In this document: piece by piece, positions 1 through 64,000 of the stretch | Numbering within the stretch: position 1 is the stretch's first letter | Layout of the letters: each line of letters opens with the position of its first letter | Assembly: GCA_026991575.1 (NCBI GenBank) | Contig: JALXBF010000016.1 | Location: forward strand, 1-64,000 | DNA length: 64,000 nucleotides | DNA from: Planctomycetota bacterium | Lineage (GTDB): Bacteria > Planctomycetota > Planctomycetia > JALXBF01 | Reading direction: 5' to 3' | Program-made: the position numbers and the translations under genes | Notes under the pieces: model-generated | The model's input: the letters and a program-made list of their open reading frames with translations, nothing else | What the model was told of the DNA's origin: nothing | The model's database searches: none

Positions 1-167
1 GACGACGAGCTGGTGGGCCTTGAACTCTGACCGCAGGCGTCTGCAGCTAGCGGTCCGAGACTAGCTGGAGCTCTGAGCGGCAGAGACCGCGGACAGCTGG
101 GCGCGGGCTGTGAACTGACAGAGCAACGGACTGGTCATAGCGGAGGTGAGAACGCGTCGTGTGCAAC

Positions 168-3100
168 ATGCGGCCATTGATCCGTGCGTTCCGTGCCGTG
201 GTGAGCTTGTGGCGTCACACTGCGGCCGTCCATCTTGCAACGGCCGGCTTTCTCGGGGGCATCTTCTGGTGGCTGACGTATCTACCAAATGGTGTGTCCC
301 CGGAGGCCGAGTCTGAGGCTGTCGCTGCCGACCGGCGTGCCGTCCAGAACAAGGCACGCAAGAGAAGTTATCCCGCTCGCGTCGCCGACCAACTGGCGAT
401 CGATTCTCCGCCGTTATCTGCTCGGGAACAGCAGCGACTGTTTCACCTGCCGGACGGCTTCGAGATCGAGCTTGTGCTGTCGGAGGGTCCCGGCGTCGGC
501 AAGTTCGTCACGGTTGCGTTTGACCCGGCAGGCCGGCTGTGGACGATGACGGCGCTGGAGTACCCGGTGGACGCAAATGACGATCCGGAGGCATCGCGTC
601 AGCTATTCGAGCGAGGGGGGCGAGACAAGGTGCTCGTGCTGGACGATCCCTACGGGCCGCAGCCAGCTGAGCCGCGCGTCTTCGCGGACGGCCTGGCCAT
701 TCCCCTTGGGATTCTCCCTTACCGCGACGGTGTCTTCGTGCAGTACGGGGAGGAGATTCGGTTCTACGAGGACCGCAACGGCGACGGGCGAGCGGACGGG
801 TACCGGGTCGTGCTGACTGGCTTTGGTACCCAGGACTCTCACCTTTTCCCCCACCAGTTCACCCGGGTACCCGGGGGCTGGGTGCTGATGGCCCAGGGTT
901 TGTTCAACGTGTCGGTGGTGCGTCGCCCGGACGGTCGGCCCTTTGCCGGGGGGCAACAGCAGGTCGTGTTCCGGCACTGCAAGCTGGCCCGTTTTCGGCT
1001 CGATGGTTCCGACTTCGAACTGCTCACGGCCGGCCCGAACAACATCTGGGGCCTGACGATCTCGCACGAAGGCGAGATCTGGATCCAAGAGGCGAACGAC
1101 CTGGGCTATCCGATTATCCCGTTCATGCCCGGCGGTCGCTATGCCACGCCGTCGCCGGATCGGTTGAAACCGTACCAGCCGCTCATGCCGCCGCCGCTTA
1201 GCCCGCCACAGATGGGCGGCACGGGTCTCAGTGGGCTTGCGCTGGCCGATGACCGGGACGGCTGGCCCGTGCCCTGGGGAGCTCGAGGGCGGCGCCCTGG
1301 AGGGCCGCGCCGCTTCTACGTGGCCAACCCGGTCATCGGCCGGATCCAGGTGATTGAAGCAGTACCTCTGGGCGGTGGTCGCTATCGGTACCGGAAACTG
1401 GACGATTTCCTGCGGTGCGACGACCCACGGTTTCGGCCCGTGGCCCTGCAGTTTGGGCCGGACGGGTGCCTGTACGTCGTCGACTGGTACAACAAGATCA
1501 TTTCCCACAATGAGGTGCCGAGAAACCACCCGGAGCGCGACCGGACGCGTGGGCGCATCTGGCGAATCCGGCATCGGAGCCAGCCACGGCGCAGACCGCC
1601 GGACCTGACGCGGCTGTCACCCCGCGAACTGCTGGCTTACCTGGGGGCGGACAACACGCTGCTGGCTCAGCTTGCCTGGCAGCAAATTGTCGATCGGCGC
1701 GAGGTGACGCTGGTGCCCGATCTGCGGCGCATCGTTGCCGATCAGAGCCAGCCGGATTCTCGCCGACTCGGGGCGCTCTGGGCCTTGGAAGGACTGGTCA
1801 CGGTCTCCGGCGAGCTCCTTGTCCAACTGGCCCGCGATCCGAGTCCGCACCTGCGGCGCGAGGCGGTTCGCATCGCCGGCGCGCAGCGCCGTCCCGAGCA
1901 CGAGTTCGTCACCGTGGCAGAGCTGCTGCTGGACGATCCGGACTGGCGCGTCCGAGCGGCGCTGGGCGATAGCCTGCGCCGCGTCGAGCTAAGCTCCGAG
2001 AAGGGCATGGCCCTGCTGCTCCGCTACGCGAAGCCGCCGCTGGATGGTGGTGACCCGTGGTGCCGGTATGAGCGGGCGTTGGAACGGTTCTTGGTTCGCT
2101 GGGCCATGGAGCGACACGCTCGGCGCCTGGCCCAGTTCTTGCAAAGCCCGGCGGCGGAACGGTTCCCGTTGGAAAGTCGTCTGCTGGCCACACTGGCACT
2201 GCCTGGGCCGGTCGGCGCCGTCGCGCTGGTCAGGATGATCCCCCGGCTGCAGCGGCCGCTTGATGTGGAGGAAATCCGACTGTTGGCGCAGTACATGCAC
2301 GAGCCGGCGGTGGCCGAAGCGCTGCGTCAGGCGCTGGGCGAGGTGGGGCGGACTGCGCGGACGCTGCAGGTGCTGCTCGAATTGCGCAACGAACTGGACC
2401 TGACCGCGCTGCAACCCGAGATTGCTTCGGCCGTGGTGCGTCTGTGGCACGAGGCACCGGTCGAGGAGGCCACACGGCTGCTGCTGGTCGATGCCGCCGG
2501 CGCGTTTCGGGTGAGCGAGATGGAACAGGCGCTACTTCAGTTGGCCGGGGACGAGCAAGCCTCCGAGCGGTTGCGCCGCGCCGCACTCAGGGCGCTGCGC
2601 GGCATCGGGGTCCGTCGGCCACAGCCTCTGCTTGCGCTGATCGAGCAGGAGCCGCCGGGAAGTCGCTTGCGCGAACTTGCGCTGACTGCGCTTGCCGAAT
2701 CGAGTGAGCCTTCCGCTCAGCGCGCCGTCGCAAAACGGCTGAGCGAGTTGACCGCGGCCGAGAAGCGGCTGGTCCTGGGGCGACTCGCCAGCTCTCGGCC
2801 AGGGGCCCGGGCCATACTGGCTGCCATCGAGCGCGGTGACCTGGAAAGCGAGGAGCTCCCGATCCGCGTGCTGGAGCAACTACGTGTGCTGCTGCCTGAG
2901 AGTGAGACCGTGCGCGAGCTGTGGGCCGAGGTGGCGGATCGCGTCCAGTACGTGCTTCGACTGAACGGTGGCCCAAACGACTACGTGGCTGACCCGATCA
3001 CGCTGAAGGGGCCGTTTACGGTGGAAGCTTGGGTGCGCCTGGATCCGGACATCAGCAACGCGGATGGCATCCTTGCCGCACCCGGTCAGTTGGACATGAA

Positions 3101-3992
3101 CTTCTACCAGGCGCGCTTTCGTGTGTGGGTCCAGGGCCATCATGACATTGTCATCGCACGGCGAGAAGTCAAGCCGGGGTCGTGGACGCACGTTGCCGTG
3201 ACTCGGGACGGACAGGGCCGGTTCCGGATCTACATCAATGGGGAGCTGGACGCGGTCAGCAAAGAAAAGGAAACGAGGTCGTTTGTTGGCTTGCAGATCG
3301 GGCGGACCATCCCGTCACGGACCGGCACTAGGGGGGAGATTGCGGAATTCCGTGTCTGGAACCGGGCGCTGTCGGACGCAGAGATTCGCGACCGCTTCGA
3401 TTGGACTTATCGCGGCAGCCAGAGGCCGGCCGGGCTGGTGCTCTATCGTGCCGGGCGCGATTGGGGAAGGTTAAGCGGTTCAGCCGCTGTGGTTCCCGTG
3501 ATGGACGGCCCGGTGCTACAGACGCCGGCTGAGGCGCGGGCGAGAGCGGCGCTGTTTGAACGTTACCGCAGGCTGGCTTCTCAACCGGGCGATCTGAAGC
3601 GTGGCCGGGCGCTGTTCGAACGCCACTGCCTGGTCTGTCACACGGTTGGCGGCAAGGGGGGCCAGATCGGCCCCCCGCTGGACGGGGTCGGGCTAAAGGG
3701 ACTGGAGTCGCTCCTGCGCAACGTGCTGACGCCCAGCGCCGCGGTGGAGGCAGGATACCGGAACTACCGCGTGCTGACCGAGGACGGCCGGCTGATAGAG
3801 GGATTGCTGGTGGCCGAGACGGAGGATGCGGTCGTGATCCGTCAGCCAGATCGACCCGACCAGCGCATTGCGAAGCGCGCGATCGCCCGGGCAGGATACA
3901 CGCGGACCTCGGTGATGCCAGAGGGACTGTTGCAGGGGCTGCGCGATGAGCAAGCTCGCGATTTGCTGCGGTACGTGCTGTCGCTGAAATGA
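168..3992 (+). CDS. PVC-type heme-binding CxxCH protein (membrane-bound dehydrogenase-like propeller, HEAT-like repeats, LamG-like domain, C-terminal cytochrome c)
   Basis: Long ORF with FHLPDGFEIELV, FRPVALQFGPDGCLYVVDWY, a LamG-like segment (FTVEAWV...WTHVAVT...IYING...EFRVWNRALS), CLVCH heme motif and IGPPLDGVG/SVMPEGL. Start could be 159 or 168. Confidence 0.85.
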   Translation: MRPLIRAFRAVVSLWRHTAAVHLATAGFLGGIFWWLTYLPNGVSPEAESEAVAADRRAVQNKARKRSYPARVADQLAIDSPPLSAREQQRLFHLPDGFEIELVLSEGPGVGKFVTVAFDPAGRLWTMTALEYPVDANDDPEASRQLFERGGRDKVLVLDDPYGPQPAEPRVFADGLAIPLGILPYRDGVFVQYGEEIRFYEDRNGDGRADGYRVVLTGFGTQDSHLFPHQFTRVPGGWVLMAQGLFNVSVVRRPDGRPFAGGQQQVVFRHCKLARFRLDGSDFELLTAGPNNIWGLTISHEGEIWIQEANDLGYPIIPFMPGGRYATPSPDRLKPYQPLMPPPLSPPQMGGTGLSGLALADDRDGWPVPWGARGRRPGGPRRFYVANPVIGRIQVIEAVPLGGGRYRYRKLDDFLRCDDPRFRPVALQFGPDGCLYVVDWYNKIISHNEVPRNHPERDRTRGRIWRIRHRSQPRRRPPDLTRLSPRELLAYLGADNTLLAQLAWQQIVDRREVTLVPDLRRIVADQSQPDSRRLGALWALEGLVTVSGELLVQLARDPSPHLRREAVRIAGAQRRPEHEFVTVAELLLDDPDWRVRAALGDSLRRVELSSEKGMALLLRYAKPPLDGGDPWCRYERALERFLVRWAMERHARRLAQFLQSPAAERFPLESRLLATLALPGPVGAVALVRMIPRLQRPLDVEEIRLLAQYMHEPAVAEALRQALGEVGRTARTLQVLLELRNELDLTALQPEIASAVVRLWHEAPVEEATRLLLVDAAGAFRVSEMEQALLQLAGDEQASERLRRAALRALRGIGVRRPQPLLALIEQEPPGSRLRELALTALAESSEPSAQRAVAKRLSELTAAEKRLVLGRLASSRPGARAILAAIERGDLESEELPIRVLEQLRVLLPESETVRELWAEVADRVQYVLRLNGGPNDYVADPITLKGPFTVEAWVRLDPDISNADGILAAPGQLDMNFYQARFRVWVQGHHDIVIARREVKPGSWTHVAVTRDGQGRFRIYINGELDAVSKEKETRSFVGLQIGRTIPSRTGTRGEIAEFRVWNRALSDAEIRDRFDWTYRGSQRPAGLVLYRAGRDWGRLSGSAAVVPVMDGPVLQTPAEARARAALFERYRRLASQPGDLKRGRALFERHCLVCHTVGGKGGQIGPPLDGVGLKGLESLLRNVLTPSAAVEAGYRNYRVLTEDGRLIEGLLVAETEDAVVIRQPDRPDQRIAKRAIARAGYTRTSVMPEGLLQGLRDEQARDLLRYVLSLK

Positions 3993-4250
3993 CCGATGCC
4001 GGTGCACCGGTCAAGCCGCTACCGTTGCCGCAGCCTGTGTTGCACAGCAACACGGCGTCGCTGCAAGCGAGCGGACGCGTCCCCTGCCGCATCGCGCTTC
4101 CGGCCGCACAGCCGGCCTGACCCAGATTCTAAGGTGCGCGAACGGGTTACGGACAGGGGGCCGGCCGTTTGGGCGGTCCCGTCCTACGACGCTCCTGTCC
4201 GTGCCGTCAGGGGGCCGGCTCCTGCGATAGCGTCCTCGGGCCATTGCGGG

Positions 4251-4472
4251 CTAGGGCGACGGTTGCGTGCCGCGAGCGGACTGTCTCAAGGCTGCAGCTT
4301 CGTTGGCCAGCTTGAAATCGGGGCCCGGGGCGAAATACTGGACGTCATCGCGCAGGTAGTAAGGGGAGGGCAAGGTCATGCCGGCGCGGTCGACCTGGCA
4401 TCCGGCCAACCAGCCTAGAGCGGCCAGCACGAGCGAAGCCAAAGCAGCTCGGACCGTCTTGCGACTCTGCAT
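4251..4472 (-). CDS. small lipoprotein, Planctomycete-type conserved hypothetical
   Basis: Signal peptide with LAGC lipobox, followed by GMTLPSPYYLRDDVQYFAPGPDFKL; GGAG upstream of ATG. Confidence 0.7.
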   Translation of the reverse strand: MQSRKTVRAALASLVLAALGWLAGCQVDRAGMTLPSPYYLRDDVQYFAPGPDFKLANEAAALRQSARGTQPSP

Positions 4473-4701
4473 CGTCTCCTTCTCCAGCTCGGAGCCACTG
4501 GCGGCGGTCCTTACCGCGTCACGGACGCGCCACCGGACCTCCCTGCCTCATCGGCAAGACCGCTGTCATCGTGGTGAGTCACACTTTCGCTATCGGCGAT
4601 CGATTCGCTGCAACTTGACCCTTTGCCCATCAAAGGCAACGGCCCGGGACCAGTGGTCCCGGGCCGATCGTGCGCTCTAACTGGTGCGGGTGGTGTTGTG
4701 G

Positions 4702-5331
4702 CTAGAGCCCAGCGGCTGGGATCAACTGCAGCTTGCCCCTGGACTGAGTCGAGCCTTCTGGGGCTGCCGGTTGCGGAGTCGGCACCTTCGGCTGCTCGAC
4801 CTCAGGCTCCGCGGCGGGGGCAGGGGCGGGTGCAGGCGGTGCCGGTGCCGTCTCGACAGCGGGCCCACACAGCGAGCAGCCCGGCTGGAAGGTGGGCACC
4901 AGCGGCGGAGCCCACACGGTCGGGACACCGGCGCAGACGGAGCAAGCGGATGCATTCCATGCGTTGTGGATACAGGCCTTGATACGGTGCACCTTGTGGG
5001 CGAGTAAGTTGACGCTTGCGCCGGCCAGGGCTCCGATGCCCTGTACGGTTGCGCGTGCGGCGTGGCCGACGGTGCGCGCAGCGCTGTGGAGCGCAGCACC
5101 GGTGTGATAGAGCGTTTCACGCGCATGGTCGTGCAGGCTCTGGCCGCAGCAACCCGGATAAGGCAACGCCGGCAGTGCCGGCAGAGCCACCTGCGGCCCT
5201 TGACACGTGGTGCAGTTCATCAGGCCGTGTTCATAGCAAGCGAGTCGGATGGGGGCATCTCCTGCCCGTGCCGCCTTGACTGCCAGGGCAAGCACCGCCG
5301 CTGCGACTGCCAACGCTAACGCCTTTCGCAT
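4702..5331 (-). CDS. secreted Cys/His-rich, Pro-rich hypothetical protein
   Basis: Clear Sec signal (MRKALALAVAAAVLALAVKAARA), CxxC motifs, PAPA tail; AGGAAGG upstream. Confidence 0.7.
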   Translation of the reverse strand: MRKALALAVAAAVLALAVKAARAGDAPIRLACYEHGLMNCTTCQGPQVALPALPALPYPGCCGQSLHDHARETLYHTGAALHSAARTVGHAARATVQGIGALAGASVNLLAHKVHRIKACIHNAWNASACSVCAGVPTVWAPPLVPTFQPGCSLCGPAVETAPAPPAPAPAPAAEPEVEQPKVPTPQPAAPEGSTQSRGKLQLIPAAGL

Positions 5332-5524
5332 CGCTGAACCTCCTAACCGCAGTGTGTTTCGTCCTTCCGGAAACTTGCCGCGCCCTGGTCGGTTCCGGGC
5401 GCAGTCATTCCCTTGCCTAGTGGCTAGTCAACTATGCCCTACGCATGCGCGGATGACAAATCCGCAGCGGCGATTTGGCTGGCAAACTCGGTAAAGCGTA
5501 ACTGGCCTGTGGGATCTGCCGGCG

Positions 5525-6823
5525 TTAGCGCCCCTGATCCACAAGCCAACGCAGCGCCTTGTCACCGATGTCGTGGCGGCACCAGCCTCCGGGCGTCTTG
5601 ATGAGCCGGATTGCTTCGTACGCTTTTCGCTTGGCCTCCGGCAGGCTGTCGCCCAAGGCAGTAACCCCCAGGATGCGGCCACCGTCGACCACGACCTGAC
5701 CGTCACGCAGGGCGGTACCGGCGTGAAAGACCTTGACGTCCGCCATGGCTTCGGCCTGTTCGATTCCCGTGATCGGCTGGCCCTTCGTGTACTTTCCCGG
5801 GTAACCTTCGGCGGCCAGCACAACGCACAGCGCTGCTCGATCGTCCCAGGCGATCGCCGGATGCTGATCGAGCCGGCCGTCGACGGCCGCATCCAGTAGC
5901 TCGTACAGATCCGTCTGAAGCCGCATCATAAGTGGTTGGCATTCGGGATCGCCGAACCGGACGTTGAACTCCAGCACCTTCGGGCCTGATGGCGTGAGCA
6001 TCAGGCCGGCGTACAGCACCCCTTGGAACGGTATTCCCTGCCGCTTCATCTGGTGTACTGCGGGGACAAGGATCCGCTGGTCAATCTCTTCGAGCAACTC
6101 GGGCGTCGCCATCGGGGCCGGGCTGTAGGCGCCCATGCCGCCGGTGTTCGGACCGCGGTCCCCATCGTAGGCCGCTTTATGGTCCTGGGCCGGTTCCAGC
6201 CGGGCAAGGGTTCGGCCGTCGCAGATGGCCAGCACGCTAAGTTCTTCGCCGCGCAGTCGCTCTTCGATGACGATGCGCTCGCCAGCGTCTCCGAACGCCC
6301 GCTGGCGCATGATCAGGTCCACGGCGGCGAATGCCTCCTTGGGGGTGTCGCAAACGATGGAGCCCTTGCCCGCTGCCAGCCCGTCGGCCTTGACGACCAC
6401 GGGCACATCGCCCAGCGAACGCAGATAACGGTCTGCCTCGTCCGGGTCGTCGAACGTTGCAAACTCCGCGGTCGGGATCGCTGCCCGCCGCATCAGCTGT
6501 TTGGCGAAGACCTTGCTGCCCTCCAGCTGAGCCGCTTCGCGGGTGGGCCCGAAGATCCGCAGGCCGGCTTGCCGGAACGCATCGACGATGCCGGCGCACA
6601 AAGGGCCTTCCGGGCCGACGACCGTCAGCGTCACGTTCTGCTCTTGGGCAAAGCGGATGAGCCCCTCAAAATCGGTCGGGTCAATCGGTACGTTCACGAA
6701 CTCGCGGGCCGTGCCCGCGTTGCCGGGAGCCACGTAGACAGCTTGTACGTGGGGGCTCTGTGCGAGCTTCCACGCCAGCGCGTGCTCGCGGCCGCCGCGA
6801 CCGACAACAAGCACGTTCGCCAC
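5525..6823 (-). CDS. purD: phosphoribosylamine--glycine ligase
   Basis: GRGGREHALAW, VVKADGLAAGKG, QDHK..YDGDRGPNTGGMGAYSP, EFNVRFGDPE motifs. Confidence 0.97.
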   Translation of the reverse strand: MANVLVVGRGGREHALAWKLAQSPHVQAVYVAPGNAGTAREFVNVPIDPTDFEGLIRFAQEQNVTLTVVGPEGPLCAGIVDAFRQAGLRIFGPTREAAQLEGSKVFAKQLMRRAAIPTAEFATFDDPDEADRYLRSLGDVPVVVKADGLAAGKGSIVCDTPKEAFAAVDLIMRQRAFGDAGERIVIEERLRGEELSVLAICDGRTLARLEPAQDHKAAYDGDRGPNTGGMGAYSPAPMATPELLEEIDQRILVPAVHQMKRQGIPFQGVLYAGLMLTPSGPKVLEFNVRFGDPECQPLMMRLQTDLYELLDAAVDGRLDQHPAIAWDDRAALCVVLAAEGYPGKYTKGQPITGIEQAEAMADVKVFHAGTALRDGQVVVDGGRILGVTALGDSLPEAKRKAYEAIRLIKTPGGWCRHDIGDKALRWLVDQGR

Positions 6824-7003
6824 GGCTGGTCCTCCAAGAAGCGGATCCCTGTCTCCTGGCCAACGCTCTGCAATCCTACACAGCTCACCCCAATGCGACG
6901 ACCGCTGCGCCGCGGTGCGCCGTCCCGAGTCGGGTTATACTGAATGGGAGCCGCTCGTTGCGTCCGTGGCGGACGCCAACCGCCATTGCGGGAGTAGCAC
7001 GTC

Positions 7004-7657
7004 GTGCCTGCGCAGGAACCGTCCCGACAAGAGCAGGGCCCTGTCGATCCGAGGCAGATTGAAGCGCTTCTGGAGCGACTGTCCGGTGGCGACACGGAAG
7101 CGTTCGCCGAGCTTTTCGACCTGTACCGCAGCATGCTTAAGGACCGGCTGGCCGCTCGCATCGGGCCCGATCTGGCACGCAAGGTGGACGCTTCCGACAT
7201 CGTGCAGGAGACGTTCCTGAGTGCGGCGCGCCACGTGGCGGAGTTTCGGGGGGCTACGTTGGAGTCTTTCCTTCAGTGGCTTTCCGTGATTGCTTCCCGC
7301 CGGATCACGGACGCGTACCGGCACTACCTCGCATACGAAAAGCGGAACGTGCGCCGCGAGGTTGCGTTGCCGCTCGGTGACAGCGCCGACGGGCGAGCGG
7401 GCTATGCGCTGCTGCCCGACGGCACGCTCGGCCCGGCACACCACGCCGTGACCTCCGAACTGCGCCAGCGTGTGCGGCAGGCGATCGAACAGCTGCCGGA
7501 GAACTATCGCGAGGTAATCCGGCTGCGTTTCTTCGAAGGGCTGAAGTTGGAGGAGATCGCCCGGCGGTTGGGCAAGTCCAAAGGGGCAGTTGCCATGCTG
7601 CTGAGCCGTGCCGGTGAGAAGTTGCGGACCCTGCTGCCCGAGGTGAGCGGGTTGTGA
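7004..7657 (+). CDS. ECF-type sigma-70 factor (Planctomycete, kinase-associated type)
   Basis: sigma2 region (LARKVDASDIVQETFL, FLQWL) and sigma4 (LPENYREVIRLRFFEGL..EEIA); stop overlaps the kinase start (GTGA). Confidence 0.9.
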   Translation: MPAQEPSRQEQGPVDPRQIEALLERLSGGDTEAFAELFDLYRSMLKDRLAARIGPDLARKVDASDIVQETFLSAARHVAEFRGATLESFLQWLSVIASRRITDAYRHYLAYEKRNVRREVALPLGDSADGRAGYALLPDGTLGPAHHAVTSELRQRVRQAIEQLPENYREVIRLRFFEGLKLEEIARRLGKSKGAVAMLLSRAGEKLRTLLPEVSGL

Positions 7658-10600
7658 GCGGGCAACAGCATCGTGCGGCCAACCAGCAAGACCCGTCGAC
7701 CCACGAGGAGCAGGTTGGGCTGTTGTTGGCAGCCTTCCTGGAAGCACGCGAACGCGATCCGGAGCTTAGACCAGAACAGTTCCTGGACACGGTGCCCGAG
7801 AAGCTCAGGGAGGCGGTCCGCGCCGCCATCGAGTCGGTGCTGTGGCTGGAGGCTGTGGAACCGCACGGGCGGCAGCGGCCCGAAGAACCCTCCGCTGGCA
7901 AACAGTTCGGCCATTACCGTTTGATCCAACGGCTGGGAGAGGGCACAGGCGGCACGGTGTACCTGGCGGAGCATACGTTGCTGAAGCGGCGGGTGGCGTT
8001 GAAGCTGCTTGCTGAACCGTGGACCGCAGACCCCGGCCGACGTGAGCGATTCGAGCGTGAAGCACGGGCGATAGCGCGGCTACACCACACGAATATTGCT
8101 CCCCTCTTCGAGTACGGCCGATGCCAGGGGCGGCTGTTCTTTGCGATGCAGTACATCGAGGGCTGGACGCTGGCGGAGTTGATTTGCTACGCCAGGGAGG
8201 GGGATCAATGGAAGGAACTGCCGGAGCCGATCAAGCAACTGGTACGGGAGGCTCGGCGCCGCGGCGGGTTCCGGCCGCAACAGGTGGCGGAATGGGGGGC
8301 TCAGGCGGCAGCTGCCCTGGCGCACGCGCACGGGCAGGGGGTAATCCACCGGGACATTAAGCCCTCCAATCTCGTGCTTGACCGCCAGGGCCGGCTCTGG
8401 GTGGTGGACTTCGGGCTTGCGTTGCTGCCGGACGATGCTGGCCTGACCCTGCCGGGCGTGCCCGTCGGCACGCCGCGGTACATGAGTCCGGAGGTGGCTC
8501 GTGGCGGACCGGCAACGGAACGCAGTGACCTATACTCGCTCGCGGCAGTCCTCTATGAGCTGCTGACGCTCAGGCCGGTTCTCCCCGGTGAGGAAGTGGC
8601 GGAGGTGCTGGAGGCGGCGCGGCAGTTCGAGGGGGTTCGCTTCGAGCGCCGGGAACTATCGCGTATCGGGCGTGATCTGGCTGCCGTGGTGCAGGCTGCA
8701 CTGGAGCCGGATCCGCGCCACCGGCTGGCGACGGCGGAGGTCCTGGCAGAGGAGCTGCGGCGGGTGTTAGCGGGGGAGCCGGTGCGGCTGCGCCGCTGGG
8801 CCACCCTGCGCACCGCGGCTCGTTGGGCTCGGCGTCATGCTGCCGTTACCGCCGTTGCCGGTGTGCTCGGGACCATTGCGATTGGCCTGGCGGTGTGGCG
8901 CCACGTGGACGTGGCGGCTGCACGTCGCCAGGCGGAAACCAACGCTCGCCGCGCCGAGAGCGCGCTCCGTCAGGCTCGCGCCGAACTGGTCCGGTCGCAC
9001 ATCGCCGATGCGCGCGCGTGGGTACGGAGCCGCGTCAACGGTCGACGGGCACACGCGCTGCGCAGCCTCCAGGAAGCTCGACGCTACCTTGATGCCGTCG
9101 ACGGCTCGGTCGCGGCCGACTGGTGGGATGCGTGGCTTGCTGCGCAAGGCTGCCCGGACTTGACTTACCAGCCGCTTGCCCACCGTGCCGTGTCCCATCC
9201 GCTTGAATCCCTCTTGGGTGGTAGCACCCGTGGTGCCCAACCCGAGCCGTGGACCTCGCTGGAAGTGGTTGTGCCGCAGCAGCGCGGGCAGCAACTCGTG
9301 GTTGGCACCACCCGCTCAGGATTGCTGTTCCGGCTGCTTGAGGGCCGGCCTGAGGTCATCGTGGAGCTGCCCGGGGAACAGAGCACGCTGTGCGGCTCAG
9401 CCTACCCGTGGGTTGTCGCTGCGGGAGAAGACGGTGCCTGGGCCGTGGACCTGACGAGCGGAGCTGTCCAGCAGATCTGTGACGGACCAACGCTCGCTGC
9501 CGCCGTGGCGTCCGCGGCGAGTCGGATTGCCGTGGCAACGCGGGGAACGGTCGCCATCTACGAGCTGGCCGGCACCGCCTGGGAGGAGGCTGCCCGGTTG
9601 GCGCTACCTAGCGGACCGGCAGTCGCGCTGGCGTGGGACTGGGCGGGCAAGCTGCTGGCAGTGGTGACGGATCGGCCACCGGAGCTGACGGTCTACACGG
9701 TGCCCGCGGGCCGGGCGATCTGGCGGATTGACCTGGCTGAGGGGGAGCGTTCTGCCGTGCTGCGCTCGGCCACGTTGGCGTTTCTGCCCACGGGTCAGGT
9801 GGCGCTGGGCTTGGCAGATGGCAGCGTGCGCGTCGTGTCGCCGCAGACCGGTCTGGGGGATCTGCTGCGAAGTCACCGCTCCGCGGTAACCGCCTGCGTT
9901 GCTGTGGACGATGGTGTGCGGCTGATGACGGCCGATCGAGCCGAAGTGACTCTCTGGAACCTGGTCCGAGGGGAGCCGTTGTGTCCGTCGTTGAGGCTGC
10001 CAACGGCCGTTGAGCGCGTCACTGCGTTGTCGGCCGGTGAGTGGCTGGTCGGCTCGGCCGAAGGGTGGTACCGCGTGCGGTTTCGACCGAGCGGCCGCCT
10101 GTACCGCGCGTTGCCCGTGCTGGCCCGGCGTGTCGTAGCCGGCACGTTTTGTGCTAGTTCGATCGTGCTGGCCGGTGCGGACGGTGAGCTGTTGGTCGTC
10201 GGTCCGCGCGGCGAACAGCGGCGGTACCGGTTACCCGGGTCGCCCCAGCGGCTGCAGCGGCAGTCGGCGGACCTGGTGGTCTGCTATCTTGCCGATGGCC
10301 GGCGTGTGGTATTGGACGTAGCCGGCGGGCGACTGAAGGTGCCGCGTGTCGACACCAGCGCGGTGGGGGGGGCCGCCTCTGGCGGAACCGCCCCGAGTGC
10401 TGCTCAGCAGGCCGTGACGCGGTGGCCTGGCCCGGTGGCCGGCGATGGTGCCGATCGTGACACCGGCGAGCTGTTGTCGGTCGTGCGGTGGCATGGCGAG
10501 AGCGACGTGCTGACGGTTGCTTTGGTGGCTGGGCGTGATGGGGGCCGAGACGTGCTGCTGTGGCGGAGCGATCGGCAGGGCAAGTTGGTTCGGTTGCTTG

Positions 10601-10758
10601 GCCGGCTCAGGCCGGTGTTGGTGGGACGGGTGGAGGCGATAGCGGTGAGCGAGGCAGGGGACCTGTTGGTTATGGGAGGGCCTCGCGAACCGGCGCGGCG
10701 CGGACCTGGGCTGGCCGAGTGCTGGCGGCTTACGGAGCTGTTGCCCGCGGGCCACTAG
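7654..10758 (+). CDS. Ser/Thr protein kinase with TM segment and degenerate WD40-like propeller
   Basis: LGEGTGGTVY, VALK, HRDIKPSN, DFG, GTPRYMSPE, SDLYSL; hydrophobic helix, then WD-like repeats (HRSAVTAC..LWNL). Confidence 0.9.
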   Translation: MSGQQHRAANQQDPSTHEEQVGLLLAAFLEARERDPELRPEQFLDTVPEKLREAVRAAIESVLWLEAVEPHGRQRPEEPSAGKQFGHYRLIQRLGEGTGGTVYLAEHTLLKRRVALKLLAEPWTADPGRRERFEREARAIARLHHTNIAPLFEYGRCQGRLFFAMQYIEGWTLAELICYAREGDQWKELPEPIKQLVREARRRGGFRPQQVAEWGAQAAAALAHAHGQGVIHRDIKPSNLVLDRQGRLWVVDFGLALLPDDAGLTLPGVPVGTPRYMSPEVARGGPATERSDLYSLAAVLYELLTLRPVLPGEEVAEVLEAARQFEGVRFERRELSRIGRDLAAVVQAALEPDPRHRLATAEVLAEELRRVLAGEPVRLRRWATLRTAARWARRHAAVTAVAGVLGTIAIGLAVWRHVDVAAARRQAETNARRAESALRQARAELVRSHIADARAWVRSRVNGRRAHALRSLQEARRYLDAVDGSVAADWWDAWLAAQGCPDLTYQPLAHRAVSHPLESLLGGSTRGAQPEPWTSLEVVVPQQRGQQLVVGTTRSGLLFRLLEGRPEVIVELPGEQSTLCGSAYPWVVAAGEDGAWAVDLTSGAVQQICDGPTLAAAVASAASRIAVATRGTVAIYELAGTAWEEAARLALPSGPAVALAWDWAGKLLAVVTDRPPELTVYTVPAGRAIWRIDLAEGERSAVLRSATLAFLPTGQVALGLADGSVRVVSPQTGLGDLLRSHRSAVTACVAVDDGVRLMTADRAEVTLWNLVRGEPLCPSLRLPTAVERVTALSAGEWLVGSAEGWYRVRFRPSGRLYRALPVLARRVVAGTFCASSIVLAGADGELLVVGPRGEQRRYRLPGSPQRLQRQSADLVVCYLADGRRVVLDVAGGRLKVPRVDTSAVGGAASGGTAPSAAQQAVTRWPGPVAGDGADRDTGELLSVVRWHGESDVLTVALVAGRDGGRDVLLWRSDRQGKLVRLLGRLRPVLVGRVEAIAVSEAGDLLVMGGPREPARRGPGLAECWRLTELLPAGH

Positions 10759-10781
10759 CTGGCGCGTGGCATCCGCGCAGC

Positions 10782-10814
10782 AAAAGGGCGGGAAACCGGT
10801 ATGGTTTCCCGCCC
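10782..10814 (-). terminator. Rho-independent terminator for the minus-strand sigma gene
   Basis: GGGCGGGAAACC-loop-GGTTTCCCGCCC 12-bp stem, with TTTT following on the minus strand, between convergent genes. Confidence 0.7.
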
Positions 10815-10828
10815 GTCGGCTTCGAAGG

Positions 10829-12499
10829 TTACTGGACCGGTTCCAGACCGTGCTCGGCCGCGTACGTCTGCAGCTTCCGAAGCGCCCGGCTCTCCAGTTG
10901 ACGCACACGCTCCTTGGTCACGCCCAGCTCGCGGCCAACCTGCTCCAGCGTCCGTGGCGTGCCTTCCTGGCCGAGCCCGAACCGGGCGATGATCACACGC
11001 TGCTCCCGTTCGTCCAGCCGGTCGAGGATCTCGTACAGCAGCTTCTTGATCTCGCGCATCGAGGTTTCTTCGTGGTACGGATCCGCGCGTCGGTCGGCGG
11101 CCGTCTCGAAGATCTCGTCGTAACCGGTGACGAACCGGTCCTGGCGCACAGCCTCCTCGGGGATGGATCGGGCATAGTTCTTCATGATGGCCCAGGAGGC
11201 ATAGGTGCTGAACTTGAACCCGCGGCTGTAGTCGAACTTCTCCACGGCGCGGATCAGCGACATATTCCCGTCGCTGACCAGCTCGAACAGGTTCGTCTGC
11301 GGGCTCACCCGCCGCTTGGCGATGGAGACCACCAGTCGCAGGTTGGACCGGATGATGCGGTTCTTGACGTCCAGTGCCTCCTGCAGCAGCCGCTCCATCT
11401 CGTCCATATCGCTGACGCGCGGCCGCTGGATGTCGAGCCGCTCCTGGATCTTCTTGGCCTTGTGCTTCAAATAGTTCATCTTGCGGAACAGGTACACCTC
11501 CTGTTCCTTGGTCAGCAGCGGGACCTCGTAGAGGGAGGTCAGGTACGGCGGCAAGCCCTTCGGAGGCCGGGTCCGCTTAGGCTGCTTCTCCGGCACCGGT
11601 TCCGGGCCGAGGATCTTCTTGTCGGCCCCCGGCTTGTCGAACTCCTCGTTGTACATGTACTCGATGGTCATTTCCTTGAGCCGCTTGCACCGCACCTGCT
11701 GGATGGCCCGCTGGATGGTGGACGGGGCCTTCTGGTAGCGGCGCGCCAGAGCGGCGATGGGGGCGCCACGCCGATAGGCCTGGTAGATCTGTTCCTTATC
11801 CTCCCATGTCAGCCGCGCACTTCGCTCGCTGAAGACTGCCCGGTCGGGGTGCTGCTGGTCGTACCGCTCCAGTTCCCGACGGACGGTCTCCACCGCGCGG
11901 CCCATCTTCTCGGCCACGGCCCGCACTACCTCGGTGGGCTTGCTTCCCTTGCGCTGCTTCTTGATCTCCTTGGCCAGTCGAACCATCGCCTCTCTCTCTT
12001 GGTCGCTGAGGTTTGAGAACTCCCGAGCCCGTGCTACGACGTCTGCGTGATTCTTGAGGAACCGTTGGACGGTTCGTTCCGGGAACGCCAGCACCCTGCG
12101 GCCCTCAGCCGTGTAGTACCGCCGTCCCACCAGGCCTCGGGCTCGCCACCGTCTTAGAGTGCGCGTGCTAACACCCAGTTCCCTGGACAGTTCCGAGACC
12201 CGGTACAGCTTCTCGCCGGCATCGGCCAGGCTCAGCTTCAGCGTGCCGCTGAGCTCTTCGATCAATCGGGCCAGGTCATCGGCTAAGGCGATCCCTGGCA
12301 GCGGCACGCCCCGATCCTCACTGGGATAGAGCCCGGTCAGCCGGAAACTGACATACGCATAGGGGTATACGGTGTTCGGATCCAGTTCTGCCTGAAAGCG
12401 CTCCGCACGCTCCATGTACTGCAGGCGCAGCCTGCGAGGAGCAATGCGCAGCTGATCGGCAAGGCGGCGAATCGGGGCAAGCTGGTACTTAAGCGGCAT
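10829..12499 (-). CDS. sigma-70 family sigma factor with long N-terminal HTH-containing extension
   Basis: C-terminal sigma2 (SNLRLVVSIAK, KFDYSRGFKFSTYASWAI) and sigma4 (RTLEQVGRELGVTKERVRQLE); N-terminal MerR-like HTH (ELSRELGVSTRTLRRW). Confidence 0.9.
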   Translation of the reverse strand: MPLKYQLAPIRRLADQLRIAPRRLRLQYMERAERFQAELDPNTVYPYAYVSFRLTGLYPSEDRGVPLPGIALADDLARLIEELSGTLKLSLADAGEKLYRVSELSRELGVSTRTLRRWRARGLVGRRYYTAEGRRVLAFPERTVQRFLKNHADVVARAREFSNLSDQEREAMVRLAKEIKKQRKGSKPTEVVRAVAEKMGRAVETVRRELERYDQQHPDRAVFSERSARLTWEDKEQIYQAYRRGAPIAALARRYQKAPSTIQRAIQQVRCKRLKEMTIEYMYNEEFDKPGADKKILGPEPVPEKQPKRTRPPKGLPPYLTSLYEVPLLTKEQEVYLFRKMNYLKHKAKKIQERLDIQRPRVSDMDEMERLLQEALDVKNRIIRSNLRLVVSIAKRRVSPQTNLFELVSDGNMSLIRAVEKFDYSRGFKFSTYASWAIMKNYARSIPEEAVRQDRFVTGYDEIFETAADRRADPYHEETSMREIKKLLYEILDRLDEREQRVIIARFGLGQEGTPRTLEQVGRELGVTKERVRQLESRALRKLQTYAAEHGLEPVQ

Positions 12500-13331
12500 G
12501 GCAAAGTCCCCAGCGGTTAGCGCCGCGGCAGCAGCCGCGGCTTTTCAACACCCCGGCGCCGCTTCCCCGTTGGCCGGTTCAGGTGCACATCGCGTGCCAC
12601 AATCCTCCCCGGCAACGGATTATGCGGCTCAGTGCAGAGGAAGCGGCAAACCAGGGCCTTTTCGGCCGTTCTCGGCGTCACCGCCGGGTTATGCTTCAGT
12701 AAGACGCCACCGGTCCTGCCGCGTGACACACTGCCAGCTTGGCACGTTCGCACGGCCAAGCGCGCCTCAGTCGCGTCACAACTGTCTCTGTGCGCGACGA
12801 GGACCGTGCAGCGCGGAAGGAACCTGGCCCGACTTCGCTCCCGTGCCCCGACCGCTACCGGGGACTCGCCCCACAGGAACATTCGTTCGGCGGGAAATCC
12901 TCCGTACGCGGATATCCTACCCGATGAACGATCGCTTGCCAAGCAGCTATCGCGCAGCCTGCGGCTATTCCTTCCACAGTACGCACACGTACGTCAGCGG
13001 TTCGCTATTTTTACCACGACCACCAGCGGATGCAACCCCAATTCTTGCCAGCGACCCCTCAAAGCCCGCAGCCGCGGCAAGCGATACCAGGCGAACCCGG
13101 CACCGGCCCCGATCCGAGGCCGATTCCGCATCGCTTGACCCGGTTGACGATACGTTCCAAGCGCTGGTACACTGGTGGCGCAACGGCAGCAGGGTCTAGC
13201 GACCGCGCTGTCCGGGCCTGCCGGGCGAGTGGGCCAGCTGAGCAGGCCGCCAGAATTGAGAACATACGAGAGTGTTATGGGTGGAGGTTATCCACGGTCC
13301 GTATCGGAGCTCGGTTTGGGAGGTGCGTCTC

Positions 13332-14414
13332 ATGATGCGCTTTCGTCGTCAGGGATTTACCCTCATTGAGTTACTGGTTGTCATCGCCATCATCGCAGTG
13401 CTGATCGCGTTGTTGCTGCCGGCGGTGCAGATGGCGCGTGAGGCAGCACGGCGTGCCCAGTGCGCCAACAACCTCAAGCAGATTGGCCTGGCAATGCACA
13501 ATTACCACCAAGCCCACGGCTACTTCCCGCCGGAAGGCACGCGTGCCTACCGAGGCTGGAACCGCATCGTGGGGGTGGGCGGCGAGCAGCTCTGGAGCTT
13601 CAAGGTGTTCCTGCTGCCCTACCTCGATCGCGCCGATGTCTACAACGCCGCTAACCTCGACTTGCGCGCCTTCGGCGAGCCGTTAGGCAACTGGGGCAAC
13701 GACCCCAATGCCACGCTGCGACGCACGCGGATTGAGACCTACCTCTGCCCGTCCGATCCGCACTTCGACCACCGCAACCCCTATGCAACCGCTCAGAACT
13801 ACGCGCCCAACAACGGCACGGAACGCTACTTCAACAACTGGCGGACCAACGGTATCGCGTACCGCCCCGGGTGGGACTGGGCGTTCAACAAGCCGATTGG
13901 CATTCGTGACATCGTGGACGGTACCGCCTTCACGGCTGCGTTCTCTGAGTGGATCCGCGGTGGCATGCAGGGCCAGATGACGGCCGACCGGGGTGACGAG
14001 CTGGCCGTCGTCTGGGAGGGCCCGATCTGGTGGGCCGGCGGTTATGGCCGAAACGCCCAGCGTGAGGGCGACAAGTGGATGGAGCGTGAATGCGACCAGT
14101 CGACCCACTACTTCTGGGACTTCAAAGGGGAACTGTGGTGGCTGAGCATGATGGGCCGCGGAACCGGAATCGGCTTCTCCAAGCGACCGAATCACAAGAG
14201 CTGCATCGGTGTTGCCGGTGGTCAGCCGGTTATCCCGTGGGGTATTGCGGAGTTCAACGTCGCGCCGTCTAGCCTGCACCCGGGTGGCGTGAACGTGCTG
14301 TTCTGCGATGGTCGTGTCCGGTTCATCAGCGAGGACATCGACCAGCAGATCTGGTTCGCCATCGGGACACGCGATGGCCGCGAGCCGATCAGCGAAACCG
14401 ACCTCACTTTCTAA
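13332..14414 (+). CDS. DUF1559 family prepilin-type N-terminal cleavage/methylation protein (H-X9-DG C-terminus)
   Basis: [78 protein letters not shown]. Confidence 0.93.
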
Positions 14415-14433
14415 CCACTGTGCCAGCACCGAC

Positions 14434-14465
14434 GCTGTCCGCCGGCGAACTCGCCGGCGGACAGC
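14434..14465. terminator. perfect GC-rich inverted repeat (terminator or mRNA stabiliser)
   Basis: GCTGTCCGCCGGCGA-AC-TCGCCGGCGGACAGC between the DUF1559 gene and the lipoprotein gene; weak U tract. Confidence 0.5.
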
Positions 14466-14508
14466 TCTCTGTTGCCCTCGCGGGTATCAACGGTGTGGGA
14501 GTCCATCT

Positions 14509-14751
14509 ATGAAACGCCTAGCCCCATACTCACTGCTCGCCAGCTTCGCCCTGCTCAGCCCCGTTGCGCTGACCGGCTGCGGTCAGAACCTTCCCGAACC
14601 GGCTGGCCCCGAGATGAGCGTAGATGAGGCGATGGAGAAATCGATGCCCCAGTTCAAGCAGTTCATGAGCGGGGACGAGCCACAGGATGCCGCTCAGATG
14701 TTCACCCCGGGCGGTGGCGCCGAACAGTATCCGGGCGCGGGCAAGAAGTAG
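14509..14751 (+). CDS. small lipoprotein accompanying the DUF1559 gene
   Basis: MKRLAPYSLLASFALLSPVALTGC lipobox; GGGAG RBS upstream of ATG 14509. Confidence 0.7.
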   Translation: MKRLAPYSLLASFALLSPVALTGCGQNLPEPAGPEMSVDEAMEKSMPQFKQFMSGDEPQDAAQMFTPGGGAEQYPGAGKK

Positions 14752-15653
14752 GCCGCCGGCCGCGACCGGTAGCCATCGATCGCTGCCCGGTGCTGCTGGA
14801 TCGGTGCCGTTCGCACGTGTGGTGCACGGCTTAGTAGTCGTTCCAACCAGCGGTGCCAGCCATGCTCGCTTGACGCATCGTCGTCGGCTGCAGGGGGGTA
14901 GTCCGCCGGGCAACGGGTACGAACTGCATACGCATCGACGCAAATCGGTCTAGTTCCCCAAGCCAGTCCAATTGCTCGCTAGTGTTACGCGCTGTTGAGC
15001 GGCAAGCGGTCGACACTGCTGCCTCTATGCCCGGGCACCGTGTGGCGTGGTGTGGACTGCTCCTTTTCAGATCCGGTTGTTAAGTGGGGGCTGGCGGAGG
15101 GGGGCTGGTGCCTGCCGAGGTAGCCTCAAAGCAACCGGCTGTGGCACGCGCAGCCGAGGGGGGGCAGACGTTGAGAGGCTCGCTGGGTAACGGGGAGGGG
15201 CTTGTCAGGGCTGCGTCGATGGCGGGGGGCCGCGGCACAGCGCCGAGCTGATCGCTGGTCTGACCTGTTGCGACGGCGACAGGTTTGCGGACTGTGGCCG
15301 CAGACGGCTGGCTAGCGTACCGACGCAGGGTGGCGGCAGGTCCGGAGTGTCCGGATGATGCGTGAGTCTGATCGTTGCGGTTCGGTACTGGTCGGTTGGG
15401 TCGAGCGGCCGGCACGGTACGCGTGTGCGTTATACATGCCCGGTGGTCTTTTCCACCGAATGCGCCGCAGGCGGGATCGCCCCGGGGGGACACACGGATT
15501 GCCTGGCCGGCACGACCGCGCAGGCGGTCTGGCGCACGGACTGAGCTGGCCCCCCAAGCCAGCTTCGCTTGACAGAGGCCGGTCGCTGCGGTACCGGTGA
15601 GGGCCGTGGGGTAGGACCGCGCGCAGGAAGGCTAGGAGCGTAAGGAGAGCGAG

Positions 15654-17027
15654 ATGACGCACCGCTGCAGTTGGCGCGGAGTGATACTGGCGGTCGGCTC
15701 CTTGCTTGTGATTCAGGCGGCGGCGGCGGAGCCGCCGGTGACGCTGGCGGAGCGGACGCCACGTGTCGGACAGGTGGTTCTCAACACGCTGACCGCCGTA
15801 CAGCAAGGGCGGCTGGTGTTGCCGGCTGAAGGGGACAAAGACAAGAAGGTTACCATTCGGGCGGAAGCAAGGCTGATTTTTGAGCAGTATCCGATCCAGG
15901 CCGGTCAGCGCGAAGCGCGGTACCTGAAGGATGCTGTGGTGGGCGTGCTGGTAGAGGGGCGGAAGACGCTGCGCACGATGCGCCGCTCCGTTCGCCTTAT
16001 CGCAACGTCGGTGCGTGACAAGCAGCTCTTCTTTTACTCGCCGCGTGGCCCGTTGACCTACGAGGAGCTCCAGACGCTGCACTATCCGTTCGACCCGCTG
16101 GTCCTAAGCCGGCTGGTCGATGCGGCGAAAGGGGGGGTGGTGGTCGGCAAACAGTGGCGGCTATCGGACGAGCTGGTAGGACTGCTGGTGCGGTTCGATG
16201 CGGTAGAGCGTCAGGATATCCGGGTGGTGTGTGATTCGGTGACCGAGGGACTCGTTCGGTTGCGAGTGGCCGGGACGGCGGTGGGGACGTTTGCGATCGC
16301 GCCAGCGCGGGTGACGTTGGATGCTTCACTGGAGTTTGACCGTAAGGAGCAGCTATTCAAGCGGGTGGAGGCTGAGTTGGCGGTGGTGAAGTCGCCGGGC
16401 CCGGTGGAGCCTGGGTTTGAGGGCACGGTTCGGGTAACGCTGCAGCGGCAGTGGGCGGAGGCGGAGATGCTCACGGCCGAACTGATCCGGTCCCTCCCTG
16501 CTGGAGCGGCTCCCGGTCTGGACTACCTTGTGTTCGAGCATCCTGAGGGCAAGTTTCGCGTGTACTATCCGAGGCGGTGGCGGATCCATTTTGCGGATCG
16601 GAAGTCGTTGGTGCTGAAGTGGGTGGACGACCGCGGACTGGTGGCTCAGTGCAACCTGGTTCTTGGGCACAAGGCCAGCCCTGGAACGCATCTAAAGCCT
16701 GAGGAGATCCGTGAGCAGGTGATCAAGGCAGTCGCAAAGCACAAGGCGCAGTTGTTGGAGGAGCGCGAGTTGCCGGGCCAGGAAGCCCTGTGGATCTATC
16801 GCATGGCGCTGGCCGGGGTCGTTGGCAAGGAAGCGGTCGTGTGGCATTACTACACGTTGGCGGACCGTTCGGGCCAGCACCTGCTGGTGGTCTTCTCGGT
16901 GCCGGCCAGTCGCAGCAGTCAGTTTGGCGGGTCGGACCTGGAGATTGTGCAATCGATTCAGATGCCGGCGCGCAAGGAGCCTGGGGCCGGCGGCGGTGGC
17001 GCGCGCGTGTCGCGGCGGGAGCGGTGA
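15654..17027 (+). CDS. secreted hypothetical protein
   Basis: 457-aa ORF with signal peptide (..LLVIQAAAA|EPP) and AAGGAG RBS. Confidence 0.75.
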   Translation: MTHRCSWRGVILAVGSLLVIQAAAAEPPVTLAERTPRVGQVVLNTLTAVQQGRLVLPAEGDKDKKVTIRAEARLIFEQYPIQAGQREARYLKDAVVGVLVEGRKTLRTMRRSVRLIATSVRDKQLFFYSPRGPLTYEELQTLHYPFDPLVLSRLVDAAKGGVVVGKQWRLSDELVGLLVRFDAVERQDIRVVCDSVTEGLVRLRVAGTAVGTFAIAPARVTLDASLEFDRKEQLFKRVEAELAVVKSPGPVEPGFEGTVRVTLQRQWAEAEMLTAELIRSLPAGAAPGLDYLVFEHPEGKFRVYYPRRWRIHFADRKSLVLKWVDDRGLVAQCNLVLGHKASPGTHLKPEEIREQVIKAVAKHKAQLLEERELPGQEALWIYRMALAGVVGKEAVVWHYYTLADRSGQHLLVVFSVPASRSSQFGGSDLEIVQSIQMPARKEPGAGGGGARVSRRER

Positions 17028-17038
17028 GCTGGGCTTGC

Positions 17039-17067
17039 TTGAGATTTCCGCGGTGGGGCGCGATAAT
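17039..17067 (+). promoter_or_regulatory. putative sigma70 promoter for the tRNA cluster
   Basis: TTGAGA-17 nt-GATAAT, about 40 nt upstream of tRNA-Thr. Confidence 0.45.
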
Positions 17068-17109
17068 TCCGGGGGATGGATTGCCTGCTGTTGACGGCCG
17101 GCTAGAATT

Positions 17110-17182
17110 GCTAGCGTAGCTCAATCGGTAGAGCGCCGGTTTTGTAAACCGGGGGTTGTGGGTTCGAGTCCCACCGCTAGCT
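17110..17182 (+). tRNA. tRNA-Thr(TGT)
   Basis: GCTAGCG/CGCTAGC acceptor stem, anticodon loop TTTGTAA, GTTCGAGTC T-arm. Confidence 0.95.
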
Positions 17183-17191
17183 TCGTCGTGC

Positions 17192-17274
17192 GGGCCGGTG
17201 GCCGAGCGGCCAAAGGCGCCAGACTGTAAATCTGGTGGCGGACGCCTACGCAGGTTCGAATCCTGCCCGGCCCA
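17192..17274 (+). tRNA. tRNA-Tyr(GTA)
   Basis: GGGCCGG/CCGGCCC acceptor, CTGTAAA loop, long variable arm, GTTCGAATC. Confidence 0.95.
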
Positions 17275-17303
17275 CTTGCCTACTCGGGCATCTGCACCGC
17301 TAG

Positions 17304-17377
17304 GCGGGCGTAGCTCAATGGTAGAGCACCGGCCTTCCAAGCCGGGAATGCGGGTTCGATTCCCGTCGCCCGCTCCA
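17304..17377 (+). tRNA. tRNA-Gly(TCC)
   Basis: GCGGGCG/CGCCCGC acceptor, CTTCCAA loop, encoded CCA end. Confidence 0.95.
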
Positions 17378-17405
17378 TTGCCTCTGGCACGCCGCCGTCT
17401 AGAAT
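17378..17405 (+). promoter_or_regulatory. putative promoter for tRNA-Thr(GGT)-tuf
   Basis: TTGCCT-16 nt-TAGAAT. Confidence 0.4.
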
Positions 17406-17452
17406 GACGGCGCCTGGTTTTTTGGCTGGCCGGTTCGCTGGTCGGCCAGGGG

Positions 17453-17525
<73 letters not shown>

Positions 17526-17650
17526 CTGCCTGTGCTGCGTAGCTCTGTTGCCGGGCAATTCCGTGTCAGATGTGGGTGTGGTGTGGACGGTAGGCGATGG
17601 TGTTTGCGGTCTTGATAGTTTTGTGACGTTACGACGGGAGAGGAGCGGAG

Positions 17651-18868
<1,218 letters not shown>

Positions 18869-18889
18869 TCGCGACCCGGCGGAGGAGCG

Positions 18890-19057
18890 ATGCGCAAGTG
18901 GGTCTGGCTCGAGTGCACGGAGTGTAAAGAGCTGAACTACCGCACGTCGGTCCCGGTCAAACCGGGTGGCGGCGGCCAGCAGTCTCGGCTCGAACTGCGC
19001 AAGTACTGTCCCAGGCAGCGCAAGCACACCGTGCATCGGGAGTCTCGCAAGAAGTAG
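18890..19057 (+). CDS. rpmG: 50S ribosomal protein L33 (not in ORF track)
   Basis: Hand translation MRKWVWLECTECKELNYRT...LELRKYCPRQRKHTVHRESRKK; GGAGG RBS; canonical position. Confidence 0.93.
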   Translation: MRKWVWLECTECKELNYRTSVPVKPGGGGQQSRLELRKYCPRQRKHTVHRESRKK

Positions 19058-19171
19058 CCGTCGGGCTTGTTCCGAAAGCGTTCGACCGATACGATGAGCG
19101 GGGACCGGCGCGGTCCCTGCTCGTCGGCTGTCGGAACCGCCGCATGCCGGTTCGCGCAACGGCGGTTGTGC

Positions 19172-19244
19172 AGGGGCGTAGCTCAATTGGAAGAGCACCG
19201 GTTTCCAAAACCGGCGGTTGGGGGTTCGACTCCCTCCGCCCCTG
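19172..19244 (+). tRNA. tRNA-Trp(CCA)
   Basis: AGGGGCG/CGCCCCT acceptor, TTCCAAA loop, canonical position before secE. Confidence 0.95.
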
Positions 19245-19385
19245 CCTTCTTGCACCGTGCGACGCACTCGCCTCTTGCCGCCGCCTGCCTCTTACGCAAG
19301 GGTGCCGCTTGGATGGGTGGCCTCGGCGCCGGCGTGCCGGCAAGTGTATCGAGCGGCAAGTCTTTCTGACGCTGCGGGGATTGAC

Positions 19386-19907
19386 ATGGCCACGAAAGCT
19401 GCGGCAGGCGCCTGGCGGAAAGGATCGCTGCTGGAGGCGCTGCTTTCGGTCGAGATCTACAAGCGGACCCAGGGGCTGACGATCCGGGTGCTGACGTTCC
19501 TGGGCATCATGATCTTTGTGGTCTGGGGTGCTCAGGAACTGTACGCCCGGCTCATCACCGCGCCGTATGCCGTCCGCGTTGGTGTGCCCATGGCGCTGGT
19601 GGTGGCCAGTGGCTGGATCGCGTTCCGGCTCGTGAACTACCCGCCCTTTGCCGACTTCCTGATCGACACCGAATGGGAGATGCGCAAGGTCACCTGGCCG
19701 ACCTGGTCGCAGCTGAAGCGGGCCACGGCCGTGGTCATTACCGTCACGCTGTTGATGGCCGGCTTCCTGTACCTGGTTGACCTGGTCTGGATGGGCATCC
19801 TGCGCTTGATCGGGGTGCTGTGGGTTCCCACGCCCGAGGAAGCTGAGCAGGCCGCGGTGCGGCTGCTCGATTGGCTCTATTCCGTCGCCCAGCTCTGGCT
19901 GGGCTGA
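19386..19907 (+). CDS. secE: preprotein translocase subunit SecE (3-TM type)
   Basis: YKRTQG, FLIDTEWEMRKVTWPT motif, three hydrophobic segments. Confidence 0.92.
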   Translation: MATKAAAGAWRKGSLLEALLSVEIYKRTQGLTIRVLTFLGIMIFVVWGAQELYARLITAPYAVRVGVPMALVVASGWIAFRLVNYPPFADFLIDTEWEMRKVTWPTWSQLKRATAVVITVTLLMAGFLYLVDLVWMGILRLIGVLWVPTPEEAEQAAVRLLDWLYSVAQLWLG

Positions 19908-19937
19908 ACGGCGTAACCTGTTGTGCCGGAGCGTGTG

Positions 19938-20579
19938 ATGACTGAGCGGCAGGCTGACGAGCAGAAGCAGGCCGAACGGAGCGAGGCCGTGGCCGCAGGC
20001 ACTGAACAGCAGGGGGGCGGTTCCGGCCAGAAGCCCGAGATGGGCTGGTATGTGGTGAAGGTGGCCGCGTCCAAGCGTGAGGAGCAGGTGCGCGAAAGCA
20101 TCCTGCGTCGGGCGCGGGTCAAGGGACTTGCCGACAAGTTCGGCGAGATTATTATTCCGACGGAAAAGGTGGCCGAGGTCAAGGGGGGGAAGCGACGCGT
20201 CACCGAGCAGAAACTCTACTCCGGCTACATGATCGTCCAGATGGTCCTGGACGACGATACCTGGTACCTCGTGCGCGAAACGCCGGGGGTCAGTGATTTC
20301 GTGGGGGCTCAGCCCGGCAAAAAACCTCTGCCGATGACCGACGCCGAGGTCGAGAAGATGCTGGGGCAGGTGCATGAGGTCACGGCCGAGGAACCCCGTC
20401 TGAAGGTCGACTTCTGCAAGGGCGACCTGGTCAAGATTAAGTCCGGGCCATTCGAGAACGTCCAGGGCGTGGTCGACGAGGTGCTGCCGGACAAGGGGCT
20501 GGTGCGTGTGATGGTGGAAATCTTCGGGCGGCAAACACCAGTGGAAGTGGAGCACTGGTTGCTGGAACGCGTCACCTAG
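19938..20579 (+). CDS. nusG: transcription termination/antitermination factor NusG
   Basis: WYVVKV, KLYSGY, VRETPGV, KOW GDLVKIKSGPF, IFGRQTPVEV. Start 19923 is possible. Confidence 0.96.
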   Translation: MTERQADEQKQAERSEAVAAGTEQQGGGSGQKPEMGWYVVKVAASKREEQVRESILRRARVKGLADKFGEIIIPTEKVAEVKGGKRRVTEQKLYSGYMIVQMVLDDDTWYLVRETPGVSDFVGAQPGKKPLPMTDAEVEKMLGQVHEVTAEEPRLKVDFCKGDLVKIKSGPFENVQGVVDEVLPDKGLVRVMVEIFGRQTPVEVEHWLLERVT

Positions 20580-20673
20580 GCGGTGTGCCCCTTTTCGCCA
20601 GTCCCCGGCCGCGCAGAAACCTGCCTGAGCGCGACGAATCCCCATTGCTCGACTGCGGAGATCCAGGAACACG

Positions 20674-21102
20674 ATGGCTCGTAAACAGGTTGTCGCAAAA
20701 GTTAAGCTGCAGTGTCCCGGCGGTCAGGCAACGGCCGCACCGCCCATCGGGCCCGCGCTCGGCCAGCACGGCGTGAACATCGGACAATTTGTCCAGCAGT
20801 TCAACGCTCGCACCAAGGACCTCAACGGGATGATCGTCCCCGTTGAGATCACGATCTACTCGGACCGTAGCTTCGAGTTCATCATCAAGAGTCCGCCGGC
20901 GTCGGTCTTGCTGAAGATGGCTGCGGGCTTGGCAAAGGGGTCCGGGACGCCGGGACGGGAGACCGTCGGTAAGGTCACGCGCGAGGACGTGCGCAAGATT
21001 GCTCAAGAGAAACAGAAAGACCTGAACGCCCGTGACCTCGAGCACGCGGTGCGAATGATCGAAGGCACTGCGCGGAGCATGGGCATTGAGGTGGTGGACT
21101 GA
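20674..21102 (+). CDS. rplK: 50S ribosomal protein L11
   Basis: [22 protein letters not shown]. Confidence 0.98.
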
Positions 21103-21165
21103 GACAGCAGCCATTCCCCGCTAGACCGCGGCTACAGCCAGCTGCGGGAGGGAGGTCAGAACGCG

Positions 21166-21849
21166 ATGCCGCGACACTCGAGGCGCTATCTGGAGCTGAA
21201 GAAAAAAGTCGAAGGGCTACCGCCCTTGCCGGTCGGCGAGGCGGTGCGTAAGCTGAAGGAGTTCGCCAACACCCGGTTCGATCAGACCGTGGAGCTTGCG
21301 GTACGGCTAGGCATCGACCCACGCCAGGCGGACCAGCGTGTGCGCGGCTCGGTCGTCTTGCCGCACGGTACCGGGCGCGCGGTCCGGGTGGCGGTGTTTG
21401 CTCAGGGTGAAAAGGCGCGTGAGGCGAAGGAGGCCGGCGCGGACATCGTCGGCGCCGAGGACCTGGTGGCACAGGTCCAAAAAGGCCAGATCGACTTCGA
21501 TATCTGCATTGCCACACCCGATATGATGAAGTTGGTTCGCCCTCTTGGGCGAATCCTCGGCCCCCGCGGCCTGATGCCCTCACCACGCAACGGTACCGTC
21601 ACCAACGACGTCGCCGACACGGTACGGCAATTCAAGCTGGGCCGGGTGGAGTTCCGTGCCGATCAGGGCGGCAACGTCCACCTGCCGGTAGGCAAACTCA
21701 GCATGCCGGAAGAGGCGCTGGTCGAGAACATCGAGGCTGCGCTGCATGCCATCCGAGCGCTGCGGCCTGCTGCCGTCCGTGGCCAGTACATCCGCAACGT
21801 GGCGGTGTCTGCGACGATGAGTCCCAGCGTCAAGCTGGCGGTGGCATGA
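21166..21849 (+). CDS. rplA: 50S ribosomal protein L1
   Basis: [28 protein letters not shown]. Confidence 0.98.
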
Positions 21850-21894
21850 GCGTTCTCCCCGGGGCTTGCCGGCGTAGCTGGAGGCTGACCAACG

Positions 21895-22410
21895 ATGAGC
21901 CGTTACGTGAAGCGATTGATGATGGACGAACTCCGACGCACGTTGGAGGGCGTCGACGATTTCCTGTTCGTGGATCTGGAGCGGCTGAATGCCAATGAGG
22001 CCACCGAGCTGCGGCTGGCGCTGCGGGAACGGGCGATTCGAGTCCGCGTCGTTAAGAACACGCTCGCACGCATCGTGCTCCGGGAGCTGGGCATCGAGGG
22101 GGCCGACCCGATCTTGCAAGGCCCTACAGCCATCGCCTGGGGCGGCGACTCCATCGTGGAGCTGGCCCGCGAGATCACCGAATGGACCAAGAAGATCGAC
22201 CGCTTCCGGATCAAGGGAGGCGTACTGGCCAAGAAGGCCATCTCCGAAGCGGATGTGGTTGCGTTGAGCCGGATGCCGACCCGCGAAGAGCTCATCGGGC
22301 GGATCGTCTCCCTTCTGGTCGGTTCCGGCACGCGGGTCGTTGCGCTCCTGCAAGGGGCTGCCGGCCGGGTGGTCGGCCAGATCAAGAGCAAAGCGGAACA
22401 AGAATCGTAG
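21895..22410 (+). CDS. rplJ: 50S ribosomal protein L10
   Basis: VVKNTL, GPTAIA, LSRMPTREEL; position in operon. Confidence 0.96.
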   Translation: MSRYVKRLMMDELRRTLEGVDDFLFVDLERLNANEATELRLALRERAIRVRVVKNTLARIVLRELGIEGADPILQGPTAIAWGGDSIVELAREITEWTKKIDRFRIKGGVLAKKAISEADVVALSRMPTREELIGRIVSLLVGSGTRVVALLQGAAGRVVGQIKSKAEQES

Positions 22411-22482
22411 TGTCCTGTGTGGGCGATCGTATTGCGGTGCTTTCCGGCGGATCGGGCTGCGTAAGAGAGGAGAGGTACACTC

Positions 22483-22896
22483 ATGGCCAATGGCGAATCG
22501 CGACAGTGGAGCGATAAGATCAAGAGCCTGGGCGACGAGCTGGTCAAGCTAACGGTGCTTGAGGCTAAGGAACTGGGCGATTATCTTGAGGAAGAGTACG
22601 GGCTGAAGGCTGCTGCCGGTGCGGTCGCTGTGGCAGCCGTGCCCGGCGCTGCGGCACCCGGTGCTGAGGCTGCGGAAGAGGAGAAGACCGAGTTCGACGT
22701 CATTCTGGAGAGCTTCGGCGACAGCAAGATCAACGTCATCAAGGTGGTCCGCGCCATCACCGGCCTGGGGCTGAAAGAGGCCAAGGCCCTGGTCGAGAGT
22801 GCCCCGAAACCGGTCAAAGAGGGCGTCAGCAAGGAAGAGGCCGAAGAGATCAAGAAGAAGCTCGAAGAGGCCGGTGCCACTGTTTCGCTCAAGTAA
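22483..22896 (+). CDS. rplL: 50S ribosomal protein L7/L12
   Basis: [30 protein letters not shown]. Confidence 0.98.
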
Positions 22897-23078
22897 CCCG
22901 ACCCACGCCACTCGATCAGGACCGCAATCCCGCAGCCGAGCGCGCAACCATTGCCCGCTCGGCTACGGGTCTTGCTGCGCGCAGCCGTATCCACGACCGG
23001 GCCGCTTGCTGAACCGGCTGGTCGTCTGAGCCGATGGTGCCCGGACGACAAGAGGACTGTAGCGAGGTAGGACGAAAC

Positions 23079-26000
23079 ATGTCAACAGTCTCCGAGGAAC
23101 GCGCGATCATCTTCCGCGAACGGCGGAACCTGGGGCGTTCCAAGCTCGACCTGGAAATCCCCAACCTGACCGAGATCCAGACCCGCGCGTACGAGGCGTT
23201 TCTGCAACCGAACACCCCGCCCAAGGAACGCAAGAACCAGGGGCTCGAGGCCGTCCTGCGCGAAACCTTCCCGATCGAAAGCTACGATGGCCAGATGCGC
23301 CTGGAATACCTGTACTACGAACTGGATGAGCCCCGCTTCGACCCGGACGAATGCCGCCAGCTCGGCCTCACCTACGGCCGCCCCTTGCGCGTCTGGCTCC
23401 GGTTGGTCAAAGGCAACGAGTCGATCGAGGAGGTGGTCTTCTTCGGCGACGTGCCCATCATGCTGGGCGGCGGCGAGTTCATCATCAACGGCGCCGAACG
23501 GGTCGTGGTCAGCCAGCTGCACCGTAGCCCCGGGGTGGACTTCGTCGAGGAGACCGAATCCGGCGGGCGCAAGACGTTTGTGTGCCGGATCCTGCCGGAA
23601 CGCGGCAGCTGGGTCGAGATCCATATCAGTCGCAACGAAACGCTGCATGTGCGCATCGACCAGGTCAGCCGGATCCCGGCAACCATGCTCGTGCGCGCGA
23701 TGAGCGAGCAGTATGCCACGGACGAACAGTTGTTGAGAGCCTTCTACAAGACCAAGAAGGTACGCCTCAGCAGCCGCACGCTGCCGCAGATCATCCACGC
23801 ATTCGCCTGCGGGCCGATCGTCGATCCGGACACGGGAGAGATCCTGGTCGAATCGTGCCAGATGATCACCGAGGAGATGGCCGAAGAGATTCTCGACCGC
23901 GGCCTGCGCGAGGTTGAGGTCGTCCTGCCCGGACAGGACCCGCTGGTGCTGAACTCCATCCAGGAGGATCAGGCCAAGGGGCATGAGGATGCTCTGGTGA
24001 TGATCTATCAGAAACTCCGTCCCGGCAACCCGGCCGACCTGGGCCGCGCACGCGAACTGTTCCGGGAGAAGTTCTTCGATCCGACTCGCTACCGACTTGG
24101 CCGCGTGGGCCGTTTCCGCATGAACCGTAAGTTCGGCGTCGACGTCGACGAATCGATCCAGACGCTCCGCGCCGAAGACCTCATCGAGGCGATCCGCTAC
24201 CTGATGCGGCTACGCCAGCCCAACAGCGGCGCCACCACCGACGATATCGACAACCTCGGCAACCGCCGCGTCCGTACGGTCGATGAGCTTGCCTGCGAGG
24301 AGCTTCGTAAAGGGTTCCACAAGCTGAAGCGGACCGTGCAGGAGCGCATGAGCCTGCATGGTGAGCGCGAGGACCTGGGCGTCCGCAGTCTGGTCAACAC
24401 CAAGGCCGTCACGGCGGCGATGGAGTATTTCTTTGGCCGTAGCGAACTGTCCCAGGTCGTTGACCAGACGAACCCGCTGTCGCAGCTCACCCACGAGCGC
24501 CGCCTCTCGGCCCTCGGACCCGGTGGCCTGAACCGCAAGCGCGCCGGATTCGAGGTGCGCGACGTGCACTACTCGCACTACGGCCGGATCTGCCCGATCG
24601 AGACACCCGAAGGAACCAATATCGGCCTGATCTCCAGCCTGGCAGTCTACGCCGGTATCGACGAGTATGGCTTCCTGATCACTCCGTACCGTGAGGTCCG
24701 TAAGGGCAAAATCACCAACAATCTGGTCTGGCTCCGCGCCGATCAGGAATTCGACAAGCGGATTGCCCCGGCCGATATCCCCATCGAAGACAATCGGATC
24801 GCTGCTGAGAAGGTCGTCGTACGCTACCGCGGCGACTACGAAACCGTGCCGGCCGACCAGGTGGACCTGATCGACGTATCCACCAAACAAATGGTGGGCG
24901 TCTCGGCAAGTCTGATCCCGTTCCTGGAGCACGACGACGCAAACCGCGCCCTGATGGGCTCGAACATGCAACGCCAGGCCGTGCCTCTGTTGATCACCGA
25001 GCCCCCCCTGGTGGCCACTGGCATGGAAGAGGCGGTCGCCAAGAACAGCAGCCTGGTCGTGCGTGCCGTCGAGGACGGTACCGTCACGTACGTCGATGCC
25101 CAGCGGATTGTCATCGACGATCGACAGTACTACCTGAAGAAGTTCACCGGCTTGTCCGACCGCACCTGCCTGAACCAGAAGCCAATCGTGAAGGTGGGCG
25201 ACAAGGTGAAGGCTGGTCAGATCATCGCCGATGGCGCGGCGACCTGCCAGGGACAGCTTGCCCTGGGACGTAACGTGCTGGCGGCGTTCATGTCCTGGGA
25301 AGGGTACAACTTCGAGGACGCGATCGTGATCTCCGAACGTCTCGTGCGCGACGACGTGTACACGTCGATTCACATCCAGGGCTTCGAGGCGGAGATCCGC
25401 GAGACGAAGCAGGGACGCGAGGAGTTTACCCGGGACATCCCGAACGTCGCTGAAAAGATCCTGCGAAACCTGGACGAAAACGGTATCGTCCGAATCGGCA
25501 CCTACGTCCGTCCCGGCGACATCCTCGTGGGCAAAATCGCCCCCAAGCCACGCCAGGAGATGACGCCCGAGGAGAAACTGTTGCACGCCATCTTCGGCCG
25601 TGCCGGTGAGGACGTCAAGAACGTCAGCCTCGAGGTCCCCAGCGGCGTGGAAGGTGTCGTGATCGCGACCCAGCGGTTCGCGCGGAAGCAGAGCCTGAGC
25701 GAAGAGGAGCGCAAGCGACGCGACGAGCAGTTGAAGGCGATCGAGAAGGAGTACAACGAGCGAATCGCCCAGACCTTCAAGGAGATGATTGCCGCCCTGG
25801 AAGAGCTGCTCGGCAGAGAGCTGACCGATGAGAGCGGCAAGCGGCTCCGCAAGCTGGACCAGCGACGCATCCGCGAGCTGATGGACAAATTCGACTTGAA
25901 GAAGTTCCGCATTAGCCCGCAGAAGAAGGGCGAGGCCCAGCAGCTCTACCGCCGCTACTGGCAACGCATCGACACGCTGCGCATGGAACAGCGGCGCAAG

Positions 26001-26777
26001 GTGAATGAGCTGCGGATTGGCGATGAGCTACCCATCGGCGTGCTCCAGCAGGTGAAGGTGTACCTGGCGATCAAACGGAAGATCTCGGTGGGCGACAAGA
26101 TGGCGGGCCGTCACGGCAACAAGGGCGTCATCGCCAAGATCCTGCCCATCGAGGACATGCCCTATCTGGAAGACGGTACCCCTGTGGACATCATCCTGAA
26201 TCCGCTCGGCGTCCCCAGCCGTATGAACGTGGGCCAGATTCTGGAGACCCACCTCGGCTGGGCGGCCAAGGTGCTCGGCTTCCAGGCCATCTGTCCGGTC
26301 TTCGACGGACCGGACGAGGAGACGATCCGCAGCCTGATGGTGCAGGCAGGTTTGCCGGAGGACGGCAAGGCCGTGCTCTACGACGGTCGCACGGGCGAGC
26401 GGTTTGAGCAGCCGGTCACGGTCGGTTACCTGTACATGATGAAACTCCATCACCTGGTCGACGACAAGATCCACGCGCGTGCCACCGGGCCGTACTCGCT
26501 GATCACCCAGCAGCCGCTCGGCGGCAAGGCTCGCTTCGGAGGCCAGCGGTTCGGCGAGATGGAGGTCTGGGCGCTGGAAGCTTACGGTGCTGCCTACACA
26601 CTGCAGGAACTGCTGACCGTGAAGTCCGACGATGTCGAAGGCCGGACGAAGATCTACGAGTCGATTGTCAAGGGCCAGAACACGCTGGAAGCCGGCATGC
26701 CCGCCAGCTTCGAGGTGCTGATGAACGAGATACGCGGTCTGGCACTGAATATCCGGCTGGAGAAGCGGCGACTGTGA
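23079..26777 (+). CDS. rpoB: RNA polymerase beta subunit
   Basis: [42 protein letters not shown]. Confidence 0.99.
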
Positions 26778-26908
26778 ACACGCACCCCAACGGTCGGTCT
26801 GCTCTTGGGGTGAGCTTTCGCCGCTAGGGCCATCGATCCCGGAACCGTAGCCGGTATGGTCGGAACCGGGGTATCAGGAGCGACAACCAGTCAGTGGGAG
26901 AACTGGCC

Positions 26909-29900
26909 GTGAGTATTTCACCGGAAACCAGCTACGAACGGGTCAACGAATATACGGCCGTTCAGATTCGGCTTGCCAGCCCGCAAGACATCCGGTCCTG
27001 GTCATTCGGCGAGGTGAAGAAGCCGGAGACGATCAACTACCGGACGTACCGTCCGGAGAAGGACGGGCTGTTCTGCGAACGGATCTTCGGGCCGGAGCGC
27101 GACTGGGAGTGCAGCTGTGGCAAGTACAAGGGAATGAAGTACAAGGGGATTATTTGCGACCGCTGCGGCGTGAAGGTCACGACCTCGAAGGTGCGCCGCA
27201 AGCGGATGGGCCACATCGAGCTGGCTGCACCGGTCGTGCACATCTGGTTCTTCAAAGTAACCCCCAGCCGCATTGCGCTGTTGCTCGACCTGCGCGCCTC
27301 ACAGCTTGAAGGCGTCATCTACTACCAGGACTACATCGTTATCGATCCGAAACAAACCGACCTGAAGAAGTGCCAGGTCCTCAGCGAGGAGGAATACCGC
27401 GAGGCCATTCGGCAGTGGGGCGTCGGTGCGTTTGAGGCCGACATGGGGGCTGAGGCGATCAAGAAGCTGCTGGCACAGCTTGACCTGGTTGCCCTCTCCA
27501 AGCAACTACGCCAGCAGTTGCAGCAGACCGATTCAAAGCAGCAGCGCAGCGAACTGATCCGGCGGCTCCGCGTGGTCGAAGCGCTGCGCGACAGCGAGAA
27601 TCGGCCCGAGTGGATGGTGTTGGAGTGCATCCCGGTCATCCCGCCCGAGCTCCGTCCTCTGGTGCCGCTCGAAACCGGGAATTTCGCCACCAGCGATCTG
27701 AACGACCTCTACCGCCGCATCATCAACCGCAACAACCGGCTCAAGAAACTGGTCGACCTGAACGCCCCGGAGGTGATCATCCGCAACGAGAAGCGGATGT
27801 TGCAGCAGTCGCTCGATGCGCTCTTCGACAACAACCGCTGCAAGCGGCCCGTAATGGGCTCCTCGAACCGTCCGCTCAAGAGCCTGAGCGACATGATCAA
27901 GGGCAAGCAGGGGCGGTTCCGCGAGAACCTCCTGGGCAAGCGGGTCGATTACTCGGCACGTTCGGTCATCGTCGTTGGCCCAGAGCTGAAACTGCACCAG
28001 TGCGGTCTGCCCAAACGGATCGCCCTAGAGCTGTACTCGCCGTTCATCATCCGGCGGCTCAAAGAGCTCGGGCATGCCGACACGATCAAGGCGGCCAAGC
28101 GAATGGTGGAGCAGAAGCGGGATCCGGTCTGGGACATCCTTGATGAGGTCATCCAGAACCACCCGGTCCTGCTTAACCGCGCCCCCACGCTGCACCGGAT
28201 GGGCATCCAGGCGTTCGAGCCGATCCTGGTGGAAGGCAACGCCATTCAGATCCACCCGCTGGTGTGCAAAGGGTTCAACGCGGACTTCGACGGTGATCAG
28301 ATGGCCGTACACCTGCCGCTATCGGTGGAGGCGGTGGTGGAGGCGGCTACGCTGATGCTGTCGACCCACAACATTTTCTCCCCCGCCCATGGCGGGCCGA
28401 TCATCAGCCCAAGCCAGGACATCGTCATGGGCTGCTACTACGCCTCATGCATGCTGGACGGCCAACCGGGTGAAGGGCGGGTGTTTGCTGACCCAGTCGA
28501 GGCGATCTACGCCTACAACCATGGTCAGATCGGCATGCATGCCAAGATCCAGGTCCGGCTTCCGGCCAACAAGAAGCGGGTTGTGCTGGACGATGGCTCG
28601 GATGACCCGAACTACAAGCCAGGCGGTCGCATCACGACGTGCGTGGGCCGGATCCTGTTTAACGACATCCTGCATCCGGACATGCCGTTCTACAACCAGT
28701 TGCTCAGCTCCAAGCGGTTGAGCCGGATCATCGCCGACTGCTATGAGCTACTGGGCCGGTCCGAGACGATCGATCTGCTCGACCGGATGAAGGACTTCGG
28801 GTTCCGGATGGCCACGCGCAGCGGGCTGAGCTTCGCGACCAGCGACCTGAAGCGTCCGGCTAACAAGGAAAAGGTCATTCGGGACACGGAGAAGCGGGTT
28901 GCCGAGATCAACCGCCAGTATCAGAAAGGACTGATCACGCCGGGCGAGCGGTACAACCAGGTGGTTGACGAATGGATGAAGGCGGTCAACGAGATCAAGG
29001 AACAGCTCATGCGCGACCTGCGCGAGGACCGCCGCGACGGCAAACCGTACATCAACCCGATCTACCTTATGGCTCAGTCCGGCGCACGTGGGAATGAGGA
29101 CCAGGTGCGGCAGCTGGCCGGTATCCGTGGTCTGATGGCCAAGCCGTCCGGGCGGATCATCGAGACCCCGATCAAAGCCAGCTTCCGCGAAGGGCTGAGC
29201 GTGCTGGAGTACTTCAGCTCCACGCACGGGGCCCGCAAAGGGCTGGCCGACACGGCGCTGAAGACGGCTGACTCCGGCTACCTGACACGCAAGCTGGCCG
29301 ACGTCGCCCAGAACGTGGTCGTCACCATGTATGACTGCGGTACGACCAACGGCATCACCAAGTCGGCGGTGCGTCAAGGGAACAAGGAGGTCGTGAGCCT
29401 TGCGCAGGCAATCTACGGCCGCGTGGCCCGGAACACGATCGTGCATCACGTATACGACGAGGTGGTGGTGCGTGAGAATGAGTTGATCACGCGCGAGATT
29501 GCCAAGAAGATCGAGGAGATGGGGATTTCGAAGATCCGCGTGCGCAGCCCCATGACCTGCGAAGCGGAACTCGGTGTCTGTGCCCTCTGCTACGGCATGG
29601 ACCTGGCCACCGGCGAGCTGGTCGAAGAGGGGATGGCTGTTGGCATCATCGCGGCTCAGTCGATCGGCGAGCCCGGGACGCAGCTGACCATGCGGACGTT
29701 CCACATCGGTGGTGTCGCGCAGCGGCGGGTTGAGGAGAGCCTGGTTCGCGCGCAGCGCAAAGGAATCGTCCACTTCGTTGACTGCGACGTCGTCATCAAC
29801 GAGAAAGGCCGCCGGGTTATCGTCGGACGGAACGCCAAGGTGCAGATCCTTGACGATAAGGGACGCGATCTGGAAACCCACGCCGTGCCCAACGGTGCCG

Positions 29901-31189
29901 AGGCCCAGGTGGAGGAGGGGCAGAAAGTCAACCCTGGCACGGTGCTGTGCGTCTGGGAGCCCCACGTGTCACGTGTGGTCTCCGACGTTGAAGGCGTCGT
30001 CCGCTTCGAGGACCTGGTCGAAGGCGAGACGCTGATCATCGAGCGCGATCCCACCACCGGTGGCAAGCGGCTGATCGTCGCCGAACATCGCGGCGATAAG
30101 CAGCCGGCGATCGTCATTGTCGACCCCGAGACCGGACGGGTCGCCGAGGTGTACCACCTGCGTGAGAAGGCCACCGTCGAGGTTGAGGAAGGTCAGAAGG
30201 TGGTCAAAGGGACGGTCCTGGCGAAAATCCCCGAAGAGATCACCGGTACTCAGGACATCACCGGTGGTCTGCCGCGTGTGAGTGAGTTGTTCGATGCACG
30301 GCGTCCCAAGGAGCCTGCGGTGCTGGCCGAAATCGACGGAGTTGTGGAGGTGGAAGGTCGCAAGGTGCGCAACAAGCGGCTGATCCGGATTCGCAACGAA
30401 AAGACCGGCATCGAGAAGGAACACTACGTGCCGCCCAAACAGCAGTTGCGGGTCAAGACCGGCGATCGAGTCCGTGCCGGCGACCAGCTCTGTGAGGGAC
30501 CGCTTGATCCGAACGACATCTTGAGGATCTCTGGCGAGGAGCGGCTGCAGCAGTACCTTTTGGAGGAGATCCAGAAGGTCTACCGCAACCAGGGTGTGGA
30601 CATCAACGATAAGCACGTGGAGATCATCATCGCGCAGATGTTGCGTAAGGTCGAGGTGACCGACCCGGGCGATACGGATCTGTTGCCCGAGACGGAGATC
30701 GACCGGTTCCGCTTCCAGCAAATCAATCGGCAGTTGGCCAAGTCGGCCAAGATCACCGATCCGGGCGACACCCAGTTCAAAGAAGGGGAGATTGTTCCGA
30801 TGGAGGTGCTGGAGGCGGAGAACGAGCGGGTGGAGAAGGCTGGCGGTAACCCGGCACGCTGGGTGAAGCCTCGGCCTGCCACGGCACGCACGCTTCTGCT
30901 GGGCATCACCAAGGCGGCCGTGCGTTCGGAAAGCTTCATCTCGGCGGCCAGCTTCCAGGAAACCACCCGCGTGCTGACCGAAGCGGCGATTTCCGGCAAG
31001 CGCGACACGTTGGTCGGGCTCAAGGAGAACGTCATCCTGGGCCGCCTGATCCCGGCAGGCACGGGCTTCAAGCGGTATGTGGAATCGGAGGTGCGTATCA
31101 ACCCGAAGATTCTCGAACAGATGGATGCTCAGCGCATGGCCAGCCTGACGACCCTGACCGGCCAGGAACAGGGCGAAGCGCAGCAGTAA
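26909..31189 (+). CDS. rpoC: RNA polymerase beta' subunit
   Basis: [10 protein letters not shown] active-site motif, N-terminal Zn finger, [15 protein letters not shown]. Confidence 0.99.
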
Positions 31190-31326
31190 CGGTTGGCCGC
31201 GGGGACCGCCGGCGGCGTCACCCTGGCACGCCGCGGCTGGTTCCCGTTGTCGCCTGCCGCCCCGCTGCATAAACTTGTTTGGCGTTCGTGCCTCGCACGA
31301 GTGATGACAGGAGTGTTGACACGACG

Positions 31327-31698
31327 ATGCCCACCATCAACCAGCTAGTCCGCAAAGGACGAAAGAAGAAGCCTTCCAAATCCAAGGCGCCGGCCTTGGA
31401 GGGCAACCCCTTCAAGCGCGGGGTCTGTCTTCAGGTGAAGACAATGACCCCGAAGAAGCCGAACTCGGCGCTGCGCAAGATCGCACGCGTGCGGCTGTCC
31501 AACGGACGCGAGGTGACCGCGTACATTCCTGGCGAGGGGCACAACCTTCAGGAACACAGCATCGTGCTGGTACGCGGTGGCCGTGTACGCGACTTGCCCG
31601 GCGTGCGTTACCACATCGTGCGCGGCGCGCTGGACTGTGCCGGCGTGGAAGGCCGAAAGCGCTCTCGGTCCAAGTACGGCACGAAGCGCGAATCCTGA
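31327..31698 (+). CDS. rpsL: 30S ribosomal protein S12
   Basis: [28 protein letters not shown]. Confidence 0.99.
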
Positions 31699-31738
31699 TG
31701 AAGTTGGGCACTGCTGAGGTGCTGAGGTAGTTGGATCG

Positions 31739-32221
31739 ATGCGCAAGAAGCCTACCGCAAGCAAGAAGCAGCTCAAACCGGATCCCCGCTACGGGTCGCT
31801 GCTGGCGTCGAAGTTCATCAATTGCCTGATGTGGGACGGCAAGAAGACCGTTGCCCAGCGGGTGTTTTACCGTGCGCTGGATGAGATCAAGCGGCGGATG
31901 AAGGATGTCGATGAGCTGGAGGTGTTCACTCAGGCAGTCGAGAACGTCAAGCCGCAGCTCGAAGTGCGTTCGCGCCGCGTGGGCGGTGCGACCTACCAGG
32001 TGCCTATGCAGGTGAAACCTCAACGACAGCAATCGCTTGCGATCCGTTGGATCATCCAGGCCGCCCGGCAGGCGCGGCGCAAGCAAGGACGGCCGATGCA
32101 CCTGTGCCTGGCCGACGAGCTGATGGCCGCCTACCGCCGCGAAGGTGCGGCGATGCACACGCGTGAGCAGGTGCATCGGATGGCCGAAGCGAACAAAGCG
32201 TTCGCTCACTTTGCCTGGTAA
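31739..32221 (+). CDS. rpsG: 30S ribosomal protein S7
   Basis: [26 protein letters not shown]. Confidence 0.98.
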
Positions 32222-32369
32222 CCCGCCAACACCGACAGCCAGCAGCACCGCCTCTTCGGACCGACCCGAACAGGCGGTGTTTGCGTTTTTGGGCCGCAGC
32301 AGCCGGGAATGCGGCCCGTGGTCAGCTCGGGCCGCTCCGTGGCTCGGCGGCCCGTAGGGACGAGCAACG

Positions 32370-34457
32370 ATGAGCACTGCGCTGACGACAACACCGCCAA
32401 TCGAGCGGATCCGCAACATCGGTATCGTCGCCCATATCGATGCCGGCAAGACGACGTTGACCGAGCGCATCCTCTACTACACCCACTTCACCCATCGCAT
32501 GGGCGACGTTGACGAGGGGACCACGGTCACGGATTACCTCAAGGAAGAACAGGAGCGGGGCATAACCATCGTTTCCGCCGCCGTGACCACACGCTGGCGT
32601 GACTGCTGGCTGAACCTGATCGACACTCCCGGGCACGTCGACTTCACGGCTGAAGTGGAACGCTGTCTGCGCGTCCTCGACGGAGCCATCGTTGTTTTCA
32701 GTGCCGTCGAAGGCGTCGAGGCGCAGTCGGAAACCGTGTGGCGGCAGGCGGACAAGTACCGCGTCCCTCGGCTGGCCTTCATCAACAAGATGGATCGCAT
32801 CGGGGCCGACTTCGACGCGGTCGTCAACGAGATCCGCACGCGCCTGGGCGCGACCCCGGTCGTGCTCACCGCCCCGATCGGCAGCAGCCAGTCGTTTGAA
32901 GGCGTCCTGGACCTGGTCCGGGGCAAGGCGCTGTACTTCGATCCCGACACCCTGGGTGAGAAGGTCGAAGAGCGCGATGTGCCCGAGTACGCACGAGAGA
33001 CCTTCGAGACCTGGCGCAACCGAATGTTCGACACGCTGGCCGAATACGACGACGAAGACCTCATCACGAGCGCTTACCTCGAAGGACTCGACGTCAGCGA
33101 AGAGGCAATTCGCAAGGTTGTTCGCCAGGCTACGCTGAACCGGGCACTGGTGCCCGTCTTTGCCGGCTCGGCGCTGAAGCGGATCGGAGTTCAGCCGGTT
33201 CTGGATGCGGTGTGCCACTACCTGCCCAGTCCCAAGGATCTGCCACCGGTCGAAGGCTGGCACCCGAAGAAAAGGGACCGGGTCGAACGGCGGAAACCGG
33301 ATCCGAAGGAGCCGCTCTGCGCGTTGGTGTTCAAGATTCAAAGCGACCTGCACGGCCAGCTCGCCTACGTGCGGATCTACTCGGGCGTGCTCACCTGCGG
33401 TGTCCGCGTGCACAACCCGCGCACTGACTCGCGTGAAATCGTGCAGCACATGTGGCGGATTCGGGCGGATCGGCGCGAACGGATGGAACGAGCGTCTGCA
33501 GGGGATATCGTGGGGGTCGTCGGCCTGAAGAAAACCGTCACCGGCGACACGCTCTGCGATCCCCGCCACCCGATCGTGCTGGAGCGGATCGAGTTCCCTG
33601 AAACGGTGGTGAGCGTGTCGGTCGAGCCGATGTCATCGGCGGATCGCAAGCGGTTGTTGCAGGTGCTCGATCTGCTCTCGGTCGATGACCCGACGTTCGG
33701 GTGGCGTGAGGATGAGGAAACCGGACAGATCATCATGAGCGGCATGGGCGAGCTGCATCTTGAGGTGCTCCGCAACCGGATGCAGGACGAATTCGGGCTG
33801 AAGGTCCGCACGGGCAAGCCACGGGTCAGTTATCGTGAGACGATTGAGCATCCGGTTGAGGTAACCGGCGTATGCAATCAGCTTGTGGCCGGGGCGGCGC
33901 AACACGCGGAGGTTCGGGTCCGGGTCGAGCCACAGCCCGGTACGAGCAAGGTGGTGGTCTGCAGCGAGCTGAAACCCGGTCGCGTACCGCCTCAGATCGA
34001 GAGCGAGGTGTTGACCGCCCTGGAGGAAGAGGCCCGCGGCGGCGGCGAGCTTGGCTATCCGCTAACCGACGTTCGGATCACGCTGCTGGATGCCCGTGCC
34101 GTGACGGAGGGAACCACGTCGGTGGCGTTCCGGATCGCAGCGGCCAACGCCCTGCGCCAGGCGCTGCGCGAGGGCGGCATGGTGTTGCTGGAGCCGATCA
34201 TGCGGCTGGAAGTGATGGTTCCCGAGGAATATCTGGGCGACGTGTTGGGCGACCTGAATGCCCGCCGGGCTGAGATTCTGAGCACGAATTCACGCGGTTC
34301 GCTGCGCGTCATCGAAGCGCGGGTGCCGTTGGAGCGGGTTTTCGGTTACGCCACCGCGGTCCGAAGCCTCACTCAAGGCCGCGCCAGCTACACGCTGGAG
34401 CCGGACTCGTTCGCTCCGGTACCTCCCGAACGGGCCAAGCAGATGCTCGGTCTATAG
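32370..34457 (+). CDS. fusA: elongation factor G (divergent domain IV)
   Basis: RNIGIVAHIDAGKTT, ERGITI, DTPGHVDF, GMGELHL; follows rpsG. Confidence 0.95.
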   Translation: MSTALTTTPPIERIRNIGIVAHIDAGKTTLTERILYYTHFTHRMGDVDEGTTVTDYLKEEQERGITIVSAAVTTRWRDCWLNLIDTPGHVDFTAEVERCLRVLDGAIVVFSAVEGVEAQSETVWRQADKYRVPRLAFINKMDRIGADFDAVVNEIRTRLGATPVVLTAPIGSSQSFEGVLDLVRGKALYFDPDTLGEKVEERDVPEYARETFETWRNRMFDTLAEYDDEDLITSAYLEGLDVSEEAIRKVVRQATLNRALVPVFAGSALKRIGVQPVLDAVCHYLPSPKDLPPVEGWHPKKRDRVERRKPDPKEPLCALVFKIQSDLHGQLAYVRIYSGVLTCGVRVHNPRTDSREIVQHMWRIRADRRERMERASAGDIVGVVGLKKTVTGDTLCDPRHPIVLERIEFPETVVSVSVEPMSSADRKRLLQVLDLLSVDDPTFGWREDEETGQIIMSGMGELHLEVLRNRMQDEFGLKVRTGKPRVSYRETIEHPVEVTGVCNQLVAGAAQHAEVRVRVEPQPGTSKVVVCSELKPGRVPPQIESEVLTALEEEARGGGELGYPLTDVRITLLDARAVTEGTTSVAFRIAAANALRQALREGGMVLLEPIMRLEVMVPEEYLGDVLGDLNARRAEILSTNSRGSLRVIEARVPLERVFGYATAVRSLTQGRASYTLEPDSFAPVPPERAKQMLGL

Positions 34458-34759
34458 GCTGCACCAGTAGGCCCCCGTCGTCTGCCCGATCCAGCTATCC
34501 CTATCAGTTTGTGGGATCTTCTCGACCGTTGTTGATCCGGTGAGCGAACCGGATCGGCTCTGCTCGCCGTGCTCGGCGCTGTGCGGGTCTGGCCATAGGG
34601 GCGGCAGAACACGGAATCTGGCTGATTGCATCGGGACCTGGAGCGCGTGCGTTTCAGCTTTGCAGGACGCCGGAGGGAAAGCCGGGGCGGGGGTTAGCCG
34701 TCGCGTGGTCCCATGGGTTCAGTTCGTGCCCCGGCGCGGTCTTGGTGCCGGGCGCGTTT

Positions 34760-34925
34760 CCGCGAAGTGCCACAGTGTCCCGCGACAGGGTCGCGAAGAC
34801 TTCCACTCTTCTCGGTTCATCGTTCGCCTCCGGGCTCTCGGTTTCGTTTTCCTAAGCCTTTTGGCACGGAGCCGTTTTTCCAAATCTGTTCAGCGACAAG
34901 CTCCAGGAAGGCGCAGGCCGACGGG
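34760..34925 (+). repeat. left copy of the diverged ~165-bp direct repeat bounding the fusA-rpsJ insert
   Basis: Aligns by eye to 44789-44955; identical 18-mer GCTCTCGGTTTCGTTTTC (34834-34851 and 44863-44880), plus shared GGTTCAT, TGGCACGGAG and CTCCAG blocks. Confidence 0.75.
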
Positions 34926-35215
34926 CCGTCGTAGACGGGGAGGACTTGGCGCACGGCTTGGCCCAACACTGTGTGGCGGTGGGCCTCCGGAGCCCCGGTG
35001 CGCTCCGTTGACCTCGTGGTAAAACCAACGCGCGGAATCAGGGTAGCGAGCCTCGATGCCTCGGTCGCTGCCACAGCACGCGTTGAGCTCGCTTGGCTAC
35101 CCCTTCCTCTCGCCGTGCCAGGAGCCGCTCGACCTCCCGTTCGTCGATCGCCCTCTTGGGGGCGCGCCGTCCAAATTTTTGGACTCGTCCAAAAATGTTT
35201 CGGTTCCGTCCATTT

Positions 35216-36907
35216 TCATGGCACAAGCTCGTAAAAGACCCCTCGTTTCTGGCCGCGCCGAACAAGCTTGCCCTGGTCCACCAGTTTAGCGAGCAGCCGC
35301 TTGGCCTGCGGACTGTTGATCCGGCACAGCTCCGCCGCTTCTCGCCGCGTGATCCGTCCATGAGCGCGCACGTAATCCAGAACCATTTGCTCCATCTGCT
35401 GGCCCTCGAAGCCCTTGACCCGGACGTAGGCCGCCTCCTCTCCCAGTCTGCGATACGTGGAAGCGGAGAGGTGGTACGCCCGACTTCGGCCCGTGCCTCG
35501 CGCCTCAATCAGGCCCGTCTCCACCAGCTGCTCCAGCACGGCCCGGGCTTCGCTTTCGGGCTTCTGAATGACCCTTGCCGTCTCTTGTGTCGTGATCCGG
35601 CGTTCCTGCCAGATGCTGTTGAGCGCCAGCAGTTCATCGAGACTCAAGGGCCGGCCCGCTTGCCCTTCTTCGGCGACGAGGCGGACGAACTTCAGGTTGG
35701 CTTTCCCCCCGTGAAGTACGAGCACGACGTTCTCCGGGCTGCTCCGTTCATAAGAGGGCGCGGGCCGGCCGTTGCGCAATTGCTCCTCGAAGATGATGTC
35801 GATGCCACGGCCCGTGCGCTCGACGACTCCGGCCCGCTTGAAGGCATCGGCCAATTGCGGATTGCGCGGCCGCGGCGGGGCCACCAACAGGTTGTCCAGG
35901 CGGATGCCTTCGGGGAAGCCACCGGGGTTCGAGATCTCGATGCGGTCCTTGTGCCACTGGACGTGCACCGCGCCCAAACGCGTGTAGTCCCGGTGAATCA
36001 AGGCGTTGGCCACCCCTTCCCGGAACGCCCGCTCGGGATAGTCCGGCACTCCAATCCGGATGAGCCCAACGGTGACTTCCTCCTCACGGTTCCGCGCACG
36101 AAATCGGGTGAGCATTTCCTCCATGATCCGCAGGAGCGGCCAGCGGAAGAACTCGTTGGCCCCCACACGCGTCCCCTCCAGCACTTGAAACGCCACCTCG
36201 TGCGTCGGTATGAGCCGCCGCAGAGCCTCTTCTTTGCCAAAGAGCAAGAGGCCCAACACGCGGACCGTCTTTACCTCATGATTGGCCTCTACGGCTCCGA
36301 GCGCTTTGGCCAGCTCCACATCGGGAAGGTCCAGAAGGCTCTGATCGCCCTGGCCGCGGCTCTCGCGAATGAAGCGCCGGAAGCGTTCAAACTCCAGAGG
36401 ATCCAGATCGCTCCAGGAAGCTTCCGGCACCGGGAGCATGGAATAGTCCAACGCGCCGCGATGGGCCAACGCTGCCTGCATCTCGTGGAAGTGGTAGGGC
36501 AAGCATTCGGGTTTTCCCGTGCCCCCAATCGCCCGCCGCTTGTACACGCCGTCGGCTGTCCCTACGGGCACCGTTGCTGGGGGAACTTCAATCACAAGAA
36601 CGGGCTTGCCCTCAAGCATGACCACTTCAGCGCGACAGCTTAGAGACGGGCGTGTCCGATTTGCGATCAAAGCTTGAATCCGTAAACGGTCTATGGTCCG
36701 GCCATGGCGAGGACGGGCGCCTGTCACGCGACCGTCATCCTCAACACCGACGAAGACGTACCCGATTTCGTTCGTCGGGCGGTTGGCCATGCATACGACC
36801 GCTTCGACGAGGTCGTTATCCGACAGTTGCCCCTTCTCCTCCCCTTTGAACTCCCGGGTGAGGCCCTCACCCTGCTCGATCAGCTCACGGAGTCTTTCCG
36901 GCGTCAT
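35216..36907 (-). CDS. AlbA_2 (Schlafen-like) domain + HATPase_c_4 (RecG C-terminal-like) + HTH protein
   Basis: GEGLTREFK, VCMAN..GYVFVGVEDDG, AFREGVANALIHRDY, IEISNPGGF, PRNPQLADAF, ERTGRGI, C-terminal wHTH (GRITRREAAELC). Confidence 0.88.
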   Translation of the reverse strand: MTPERLRELIEQGEGLTREFKGEEKGQLSDNDLVEAVVCMANRPTNEIGYVFVGVEDDGRVTGARPRHGRTIDRLRIQALIANRTRPSLSCRAEVVMLEGKPVLVIEVPPATVPVGTADGVYKRRAIGGTGKPECLPYHFHEMQAALAHRGALDYSMLPVPEASWSDLDPLEFERFRRFIRESRGQGDQSLLDLPDVELAKALGAVEANHEVKTVRVLGLLLFGKEEALRRLIPTHEVAFQVLEGTRVGANEFFRWPLLRIMEEMLTRFRARNREEEVTVGLIRIGVPDYPERAFREGVANALIHRDYTRLGAVHVQWHKDRIEISNPGGFPEGIRLDNLLVAPPRPRNPQLADAFKRAGVVERTGRGIDIIFEEQLRNGRPAPSYERSSPENVVLVLHGGKANLKFVRLVAEEGQAGRPLSLDELLALNSIWQERRITTQETARVIQKPESEARAVLEQLVETGLIEARGTGRSRAYHLSASTYRRLGEEAAYVRVKGFEGQQMEQMVLDYVRAHGRITRREAAELCRINSPQAKRLLAKLVDQGKLVRRGQKRGVFYELVP

Positions 36908-37519
36908 GACGTGCTACTCCCCCACGCTCATCCCGGCCGTCTCCCTCCAGCCCTTCACCGTGTAGCGCCGCCTCGACTGAGTGAGTGTCCCCGCGTGACG
37001 GACTGGCTGGCAGCTGCGGCTGCGGGACAACGGGTTGTGACGCAAAAAGGGCCTGCACAGTCCTCTTCTAACGAAACGTGGAGGCTTTAACACGGACAGA
37101 GTTCGGGTTCATCCCATAGGCGCGCCTGAGCGAAGGCGGTTCTGTTGAATCGAACGCGGCAAAGGGAACGCTGTCAAGGCCAAGACGGCCCTCGGGTGCG
37201 TTTCAGCTTCAGCGCGATGTGGTAGGTCCAATCGTCCCGATCTGCCCCGATTCCATTCGACCGGTCGTCTCGATCGGGCCCGCCGCTCGTTGCGCAGGAG
37301 CCCGGCTGGGGACGAGCCGGGCCGGCAGCCTCTTCGGACGCACGCGATGCAAGGGGCTGGGCGGAGGTCGAGGCGGGGGCGGAGCCGCGAGCCAGGAGCC
37401 TGTTCGGGCGTATGCGATGCAAGAGCTCGGTCGTACCGCGGCTGAGCGATGCGCTTGAGTTTGGCACGACGCCAAGGTCCCGCGGGCTGTGGTTGGGCCT
37501 GGCGTGGTGCCATCGGCCG

Positions 37520-37955
37520 CGTTCCAACGGATCGGTGTTGGCGCAGTCGAAGCGGGAGCCGAACCGATCGGGCACCCTGCTTCAAACGGTCGGGCAGCCC
37601 CCTTCAAACACACGGGCAACCTGTTTCAAACGGACAAGCAGCCTGCTTCAGACGAGCCAGGGGGGGCGCTGCGCCCCCTGGCCGGAGATTGATTGGGTAG
37701 CGCGCGCGGTATCGCCGCATTTTTTCTTTTGGCCTGCCGCCGCGGTCGCAGACCGCGGCGGCAGGGCAGCGCCCTGGCGCCGTGCCGCAGGCACCATCCG
37801 CCCGCGGCACGGCCCAGAAAGGGTCCTCTCGAGCCGCCGCGCTAGCTGATCAACCGTGCCGATCGGAGGCACAAGTCTCCCCGCCTGCTGCAGCAAGCCA
37901 CCCGATCGATCGGCGGCCGAGTCCGTGAGATGCTCCGTCGTGCCGTGCGCGTCAT
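37520..37955 (+). repeat. repeat element copy 1 (uninterrupted)
   Basis: Homologous to 43160-43418 + 44371-44660 (shared ACCGATCGGGCA, GGTCGCAGACCGCGGCGGCAG, CACGGCCCAG, AGCAAGC..CCGATC.ATCGGC blocks). Confidence 0.75.
37570..37657 (+). repeat. tandem array, 4 x 22 bp (consensus GGGCAGCCTGCTTCAAACGGAC)
   Basis: gggcaccctgcttcaaacggtc / gggcagcccccttcaaacacac / gggcaacctgtttcaaacggac / aagcagcctgcttcagacgagc. Confidence 0.85.
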
Positions 37956-37998
37956 TCGCTTACGGCCTGGATTCTTGGGCGTCGAGCGGGCTTGGGGC

Positions 37999-38027
37999 TT
38001 GACGCCGGGCGTGGGCCACGTGACAAT
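37999..38027 (+). promoter_or_regulatory. putative sigma70 promoter of the five-gene cassette
   Basis: TTGACG-17 nt-GACAAT, upstream of GGGAG RBS and ATG 38064. Confidence 0.5.
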
Positions 38028-38063
38028 AAGCTGGGTGACTAGCGAGGGCAGGGAGTAGGTCCG

Positions 38064-39261
38064 ATGCCACCCAGGACAACGCCAGAGCGTTTACCGCAAG
38101 TTGCCCTCTTAGTCGCACGTCTGTCTGTCTGTCTGTCTTTTCCTAGTCCTAGTCTGTTGCGCGGGGTGTAGTTCCGCAGCTAGTCCAGCCGACGAGGAGC
38201 GCCGCGCCACGGCCCGGGCGAGTGCGAATGAGGTCCGTGTGCGTCTGTTAGACTCGGTGGTGAACGAGGCAGCGCTAACTACGGAGTCGGCGGTTACTCT
38301 TCACTTTGTTTTCGTCAACGACGGGCCTGAGCCGGTCGCGGTCCGTTTGGCCGGCGTCAGCTCCGGGTGCTGCATTTCTGCTATAGAGACCAGTCCGGTC
38401 AAGCTGGCCCCGGAACAGGCGCGGCCCTACGCAGTCCGCGTGCGCGTTCCCGCCACGGCCGGAGAAGTGACTGGCTGGTGTCGCTTTGTAGCATCGACTC
38501 TGGCGGAACGGTCCCGCCGTGCCGCTGTTGCGTTGTTAGGCCGCTTCGAGGTTGCTGTTGTCGAACCGGTGGAATTGGTGGCGCTTGGGGCGCAGGGCGG
38601 GTCCAGAATGCTGGCATCCGGGCTCTGCGGTGATGTTGTCGCGTTGGCCGGCGAGCTACGAGTTCGAGGCGTTGTGACGGACGACCTGCCGGAGGAAGCC
38701 TCTGCCTACGATCTCAGAGTTGCTATTCCCGAAACAAAGTTGAAAGTGACGCGTTTCTTGGGACGACGGCGTATCGGGTCGCGCATCATCGAGTACCGCT
38801 GGGAAGTGCATGGCGAGGCCACCCTGCCTCCTGTGCCCGGTCCAACAGAGCCCATGGAAGTGGTGGTGGAGGCCAACGGACGCGACTTGGGGCGCACCTG
38901 GTTTGTCATGAGAGCCAAGTCGTGGTACCGGGTTGATCCTCGGTCGGTGCTCATCAAGTGCGACGGATCCGGGCGGGTACACCGTTTTGCGGTGGAGGTC
39001 CGCGGCGACGGCATTGCGTCGGAGAAACCGCCCGGCATCAGGACGACGGGTAGCGTGCGTGCGTCTGTTGCCGATGCTGAGCGTGGCAGGTGTGTGGTGC
39101 AGGGGACATTCGAGTGCGGGCAGGAGTCTACGGGCTACGCAGAGATTATCTTGCGAGTCGACTGGAGCAAGCAGCGATGTGTTAGAATACCGGTGTTGCA
39201 TCTACGCGTTCAGGGTCATGCGCGACCAGGTGGGGAGGGTGGACCGTCACTGGTCCGGTGA
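38064..39261 (+). pseudogene. Ig-like (DUF1573-like) lipoprotein, frameshifted at (GTCT)5 - possibly phase-OFF
   Basis: ATG 38064 frame stops at 38171. The main ORF frame (track 38239-39261) extends upstream through FLVLVCCAG|C with no ATG/GTG/TTG before a TAG at 38110. Removing one GTCT unit joins them. FVFVNDGPEPV..SSGCC..LAPEQ resembles DUF1573. Confidence 0.65.
38119..38138 (+). repeat. (GTCT)5 simple sequence repeat
   Basis: Five exact GTCT units inside a signal-peptide coding region. Confidence 0.9.
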
Positions 39262-39288
39262 AGCTGTGCCTGAGGAAAGGAGATGGCC

Positions 39289-40347
39289 ATGGTCCCGCGG
39301 GTACCTGCACAGCGCGATTTGAGGGGATGCTCGAGGGGGGTAGCCCTGGTCGAGCTGATGGTGGTCATTGGTGTGTTGCTCGTTTTGGCCTCCCTTCTGT
39401 TTCCGGCAGTGCAGCGGGCACGCGCCACGGTTCGGAGGATGCAGTGTGCTGCCAACCTGCGCGAGCTTGCGCTTGCGACGATACAGTATCACGATGCTAT
39501 GGGGTGCATGCCTCCGGAGACGCTGAGTTGGTGGGTGCAGCTGCGACCAGGTCTTTCTGGTCCCGCACGGGCCAGGCAATACAGTCCCCATACCCATTTG
39601 CTTCCCTGGCTGGGGCTATCTGCACTGTACAATGCGATCAACTTCACGTTGGACGGTTTTTCGGCGTCCCCGTTTCTGCTTGACACGTATGCGTTTCGTG
39701 CGAACCGGACTGTGCTGGAGACTCGTGTTTCTGTGTTTGTGTGTCCGGCTGACGGTGAAGCTGCGGTGGGGCCGTGCTTGTCGTACCGTGGGAACATGGG
39801 TTTACTGGATCCTGCGCCGACACGCCGTGGCTGGCCAGATAGTGGCCACGGGATGTTCCGGCGGCCGCCGGTCAGATTTGGGGAGGTGAGTGACGGGGTG
39901 GCGGTGACTGCCATGTATGCGGAGCGGCTGGTTGGCAGGCCTGCGGGTGTGGTCCGCGAGACTGGGTTACGGCGGGCGATGTTACGAGTGTGGACCGGGT
40001 CGAATGTACCGCGCCGGGCGGACCGTTGGGCGGCTGTCTGTGCCGCGGCGAGTCGTGTGCGGGGGCGGATGGAGAGAGCGGACTGGGGAGCGGGGCGGTA
40101 CTGGCTGCCGTCCACGGGCCGATTTGCGCTGTACAACCACGTACTGCGTCCGAATGCGGCGGTGTACGACTGCTATTTGCAAGACAATTTCGGTGCTTTC
40201 ACGGCACGGAGTGTGCATCCTGGTTCCGTGGTGAACGTTGCTTTTGGGGATGGTCATGTGAGAGCGATTTCGAGCTCGCTGGATCTTAGCATTTGGCGTG
40301 CTCTGGGGACACGAGATGGTGGCGAGCTGGTGGGGGAGGATTTCTGA
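39289..40347 (+). CDS. DUF1559 family prepilin-like protein (divergent)
   Basis: GVALVELMVVIGVLLVLASLLFPAVQRARATVRRMQCAANLREL, FVCPAD, SDG..T.M.AER, YNH.LRPN, HPG..NVAFGDGHV, WRALGTRDGGE. Confidence 0.9.
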   Translation: MVPRVPAQRDLRGCSRGVALVELMVVIGVLLVLASLLFPAVQRARATVRRMQCAANLRELALATIQYHDAMGCMPPETLSWWVQLRPGLSGPARARQYSPHTHLLPWLGLSALYNAINFTLDGFSASPFLLDTYAFRANRTVLETRVSVFVCPADGEAAVGPCLSYRGNMGLLDPAPTRRGWPDSGHGMFRRPPVRFGEVSDGVAVTAMYAERLVGRPAGVVRETGLRRAMLRVWTGSNVPRRADRWAAVCAAASRVRGRMERADWGAGRYWLPSTGRFALYNHVLRPNAAVYDCYLQDNFGAFTARSVHPGSVVNVAFGDGHVRAISSSLDLSIWRALGTRDGGELVGEDF

Positions 40348-40456
40348 CGGGGCGCAGTGTGGCCAGGTCGTTTGCGTTGTAGGTGGCGTTCTATGGGGTG
40401 CGTTGAGCAGGGTAGAAGGGGTTGCTCGGTTGTGGGATTGACGACGAGAGGAGGGG

Positions 40457-40882
40457 TTGCCATGTTGTACGCACGGGTACGTTCTTGGCTTCCGGCGATG
40501 CTGTGCTGGTCTGATGCTGACGGTTGTGGCCGTGTGGCCGTCGTGTGGGCTTGGGGAACCCATCGATGAGTCGGCGTTGCGTGCGCTGCGTGGAGGGGAT
40601 ACGTTCATTGGCCAGGCCGTCGAGACGTGCGATTCAAAGAACGGCTTTGGAGGTGGCTGTGACGTTCCAGGGGCACCGTGCAGCAAGTGCAGTGTCAGCT
40701 CAGGCGGGAAGCTCGTATTCGATGCGGCGGGACAGGGATGGCGGGTCATCGCGCAGTTTGACTGCGGATGGGTGAAAACAGGAACATGCCAGAATAACGT
40801 CTGTATCGCCACAGTTGTGACTCCCACCCCGTGCAAGGATTTGTTGCTGGTAGACCAGCAGCCTATCGATCCCGATCCATAG
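40457..40882 (+). CDS. secreted Cys-rich precursor with double-glycine-like leader motif
   Basis: Hydrophobic signal-like N-terminus, then IDESALRALRGG (GG at 40592-40597) and a 94-aa core with 8 Cys. Start codon uncertain. Confidence 0.7.
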   Translation: MPCCTHGYVLGFRRCCAGLMLTVVAVWPSCGLGEPIDESALRALRGGDTFIGQAVETCDSKNGFGGGCDVPGAPCSKCSVSSGGKLVFDAAGQGWRVIAQFDCGWVKTGTCQNNVCIATVVTPTPCKDLLLVDQQPIDPDP

Positions 40883-40934
40883 GCGTGCGTTGTTGGTAGA
40901 CAGTTGCGGTGTTGGGACGGGGAGGTGTGGGGCC

Positions 40935-42119
40935 ATGGGCGCCCGAGTAGTTTGTGATACGCGCTGGCGTGTGTTGCGCCGGGCTGCGGCGTTGCTTACA
41001 ACGTGCATCGGGTTCGTTACGTGTGCTGGAGCGCAGGAGTCCAGTGTAGCATGGGCCGTTCTGGATCGCGTGGTGGAGGCGTACCGAGACGTTTACGACC
41101 TGCGCTTTGAGTACGATGCGTGGGTCGACTTTGGTCAGGACGGCAGTGTCGAGCAGACGACGACGGGAAGTTTTCTGTTCCGCCTGCGCGAACGGACATA
41201 CCGTTGGGAGCAAAGGCACCAGCGGGAAGACGGTGGTCCAGGGATACATGCTATTCACAGTCTCTTGCGCGGGAGCTACAACCTTTACACCAAGCACGCG
41301 GATGCTGTGCAGGGAACGCTACACCGTGGTTCGCAGAAGAACATCTGGACGTGGGGTGCTGGCGTGATCAGTCCGCTCTTTGACCCTCTGCTAATTGATC
41401 GGAGTCGCTGCGTGGCGTTTCTGCTCGGAGAGGAGCGCGTTGGCTTGCGTAAGTGCGCGCACGTGGTGGTGATCCCAAGGGGCTACGTTACCGAGCAGCG
41501 GTACCACGAGTTAAAGGCGATGGCGGCGCGCGGCGAGGTGCCTGACGATAGGCTCGGGCACAACTACTGGGTCGATACGGCGAGAGGTACAGTGCTCCGG
41601 TACGAGACGGTCGCTCTCGGGTTGGGCCCGGACGGTTCACGCCGTCCGATCACGACGTTTATAACGCGGGCAACGGAAGTGCGACCGTTTCGGCAGGATG
41701 GTGTGGAGATATGGCTTGCTGTGGAGGCTGAGAATGTGTGCATGCCGATGAGGCGAGGGAACGCGGTGGTGGTACCGGGCTACATCGAGCGGATCGTGAT
41801 TGTACCAGACAGTGTGCAGATCAATCCGCGAGCGCCGGACGAGGCGTATGTGATTGAGCCTCCTCCGGGCACACGGTTACAAGAGGAGGGGGATGATACG
41901 CTGGTACGGCCGGATGCGGACGCGCCACCGGCCGAGAGTATAGCGGATCTTGTGCGTGTGACGGATCGGATGATCGAAGAGGCGGATCGGCAGTTGCGGG
42001 AGGAGGGCCTGGCCGTGGTGGCCCCGGGACATGGCGGTGTGTGGCGCTGGGCGGTGCTGGTTGCAGGAGTGGTCCTGATTGTCGTGGGGCTGTGGTTGCG
42101 CAAGGCCAGCGTGGGCTAA
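40935..42119 (+). CDS. secreted, C-terminally membrane-anchored hypothetical protein (possible LolA-like fold)
   Basis: Signal peptide (..FVTCAGA|QE), beta-rich body, VQINP..PDEAYVIEPPPGT, C-terminal TM WRWAVLVAGVVLIVVGLWLRK; GGAGGT RBS. Confidence 0.75.
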   Translation: MGARVVCDTRWRVLRRAAALLTTCIGFVTCAGAQESSVAWAVLDRVVEAYRDVYDLRFEYDAWVDFGQDGSVEQTTTGSFLFRLRERTYRWEQRHQREDGGPGIHAIHSLLRGSYNLYTKHADAVQGTLHRGSQKNIWTWGAGVISPLFDPLLIDRSRCVAFLLGEERVGLRKCAHVVVIPRGYVTEQRYHELKAMAARGEVPDDRLGHNYWVDTARGTVLRYETVALGLGPDGSRRPITTFITRATEVRPFRQDGVEIWLAVEAENVCMPMRRGNAVVVPGYIERIVIVPDSVQINPRAPDEAYVIEPPPGTRLQEEGDDTLVRPDADAPPAESIADLVRVTDRMIEEADRQLREEGLAVVAPGHGGVWRWAVLVAGVVLIVVGLWLRKASVG

Positions 42120-42202
42120 AGTGCTTTGCCAGGTTCTCGTGTGGCAAGGAAGGGGTGGTCGTACGCCGTCGCAACGTCGTGGCGTCGGTCGGAGTCCTGG
42201 GT

Positions 42203-42853
42203 ATGGCTCGACAGCCACGCATAGGCTTGCAGGTTGTGCTGGCTTTGGCGGTAGCAGTCTGTGCGAGGGCCACATGGTGCGAAGGTGCTTTACAGGAGCC
42301 AACACCACGTGAGCAGGTCGCACACTCTACCCAGCCAAGCCGGGTCAATTGCGCGGTGCGTTGTCTGTACATCTTGGGCGCGTGGCTGGGAGAGCACTGG
42401 ACGTTCGAGCAGGTGCTTGCTGCCTTTGACACAGGCCCTGCGGCGGGCGAGGTGTCCGTCGAAGAACTCGTCGAAGCTGCTGGCCGGCTCGGTGTCACAC
42501 TTAGGCCAGCGCGCATGACGGCACGCGAGGCCGCCAGGGTACGCAGCCCGCTTGTGTTGCTCATCCCGCCCCGCGTAGAAGGCAGGCCTGGCCACTTTGT
42601 GGTGGCTCGCCCCGTTGGGGGTAGGCATGACGCATGGCAGGTGCTCGATCCAGACGCTACCCCGATGCTCACCACCCCGCACAGCATTTTCGGCCGAGGC
42701 CAACTGGTCGTGCTGGTGCCGACGCGCCGGGCGGGGGCAGAGCTCGTTGTCGGCACAGTGATTGTCGCGGCAGTTCTTGCGGTTGTGGTCGGTTTCGCGT
42801 ACCGGCGTCAGCGTCGTCGCACGACGGCGACGACTGGACGCTGTGCGGTATAG
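42203..42853 (+). CDS. stand-alone peptidase C39-like protein with signal peptide and C-terminal TM anchor
   Basis: Q-x5-C (QPSRVNCAVRCL, Cys codon 42350), GHFVV, VLDP; C-terminal LVVGTVIVAAVLAVVVGFAYRRQRRR; no ABC domains. Confidence 0.8.
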   Translation: MARQPRIGLQVVLALAVAVCARATWCEGALQEPTPREQVAHSTQPSRVNCAVRCLYILGAWLGEHWTFEQVLAAFDTGPAAGEVSVEELVEAAGRLGVTLRPARMTAREAARVRSPLVLLIPPRVEGRPGHFVVARPVGGRHDAWQVLDPDATPMLTTPHSIFGRGQLVVLVPTRRAGAELVVGTVIVAAVLAVVVGFAYRRQRRRTTATTGRCAV

Positions 42854-43207
42854 TCGGCGCTTGCCCGGCGTGCCGAACGGCAGGACCCGGGGCCGGACGC
42901 AAGGTGGCCTGGGGTTGGCATCAGTGCAACCGTGGCTGGGCCGCTGTCTTGTTCCTCGTCGCTGCCCTACGGCGCGCTTATGGCGGGCAGTTTTCCCTGG
43001 GACCAACGGGAGTCCATCCCACGCTGTGGCGGGTCAAGAACCGGGTAACTGCAATGGCTGAATCGCTTCCGGTTGGGCCGGAGCGTTTCATCCTTTTGCG
43101 CCGGGACCGGCGGGCCGGGCCGGCCGTTTGGCGTCGCGTTGAGCGAGCGGGTGAGTAGGTTTCCGGCGTGGTGTTGGGGAGCAGGCGAACCGGGAACCGG
43201 ACCGATC

Positions 43208-43405
43208 GGGCAGCCTACTTCAAACGCATGGGCAGGCTGGTTCGAACGCACGGGCGGGCCGCTTGAGCCGGACAGGTGGCTTGGCCCAGGCCGACGGGCA
43301 GTTTTCTTCCAACGCACGGGCGGCTTGCTTCAAATGGACGGGTGCCTTGGCTCGAACGGGCGGGCAGTGTCCTTGAAACCGGTGGGCGGGTTGCTTCAAA
43401 CGGGC
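43208..43405 (+). repeat. tandem array, 9 x 22 bp degenerate
   Basis: Exact 22-nt periodicity: gggcagcctacttcaaacgcat, gggcaggctggttcgaacgcac ... gggcgggttgcttcaaacgggc. Confidence 0.85.
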
Positions 43406-43418
43406 CGTGGGGCTGTAC

Positions 43419-44370
43419 ACGCGCCCGGCCTGCGCGTCGGAGTGCGCCTGTCCAGCGAGCTGGAAGTTCTCACCGAGATTTGTTCTGGCCCCTGTAGCCG
43501 GAGGTAAGTGAGCGTATGCGCGGGGGGAGAGCAACAACCCCGCCGACGGGATGGGCGAGTCAACTTGGGAGCTTACGTGAAGGGTGGGAGGGAGGCTTCA
43601 TGCCCCCCTCCCGCCCTGTTGATGGGTAGCGCTAGCGGTACGAGCTCTGTTTTTCTCCATGAAGAATCCCCCGGCGCTGCGGACGGCGGTCCGCGGCGTC
43701 GGCGAGTTGACATCGCGCTGCCGCCGTGACGACAGCGCAGTCCGTTCGTCTACCCCGCCCGCCCAAGGAAACTCGACCACCCGAGCCGCGGGCGGATCGA
43801 TCCGGCCCGCGGCTCGGGTGCTGCGATTCGCCTGGGCCGGCGGCGAGTGCAAGCGGAAGTGCAGGCAGACTTCGCGGTGATTCCGGCGCGACCCTGAATT
43901 TACCACGCCAGCGGGCCGCACGGCGGCTCGCTTGGTGCTCGACGGACTGGAGCGAACCAGAGCATCCAGGCGACAACAGAAGCGGCCCATCAGGAGTCAG
44001 GGGGGCGCAAGCAAGCGAGGAAGCGGGGTAATGCCCGTGGAGCAAGGGCACTCAGGTTGACGCAGACGACCAAAAGGTGGGGCGGTAGGCGAGCGCCACG
44101 GTAAGTGCCCGCAGAGGGCCAAGGAAGGTGCCCGGGTTGGAGCGAGGCTCTGGCGGAGGCCGCGAAGGTAGAGGTTGTCTGCCGGTGGCCCTGGTGACGG
44201 GGTGTGGATGGGCGAGGTCTCGGCCTGGTGTGGATTGGCGGCTGGAGGCAGCTTGCACACAGGAGGTCAGTCGGTCCTCGTTGAGGTACGGCCGCCGACC
44301 GGAGAGCCCGATGCAGGAGAGCCGCACGTCCGGTTCGGCGGGGGCGGGCCCCGGGCAACCGGGGCTTAAT
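43419..44370 (+). ncRNA. ORF-less (probably degenerate) group II intron
   Basis: Domain V GAGCCCGATGCAGGAGAGCCGCACGTCCGGTTC (44304-44336; AGC triad, AC bulge); DVI hairpin GCCCCGG-GCAA-CCGGGGC; DII/DIII-like GGAGTCAG...GCGAGGAAGCGGGGTAATGCCCGTGGAGCAAGGG; ~245-nt DIV with no RT. 5' end is 43419 or GTGCG at 43442. Confidence 0.8.
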
Positions 44371-44788
44371 TTCCTGGCCGGGGGTTGACTGGGTGGCGCC
44401 GGCGGTATCTTGTCGCTCTTCTGGCCCTGCCCCTGCCGCCGTGGTCGCAGACCGCGGCGGCAGAGCAGCGTCGCGGTGCCGTCCGCACGCAGCACCCGCC
44501 CGCGACACGGCCCAGGAAGAAGCTTTCTTCATCTACTGCGCCATTCAGTCAACCTTGTGGGCGGGGGGCGTGGAGCTCCTCGTGCTGCCCGTCGTTGAAG
44601 CAAGCGGCCGATCTATCGGCCTCCAAGTGCGCGAAATGCTCGGCTGTCGTGACAAGCGTCCCAATGGCCGTCTCGCCGGCACACGCGGCGAGCGACCGAC
44701 CGGTGGTAGAGTGGGCGCAAGAGCTGGAACGCACCCGTGCTGCAACAGGGGAAGCGCACCTTTCGTCGAATTCGGCTTGTCGGGTCCA

Positions 44789-44955
44789 CCGCGGACTGCC
44801 AGAATACTTGCGGAGACGCCTGCGAAAGCCTCCGATGTCCTTGGTTCATTGGTTGCCTCCGTGCTCTCGGTTTCGTTTTCTGAAGCCATGGCACGGAGGC
44901 TTTTTTTGGGGGAATCCCACCGGCGATAAACTCCAGATCAGGACGGCTTGACGGC
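44789..44955 (+). repeat. right copy of the boundary direct repeat, with terminator-like stem
   Basis: See left copy; GCCTCCGTGC...GCACGGAGGC followed by T7 (44855-44907). Confidence 0.75.
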
Positions 44956-44977
44956 GGTTGGCTATTGCCCCTAAACT
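44948..44977 (+). promoter_or_regulatory. putative S10 operon promoter
   Basis: TTGACG-18 nt-TAAACT, about 185 nt upstream of rpsJ. Confidence 0.5.
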
Positions 44978-45161
44978 TCGACACCGCTGGCAAGTACGCG
45001 AACGGTGTCGCTGAGCCCGTCGGACGGAGCAGGCCTACCCGACTGAACTCGCGCATTTTCCGCAGGTTACGCCAGGGCGCGATCCGGCGGCGACGTCTCG
45101 TGACGCTTCAGCGGCTGGTGCGTGCGGACGGGCACAATCTTGCGAAGACCTGAGAGCAGCC

Positions 45162-45482
45162 ATGACGGGTGGAAGAATTCGTATCCGGATGGAGGCTTAC
45201 GACCATAAGGTGCTCGATGACGCGGCAAAGAGCATCGTGGACACGGCGCTGGGAACCGGGGCCGACGTCCACGGCCCGATTCCGTTGCCGACGCGCATCG
45301 AGCGGTACACGGTGCTGCGCAGCCCGCACATCGACAAGAAGTCGCGCGAGCAGTTTGAGATCCGCACGCACAAGCGGCTGATCGACATTCTGCATCCGAC
45401 GCAACGCACCATCGATGCCCTGAACCGCTTGAGTCTGCCGGCTGGCGTGGACATCAAGATCAAGGCGTATCCGGTCCGCTGA
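45162..45482 (+). CDS. rpsJ: 30S ribosomal protein S10
   Basis: [31 protein letters not shown]. Confidence 0.98.
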
Positions 45483-45550
45483 CGTCGCGCTGCGGCGCCG
45501 GCTGAACGTCCGGGTGCCGCGGCCGGTCATGACCGTCAGGGAGAGTGGCG

Positions 45551-46201
45551 ATGATCGTCGGTTTGTTGGGCAAGAAGATTGGTATGACCCAGATCTTTGA
45601 GGAGGACGGCACGGCTGTGCCCGTGACCGTGTTGCGGGTGGGGCCGTGTGTCGTCTTGAACGTGCGCACGCAGGAGCGCGACGGCTACTGGGCGATCCAG
45701 CTTGGCTTTGAGGACAAGCCACGCACGAAGGCAACCCGACCGGAGCGTGGTGTGGCCAGCAAGGCGAATACCGAGCCCAAGCGGTTCATCCGTGAGATTC
45801 GCCAGCGCGGACCAGTGGATGTGCAGCAGGGTGACGTGTTAACGGTTGAGCTGTTCAAGGACATCCCGGCCGTGGACGTGATCGGTACGTCCAAAGGGCG
45901 CGGTACGGCTGGCGTGATGCGTCGCTGGGGATTCGGTGGCCTGCCCGCCAGTCACGGTGTCAAACGGAAGCACCGTTCGCCCGGTTCTATCGGGGCAACG
46001 ACCGACCCCGGTCGGGTGTTGAAGGGCAAGAAGATGGCCGGGCGGATGGGCAACCAGCGGGTAACCATCCGCAACCTGAAGGTTGTCCGCGTGATGCCTG
46101 AGCAGGACCTGTTGCTGGTCAAGGGGGGCGTGCCCGGCCCGAACGGTGGCTACGTGATCGTGCGTCAGTCGAACAAGCTCAGAGAGCCCGTGTCGGCGTG
46201 A
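45551..46201 (+). CDS. rplC: 50S ribosomal protein L3
   Basis: GKKIGMTQIF, HRSPGSIG, KGKKMAGRMG. Confidence 0.98.
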   Translation: MIVGLLGKKIGMTQIFEEDGTAVPVTVLRVGPCVVLNVRTQERDGYWAIQLGFEDKPRTKATRPERGVASKANTEPKRFIREIRQRGPVDVQQGDVLTVELFKDIPAVDVIGTSKGRGTAGVMRRWGFGGLPASHGVKRKHRSPGSIGATTDPGRVLKGKKMAGRMGNQRVTIRNLKVVRVMPEQDLLLVKGGVPGPNGGYVIVRQSNKLREPVSA

Positions 46202-46250
46202 GCTTGGCGTTGTTTTCGGGTGCCAGAGCGGCCCGTTAGGGATGTAAGCG

Positions 46251-46916
46251 ATGGAACTTCCGGTATACGATCGCTCGGGGAACCAGGTCGGCACGTTGAC
46301 GGTGGATCCGGCCGACTTTGGTGGCCGCATCAACAAGCAGCTGTTACACGACGTGGTGGTCATGTACCACGCCAACCGGCGGCAGGGCACGGTGAAGACG
46401 AAGAACCGTGCTGAGGTCGCCGGTTCGGGCCGGAAGCTGTATCGGCAGAAAGGAACCGGGTTGGCCCGTGTGGGCGATCGGCGCACGGGCAAGCGGGTCG
46501 GTGGCGGCATGACGCATGCGAAGCGGCCGCGCGACTTCTACTACCGGCTGCCAAAAAAAGCGGTGCGGGCGGCCACCCGGATGGCGTTCTTGAGCAAGAT
46601 CCTGGACGACGAGATTGTCATCATCGACTCGTTGGTCTTCGAGGAGCCGAAGACACGTGAGATGGTGGCGATCCTCCAGGCGCTTGGGCTGGCGGAGCAG
46701 AGCGTGCTGATTGCGCCGCGTGCTTATGATGAGCTGCTCTGGAAGTCGGCGCGCAACATCGAGCGGGTCGGTGTCCTGCCGGCTACGGATCTGAATGCCT
46801 GGGCGCTGTTGCGGTACAAGCGGCTGTTAATCACGCAGGAGGCGTTTGAGTTTTTCCGTGACCGCTCGCGGCAGCAGTTAGGGTTGGTGGCCGCCGGTGA
46901 GGCTTCGTCCGCGTAG
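46251..46916 (+). CDS. rplD: 50S ribosomal protein L4
   Basis: RQGTVKTKNRAEV.GSGRKLYRQKGTGLAR. Confidence 0.97.
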   Translation: MELPVYDRSGNQVGTLTVDPADFGGRINKQLLHDVVVMYHANRRQGTVKTKNRAEVAGSGRKLYRQKGTGLARVGDRRTGKRVGGGMTHAKRPRDFYYRLPKKAVRAATRMAFLSKILDDEIVIIDSLVFEEPKTREMVAILQALGLAEQSVLIAPRAYDELLWKSARNIERVGVLPATDLNAWALLRYKRLLITQEAFEFFRDRSRQQLGLVAAGEASSA

Positions 46917-46969
46917 CCCAATTGGCGCGTCAACGGGCGGCGTGGAGCGCTTTAGGGAGCTGCTCACAG

Positions 46970-47305
46970 ATGGCTAGAAGACAGACCGTGTACCACCAGC
47001 GGCAGCAGCAACAGAGAGGGCCGGAGCTTGACCTGCATCAGGTGATCCTGCGGCCGATTGTGTCGGAGAAATCGCTGCAGCTGGCTGAGCAGTTGAATCA
47101 ATACACCTTCGAGGTCAATCGCTGGGCTACCAAGCAGCAGGTACGTCGCGCCGTGGAGCAGCTGTTCGATGTCCGAGTTGTGGCGGTGCGGATCGTGAAT
47201 CTGAAAGGCAAGCGGCGAAGGATGCGGTTCACGGAAGGGCGGACTGCAGCGAAGAAAAAGGCCATTGTGCGGTTGCACCCCGACGACCGGTTGAACTTTG
47301 TGTAG
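46970..47305 (+). CDS. rplW: 50S ribosomal protein L23
   Basis: ILRPIVSEKS, YTFEV, KKAIVRL. Confidence 0.96.
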   Translation: MARRQTVYHQRQQQQRGPELDLHQVILRPIVSEKSLQLAEQLNQYTFEVNRWATKQQVRRAVEQLFDVRVVAVRIVNLKGKRRRMRFTEGRTAAKKKAIVRLHPDDRLNFV

Positions 47306-47333
47306 TACGACACGAGCAGGAGTGGCGTAAGCG

Positions 47334-48188
47334 ATGGGCATCCGCTACTACAAGCCGACGAGCCCCGGTCGGCGGTTCGCGAGCGTGAGTGATTTCTCCG
47401 AGATCACCGACCGGAAGAAGAAGCCGGAGAAGTCGCTGTTGCGACCGTTGAAGAAGACCGCGGGCCGCAACAATCAGGGGGTGATTACCGCGCGGCACCG
47501 GGGCGGTGGCCACAAGCGGCGCTATCGCGTGATCGATTTCCGTCGGGACAAGGACGGGATTCCTGGGAAGGTGGTTTCCATCGAGTACGATCCGAACCGT
47601 TCGGCCCGCATTGCGCTGATTGCGTATCGTGATGGCGAGAAGCGGTACATCATTGCCCCGGAGGGGCTGAAGGCTGGCGACATCATCATGAACGGGCCGG
47701 ATGCCGAGCCGCGCGTAGGCAACTGCCTGCCGCTGAAGCGGATCCCCACCGGGATGTCGATCCACAACATCGAGCTGCAACCGGGCAAGGGCGGTCAGCT
47801 TTGTCGTGCCGCCGGCACCAGTGCGGTACTGAATGCTTGCGAAGGCAAGTGGGCGATCATCACGTTGCCCAGTGGTGAGATGCGGAAGGTGCGGGCGGAG
47901 TGCCGGGCGACGATCGGCGTGGTCAGCAATGCGGACCACATGAACATCCGGCTGGGCAAGGCGGGGCGGAAACGGTGGCTGGGTCGTCGGCCGCATGTGC
48001 GGGGTACAGCGATGAATCCGGTGGATCACCCGATGGGTGGTGGTGAAGGCCGGAGCAAAGGGCATGAGCCGCAGAGCCCGACGGGTGTGCCGGCCAAGGG
48101 TGGCCGCACCCGGAATCCGCGCAAGCCTAGTCGGAAGCTGATCCTGCGTCGCCGTACCTCGAAGCGCTACGGCCAGTTGCCGATCTAG
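47334..48188 (+). CDS. rplB: 50S ribosomal protein L2
   Basis: [45 protein letters not shown]. Confidence 0.99.
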
Positions 48189-48265
48189 GCGGCAGTGGGA
48201 ACCAGGCGTCGCGCGGAGGTGTCTTTCGGTAGGGGCTAAGGTGAGCTGCTGTGAGGTAGCGAGCG

Positions 48266-48547
48266 ATGGGCCGATCGCTGAAGAAAGGGCCGTTTGTGGA
48301 CGAGAAGCTCCTGCGTAAGGTGGAGCGGATGCAGGAGCAGGGCATTAAGGAGCCGATTCGCACCTGGTCGCGACGCTCGACGATTGTGCCCGAGTTTGTC
48401 GGGCACACGTTCCTGGTGCACAATGGCAAGACCTTTGTGCGGGTGTATGTGACCGAGGAGATGGTCGGTCACAAGTTGGGCGAGTTTGCCCCGACGCGTA
48501 CGTTCCGCGGCCATGGTGGTCGCGGTGCGCGAGGCGGCAAGCGCTGA
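48266..48547 (+). CDS. rpsS: 30S ribosomal protein S19
   Basis: [31 protein letters not shown]. Confidence 0.99.
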
Positions 48548-48565
48548 GCGACGTGGGTGTGGAAC

Positions 48566-48595
48566 TTGTCGAGTTGGCCTCAAAGCGGTATTAAT
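48566..48595 (+). promoter_or_regulatory. putative internal promoter for the initiator tRNA
   Basis: TTGTCG-17 nt-TATTAA(T), 27 nt upstream of the tRNA. Confidence 0.4.
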
Positions 48596-48621
48596 TGCTT
48601 TGGACCAGCTCAACGTCGTGA

Positions 48622-48693
48622 CGCGGGGTGGAGCAGTGGTAGCTCGCCAGGCTCATAACCTGGAGGTCGCGGGTTCGAATCCCGCCCCCGCAA
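48622..48693 (+). tRNA. initiator tRNA-fMet(CAT)
   Basis: CGCGGGG/CCCCGCA acceptor with C1:A72 mismatch, A11-U24 pair, CTCATAA loop, GTTCGAATC. Confidence 0.93.
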
Positions 48694-48836
48694 CTTAACC
48701 AACCCGATCAGCGCCTGTCGCAGCGAGCTTCGCAGGTTTCTCCCGACGCAGCCATGCGGTTGACGCGTTGGGAGTTTCTTTATCGGCGGGAACTGGCGCC
48801 GCAGGCCCACCACGGGTCGGACGGAGGAAGACGACG

Positions 48837-49196
48837 ATGTCGGACGTATGGGTCGGCCGAGAGTACCGGGCGATACACCGATTTGCGCGCATCTCGCCGC
48901 GCAAGGTTCGTCCGATTGCCCGGCTGGTCAAAGGCCTCTCAGCGGACGAAGCGCTCGAGGTGTTGGACCTGATGCCGCAGCGCGGCGCCAAGCTCTTGCA
49001 GCGCGTGATCCACTCGGCTCGGGCCAACGCGGACGACCTCGGCGAACGCGACCTCTCGAAGCTCTATGTCAAAGAGGTCCGCGTCGATGACGGCCCTCGG
49101 CTGAAGCGGATCCAACCGCGGGCTCGTGGCATGGCGTTCCTGATTCGCAAGCGGATGTGCCACATTCGCGTGGTATTGCAACGGATGGCCGAGTAG
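48837..49196 (+). CDS. rplV: 50S ribosomal protein L22
   Basis: RISPRKVR, SARANA, DGPRLKRIQPRARG. Confidence 0.97.
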   Translation: MSDVWVGREYRAIHRFARISPRKVRPIARLVKGLSADEALEVLDLMPQRGAKLLQRVIHSARANADDLGERDLSKLYVKEVRVDDGPRLKRIQPRARGMAFLIRKRMCHIRVVLQRMAE

Positions 49197-49256
49197 CTTC
49201 TCTTCCGCAGAGACCGCCGGAGCAGGCAGTAGTCGATCGCTGCTGAGGACAGCCGC

Positions 49257-49925
49257 ATGGGTCAGAAAGTTAGACCGACGGCGTTCCGCGTGGGCGTCAT
49301 GGAAGAGTGGCGCTCCCGCTGGTACGCGACCAAACGGGAGTTCGCGAACCTGCTCGTGGAAGATGCCAAGATCCGCGAGCACGTCAAGAAGAACTACGGC
49401 CAGGCCGGAATCGCGCGCATCGACATCGAGCGAACGCGCGAGGAGGTCACGGTCCGGCTGCATGTTGCCCGGCCCGGCATCATCATCGGCCGCAAGGGCC
49501 AGGAGGTGGACCGGCTCCGGGAGGAGCTGCAGGAGTTGACGCAACGGCAGGTCCGGATTGACATCCAGGAGGTGGCCAAGCCTCAGTTGGACGCGCAGCT
49601 CGTGGCCGAAGAGATTCGCGCTCAGTTGCTGCGACGGGCGAACTTCCGCCGGGTCATGAAGCGGGCGATTGACCAGGCGATGGAAGCCGGGGCCCGCGGC
49701 GTGCGGGTTGAACTGGCCGGCCGCTTGGGTGGCGCGGAGATGGCCCGTCGGGAGAAGATGATTCGCGGCTCGGTGCCGCTGCAGACCCTGCGGGCGAAGA
49801 TCAGCTATGGCTTCGCCCTGGCGGTCACGCCCCAGGGGGCCATCGGCATCAAAGTCTGGATTAACCAGGGCGATTACCTGTTAGAAGAGGAGGAACGCGG
49901 CCATGCTGATGCCAAGGCGCGTTAA
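49257..49925 (+). CDS. rpsC: 30S ribosomal protein S3
   Basis: MGQKVRP, ARPGIIIGRKG, GRLGGAEMAR, PLQTLRA. Confidence 0.98.
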   Translation: MGQKVRPTAFRVGVMEEWRSRWYATKREFANLLVEDAKIREHVKKNYGQAGIARIDIERTREEVTVRLHVARPGIIIGRKGQEVDRLREELQELTQRQVRIDIQEVAKPQLDAQLVAEEIRAQLLRRANFRRVMKRAIDQAMEAGARGVRVELAGRLGGAEMARREKMIRGSVPLQTLRAKISYGFALAVTPQGAIGIKVWINQGDYLLEEEERGHADAKAR

Positions 49926-50313
49926 GTACCGCAAGCAGCAGCGGCGCCGGGTTCGGGGCTGGGCAACGCGTGGCAACCGCGTGGCCTTCGGGGACTATGG
50001 CTTACAGGCCCTGGAGCCGGGCTGGATCAAAGCCCAGAGTCTGGAGGCGAGCCGTATTGCGGTGAGCCATCTAATCAAGGGCCAAGGCCGGCTGTACATG
50101 CGCGTCTTCCCGCACAAGCCGATCTCCGCTCGCCCCCCCGAGACTCGAATGGGCAAGGGCAAAGGTGATCCGGAGTACTGGGTTGCCGTCGTGCGGCCGG
50201 GCCAGATCATCTGCGAAATCTCAGGCGTGACCGAAGAGGTCGCTCGGGAAGCGTTCGCACGCGTAGCGCATAAGCTGCCTGTGCGTGTCTGCTTCGTGAA
50301 GCGGGAAACGTAG
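49903..50313 (+). CDS. rplP: 50S ribosomal protein L16
   Basis: MLMPRRVKYRKQQR, FPHKP, RMGKGKG. Confidence 0.98.
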   Translation: MLMPRRVKYRKQQRRRVRGWATRGNRVAFGDYGLQALEPGWIKAQSLEASRIAVSHLIKGQGRLYMRVFPHKPISARPPETRMGKGKGDPEYWVAVVRPGQIICEISGVTEEVAREAFARVAHKLPVRVCFVKRET

Positions 50314-50343
50314 CGGAGCCAGCCCTAGGGCCGGAGGTGGGCG

Positions 50344-50568
50344 ATGCCCAAGTCGGTGCGAGCAAGCGAGCTGAGGGAAATGAGCGACGAGCAGCTCAGG
50401 GAGCTGCTACGCGAGAACCGCGAAACGCTCTTCCGGCTGCGGGTCCAGGCCGAGTCGGAACGCCTGGATACGCCTAGCGAGCTGAAGCGGCTCCGCCGCG
50501 AGATCGCACGCATCCTCACCGTGCTCCGCGAACGGGAGCTGGCGGCTCAACGCCGCAGCCAAACGTAG
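50344..50568 (+). CDS. rpmC: 50S ribosomal protein L29
   Basis: [26 protein letters not shown]. Confidence 0.96.
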
Positions 50569-50587
50569 CGCAGGGCAGTGGAGAATC

Positions 50588-50971
50588 ATGGCCGGTAAAC
50601 GGAAACGCTTAATTGGCGTGGTCGTCAGTGACCGCATGAACAAGACGCGGCGGGTGGATGTGGAACGCCTGGTCAAGCATCCACGCTACGGCAAGTACAT
50701 CCGTCGCCGCACGAAGTGTTACGCCCACGACGAGTTCAACCAGACCCGCGTGGGCGATCGCGTGGAGATCATCGAGTCGCGTCCGCTGTCGAAGCTGAAG
50801 CGCTGGGTGATTCTGCGTATCATCAGCCGGGCGCCGCGTGCTGAAGAGGATGACACGGCGCTGGCCGACCAGCCGGTCGAGACGGCTGCTGCAGACCCGG
50901 CTGCGGCGGCTCCGGCCTCAGAGTCGGCCGCTCAACACACGGCCGCCGAGACCCATCCACAGCAGACTTGA
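50588..50971 (+). CDS. rpsQ: 30S ribosomal protein S17 (with C-terminal Ala-rich extension)
   Basis: [28 protein letters not shown]. Confidence 0.97.
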
Positions 50972-51013
50972 CCGTCACGGGTTTTGCCAACGGGTGCGGA
51001 AGGGTGAGAAGCC

Positions 51014-51382
51014 ATGATTCAGCCACAGACCAGACTGGATGTCGCCGACAACACGGGTGCTAAGGAAATCATGTGCTTCAAGGTTCTGGGCGGGACCCGA
51101 CGCCGCTACGCCGGCCTGGGTGATGTGATCGTTGCTAGCGTCAAGCGGGCCATCCCGGGTGGCGAGGTGAGCGAGGGGGATGTGGTTCGCGCGGTCGTCG
51201 TCCGGTGCCGCCATAAGACCCGGCGGCCCGATGGGACCTACGTGCGGTTCGACCGCAACGCCGCCGTGATCATCGACAAAGATGGCAATCCGCGTGGCAC
51301 ACGCATCTTTGGCGCCGTAGCCCGCGAACTACGGGAACGCAACTTCATGAAAATCGTCTCGCTTGCTGCCGAGGTGGTCTGA
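51014..51382 (+). CDS. rplN: 50S ribosomal protein L14
   Basis: [29 protein letters not shown]. Confidence 0.99.
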
Positions 51383-51420
51383 ATCAAGCACCCGGAACGC
51401 TGTACTGCGAGGCCCCGGCC

Positions 51421-51801
51421 ATGGCCTTGAAGATCCGCAAAGGCGATCTGGTGGAAGTGATCACCGGTGATGACCGCTCCGCTGCCGGTGAGCGTGTGAT
51501 TCGCCGCGTGCTGGCGGTCTACCCCAAGAAGCGCAAAGTCCTCGTCGAAGGCGTGAACCGCGTGTACAAGCACGTCCGCTCAAGCGGACCGGGGCGACCC
51601 GGCGGTCGGCTCTCCAAGGAAATGCCCATCGATATCAGCAATGTGATGCTCTATTGCGAGGCGTGCAATCGGGGCGTGCGGGTCGGTTTCCGCTACACCG
51701 AAACCGGCGCCAAGCAGCGCTACTGCAAGCGGTGTGGGGCGACGCTGGGGCAGGTCGGTCCAGAGAAACCGAGGCGCGCTGCACAGGCGACGTCATCGTG
51801 A
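51421..51801 (+). CDS. rplX: 50S ribosomal protein L24
   Basis: [27 protein letters not shown]. Confidence 0.97.
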
Positions 51802-51837
51802 GGTCGCGTCGGCGCGGAGTGAGGAGCGAACAGGCCG

Positions 51838-52407
51838 ATGGCTCGACTGCTTGAGAAGTACCGCAACGAGGTTGTTCCCGAGCTACAGAAGCGGCTCGGT
51901 ATCAAGAACCCTTTGGCCGTGCCTCGCCTGGTCAAGATCGTCGTCAACATGGGGGTGGGCCGAGCCGCTCAGCCTAAGGAGCGGCACATTCTGGAGGAAG
52001 TGGCCCGGCACCTGGCCCTCATCACCGGGCAGAAGCCGCTGGTGACCAAGGCGCGCAAGAGCGTCTCTGGCTTTCGCATCCGACGCGGCTTCCCGGTCGG
52101 CTTGAAGGTCACGCTCCGTGGCAGACGGATGTATGAGTTTCTGGACCGGTTGATCACACTGGCTATCCCTCGGGTCCGCGACTTCCGCGGCCTCGATCCG
52201 GAGGCCTTCGACGGCCACGGCAATTACACGTTCGGAGTGACCGAGCAGTTGATCTTTCCGGAGATTGACCCGGATGACGTGCACCACACCCAGGGCATGC
52301 ACATCACGCTCGTGACCACGGCGAAGACGGACGATCAGGCCCGGGAGCTTCTTGCGTTGTTGGGGCTACCGTTCCGGCGCCCGCAGCGGATGAGCCGGGC
52401 GGGCTAA
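51838..52407 (+). CDS. rplE: 50S ribosomal protein L5
   Basis: KIVVNMGVG, ITGQKP, PRVRDFRG, FDGHGNY. Confidence 0.98.
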   Translation: MARLLEKYRNEVVPELQKRLGIKNPLAVPRLVKIVVNMGVGRAAQPKERHILEEVARHLALITGQKPLVTKARKSVSGFRIRRGFPVGLKVTLRGRRMYEFLDRLITLAIPRVRDFRGLDPEAFDGHGNYTFGVTEQLIFPEIDPDDVHHTQGMHITLVTTAKTDDQARELLALLGLPFRRPQRMSRAG

Positions 52408-52422
52408 GCAGGAGAGTGCCTG

Positions 52423-52608
52423 ATGGCGAGCAAGGCGAAGATCCTCAAGGCGCTGCGTGAACCGAAGTTCAAAGTCCGGAAGCGAAACCGCTGCCGACTC
52501 TGCGGCCGGCCGCGCGCCTTTTACCGCAAGTTCGGCATCTGCCGCATCTGCTTCCGAAATCTGGCCAGCGACGGGCTGATCCCGGGAGTGAAGAAGGCGA
52601 GCTGGTAG
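52423..52608 (+). CDS. rpsN: 30S ribosomal protein S14 (type Z, zinc-binding)
   Basis: 61 aa, RCRLCGR...ICRICFR, GVKKASW. Confidence 0.97.
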
Positions 52609-52653
52609 CGGAGGACGAGCCGAACCAGGGGGCACAGCTGGAGTGCGATTGCC

Positions 52654-53079
52654 ATGATGACCGACCAGATCGCGGACATGCTAACACGGATCCGCAACGG
52701 CTTGCTGGTGAAGCGCGGCATGGTCGAGATGCCTTCCTCGAAGATGAAAGTCGAAATCGCCCGCGTGTTGAAAGAGGAAGGCTTTATCCTGGACTATGAA
52801 GTCGTGCCGCCCGAGCAAGCCCAGGCGGAGGGGCGCCGCGTCTCGGCCCAGCCTGTGCTCCGGATCTACCTGAAGTACGGACCGCGCGGCGAACGGGTGA
52901 TCACTGAGCTGAAACGCATCAGCAAGCCCGGCCGGCGTGTGTACATGAAGGTTGAAGACCTCAAACCCGTGGTCGACGGCATGGGAATCCGGATCCTAAG
53001 CACCAACCGCGGCGTACTCAGCGACCGACAGGCTCGCAAGTTACGCGTTGGTGGCGAGGTCCTCTGCGAAGTCTACTAG
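52654..53079 (+). CDS. rpsH: 30S ribosomal protein S8
   Basis: DQIADMLTRIRNG, RISKPGRRVY, GGEVLC. Confidence 0.98.
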   Translation: MMTDQIADMLTRIRNGLLVKRGMVEMPSSKMKVEIARVLKEEGFILDYEVVPPEQAQAEGRRVSAQPVLRIYLKYGPRGERVITELKRISKPGRRVYMKVEDLKPVVDGMGIRILSTNRGVLSDRQARKLRVGGEVLCEVY

Positions 53080-53124
53080 CGGGCGTTGCCGCCTGGCAGG
53101 CTAGTCCGAAAGCGGGAGCAAACG

Positions 53125-53679
53125 ATGTCGCGTATCGGGAAGATGCCGGTGCCCGTGCCAAGAGAAGTGACGGTGCGCCTGGACGGCAATCACCTCGTCG
53201 TCCAGGGGCCTAAGGGCAAGCTGGAGCTGGACTGTCACCCGTTGATCGAGGTCCAGGTCGACGACTCGGCCGGTCAGATTCGCGTGCTGCGCCGCAATGA
53301 CTCGCGGCTCGCTCGCTCGGTGCACGGGCTGACCCGCACGCTGATCAACAACATGGTCGAAGGCGTGACGAAGGGCTTCGAAAAGCGGCTGGAGATCCAC
53401 GGAATCGGCTACTCGGCCCAGCTGAAGGGCAAGCAGCTGCAGTTGCAAGTCGGCTTCGCCCACCCGGTTATCCTCACCCCTCCGGAAGGGGTCACGGTCG
53501 AAGTGCCCGATGCCACGCACATTGTGGTCAAGGGGCCGGATAAGCAGAAGGTGGGCGAGTTTGCGGCCCAGATCCGCCGGGTGCGACCGCCCGAACCGTA
53601 CAAGGGCAAGGGCATCCGCTACCAGGGCGAGCAGATCCGCCGCAAGGCCGGGAAGGCTCAGGGCGCTGGTGCCCGCTAG
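53125..53679 (+). CDS. rplF: 50S ribosomal protein L6
   Basis: [19 protein letters not shown]. Confidence 0.98.
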
Positions 53680-53798
53680 CATGTGCGTCGCGGCCTTGCT
53701 GGGCCGCCGCGTTGGCAACCGAGACGGTCCCGGGAGAGCCGGGGCGAGAAACGGAGGATACGGTGTCCTATTCTGCTAGAGTGGCTGGAGGCGACGCG

Positions 53799-54170
53799 GT
53801 GCAGCGTGAGCAGCGAATTAAGCTGATTCGCCGCAAACGCCGGATCAAGCGGGTGCGCAAGAAGATCTTCGGCACGCCGGAGCGGCCGCGGCTGGCTGTG
53901 TTCCGGAGCCAGAAGCATATTTACGCCCAGATCATCGACGATACAGCCGGACACACGCTGGTCGCCTGCAGCACGCTTGACCCGGAGATCCGCGGCCAGA
54001 TTCGCACCGGAGCCAACAAAGAAGCTGCCCGACTCGTCGGCGTGAAACTCGGCGAGCGGGCACGGGCCAAAGGCATCGAAAAGGTCTGTTTCGACCGCCG
54101 ACACTACCGCTACCACGGTCGCGTGGCCGCTTTGGCCGACGGTGCCCGAGAGGCAGGCCTAAAATTCTGA
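53799..54170 (+). CDS. rplR: 50S ribosomal protein L18
   Basis: [33 protein letters not shown] start after GGAGG. Confidence 0.97.
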
Positions 54171-54208
54171 CCCGATTGCCAACGGTATCTTGCGAGGAGG
54201 AACATGCC

Positions 54209-54700
54209 GTGTCCACTGGCACGGAACCTCAGGCACAAGCCGGCCTGTATGAGCAGGTAATCAAGATCCGCCGCTGTGCGAAGGTAGTCAAAGGTGGCCG
54301 CCGGTTCAGCTTCAATGCCCTGGTGGTCGTTGGCGACCGACAGGGACGCGTCGGCTACGGTTACGGCAAAGCGAACGAGGTGCCGGCGGCCGTGGAGAAG
54401 GCGATGAAGGACGGCCAGCGGCGCATGAAACGCGTGGCTCTGAAGGGCCGCACGATTCCGCACCGGGTGATCGGGCGCTACGGTGCGGCGAAGGTCATCA
54501 TGATTCCGGCTCGCCCCGGTACGGGCGTCATTGCTGGCGGGTCGGTGCGTGCTGTGTGCGAGGCGGCCGGCATCCACGACATCCTCACCAAGGCCTACGG
54601 CTCAACCAATCCGATCAACCTGGTTAAGGCCGCGATTAACGGCCTCGAGCAATTGCGCACCAAGGAAGAAGTCGAGACCTTGCGCGGGGTGAAGCTGTAA
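54209..54700 (+). CDS. rpsE: 30S ribosomal protein S5
   Basis: [29 protein letters not shown]. Confidence 0.98.
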
Positions 54701-55152
54701 TGGACCTGAAAGAAGTTCACCTGGGTGTCCATCGCCGCAAGCGGCGCAAGCGCGTGGGCCGTGGCCCAGGCAGCGGGCATGGCAAGACGGCTACCCGTGG
54801 CCACAAAGGGCAGAAGAGTCGGGCCGGTACCGAGAAGCCGCACATTCTCTTCGAAGGTGGCCAGATGCCGCTGGCTCGCCGCATCCCCAAGCGCGGCTTC
54901 AACAACCGCTTTGCAAAGGTGGGCGTCCACGTCAACGTGCGCGACCTGGAGAAGTACTTCCAGGATGGCGATCGCGTGGACGAGCAGGCCTTGCGAGCCC
55001 GCCGCTTGGTCCGGGGCCGATTCGACTACATCAAAATCCTGGGCGATGGTACACTCACGAAGCGCCTAACCGTGGTGGCTCACCGGTTCAGTAAGTCCGC
55101 CCAAGAGAAGATCCTGGCGGCCGGCGGTCAGGTCGAACGGCTGGCCGAGTAG
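54700..55152 (+). CDS. rplO: 50S ribosomal protein L15
   Basis: [28 protein letters not shown]. Confidence 0.98.
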
Positions 55153-55280
55153 GCCAGGCCGACTCACGCGCTGGAAGGGGTCCACCATGGCGGCAGCACG
55201 GGGGTCATCCGAGACTGCCGTCGTTTTTGTTTTTCTGCGGCGCAGGTGGCTCCGGATGCACGGACCGAGGTGCGCAGCGA

Positions 55281-56630
55281 ATGATCCGTAAGATCATCGA
55301 AATCTTCAAGATCCCTGAGCTGCGGCAGAAGATCTTCATCACCTGCCTGCTGCTGGCAATCTACCGCATGGGGGCTGCCATCCCGCTGCCGATCATCGAC
55401 CAACAGGCAGTCTACGAGCACATGCGCGGACTTGCCCAGGGCGTGGCCGGCCGTGTCTTCGGCTACGTTGCCATGCTCAGCGGCATCAATGACCTGACCA
55501 ACATCACGATCTTCGGCATGGGCATCATGCCGTACATCTCCGCTTCGATCATCTTCCAGCTGTTGGCCAGTGTTGTGCCGTCCCTGGAGCAGCTCATGAA
55601 GGAGGGCGAGAGTGGGCGGCGCAAGATCAACGAGTACACGCGCTACGCCACCGTCGCGCTTACCTTCGGCCAGAGCATCTTCTGGGTTAACTACATGATG
55701 AACCGCGATCTGGTGCCGGAGCAGTTCCAGTCCTTCGGCTACGGCGCCATGGCCGTGCTGATCATGACCGCCGGCACCGTGTTCTTGATGTGGATCGGTG
55801 AGCAGATCGATGAGTTCGGCATTGGCAACGGCATCAGCCTGATCATCATGGCGGGCATCGTGGCCCGTATGCCGCGGGCCATTGCCACCATCATCTACGA
55901 AACCGAACTGACGCTGGCACCCCCCGCAGGCAAGTACGGCGTCGACACGATCGTGGTGATGGTGTTGTTGTTCGTGGGCGTCGTGCTTGGGGTCATTGCG
56001 ATGAACGAAGCGCAGCGGCGGATCCCGATCGAATCGGCCAAGCACGTGCGCGGCCGGCGCCTCTACGGCGGGACCCGCCACTATCTGCCGTTCCGCGTCA
56101 ACCAGGCCGGCGTCATGCCGATCATCTTCGCGTCCAGCCTGCTGATGTTCCCCTACTTCATCTTCGCCTGGCTGGACAGCATCTGGCCGCCGCAGTGGTA
56201 TGGCAGCCGCCTGATCGCCGAGCTGCGGGAAGCGTTTACCGGCCAGGGCTTCGTGTACACGGTCACCTACGTAGCGCTGATCTACTTCTTCTGCTACTTC
56301 TGGACGGCCATCACGTTTAACCCAAAGGACATCGCCGAGAACTTGCAGAACTACGGCAGCTTCATCCGCGGGTACCGGCCCGGGCAGCGGACCGCGGACT
56401 ACCTGGAAAAGGTGATGACCCGGATTACGTACGTCGGTGCCGCCTTCTTGGCGCTGGTGGCCGTACTGCCGATGCTGGTTTCCCGCTGGGTGGGGATCGA
56501 GCCGTTCATTGCCAGCTTCTTTGGCGGAACGGCGCTGCTGATTGTGGTCAGCGTCGCGCTGGACCTGGTGCAGAAGATCGATACCCACCTGGTGCTGCGA
56601 GACTACGAGGGCTTGCTGGAGAAGGCCTAA
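55281..56630 (+). CDS. secY: preprotein translocase subunit SecY
   Basis: GIMPYISASII, GIGNGISLII, AGVMPIIFA, RPGQRT, GGTALLIVV. Confidence 0.98.
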   Translation: MIRKIIEIFKIPELRQKIFITCLLLAIYRMGAAIPLPIIDQQAVYEHMRGLAQGVAGRVFGYVAMLSGINDLTNITIFGMGIMPYISASIIFQLLASVVPSLEQLMKEGESGRRKINEYTRYATVALTFGQSIFWVNYMMNRDLVPEQFQSFGYGAMAVLIMTAGTVFLMWIGEQIDEFGIGNGISLIIMAGIVARMPRAIATIIYETELTLAPPAGKYGVDTIVVMVLLFVGVVLGVIAMNEAQRRIPIESAKHVRGRRLYGGTRHYLPFRVNQAGVMPIIFASSLLMFPYFIFAWLDSIWPPQWYGSRLIAELREAFTGQGFVYTVTYVALIYFFCYFWTAITFNPKDIAENLQNYGSFIRGYRPGQRTADYLEKVMTRITYVGAAFLALVAVLPMLVSRWVGIEPFIASFFGGTALLIVVSVALDLVQKIDTHLVLRDYEGLLEKA

Positions 56631-56697
56631 GGGGCAGGCCGTGACCGGTGCCGGCGCACCGCTCCGCCGCCGCATGCAGCCAGCGAGGTGACTGCCC

Positions 56698-57375
56698 ATG
56701 CGGGTCGTGTTTCTTGGACCACCAGGGGCCGGCAAAGGAACGCAGGCCCGCCGCTTGAGTCAGTTGCTCGGTGTGCCGCACATCAGCACCGGCGAAATGC
56801 TGCGTGCGGCCATTACGCAGGGCACGGCGCTGGGGCAGACGGTCCGGCAGTACGTGGAAGCGGGAAAGCTAGTGCCGGACGTGCTCATGCAGGAGCTCGT
56901 CCGCCAGCGGCTGAGCGAGCCGGACGCCGCCAACGGTTTTGTACTCGACGGCTATCCACGCAACGTGCAGCAGGCGCAGACGCTGGACGAGATCCTCGGA
57001 GAGCTTGGCACCCGCCTGGACCGGGCTGTGTTGCTTGACCTGGACCCGGACCTGCTGGTCGAGCGTCTAAGTGGCAGGCTGGTCTGTCCGGTCTGTGGTG
57101 CCAACTACCACCGCAGGTTCAACCCGCCCAAGCACGACTCGGTCTGCGACCGTGACGGTGCGACGCTGGTCCAACGCGCCGACGACCGCCCCGGTACGGT
57201 GCGTGCCCGGCTGGAGGAGTACACCAAGCAGATGGCACCGGTTACCGACTACTACCGCCAGCGCGGTCTGCTGGCCGTCGTCGATGCCTCCGGGACGATC
57301 GACCAGGTCTGGCGAGGCCTGCTCAGGGTGCTCGGGCTGGCGGAGCAGGCCGAGAATGTGATCGAAGAGGGCTGA
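56698..57375 (+). CDS. adk: adenylate kinase (Zn-lid type)
   Basis: GPPGAGKGTQ, HISTG, LDGYPR, CPVC..CDRD lid. Confidence 0.97.
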   Translation: MRVVFLGPPGAGKGTQARRLSQLLGVPHISTGEMLRAAITQGTALGQTVRQYVEAGKLVPDVLMQELVRQRLSEPDAANGFVLDGYPRNVQQAQTLDEILGELGTRLDRAVLLDLDPDLLVERLSGRLVCPVCGANYHRRFNPPKHDSVCDRDGATLVQRADDRPGTVRARLEEYTKQMAPVTDYYRQRGLLAVVDASGTIDQVWRGLLRVLGLAEQAENVIEEG

Positions 57376-57586
57376 GGCCCCGGGTAAGGGCTCCGATCCT
57401 GCCTGTCGGCGGCGTAACGGCTGCCATCTGTCGACGCGCTCGGGGGCATGTGCCGGTGCGCCGGGCTACTTGGCCGGTGGGGGCCGGGCCGCTGCGTGGT
57501 CACCGCATGCTTTCCGGAAAGAACGGGTGTCGGCGGCTCGAGTTGTGTCGGAAGGCAGCGCCGGCGTTGCCAGGGTGAACAGGATC

Positions 57587-58384
57587 ATGATCCGTCTGAA
57601 GTCGCCCAAAGAGATTGAGCGCATGCGTGAGGCCGGGATCGTCGTGGCCCGGGCCTTGCGATTGGTGCGCGAGCTGGCGGCGCCGGGCGTGACGACCGCC
57701 GAGCTGAACGCCGCCGTTGAGGAACTGTTCGCACGGGCCGGGGCCGAGCCGCTGTTCAAGGGGGTCGTCTCCGGACCGGGTAAGCCGCCGTTCCCAGCAG
57801 TGATCTGCGCATCCGTCAATGAGCAGGTCGTCCATGGGGTGCCAGGCGACTACGTGCTCCGCTCCGGCGACATCCTCAGCGTCGATACCGGCTGTCGATT
57901 GCGTGGCTGGTGTGCCGATGCGGCGATCACGATTCCGATCGGCGAGATCTCGCCCGAGGATGAGAAGCTCTTGCGGGTGACGCGCGAGACGCTGGCGTTA
58001 GCCATCCGCGAAATGGGGCGGGCGAAGCGCTGGTCGCAGGTGGCGCGAAAGATGGAAGAGTACGTTCGGGACCACGGCTTCTCGATGGTGGACCAGTTTG
58101 TCGGGCACGGCATCGGCCGAGAGATGCACGAGGAGCCGCAGGTACCCAACGTGGTGACCAAGGCGCTGTTGCGGTCTGATTTCCCGTTGCGGCCCGGGCT
58201 GGTGCTGGCCATTGAGCCGATGGTCAACGCCGGCAGCCATCGGGTGCGGGTTACCGAGGACCAGTGGACCGTCGTCACAGTGGACCGGTCGCGCAGTGCT
58301 CACTTCGAGCACACGGTGGCGCTGACCCCTGCTGGTCCGCTCGTGCTGACGGCTGACCCGGAGGCGGACGACGTGGCGGCTTGA
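57587..58384 (+). CDS. map: methionine aminopeptidase type I
   Basis: CASVNEQVVHG, GHGIGREMHEEP, LAIEPM, SAHFEHT. Confidence 0.97.
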   Translation: MIRLKSPKEIERMREAGIVVARALRLVRELAAPGVTTAELNAAVEELFARAGAEPLFKGVVSGPGKPPFPAVICASVNEQVVHGVPGDYVLRSGDILSVDTGCRLRGWCADAAITIPIGEISPEDEKLLRVTRETLALAIREMGRAKRWSQVARKMEEYVRDHGFSMVDQFVGHGIGREMHEEPQVPNVVTKALLRSDFPLRPGLVLAIEPMVNAGSHRVRVTEDQWTVVTVDRSRSAHFEHTVALTPAGPLVLTADPEADDVAA

Positions 58385-58408
58385 GTTTACGCGGGCGGCG
58401 CGTACAAT
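58381..58408 (+). promoter_or_regulatory. putative promoter upstream of rpmJ/alpha operon
   Basis: TTGAGT-16 nt-TACAAT. Confidence 0.4.
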
Positions 58409-58538
58409 GTAGCGTCCCCGGGTGGCGTCTCTCCTGTGCGCCGGCAGAGCATCCCTGTTCTGGCAGCTTCCCTGCTTGATTGCCACGCTCCAGCTATCGG
58501 CTCGGGGGAGGCGTACCGGGTTGTAAGCGAGGTGCATG

Positions 58539-58655
58539 ATGAAGGTTCGAGCCAGCGTGAAGAGAATTTGCGAGCACTGCAAGATCGTGCGGCGGCGCGG
58601 TCGGATCTATGTGATCTGCAAGCGGAACCCACGGCACAAGCAACGCCAGGGCTAG
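58539..58655 (+). CDS. rpmJ: 50S ribosomal protein L36 (not in ORF track)
   Basis: Hand translation [38 protein letters not shown]. Confidence 0.97.
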
Positions 58656-58738
58656 ACCAGTCCGCAAACGGACCGTAGAGCCAGGCAGTCTGGTCGGCTC
58701 GGGTCCGTTGCCGCGCTGGCGGCAAGGAGAGATGCTCT

Positions 58739-59122
58739 ATGCCACGAATCCTTGGTGTCGACATCCCCAACAATAAGAAGATCCATATTTCCCTCCGCTA
58801 TATCTACGGTATCGGACCGACGACGGCGATCGAGGTCTGCTGGAAGGCGGGGGTGGACCCGCTGAAGAAGGCGGCAGACTTGACTGAGGAGGAACTGAGC
58901 CGGCTGGCGTCTGTGATTGACCGGGACTATGTGATCGAAGGCCAGCTGAGGCGGCAAATCCAGCAGAACATCGCGCGCTTGCGCGACATCAAGTGCTATC
59001 GAGGGCTACGCCATGCCCGCGGCTTGCCCGTGCGCGGCCAGCGCACCCGAACCAATGCGCGAACACGCAAAGGGCCGCGCAAGACGGTGGCTGGTAAGAA
59101 GAGCATCAAGGCGATGCGTTAG
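58739..59122 (+). CDS. rpsM: 30S ribosomal protein S13
   Basis: [30 protein letters not shown]. Confidence 0.98.
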
Positions 59123-59173
59123 ATTGCAAGCACACCCCTAGCCGTTTAGCCAGATAGCGGGGCAGAGACGACG

Positions 59174-59584
59174 ATGGCCAAAGGCAAAGGCAAAAAGGGC
59201 GCAAAAGGCTCGGCGAAACGGCGCCGCGTGCGGCGCACGGTGAGCCGTGGCATTGCTTACATCAAGGCCACGTTCAACAACACCATCGTGACCATTACCG
59301 ACCCCAACGGGGATACGCTTTGCTGGGCCTCCGGCGGGACTGTGGGCTTCAAGGGGAGCCGCAAGAGCACGCCGTTCGCCGCCCAGCGTGCTGCCGAAAT
59401 GGCCGCCAACCAGGCGCTGAAGATGGGCGTGCGTGAGGTGGATGTGCGCGTGCAGGGACCCGGCGCCGGCCGCGAATCCGCCATCACGGCGCTGCAGGCA
59501 GCCGGCTTGCAGGTGCGTGCCATCGAGGACGTTACCCCGCTGCCTCACAACGGCTGCCGGCCGCCGAAGCGCCGGCGCGTGTAA
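59174..59584 (+). CDS. rpsK: 30S ribosomal protein S11
   Basis: [42 protein letters not shown]. Confidence 0.98.
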
Positions 59585-59676
59585 GCCCGCGCTGGCAGGC
59601 GGTGTCGCCGCACACGGGCAGCTTCCACGAAGAACGAACCTTCGTACAGTACGAGGATATACGGAATCAACCAGCT

Positions 59677-60300
59677 ATGGGACGTTATACCGGTCCAGTT
59701 TGCCGGCTGTGCCGGCGAGAAGGTGTCAAGCTTTATCTGAAAGGCGAACGGTGCGACTCGCCCAAGTGCGCGCTTGAGCGCCGGCCGTACCCGCCGGGCA
59801 TGCGCCGCGTGCGGCGCGCGAAGTTGAGCGACTATGGCGTCCGTCTGCGTGAGAAGCAGAAGGTGAAGCGGTACTATGGTGTCTTCGAACGCCAGTTCCG
59901 CCGCTTCTTCGACATGGCCCGCCGCACGAAAGGCGCCACCGGCGATGCCTTGTTGTCGATCCTGGAACGACGACTGGACAATGTCGTGCATCGACTCGGC
60001 TTCGCAGTCAACCGCAGACAGGCGCGCCAGATGGTTGCCCACGGCCATATCCTGGTCAACGGCAAGCGGGTTACGATTCCCAGCTATCTGGTCCGCCCAA
60101 ACGACGTGATCACCGTTAAGAAGGCAAAGATGCGCGAACAGGTCAAGGAGCGACTGCAGAACCGCAAGACCGAAATCCCGGCCTTCTTGCAGATCACGAA
60201 CACCGATCCCCCTGAAGGAATCGTCACCCGATTGCCCGAACGGGATGATGTGTCCATCCAGGTAGACGTGGACAAGATCGTTGAGTTGCTGGCTCGCTAA
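59677..60300 (+). CDS. rpsD: 30S ribosomal protein S4
   Basis: MGRYTGPVCRLCRREG, LREKQK, LERRLDNVV, ARQMVAHGH. Confidence 0.98.
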   Translation: MGRYTGPVCRLCRREGVKLYLKGERCDSPKCALERRPYPPGMRRVRRAKLSDYGVRLREKQKVKRYYGVFERQFRRFFDMARRTKGATGDALLSILERRLDNVVHRLGFAVNRRQARQMVAHGHILVNGKRVTIPSYLVRPNDVITVKKAKMREQVKERLQNRKTEIPAFLQITNTDPPEGIVTRLPERDDVSIQVDVDKIVELLAR

Positions 60301-60352
60301 GTCCGGCGTCAACACGGGACTATCCCGGCCGGCCTGAAGGAGGCGTGGCACG

Positions 60353-61363
60353 ATGAGAATCCGCTGGCGTGGTTTTGAGCTGCCCTACCGCGTAACGGTC
60401 GATCCGGAAACCCGCACGCCGACCTACGCCCGGTTCACGGCTGAACCGTTCGAGCGAGGCTTCGGTCACACCATCGGCAACAGCCTGCGCCGGATCCTGC
60501 TGTCCAGCATCGAGGGCAGCGCCGTGACGACGGTCAAGATTCAGGGGGTCTACCATGAGTTCTCCTCGATCCCCGGAATCGTCGAAGACGTCACGGACAT
60601 CATCCTCAACATCAAGAGCCTTGTGGTACGCTGCAACAGCGACAAGCCCTGCACGATCCGGATCGACCGGCACGAACGTGGTGTCGTGACCGGCGCAGAC
60701 ATCATCACGGACCAGGCCGTCGAGATCATCAACCCTGAACACCACATCGCAACGCTAACGGATGACGTGCCGTTTGTGGTCGAGATGACCGTGGAACGTG
60801 GCCGCGGCTACCGACCTGCAACAGAGCGCATGCAGGCGGAGCAGGGCCCGGGCGTCATCCCCATTGATGCGATTTTCTCCCCCGTGCGCCGCGTAGAGTA
60901 CCACGTGGAGGATACGCGCGTGGGCCAGCGCGTCAACTACGACCGCCTCTCGATGCAGATCTGGACCAACGGCGTCGTAACCCCCGAAATGGCTCTGGTC
61001 GAAGCAGCCAAGATCCTGCGAAAGCACTTGAACCCATTCGTTCAGCTCTCCGAGCCCGGTCCGGAGATGCCCATCGACGAGCGGCCTGAAGTCGCCGTGC
61101 CCGGTACGACAACCGTGGCCGACGAGGAATTGGAACGCAAGCTGAACATGAGCCTCGCGGAACTGGAGCTCACCGTCCGCGCAACCAACTGTCTCGAAGA
61201 GGCCGGGATCACCACAGTGCGTGATCTGGTCACCCGCACCCCCGAAGAGTTGCTGAAGGTGAGGAACTTCGGCGAAACCACGCTGCGCGAGGTTCGCGAG
61301 AAGCTCAAGCAATTGAACCTCGACGTCGGCATGTTCGCTGCTACCAAGGAACAACAAAGTTAA
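60353..61363 (+). CDS. rpoA: RNA polymerase alpha subunit
   Basis: [45 protein letters not shown]. Confidence 0.98.
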
Positions 61364-61384
61364 CCGGATCCTGGGGGCAGGACC

Positions 61385-62047
61385 ATGAGACACCGTAAAC
61401 GCGGCCGGAAGCTGGGGCGGAACCCTGCCCATCGCCGCGCCATGCTGCGCAACATGGCCAACTCGCTCTTCTTGCACGGACGGATCGTGACCACAGTCGC
61501 CAAGGCGAAAGAGTTGCGGCCGTTTGCAGAACGGTTGATCACGATCGCACGCCGCGGCACCGTGCATGCCCGACGGCTGGTCGTTGCCCGACTGGGCAAG
61601 CAGCCCATCCCAGAAGGACACCCTGATCACGGCCGTTACCATGACATCACGCACAAACTGTTCGCCGAAGTCGCCCCCCGATACGTCGATCGCCCCGGCG
61701 GCTACACACGGATCATCCGACTGAACAAGCGGCGGCTGGGGGATGCCGGTGAGTTGGCCGTCATCGAGCTGGTGACCGAGTCGATTGCCGAAAGTCGCGA
61801 GCGAAACGCTCGACGACGCCGCCTGCGCACGACCGCCGGAGAGTCCGAATCGACTGCCGCACCCGCCGCCCCTACCGCTGAGCCGGACACAGCTGCTGCG
61901 CAGGCTACCGAAGAGCAGGGCGGTGAGGCAGAGCATGGCGTTCCGCAGGAGGCATCCCAGCAGGAAGCGGCCGACGCGAAACCGCTACAGCCTGAAAGCG
62001 GCCAGCAAGCTGCCGGACAGACCGGTGATGAGAAGCCTGCCGAATGA
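61385..62047 (+). CDS. rplQ: 50S ribosomal protein L17 (long acidic C-terminal extension)
   Basis: MRHRKRGRKLGR, TTVAKAKELR, RPGGYTRII. Confidence 0.97.
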   Translation: MRHRKRGRKLGRNPAHRRAMLRNMANSLFLHGRIVTTVAKAKELRPFAERLITIARRGTVHARRLVVARLGKQPIPEGHPDHGRYHDITHKLFAEVAPRYVDRPGGYTRIIRLNKRRLGDAGELAVIELVTESIAESRERNARRRRLRTTAGESESTAAPAAPTAEPDTAAAQATEEQGGEAEHGVPQEASQQEAADAKPLQPESGQQAAGQTGDEKPAE

Positions 62048-62158
62048 GCGGCAGCTGTACGGTAGCTGGCCGCCAGCCGCACCGCCCAGGCTGCTCTGCT
62101 GCGGCCGGCTGCTGAAGATGAGCACCGCAGGTTGTCGACGCCAGGGCGGGATGAGGCC

Positions 62159-62587
62159 ATGACCGACGACAGTTGCGTTTTCTGCAAGATCGTTGCCGGT
62201 GAAATCCCCGCAGCCGTGGTCTGGGACTCGCCATGGGCTGTGGCGTTTCTGGACATCAACCCGGCCGCTCCTGGCCACGTACTCTTGGTGCTCCGGGAAC
62301 ACTACGAGCAGCTGACCGCGGTACCCGGTAGCCTGCTGTCGGCGGCCCTCGGGGAGTTGCCCAAACTGGCGCAGGCCGTGATTTCGGCTACTGGCGCTCA
62401 GGGGCTCAACCTGTTGCAGAACAACGGCCGTGTTGCCGGCCAGGTGATTCCTCATGTGCACTTCCACCTGATTCCCCGTAACGAGGGCGATCGTGTGACG
62501 GTGGGCTGGCGGCAAGGAACTTATGAGACGCCCGAAGAGATGAACCGCATGGCAGAGCGAATCCGTGCGGCGCTGGCCGGCGCCTGA
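62159..62587 (+). CDS. HIT family hydrolase
   Basis: CVFCKIV, FLDINP..PGHVL, AGQVIPHVHFHLIPR histidine triad. Confidence 0.93.
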   Translation: MTDDSCVFCKIVAGEIPAAVVWDSPWAVAFLDINPAAPGHVLLVLREHYEQLTAVPGSLLSAALGELPKLAQAVISATGAQGLNLLQNNGRVAGQVIPHVHFHLIPRNEGDRVTVGWRQGTYETPEEMNRMAERIRAALAGA

Positions 62588-62685
62588 GACACGCGAACCG
62601 CCGCGCACTGGTGCTTGGCGGTTCGGGCCTAACGGTTGCCCTTAGCCGCTCGCGTCTTCGCTGTTGGATCGTACGGGAGAACCCG

Positions 62686-63855
62686 ATGGCGGAATGGTTT
62701 CAGAAGGCGCGGCGTTTGCAACAGCTGCCGCCCTACCTGTTCACCGAAATTGATCGTAAGAAGCTCGAGGCGATCCGCGCTGGTCGCGACGTGATCAACC
62801 TGGGCGTGGGGGATCCGGACCTGCCGACACCTGAACCAATCGTTGCCAGTCTTCAGAAGCATGTTACCAATCCGGCCTTTCATCGGTATGCTCTGGACCA
62901 AGGAGCGCCGGAATTTCGCGCTGCGGTTGCACGCTGGTTTGAACGCCGCTACGGCGTGAAGCTCGATCCGGAGCGTGAGGTCCTGGCACTGATCGGCTCC
63001 AAAGACGGCATCGCGCACCTGCCGCTCGGTGTCGTCGACCCGGGCGACGTCGTACTGATTCCCGATCCGGCTTATCCGGGCTACCTGCCATTCAGCCGGT
63101 TTGCCGGAGCCGAGGTGCATCGACTCGAACTGCACGAGCAGAACGGGTTCTTGCCGGATCTTGACGCGGTGCACGAACGGCTCTGGGAGCGGTGCAAGCT
63201 CGTTTACCTCAACTTCCCGAACAATCCCACGGCGGCCATTGCCCCGATCGACTTTTACGCCAGGCTGGTCGAGCTTGCCCACCGCTATCGGTTCATCATC
63301 GCTCAGGATGCCGCCTACGCGGAAATCTACTTCGCGGACCGACCGGCAAGCATCCTCGAAGTGGACGGTGCCAGGGACGTAGCCATCGAGTTCCACTCGT
63401 TTTCCAAGACGTTCAACATGGCCGGCTGGCGACTGGGCTTCGCCGTCGGTGCGCCTGATGTGCTGGCGGCACTGGCTCAAGTGAAGTCCAACTGCGACAG
63501 CGGCGTATTCACGGCGATCCAGTTTGCCGGTATCGACGCGCTTGAGCAGTACGAGGCGCTGACCGAGCCACTGCGAGCAACCTATCGACGACGCCGTGAC
63601 ACGCTGGTCGACGGCCTGGCCCGGCTTGGCTGGCAGCTGCACGTTCCTCAAGCGACGTTCTACGTCTGGGCCCGCGTGCCCGGGGGAATCTCTTCGACCG
63701 ATCTGGCCAGCCGACTCTTGGACGAGGCCGACATTGTGGTGACGCCCGGCGTCGGTTTCGGCCGCTGTGGTGAGGGCTACGTGCGCATGGCGCTGACCGT
63801 GCCGGACCACCGGCTCAGCGAAGCCGTAGAGCGGATTGCCCGACTGAAACTCTAA
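62686..63855 (+). CDS. dapL: class I/II PLP aminotransferase, probable LL-diaminopimelate aminotransferase
   Basis: LPPYLF, LGVGDPD, LIGSKDGIAH, NFPNNPT, DAAY, EFHSFSKTFNMAGWRLG. Confidence 0.8.
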   Translation: MAEWFQKARRLQQLPPYLFTEIDRKKLEAIRAGRDVINLGVGDPDLPTPEPIVASLQKHVTNPAFHRYALDQGAPEFRAAVARWFERRYGVKLDPEREVLALIGSKDGIAHLPLGVVDPGDVVLIPDPAYPGYLPFSRFAGAEVHRLELHEQNGFLPDLDAVHERLWERCKLVYLNFPNNPTAAIAPIDFYARLVELAHRYRFIIAQDAAYAEIYFADRPASILEVDGARDVAIEFHSFSKTFNMAGWRLGFAVGAPDVLAALAQVKSNCDSGVFTAIQFAGIDALEQYEALTEPLRATYRRRRDTLVDGLARLGWQLHVPQATFYVWARVPGGISSTDLASRLLDEADIVVTPGVGFGRCGEGYVRMALTVPDHRLSEAVERIARLKL

Positions 63856-63868
63856 GACGACTCGGCCC

Positions 63869-64000
63869 GTGGCTGAACACGAGGTTTTCCTCGGACTAGG
63901 ATCGAACCTGGGCAACCGCGCTGTCAATCTCCGCGCGGCGATCAACCGCTTGGCTGCCGAAGCCGGCCAACTGCTTGCTGCCAGCGCGTTCCACCAGACA
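63869..64000 (+). CDS. folK: 2-amino-4-hydroxy-6-hydroxymethyldihydropteridine diphosphokinase, N-terminal part (truncated by window)
   Basis: Hand translation MAEHEVFLGLGSNLGNRAVNLRAAINRL...AASAFHQT matches the HPPK N-terminal LGLGSNLG motif. Confidence 0.8.
   Translation, partial: MAEHEVFLGLGSNLGNRAVNLRAAINRLAAEAGQLLAASAFHQT

Follow-up and report, generated by a model that had tools for sequence, protein, structure and literature searches.

Double-glycine leaders, which have the consensus LS-x-x-E-L, are regarded as signals that act in the cytoplasm in connection with ABC export, and to our knowledge all characterized double-glycine cleavage is cytoplasmic. In the PCAT/AMS exporters (ComA, PCAT1, and the LahT-type protease domain), a C39 peptidase with a Cys-His-Asp triad is fused to ABC domains, and the leader, with its -12/-7/-4 pattern followed by GG, GA, or GS, forms the very N-terminus of a substrate that lacks a Sec signal. 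An exported C39 is not in itself new: FapD of the Pseudomonas Fap amyloid system is a stand-alone periplasmic C39 with a signal, and secretion of the Sec substrates encoded alongside it requires its Cys (PMC5557850, PMC6173800). According to PMC5557850, the Fap proteins lack canonical leaders and no substrate of FapD is defined. FilB (NF050078), known here from its model name alone, is a C39 peptidase tied by annotation to a pilus-like locus; a literature search returned no paper on it, and no description of the cassette reported below.

We analyzed a stretch of 64,000 nucleotides (the window) containing a planctomycete cassette that, in our judgment, probably serves the maturation of a variable, secreted protein, rich in disulfides, beyond the inner membrane. 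The C39 fold, triad, and leader pattern are shared with the PCAT/AMS exporters, but the peptidase lacks ABC domains and has both a signal and a C-terminal anchor of its own. In addition, the leader is placed internally after a signal-like helix, Cys-rich domains of 65–170 residues form the cargo, and the oxyanion-hole Gln is mostly absent. Like FapD, the peptidase is stand-alone and, by hydropathy, signal-bearing; the partner of FapD is, however, the FapF barrel and its cargo an amyloid, whereas the cassette has neither FapF nor amyloid-repeat subunits. The FapD model (NF058616) does not match the window C39 at 1e-3, and the class II planctomycete C39s that do match it, at 1e-21 to 1e-27, form a branch separate from the anchored C39s. 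NF050078 does not match the window C39 either; among eight anchored C39s scanned, one gave E 6e-4, far below the cut-off. A clade of outward-facing C39s whose canonical leaders sit behind Sec-type signals would extend the rule for double-glycine leaders, and the cassettes offer candidate matched enzyme–substrate pairs, which are lacking for FapD.

Gene content of the cassette

Five co-oriented genes span 38064/38239–42853 (Table 1), as an earlier note on this DNA had proposed, and the cluster contains neither an ABC transporter gene nor a tailoring gene, also in line with that note. The promoter-like element it placed upstream did not hold up: the site at 37999 is at chance level, since two such matches were found against 0.9 ± 1.0 expected in shuffles.

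Table 1. Features of the cassette in the window
Feature	Position	Strand	Remarks
Sigma-70-like match	37999..38027	+	9/12 positions; chance level, no promoter evidence
Gene 1, Ig-like/DUF1573-like lipoprotein	38064..39261	+	Lipobox Cys in orthologs; two G001 copies at 44%
GTCT x5 simple repeat	38119..38138	+	Within gene 1 signal-coding region, between SD-ATG and lipobox
DUF1559 (SBP_bac_10) prepilin-like protein	39283..40347	+	G|VALVE class III-like signal; H-X9-DG C-terminus; motif RRGWPDSG
Precursor	40457..40882	+	Hydrophobic signal, double-glycine pro-segment, 94-aa domain with 8 Cys
Double-glycine leader IDESALRALRGG	40562..40597	+	Hydrophobic at -12, -7, -4; helix and a cut before 40598 both predicted
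LolA-superfamily protein	40935..42119	+	Signal, LolA domain, Pro-rich linker, C-terminal TM anchor
Stand-alone C39 peptidase	42206..42853	+	Signal; Cys 42350 / His 42593 / Asp 42647; C-terminal TM, then RRQRRR

The peptidase reaches 28.4 bits against PF03412 (Pfam cut-off 22), keeps the Cys, His, and Asp, and has a C39 cluster as its first match in an Atlas search (score 0.94); its 216 residues are not fused to ABC membrane or ATPase domains. It is flanked by genes for the DUF1573-like protein, the DUF1559 protein, the 8-Cys cargo, and the LolA-fold protein. In the precursor, the eight Cys follow a leader that conforms to the consensus of hydrophobic -12/-7/-4, G-G/A/S, and a predicted helix. 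The DUF1559 protein matches PF07596 (E 6e-31) and TIGR04294 (20.7 against a cut-off of 19). For the fourth gene product, correctly foreseen as TM-anchored and beta-rich, structure prediction (pLDDT 82, pTM 0.80) gave 62 Foldseek matches at E <= 0.001, with Z 15.3/15.2/15.1 to 3bk5/9tp6/4z48 (rmsd 3.2–3.5, about 204 aligned; for the best, 3bk5, rmsd 3.3 over 205). It is thus predicted to be a half-open beta-barrel of the LolA fold. Gene 1 is matched by a profile made from DUF1573 copies of genome G000, although against DUF1573 itself (PF07610), the domain named in the note, it scores 15.7 bits, below the Pfam cut-off of 26.1. Export signals, called from hydropathy and inspection by eye, are predicted in the LolA-fold, C39, and DUF1559 products; the claim that every gene has one falls short for gene 1 and the precursor, in which the SD-ATGs are out of frame with the signal or the downstream coding sequence.

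Co-occurrence of leader and peptidase

The neighborhood of homologous genes was examined at 58 anchored-C39 loci, 41 of which include a small, co-oriented ORF for a secreted Cys-rich product, and at 59 C39-less DUF1573 loci, 19 of which do. A strict leader follows the signal in 20/41 of the former and 0/19 of the latter, so homologous clusters do carry the small signal-plus-GG ORFs that the note anticipated. The corresponding counts are 25/41 and 2/19 for a medium rule (shuffles: mean 4.3, maximum 10) and 32/41 and 5/19 for a relaxed one. The Fisher p of 8e-5 overstates this difference, since the rules were drawn up after both sets had been viewed, the choice of loci was made by hand, and related loci do not count as independent. 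Strict matches come from 18 genomes and seven families, although two of them (L060 and L095) are off-register or doubtful, and positions outside the rule also agree with LS-x-x-E-L (S at -11 in 13/25; E/D/Q at -8 in 16/25). The leader lies behind a hydrophobic segment in all members examined. Even under the relaxed rule, nine of the 41 loci have no match, in six cases because the scored segment was truncated at a Cys. None of 22 loci with other types of C39 has a leader-bearing cargo. One control locus with a leader, L164, proved to carry a C39 left undetected by the Pfam search.

The motif also switches within a single cargo family, tracking the peptidase. Leader-type members with an adjacent C39 are the window cassette, G001:C431 (L033), and L177, which has two cargos; in G000 C139, G000 C33, and G001:C87, which show no C39 in the region examined, the cargo begins at DT right behind an AxA site that occupies the GG position. 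The mature N-terminus DT predicted in the earlier note is thereby marked independently by sequence comparison. An AxA near the h-region occurs in 4/21 leader-type and 11/21 leaderless cargos (p 0.05). Two G001 leader-type cargos have no C39 in sight, namely C393, an orphan, and C166, which ends at a contig edge. Across many planctomycete genomes, the predicted leader and the C39 come and go together. Since the strict leader is confined to the anchored-C39 loci and the same cargo occurs in C39-less paralogous cassettes, the sequences describe a four-gene core (cargo, LolA-fold anchored protein, DUF1573-like lipoprotein, and DUF1559 protein) with the C39 and the putative leader as an optional add-on module. 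Core partners near the 58 anchored C39s are LolA-like in 35 cases, DUF1573 in 34, and DUF1559 in 40; near the 19 leaderless cargos the counts are 9, 19 (by selection), and 16.

Leader and C39 might instead co-occur merely by joint inheritance of the cassette, the leader being a spacer and the protease acting on the LolA-like or DUF1559 protein. Some anchored-C39 loci indeed show no cargo (17/58 by our filter, with looser searches recovering three), and the substrate of FapD may be a machinery protein. We regard this explanation as improbable, because the motif persists on cargos with varied Cys patterns and no common Pfam or NCBIfam family, and because it flips with C39 inside one cargo family, with both leader-type and leaderless cassettes in seven other genomes. 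None of 50 cargos tested reached a Pfam or NCBIfam cut-off, and no structural match was found for the window cargo; a large pool of unannotated disulfide-rich proteins is indicated.

Proposed site and mode of cleavage

The catalytic domain of the window C39 is predicted to be periplasmic, since its C-terminal TM segment is followed by RRQRRR and the positive-inside rule places this end in the cytoplasm. Contrary to the possibility raised in the note of a cytoplasmic or inactive enzyme, the triad is kept and hydropathy points to an outward topology. Throughout the anchored clade, hydropathy finds a signal-like segment upstream in 56/59 members, a TM segment downstream in 50/59, and net positive charge after it in 47/50. 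Processing in the cytoplasm as in PCAT, with the N-terminal helix as a reverse anchor or targeting element, an inward-facing C39, and an unlinked exporter, would agree with all precedents for double-glycine cleavage, and the topology assigned here comes from hydropathy alone. We nevertheless consider it very improbable in view of these topology counts, the position of the leader behind a signal-like helix, and the lack of ABC fusion or a Walker A motif in any of the six C39 domains of G000. Relocation of the GG/C39 logic outside the inner membrane, the central proposal of the note, appears well supported comparatively.

The most plausible sequence of events is as follows. A hydrophobic N-terminal signal would direct export of the cargo, most likely through Sec, and the eight conserved Cys of the cargo would form four disulfides in a small, predicted beta-rich fold. 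The anchored, periplasm-facing C39 would then bind the amphipathic leader helix and cut after GG to leave the N-terminus DT, a step to which the comparisons point strongly. This cut may remove a pro-peptide that remains after signal peptidase I has acted, or it may be what releases the cargo from an uncleaved anchor; C39-less cassettes would reach the same N-terminus via the AxA signal-peptidase site.

The enzyme–substrate pairing was also addressed by complex prediction, as the note had suggested. The predicted complex scored 0.47 against 0.00 for the best control, with at least 51% of contacts in common between runs and a partner pLDDT of at least 67. The mark was reached by 116/157 solved pairs and 2/215 mismatched pairs, but the range up to 0.60, where our score lies, holds only 18 of the solved pairs and both mismatches. 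The score may also reflect likeness, since C39–leader complexes have already been solved; the clade profile matches ComA PEP (5xe8/3k8u) at E 1e-22 and 6mpz at 2e-20. The prediction thus lends weak support to the pairing.

Cys is kept in 64/67 anchored C39s, His in 65/67, and Asp/Glu in 64/67. The oxyanion-hole Gln, which we take to be the residue six positions before the catalytic Cys, is kept in only 4/67, compared with 13/13 in classes II and IV; the window C39 has it and its G001 ortholog does not. The loss in 63/67, together with a -1 residue that is often not G/A/S (R, Q, D, K, and L are seen), could mean that the anchored C39 binds the leader without cutting, or cuts poorly. It would then serve as a periplasmic receptor or holdase, in the manner of HlyB with its C39-like domain, and pass the cargo on to the LolA-like protein; non-catalytic C39-like domains are known (PMC5557850). 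This seems unlikely to us, given that the triad has persisted over long branches whereas the HlyB-type control L078 has lost both Cys and His, and that the AxA site of leaderless paralogs sits exactly at the GG position. Cleavage by the anchored C39 stays the preferred reading.

Core partners and simple repeats

The constant core, comprising the LolA-fold anchored protein, the Ig-like lipoprotein, and the DUF1559 protein, most likely receives, carries, and displays or exports the cargo; gene linkage suggests the partnership, and the individual roles are speculative. The fourth gene product has its fold in common with the LolA superfamily (LolA, P. gingivalis LolA3, DUF1329, and RseB/MucB), but differs in its ~10% identity, its C-terminal TM tether, and the non-lipoprotein cargo encoded alongside, and a shared fold shows no function. 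The DUF1559 protein has the same architecture as the N_methyl plus SBP_bac_10 proteins of Planctomycetales, whose genes often have neighbors encoding proteins with a type I or type II signal peptide (PMC8567305); the part of that paper available to us gives no function for DUF1559 proteins, and nowhere does the paper mention C39. The class III-like signal of the window protein has Gly at -1, Val at +1, and Glu at +5, N_methyl reaches 17.2 of the required 21.2 bits, TIGR02532 is likewise below cut-off, and the likeness to solved pilins is confined to the N-terminal helix region. G000 has four secretin and two A24 matches, none inside the cassette. The DUF1559 proteins of cassettes, of which the window protein bears the subgroup motif RRGWPDSG, are clustered but fall into more than one subgroup, contrary to the single subgroup proposed earlier; no C39 was found near generic DUF1559 genes at 157 loci, many of them short.

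Tentatively, the core could be an envelope pathway not described before, serving the export or display of hypervariable proteins rich in disulfides, with the C39 as a private signal peptidase freeing cargo from an uncleaved anchor (as the scarcer AxA near the h-region of leader-type cargos might suggest), the LolA-fold protein passing it to a DUF1559 pseudopilin on a T2SS/T4P, and the repeats switching cassettes. If true, this would give some of the DUF1559 and DUF1573 proteins their first function, and an extracytoplasmic C39 its first defined substrate class. The cassettes provide a direct experimental handle on both families.

The window copy is an out-of-frame allele in which two genes are out of frame at short repeats (38119 and 40499), a point overlooked in the earlier note. 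In gene 1, the SD-ATG at 38064 is in a different frame from the lipobox (Cys codon 38167); no ATG, GTG, or TTG lies in frame 5' of the lipobox-like LVLVCCAGC, and the first in-frame standard start, 38239, is downstream of it. The GTCT run is the only tetranucleotide run of at least four units found in G000, and both G001 orthologs have similar runs. Reading from the precursor SD-ATG at 40462 loses the frame in a pentamer repeat (40499–40508), the only in-frame start being a TTG 2 nt from the SD. Contigs from the source-like run X1 show 0 differences from the window, while a contig from run X2 (a related strain, depth 16.7) has one extra pentamer unit and hence an in-frame precursor, as does the database protein P0010. 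Lesions without repeats occur elsewhere, as a stop in the L033 signal and frameshifts in the L034 and L036 precursors.

The window copy looks switched off by repeat slippage, but for this copy alone the chances are about even that both frameshifts reflect decay of a dispensable cassette rather than reversible phase variation. Two separate lesions in one copy, a pentamer of only two units, the repeat-free damage just described, and the lack of mixed alleles in the X1 contigs, which drop rare variants, are consistent with decay. Against it, the remaining three genes are intact, in-frame and out-of-frame precursor alleles are both found in nature, the first gene has a simple repeat at its 5' end in all four copies of this cassette type, and of the 23 simple repeats in G000, nine are no more than 3 kb from cassette-type genes (3.4% of the genome). 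The cassettes, which are present in multiple copies, turn over fast and bear simple repeats at their 5' ends.

The cassette and known C39 systems

The five same-strand genes of the cassette lie between EF-G-like and AlbA_2/HTH genes on one side and the S10 ribosomal operon on the other. Profile searches bear out two family assignments of the earlier note, DUF1559 for gene 2 (Pfam E 6e-31) and a stand-alone C39 peptidase for gene 5 (Pfam Peptidase_C39, 28.4 bits against a cut-off of 22), and the precursor, gene 3, has the double-glycine leader and eight cysteines described there. Gene 1, taken for an Ig-like lipoprotein, has a lipobox-like segment, but its DUF1573 match falls below the Pfam cut-off. 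Genes 3 and 4 gave no matches in searches of Pfam and a second profile set. The promoter-like element suspected upstream of the cassette matches at chance level only and was rejected as a real promoter. The repeats on both flanks are probably dispersed, because contigs from elsewhere in X1, a source-like sequencing run, align to them.

Positions of features in and around the cassette (window coordinates)
Feature	Position	Strand	Remark
Second DUF1559 gene	13428-14348		more typical; 31% identity to cassette copy
AlbA_2 + HATPase_c_4 + winged-helix gene	35216-36907	-	between EF-G-like gene and cassette
Degenerate 22-nt tandem repeats	37569-37654 and 43207-43402		on both cassette sides
Further element common to both flanks	about 37677-37821 and 44373-44519		
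Stretch outside X2 coverage	38021-38434		
SD-ATG of gene 1	38064	+	separated from lipobox by GTCT x5 run
Simple repeat at 5' end of cassette	38119-38138		
SD-ATG of precursor gene	40462	+	frame lost at two-unit pentamer repeat (40499)

The cassette would operate much as PCAT leader processing does, but it falls outside PCAT, having no ABC transporter and an internal leader. An exported C39 is common to the cassette and the Fap system, of which the cassette is likewise not a member. In the excerpts seen of two FapD papers, this protease is periplasmic and requires its Cys, with neither a determined substrate nor a canonical leader (PMC5557850, PMC6173800). Comparable excerpts report the DUF1559 expansion without an assigned function (PMC8567305) and C39-like domains in toxins only (PMC3482391). 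Searches of the openly accessible literature found no description of the cassette.

Leaders and anchored C39 peptidases across the class

PF03412 matched in 68 of 151 class genomes. We hand-picked 80 C39 loci (79 from this search and one from a separate search), excluding the ten highest ABC-like rows, the rows of G000 (the genome with the window) and most weak or partial rows. Sorted by the C39 protein alone, they comprise 58 class I loci (signal-C39-TM, anchored), eight FapD-like, eight without a signal, five multi-TM and one HlyB-type. As controls, 60 DUF1573 loci were hand-picked among the 150 listed matches (238 in total, from 34 genomes), with lower scores favoured and known C39 hits avoided; the last of these, L164, has a leader, and on closer look a C39 was found in its locus. 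A single filter for small, signal-bearing, Cys-rich, co-oriented ORFs yielded cargo candidates at 41/58 class I, 2/22 other C39 and 19/59 C39-less control loci.

The earlier note had proposed searching homologous planctomycete clusters for C39 genes paired with small ORFs bearing a signal and a GG motif, and this pairing was found. Under a strict rule built from the double-glycine leader consensus, leaders occur in 20/41 class I, 0/2 other C39 and 0/19 C39-less loci, with rules that were not blind and kin that are not independent. A medium rule, again not blind, gave 25/41 vs 2/19 (shuffles: mean 4.3, maximum 10), and a relaxed rule, subject to both of these limits, 32/41 vs 5/19. Since seven genomes contain both kinds of locus, with and without leader and C39, lineage cannot be the whole reason for the split. 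Outside the class, the clade profile matches 50 of 121 phylum genomes. The 26 loci examined there at +/-1.5 kb are mostly ABC-fused or Gln-bearing, one (L336) resembling the anchored C39s, and none showed a cargo with a strict leader within that distance. When public contigs were searched with a pattern from the DUF1559 alignment, most of the loci found were generic, and one was a full cassette that was new.

Class I domains largely keep the triad (Cys in 64/67, His in 65/67, Asp/Glu in 64/67). The oxyanion Gln is kept in only 4/67, and its loss is what speaks most strongly against straightforward catalysis by these proteins. By hydropathy, 56/59 have a signal-like segment and 50/59 a TM after the domain, followed by net positive charge in 47/50 of them, so the C39 domain would be periplasmic. 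A tree, built by a fast method alone, has a branch (SH-aLRT 86) with class I to one side of it; the FapD-like class stands apart (97). Several class I C39s are fused to DUF1573. Co-folding of C39 with the precursor scored 0.47 vs 0.00 for controls, weak support for a pairing that may owe its score to likeness with solved C39-leader complexes.

Among the other types, planctomycete FapD/FilB-like C39s with a signal and without a TM (L037, L039-L043, L047, L053) fall below both cut-offs (5/8 scanned). Neither the multi-TM N-terminal stand-alone type (L055, L073, L077, L103, L107) nor the signal-less stand-alone type (L071, L085, L093, L098, L106, L109, L110, L113) has cassette neighbours. C39 domains arranged in tandem within a single frame, or adjoining C39 fusion genes, occur at G002:C123 (L066), G022:C1:6153000-6154000 (L045) and G000:C74.

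The model we propose builds on observed genes, motifs, triad and co-occurrence and on predicted folds. The cargo would be exported across the inner membrane, the C39 would act on the periplasmic side, and the core genes would act as partners. Cleavage after GG by the anchored C39 seems to us quite likely. An uncleaved cargo anchor is hinted at only: a broader form of the AxA-type test ([AVS]xA) gave 9/21 leader-type vs 14/21 leaderless cargos (p 0.21, five doubtful strict-hit loci left out), and h-region length did not differ between the two types.

Core partners and the cargo family

The predicted structure of gene 4 (pLDDT 82, pTM 0.80) has a LolA superfamily fold. A LolA-like profile, iterated but unconverged after six rounds, found relatives at 35/58 class I, 9/19 leaderless-cargo, 2/40 other DUF1573 and 0/22 other C39 loci; the corresponding counts for a nearby DUF1559 gene are 40/58, 16/19, 5/40 and 1/22. 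From these counts we infer a constant core of cargo, LolA-like, DUF1573 and DUF1559 proteins, with C39 and leader as an optional module; the roles of the LolA-like, Ig-like and pilin-like proteins are a matter of speculation. The suggestion that a single DUF1559 subgroup is involved did not hold: cassette DUF1559s are clustered (16 changes vs 51.8 shuffled), yet at least four changes are forced and they are not one clade (FastTree, 160 rows). G000 has 34 DUF1559 matches, which together with the Atlas cluster of the C39 point to a planctomycete as the probable host. No C39 was found at 157 generic DUF1559 loci (82/159 loci >=8 kb). Secretins and a prepilin peptidase are encoded elsewhere in G000, which would allow a pilus route.

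Occasional extras at class I loci are a GT-C glycosyltransferase (7/58) and MauE (9/58). Accessory genes include PMT_2 (L059, L060, L159, L169), MauE (L092), thioredoxin (L137) and Lnt-like genes (L088, L163); their recurrence suggests that some cassettes involve glycosylation, redox handling or acylation in the periplasm. The idea of lipidation by an Lnt of the cassette was dropped, Lnt-like genes being present at those two loci only.

Of the four G000 copies of the window cassette type, the window copy alone includes a C39. Cargo paralogs at C139 and C33 (45% and 41% identity) have an AxA site directly before the same DT start, the predicted mature N-terminus; the C122 copy has no recognisable cargo. 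In another genome, G001, C431 holds a full ortholog that includes a leader and a C39 and has a stop codon inside the signal of its cargo, C87 an AxA|DT cargo with no C39 in the region retrieved, C166 a leader-type cargo in a locus that runs into the contig edge, and C393 two leader-type cargos without C39 or LolA-like gene. At L177 the cassette is intact and encodes a C39 along with two leader-type cargos. A search of 1.84 billion representatives gave 15 relatives; 13 plus the database protein P0010 were inspected, and the 1963-aa P0021 was left out. Leaders are present in the distant relatives, which suggests an ancestral leader that disappeared along with the protease.

An alignment of 19 cargos shows six Cys without variation and two more with almost none. 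In the predicted cargo structure (pLDDT 87, pTM 0.69), the leader is helical and the body beta-rich. No known family or fold fitted: none of 50 cargos rose above cut-off in Pfam or NCBIfam, and the model had no Foldseek match at E <= 0.001 (best VIA Z 2.0, best Atlas score 0.78), blanks that do not establish a new fold. Whether antagonist, adhesin or surface coat, any specific function is speculative; the numerous copies, their rapid loss and their varied sequences speak for an interaction role.

At least a dozen other G000 cassettes (C6, C33, C54, C63, C64, C74, C92, C104, C118, C129, C151; L007, L009-L019) pair unrelated small Cys-rich secreted proteins with C-terminally anchored partners, in tandem repeats at C63 and C74. 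Leaders were seen at C118 and C74 only, both with C39s.

Out-of-frame genes and simple repeats

In the window copy, the lipobox-like segment of gene 1 precedes the first standard start codon in its frame, and the SD-ATGs of gene 1 and of the precursor are both out of frame, so this copy probably makes no normal lipoprotein or cargo. Assembly error is unsupported as the cause: X1 contigs show zero differences from the window at the cassette, with the limit that X1 is possibly the source and so not independent. The contig of X2, a run from a related strain, has one additional pentamer unit and hence an in-frame precursor, a form shared by P0010; P0009 has the window's form.

Among 23 simple repeats in G000, nine are no more than 3 kb from a C39, LolA-like or DUF1573 gene, a zone equal to 3.4% of the genome, some having first been spotted by eye. 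In 4/4 G000 copies of the window cassette type, the first gene has a simple repeat at its 5' end, and such repeats are possible contingency loci. For the window copy, we consider phase variation and decay about equally likely. Of the five cargo genes in G001, three (L033, L034, L036) are disrupted, one by a stop in the signal and two by frameshifts, with their neighbours intact.
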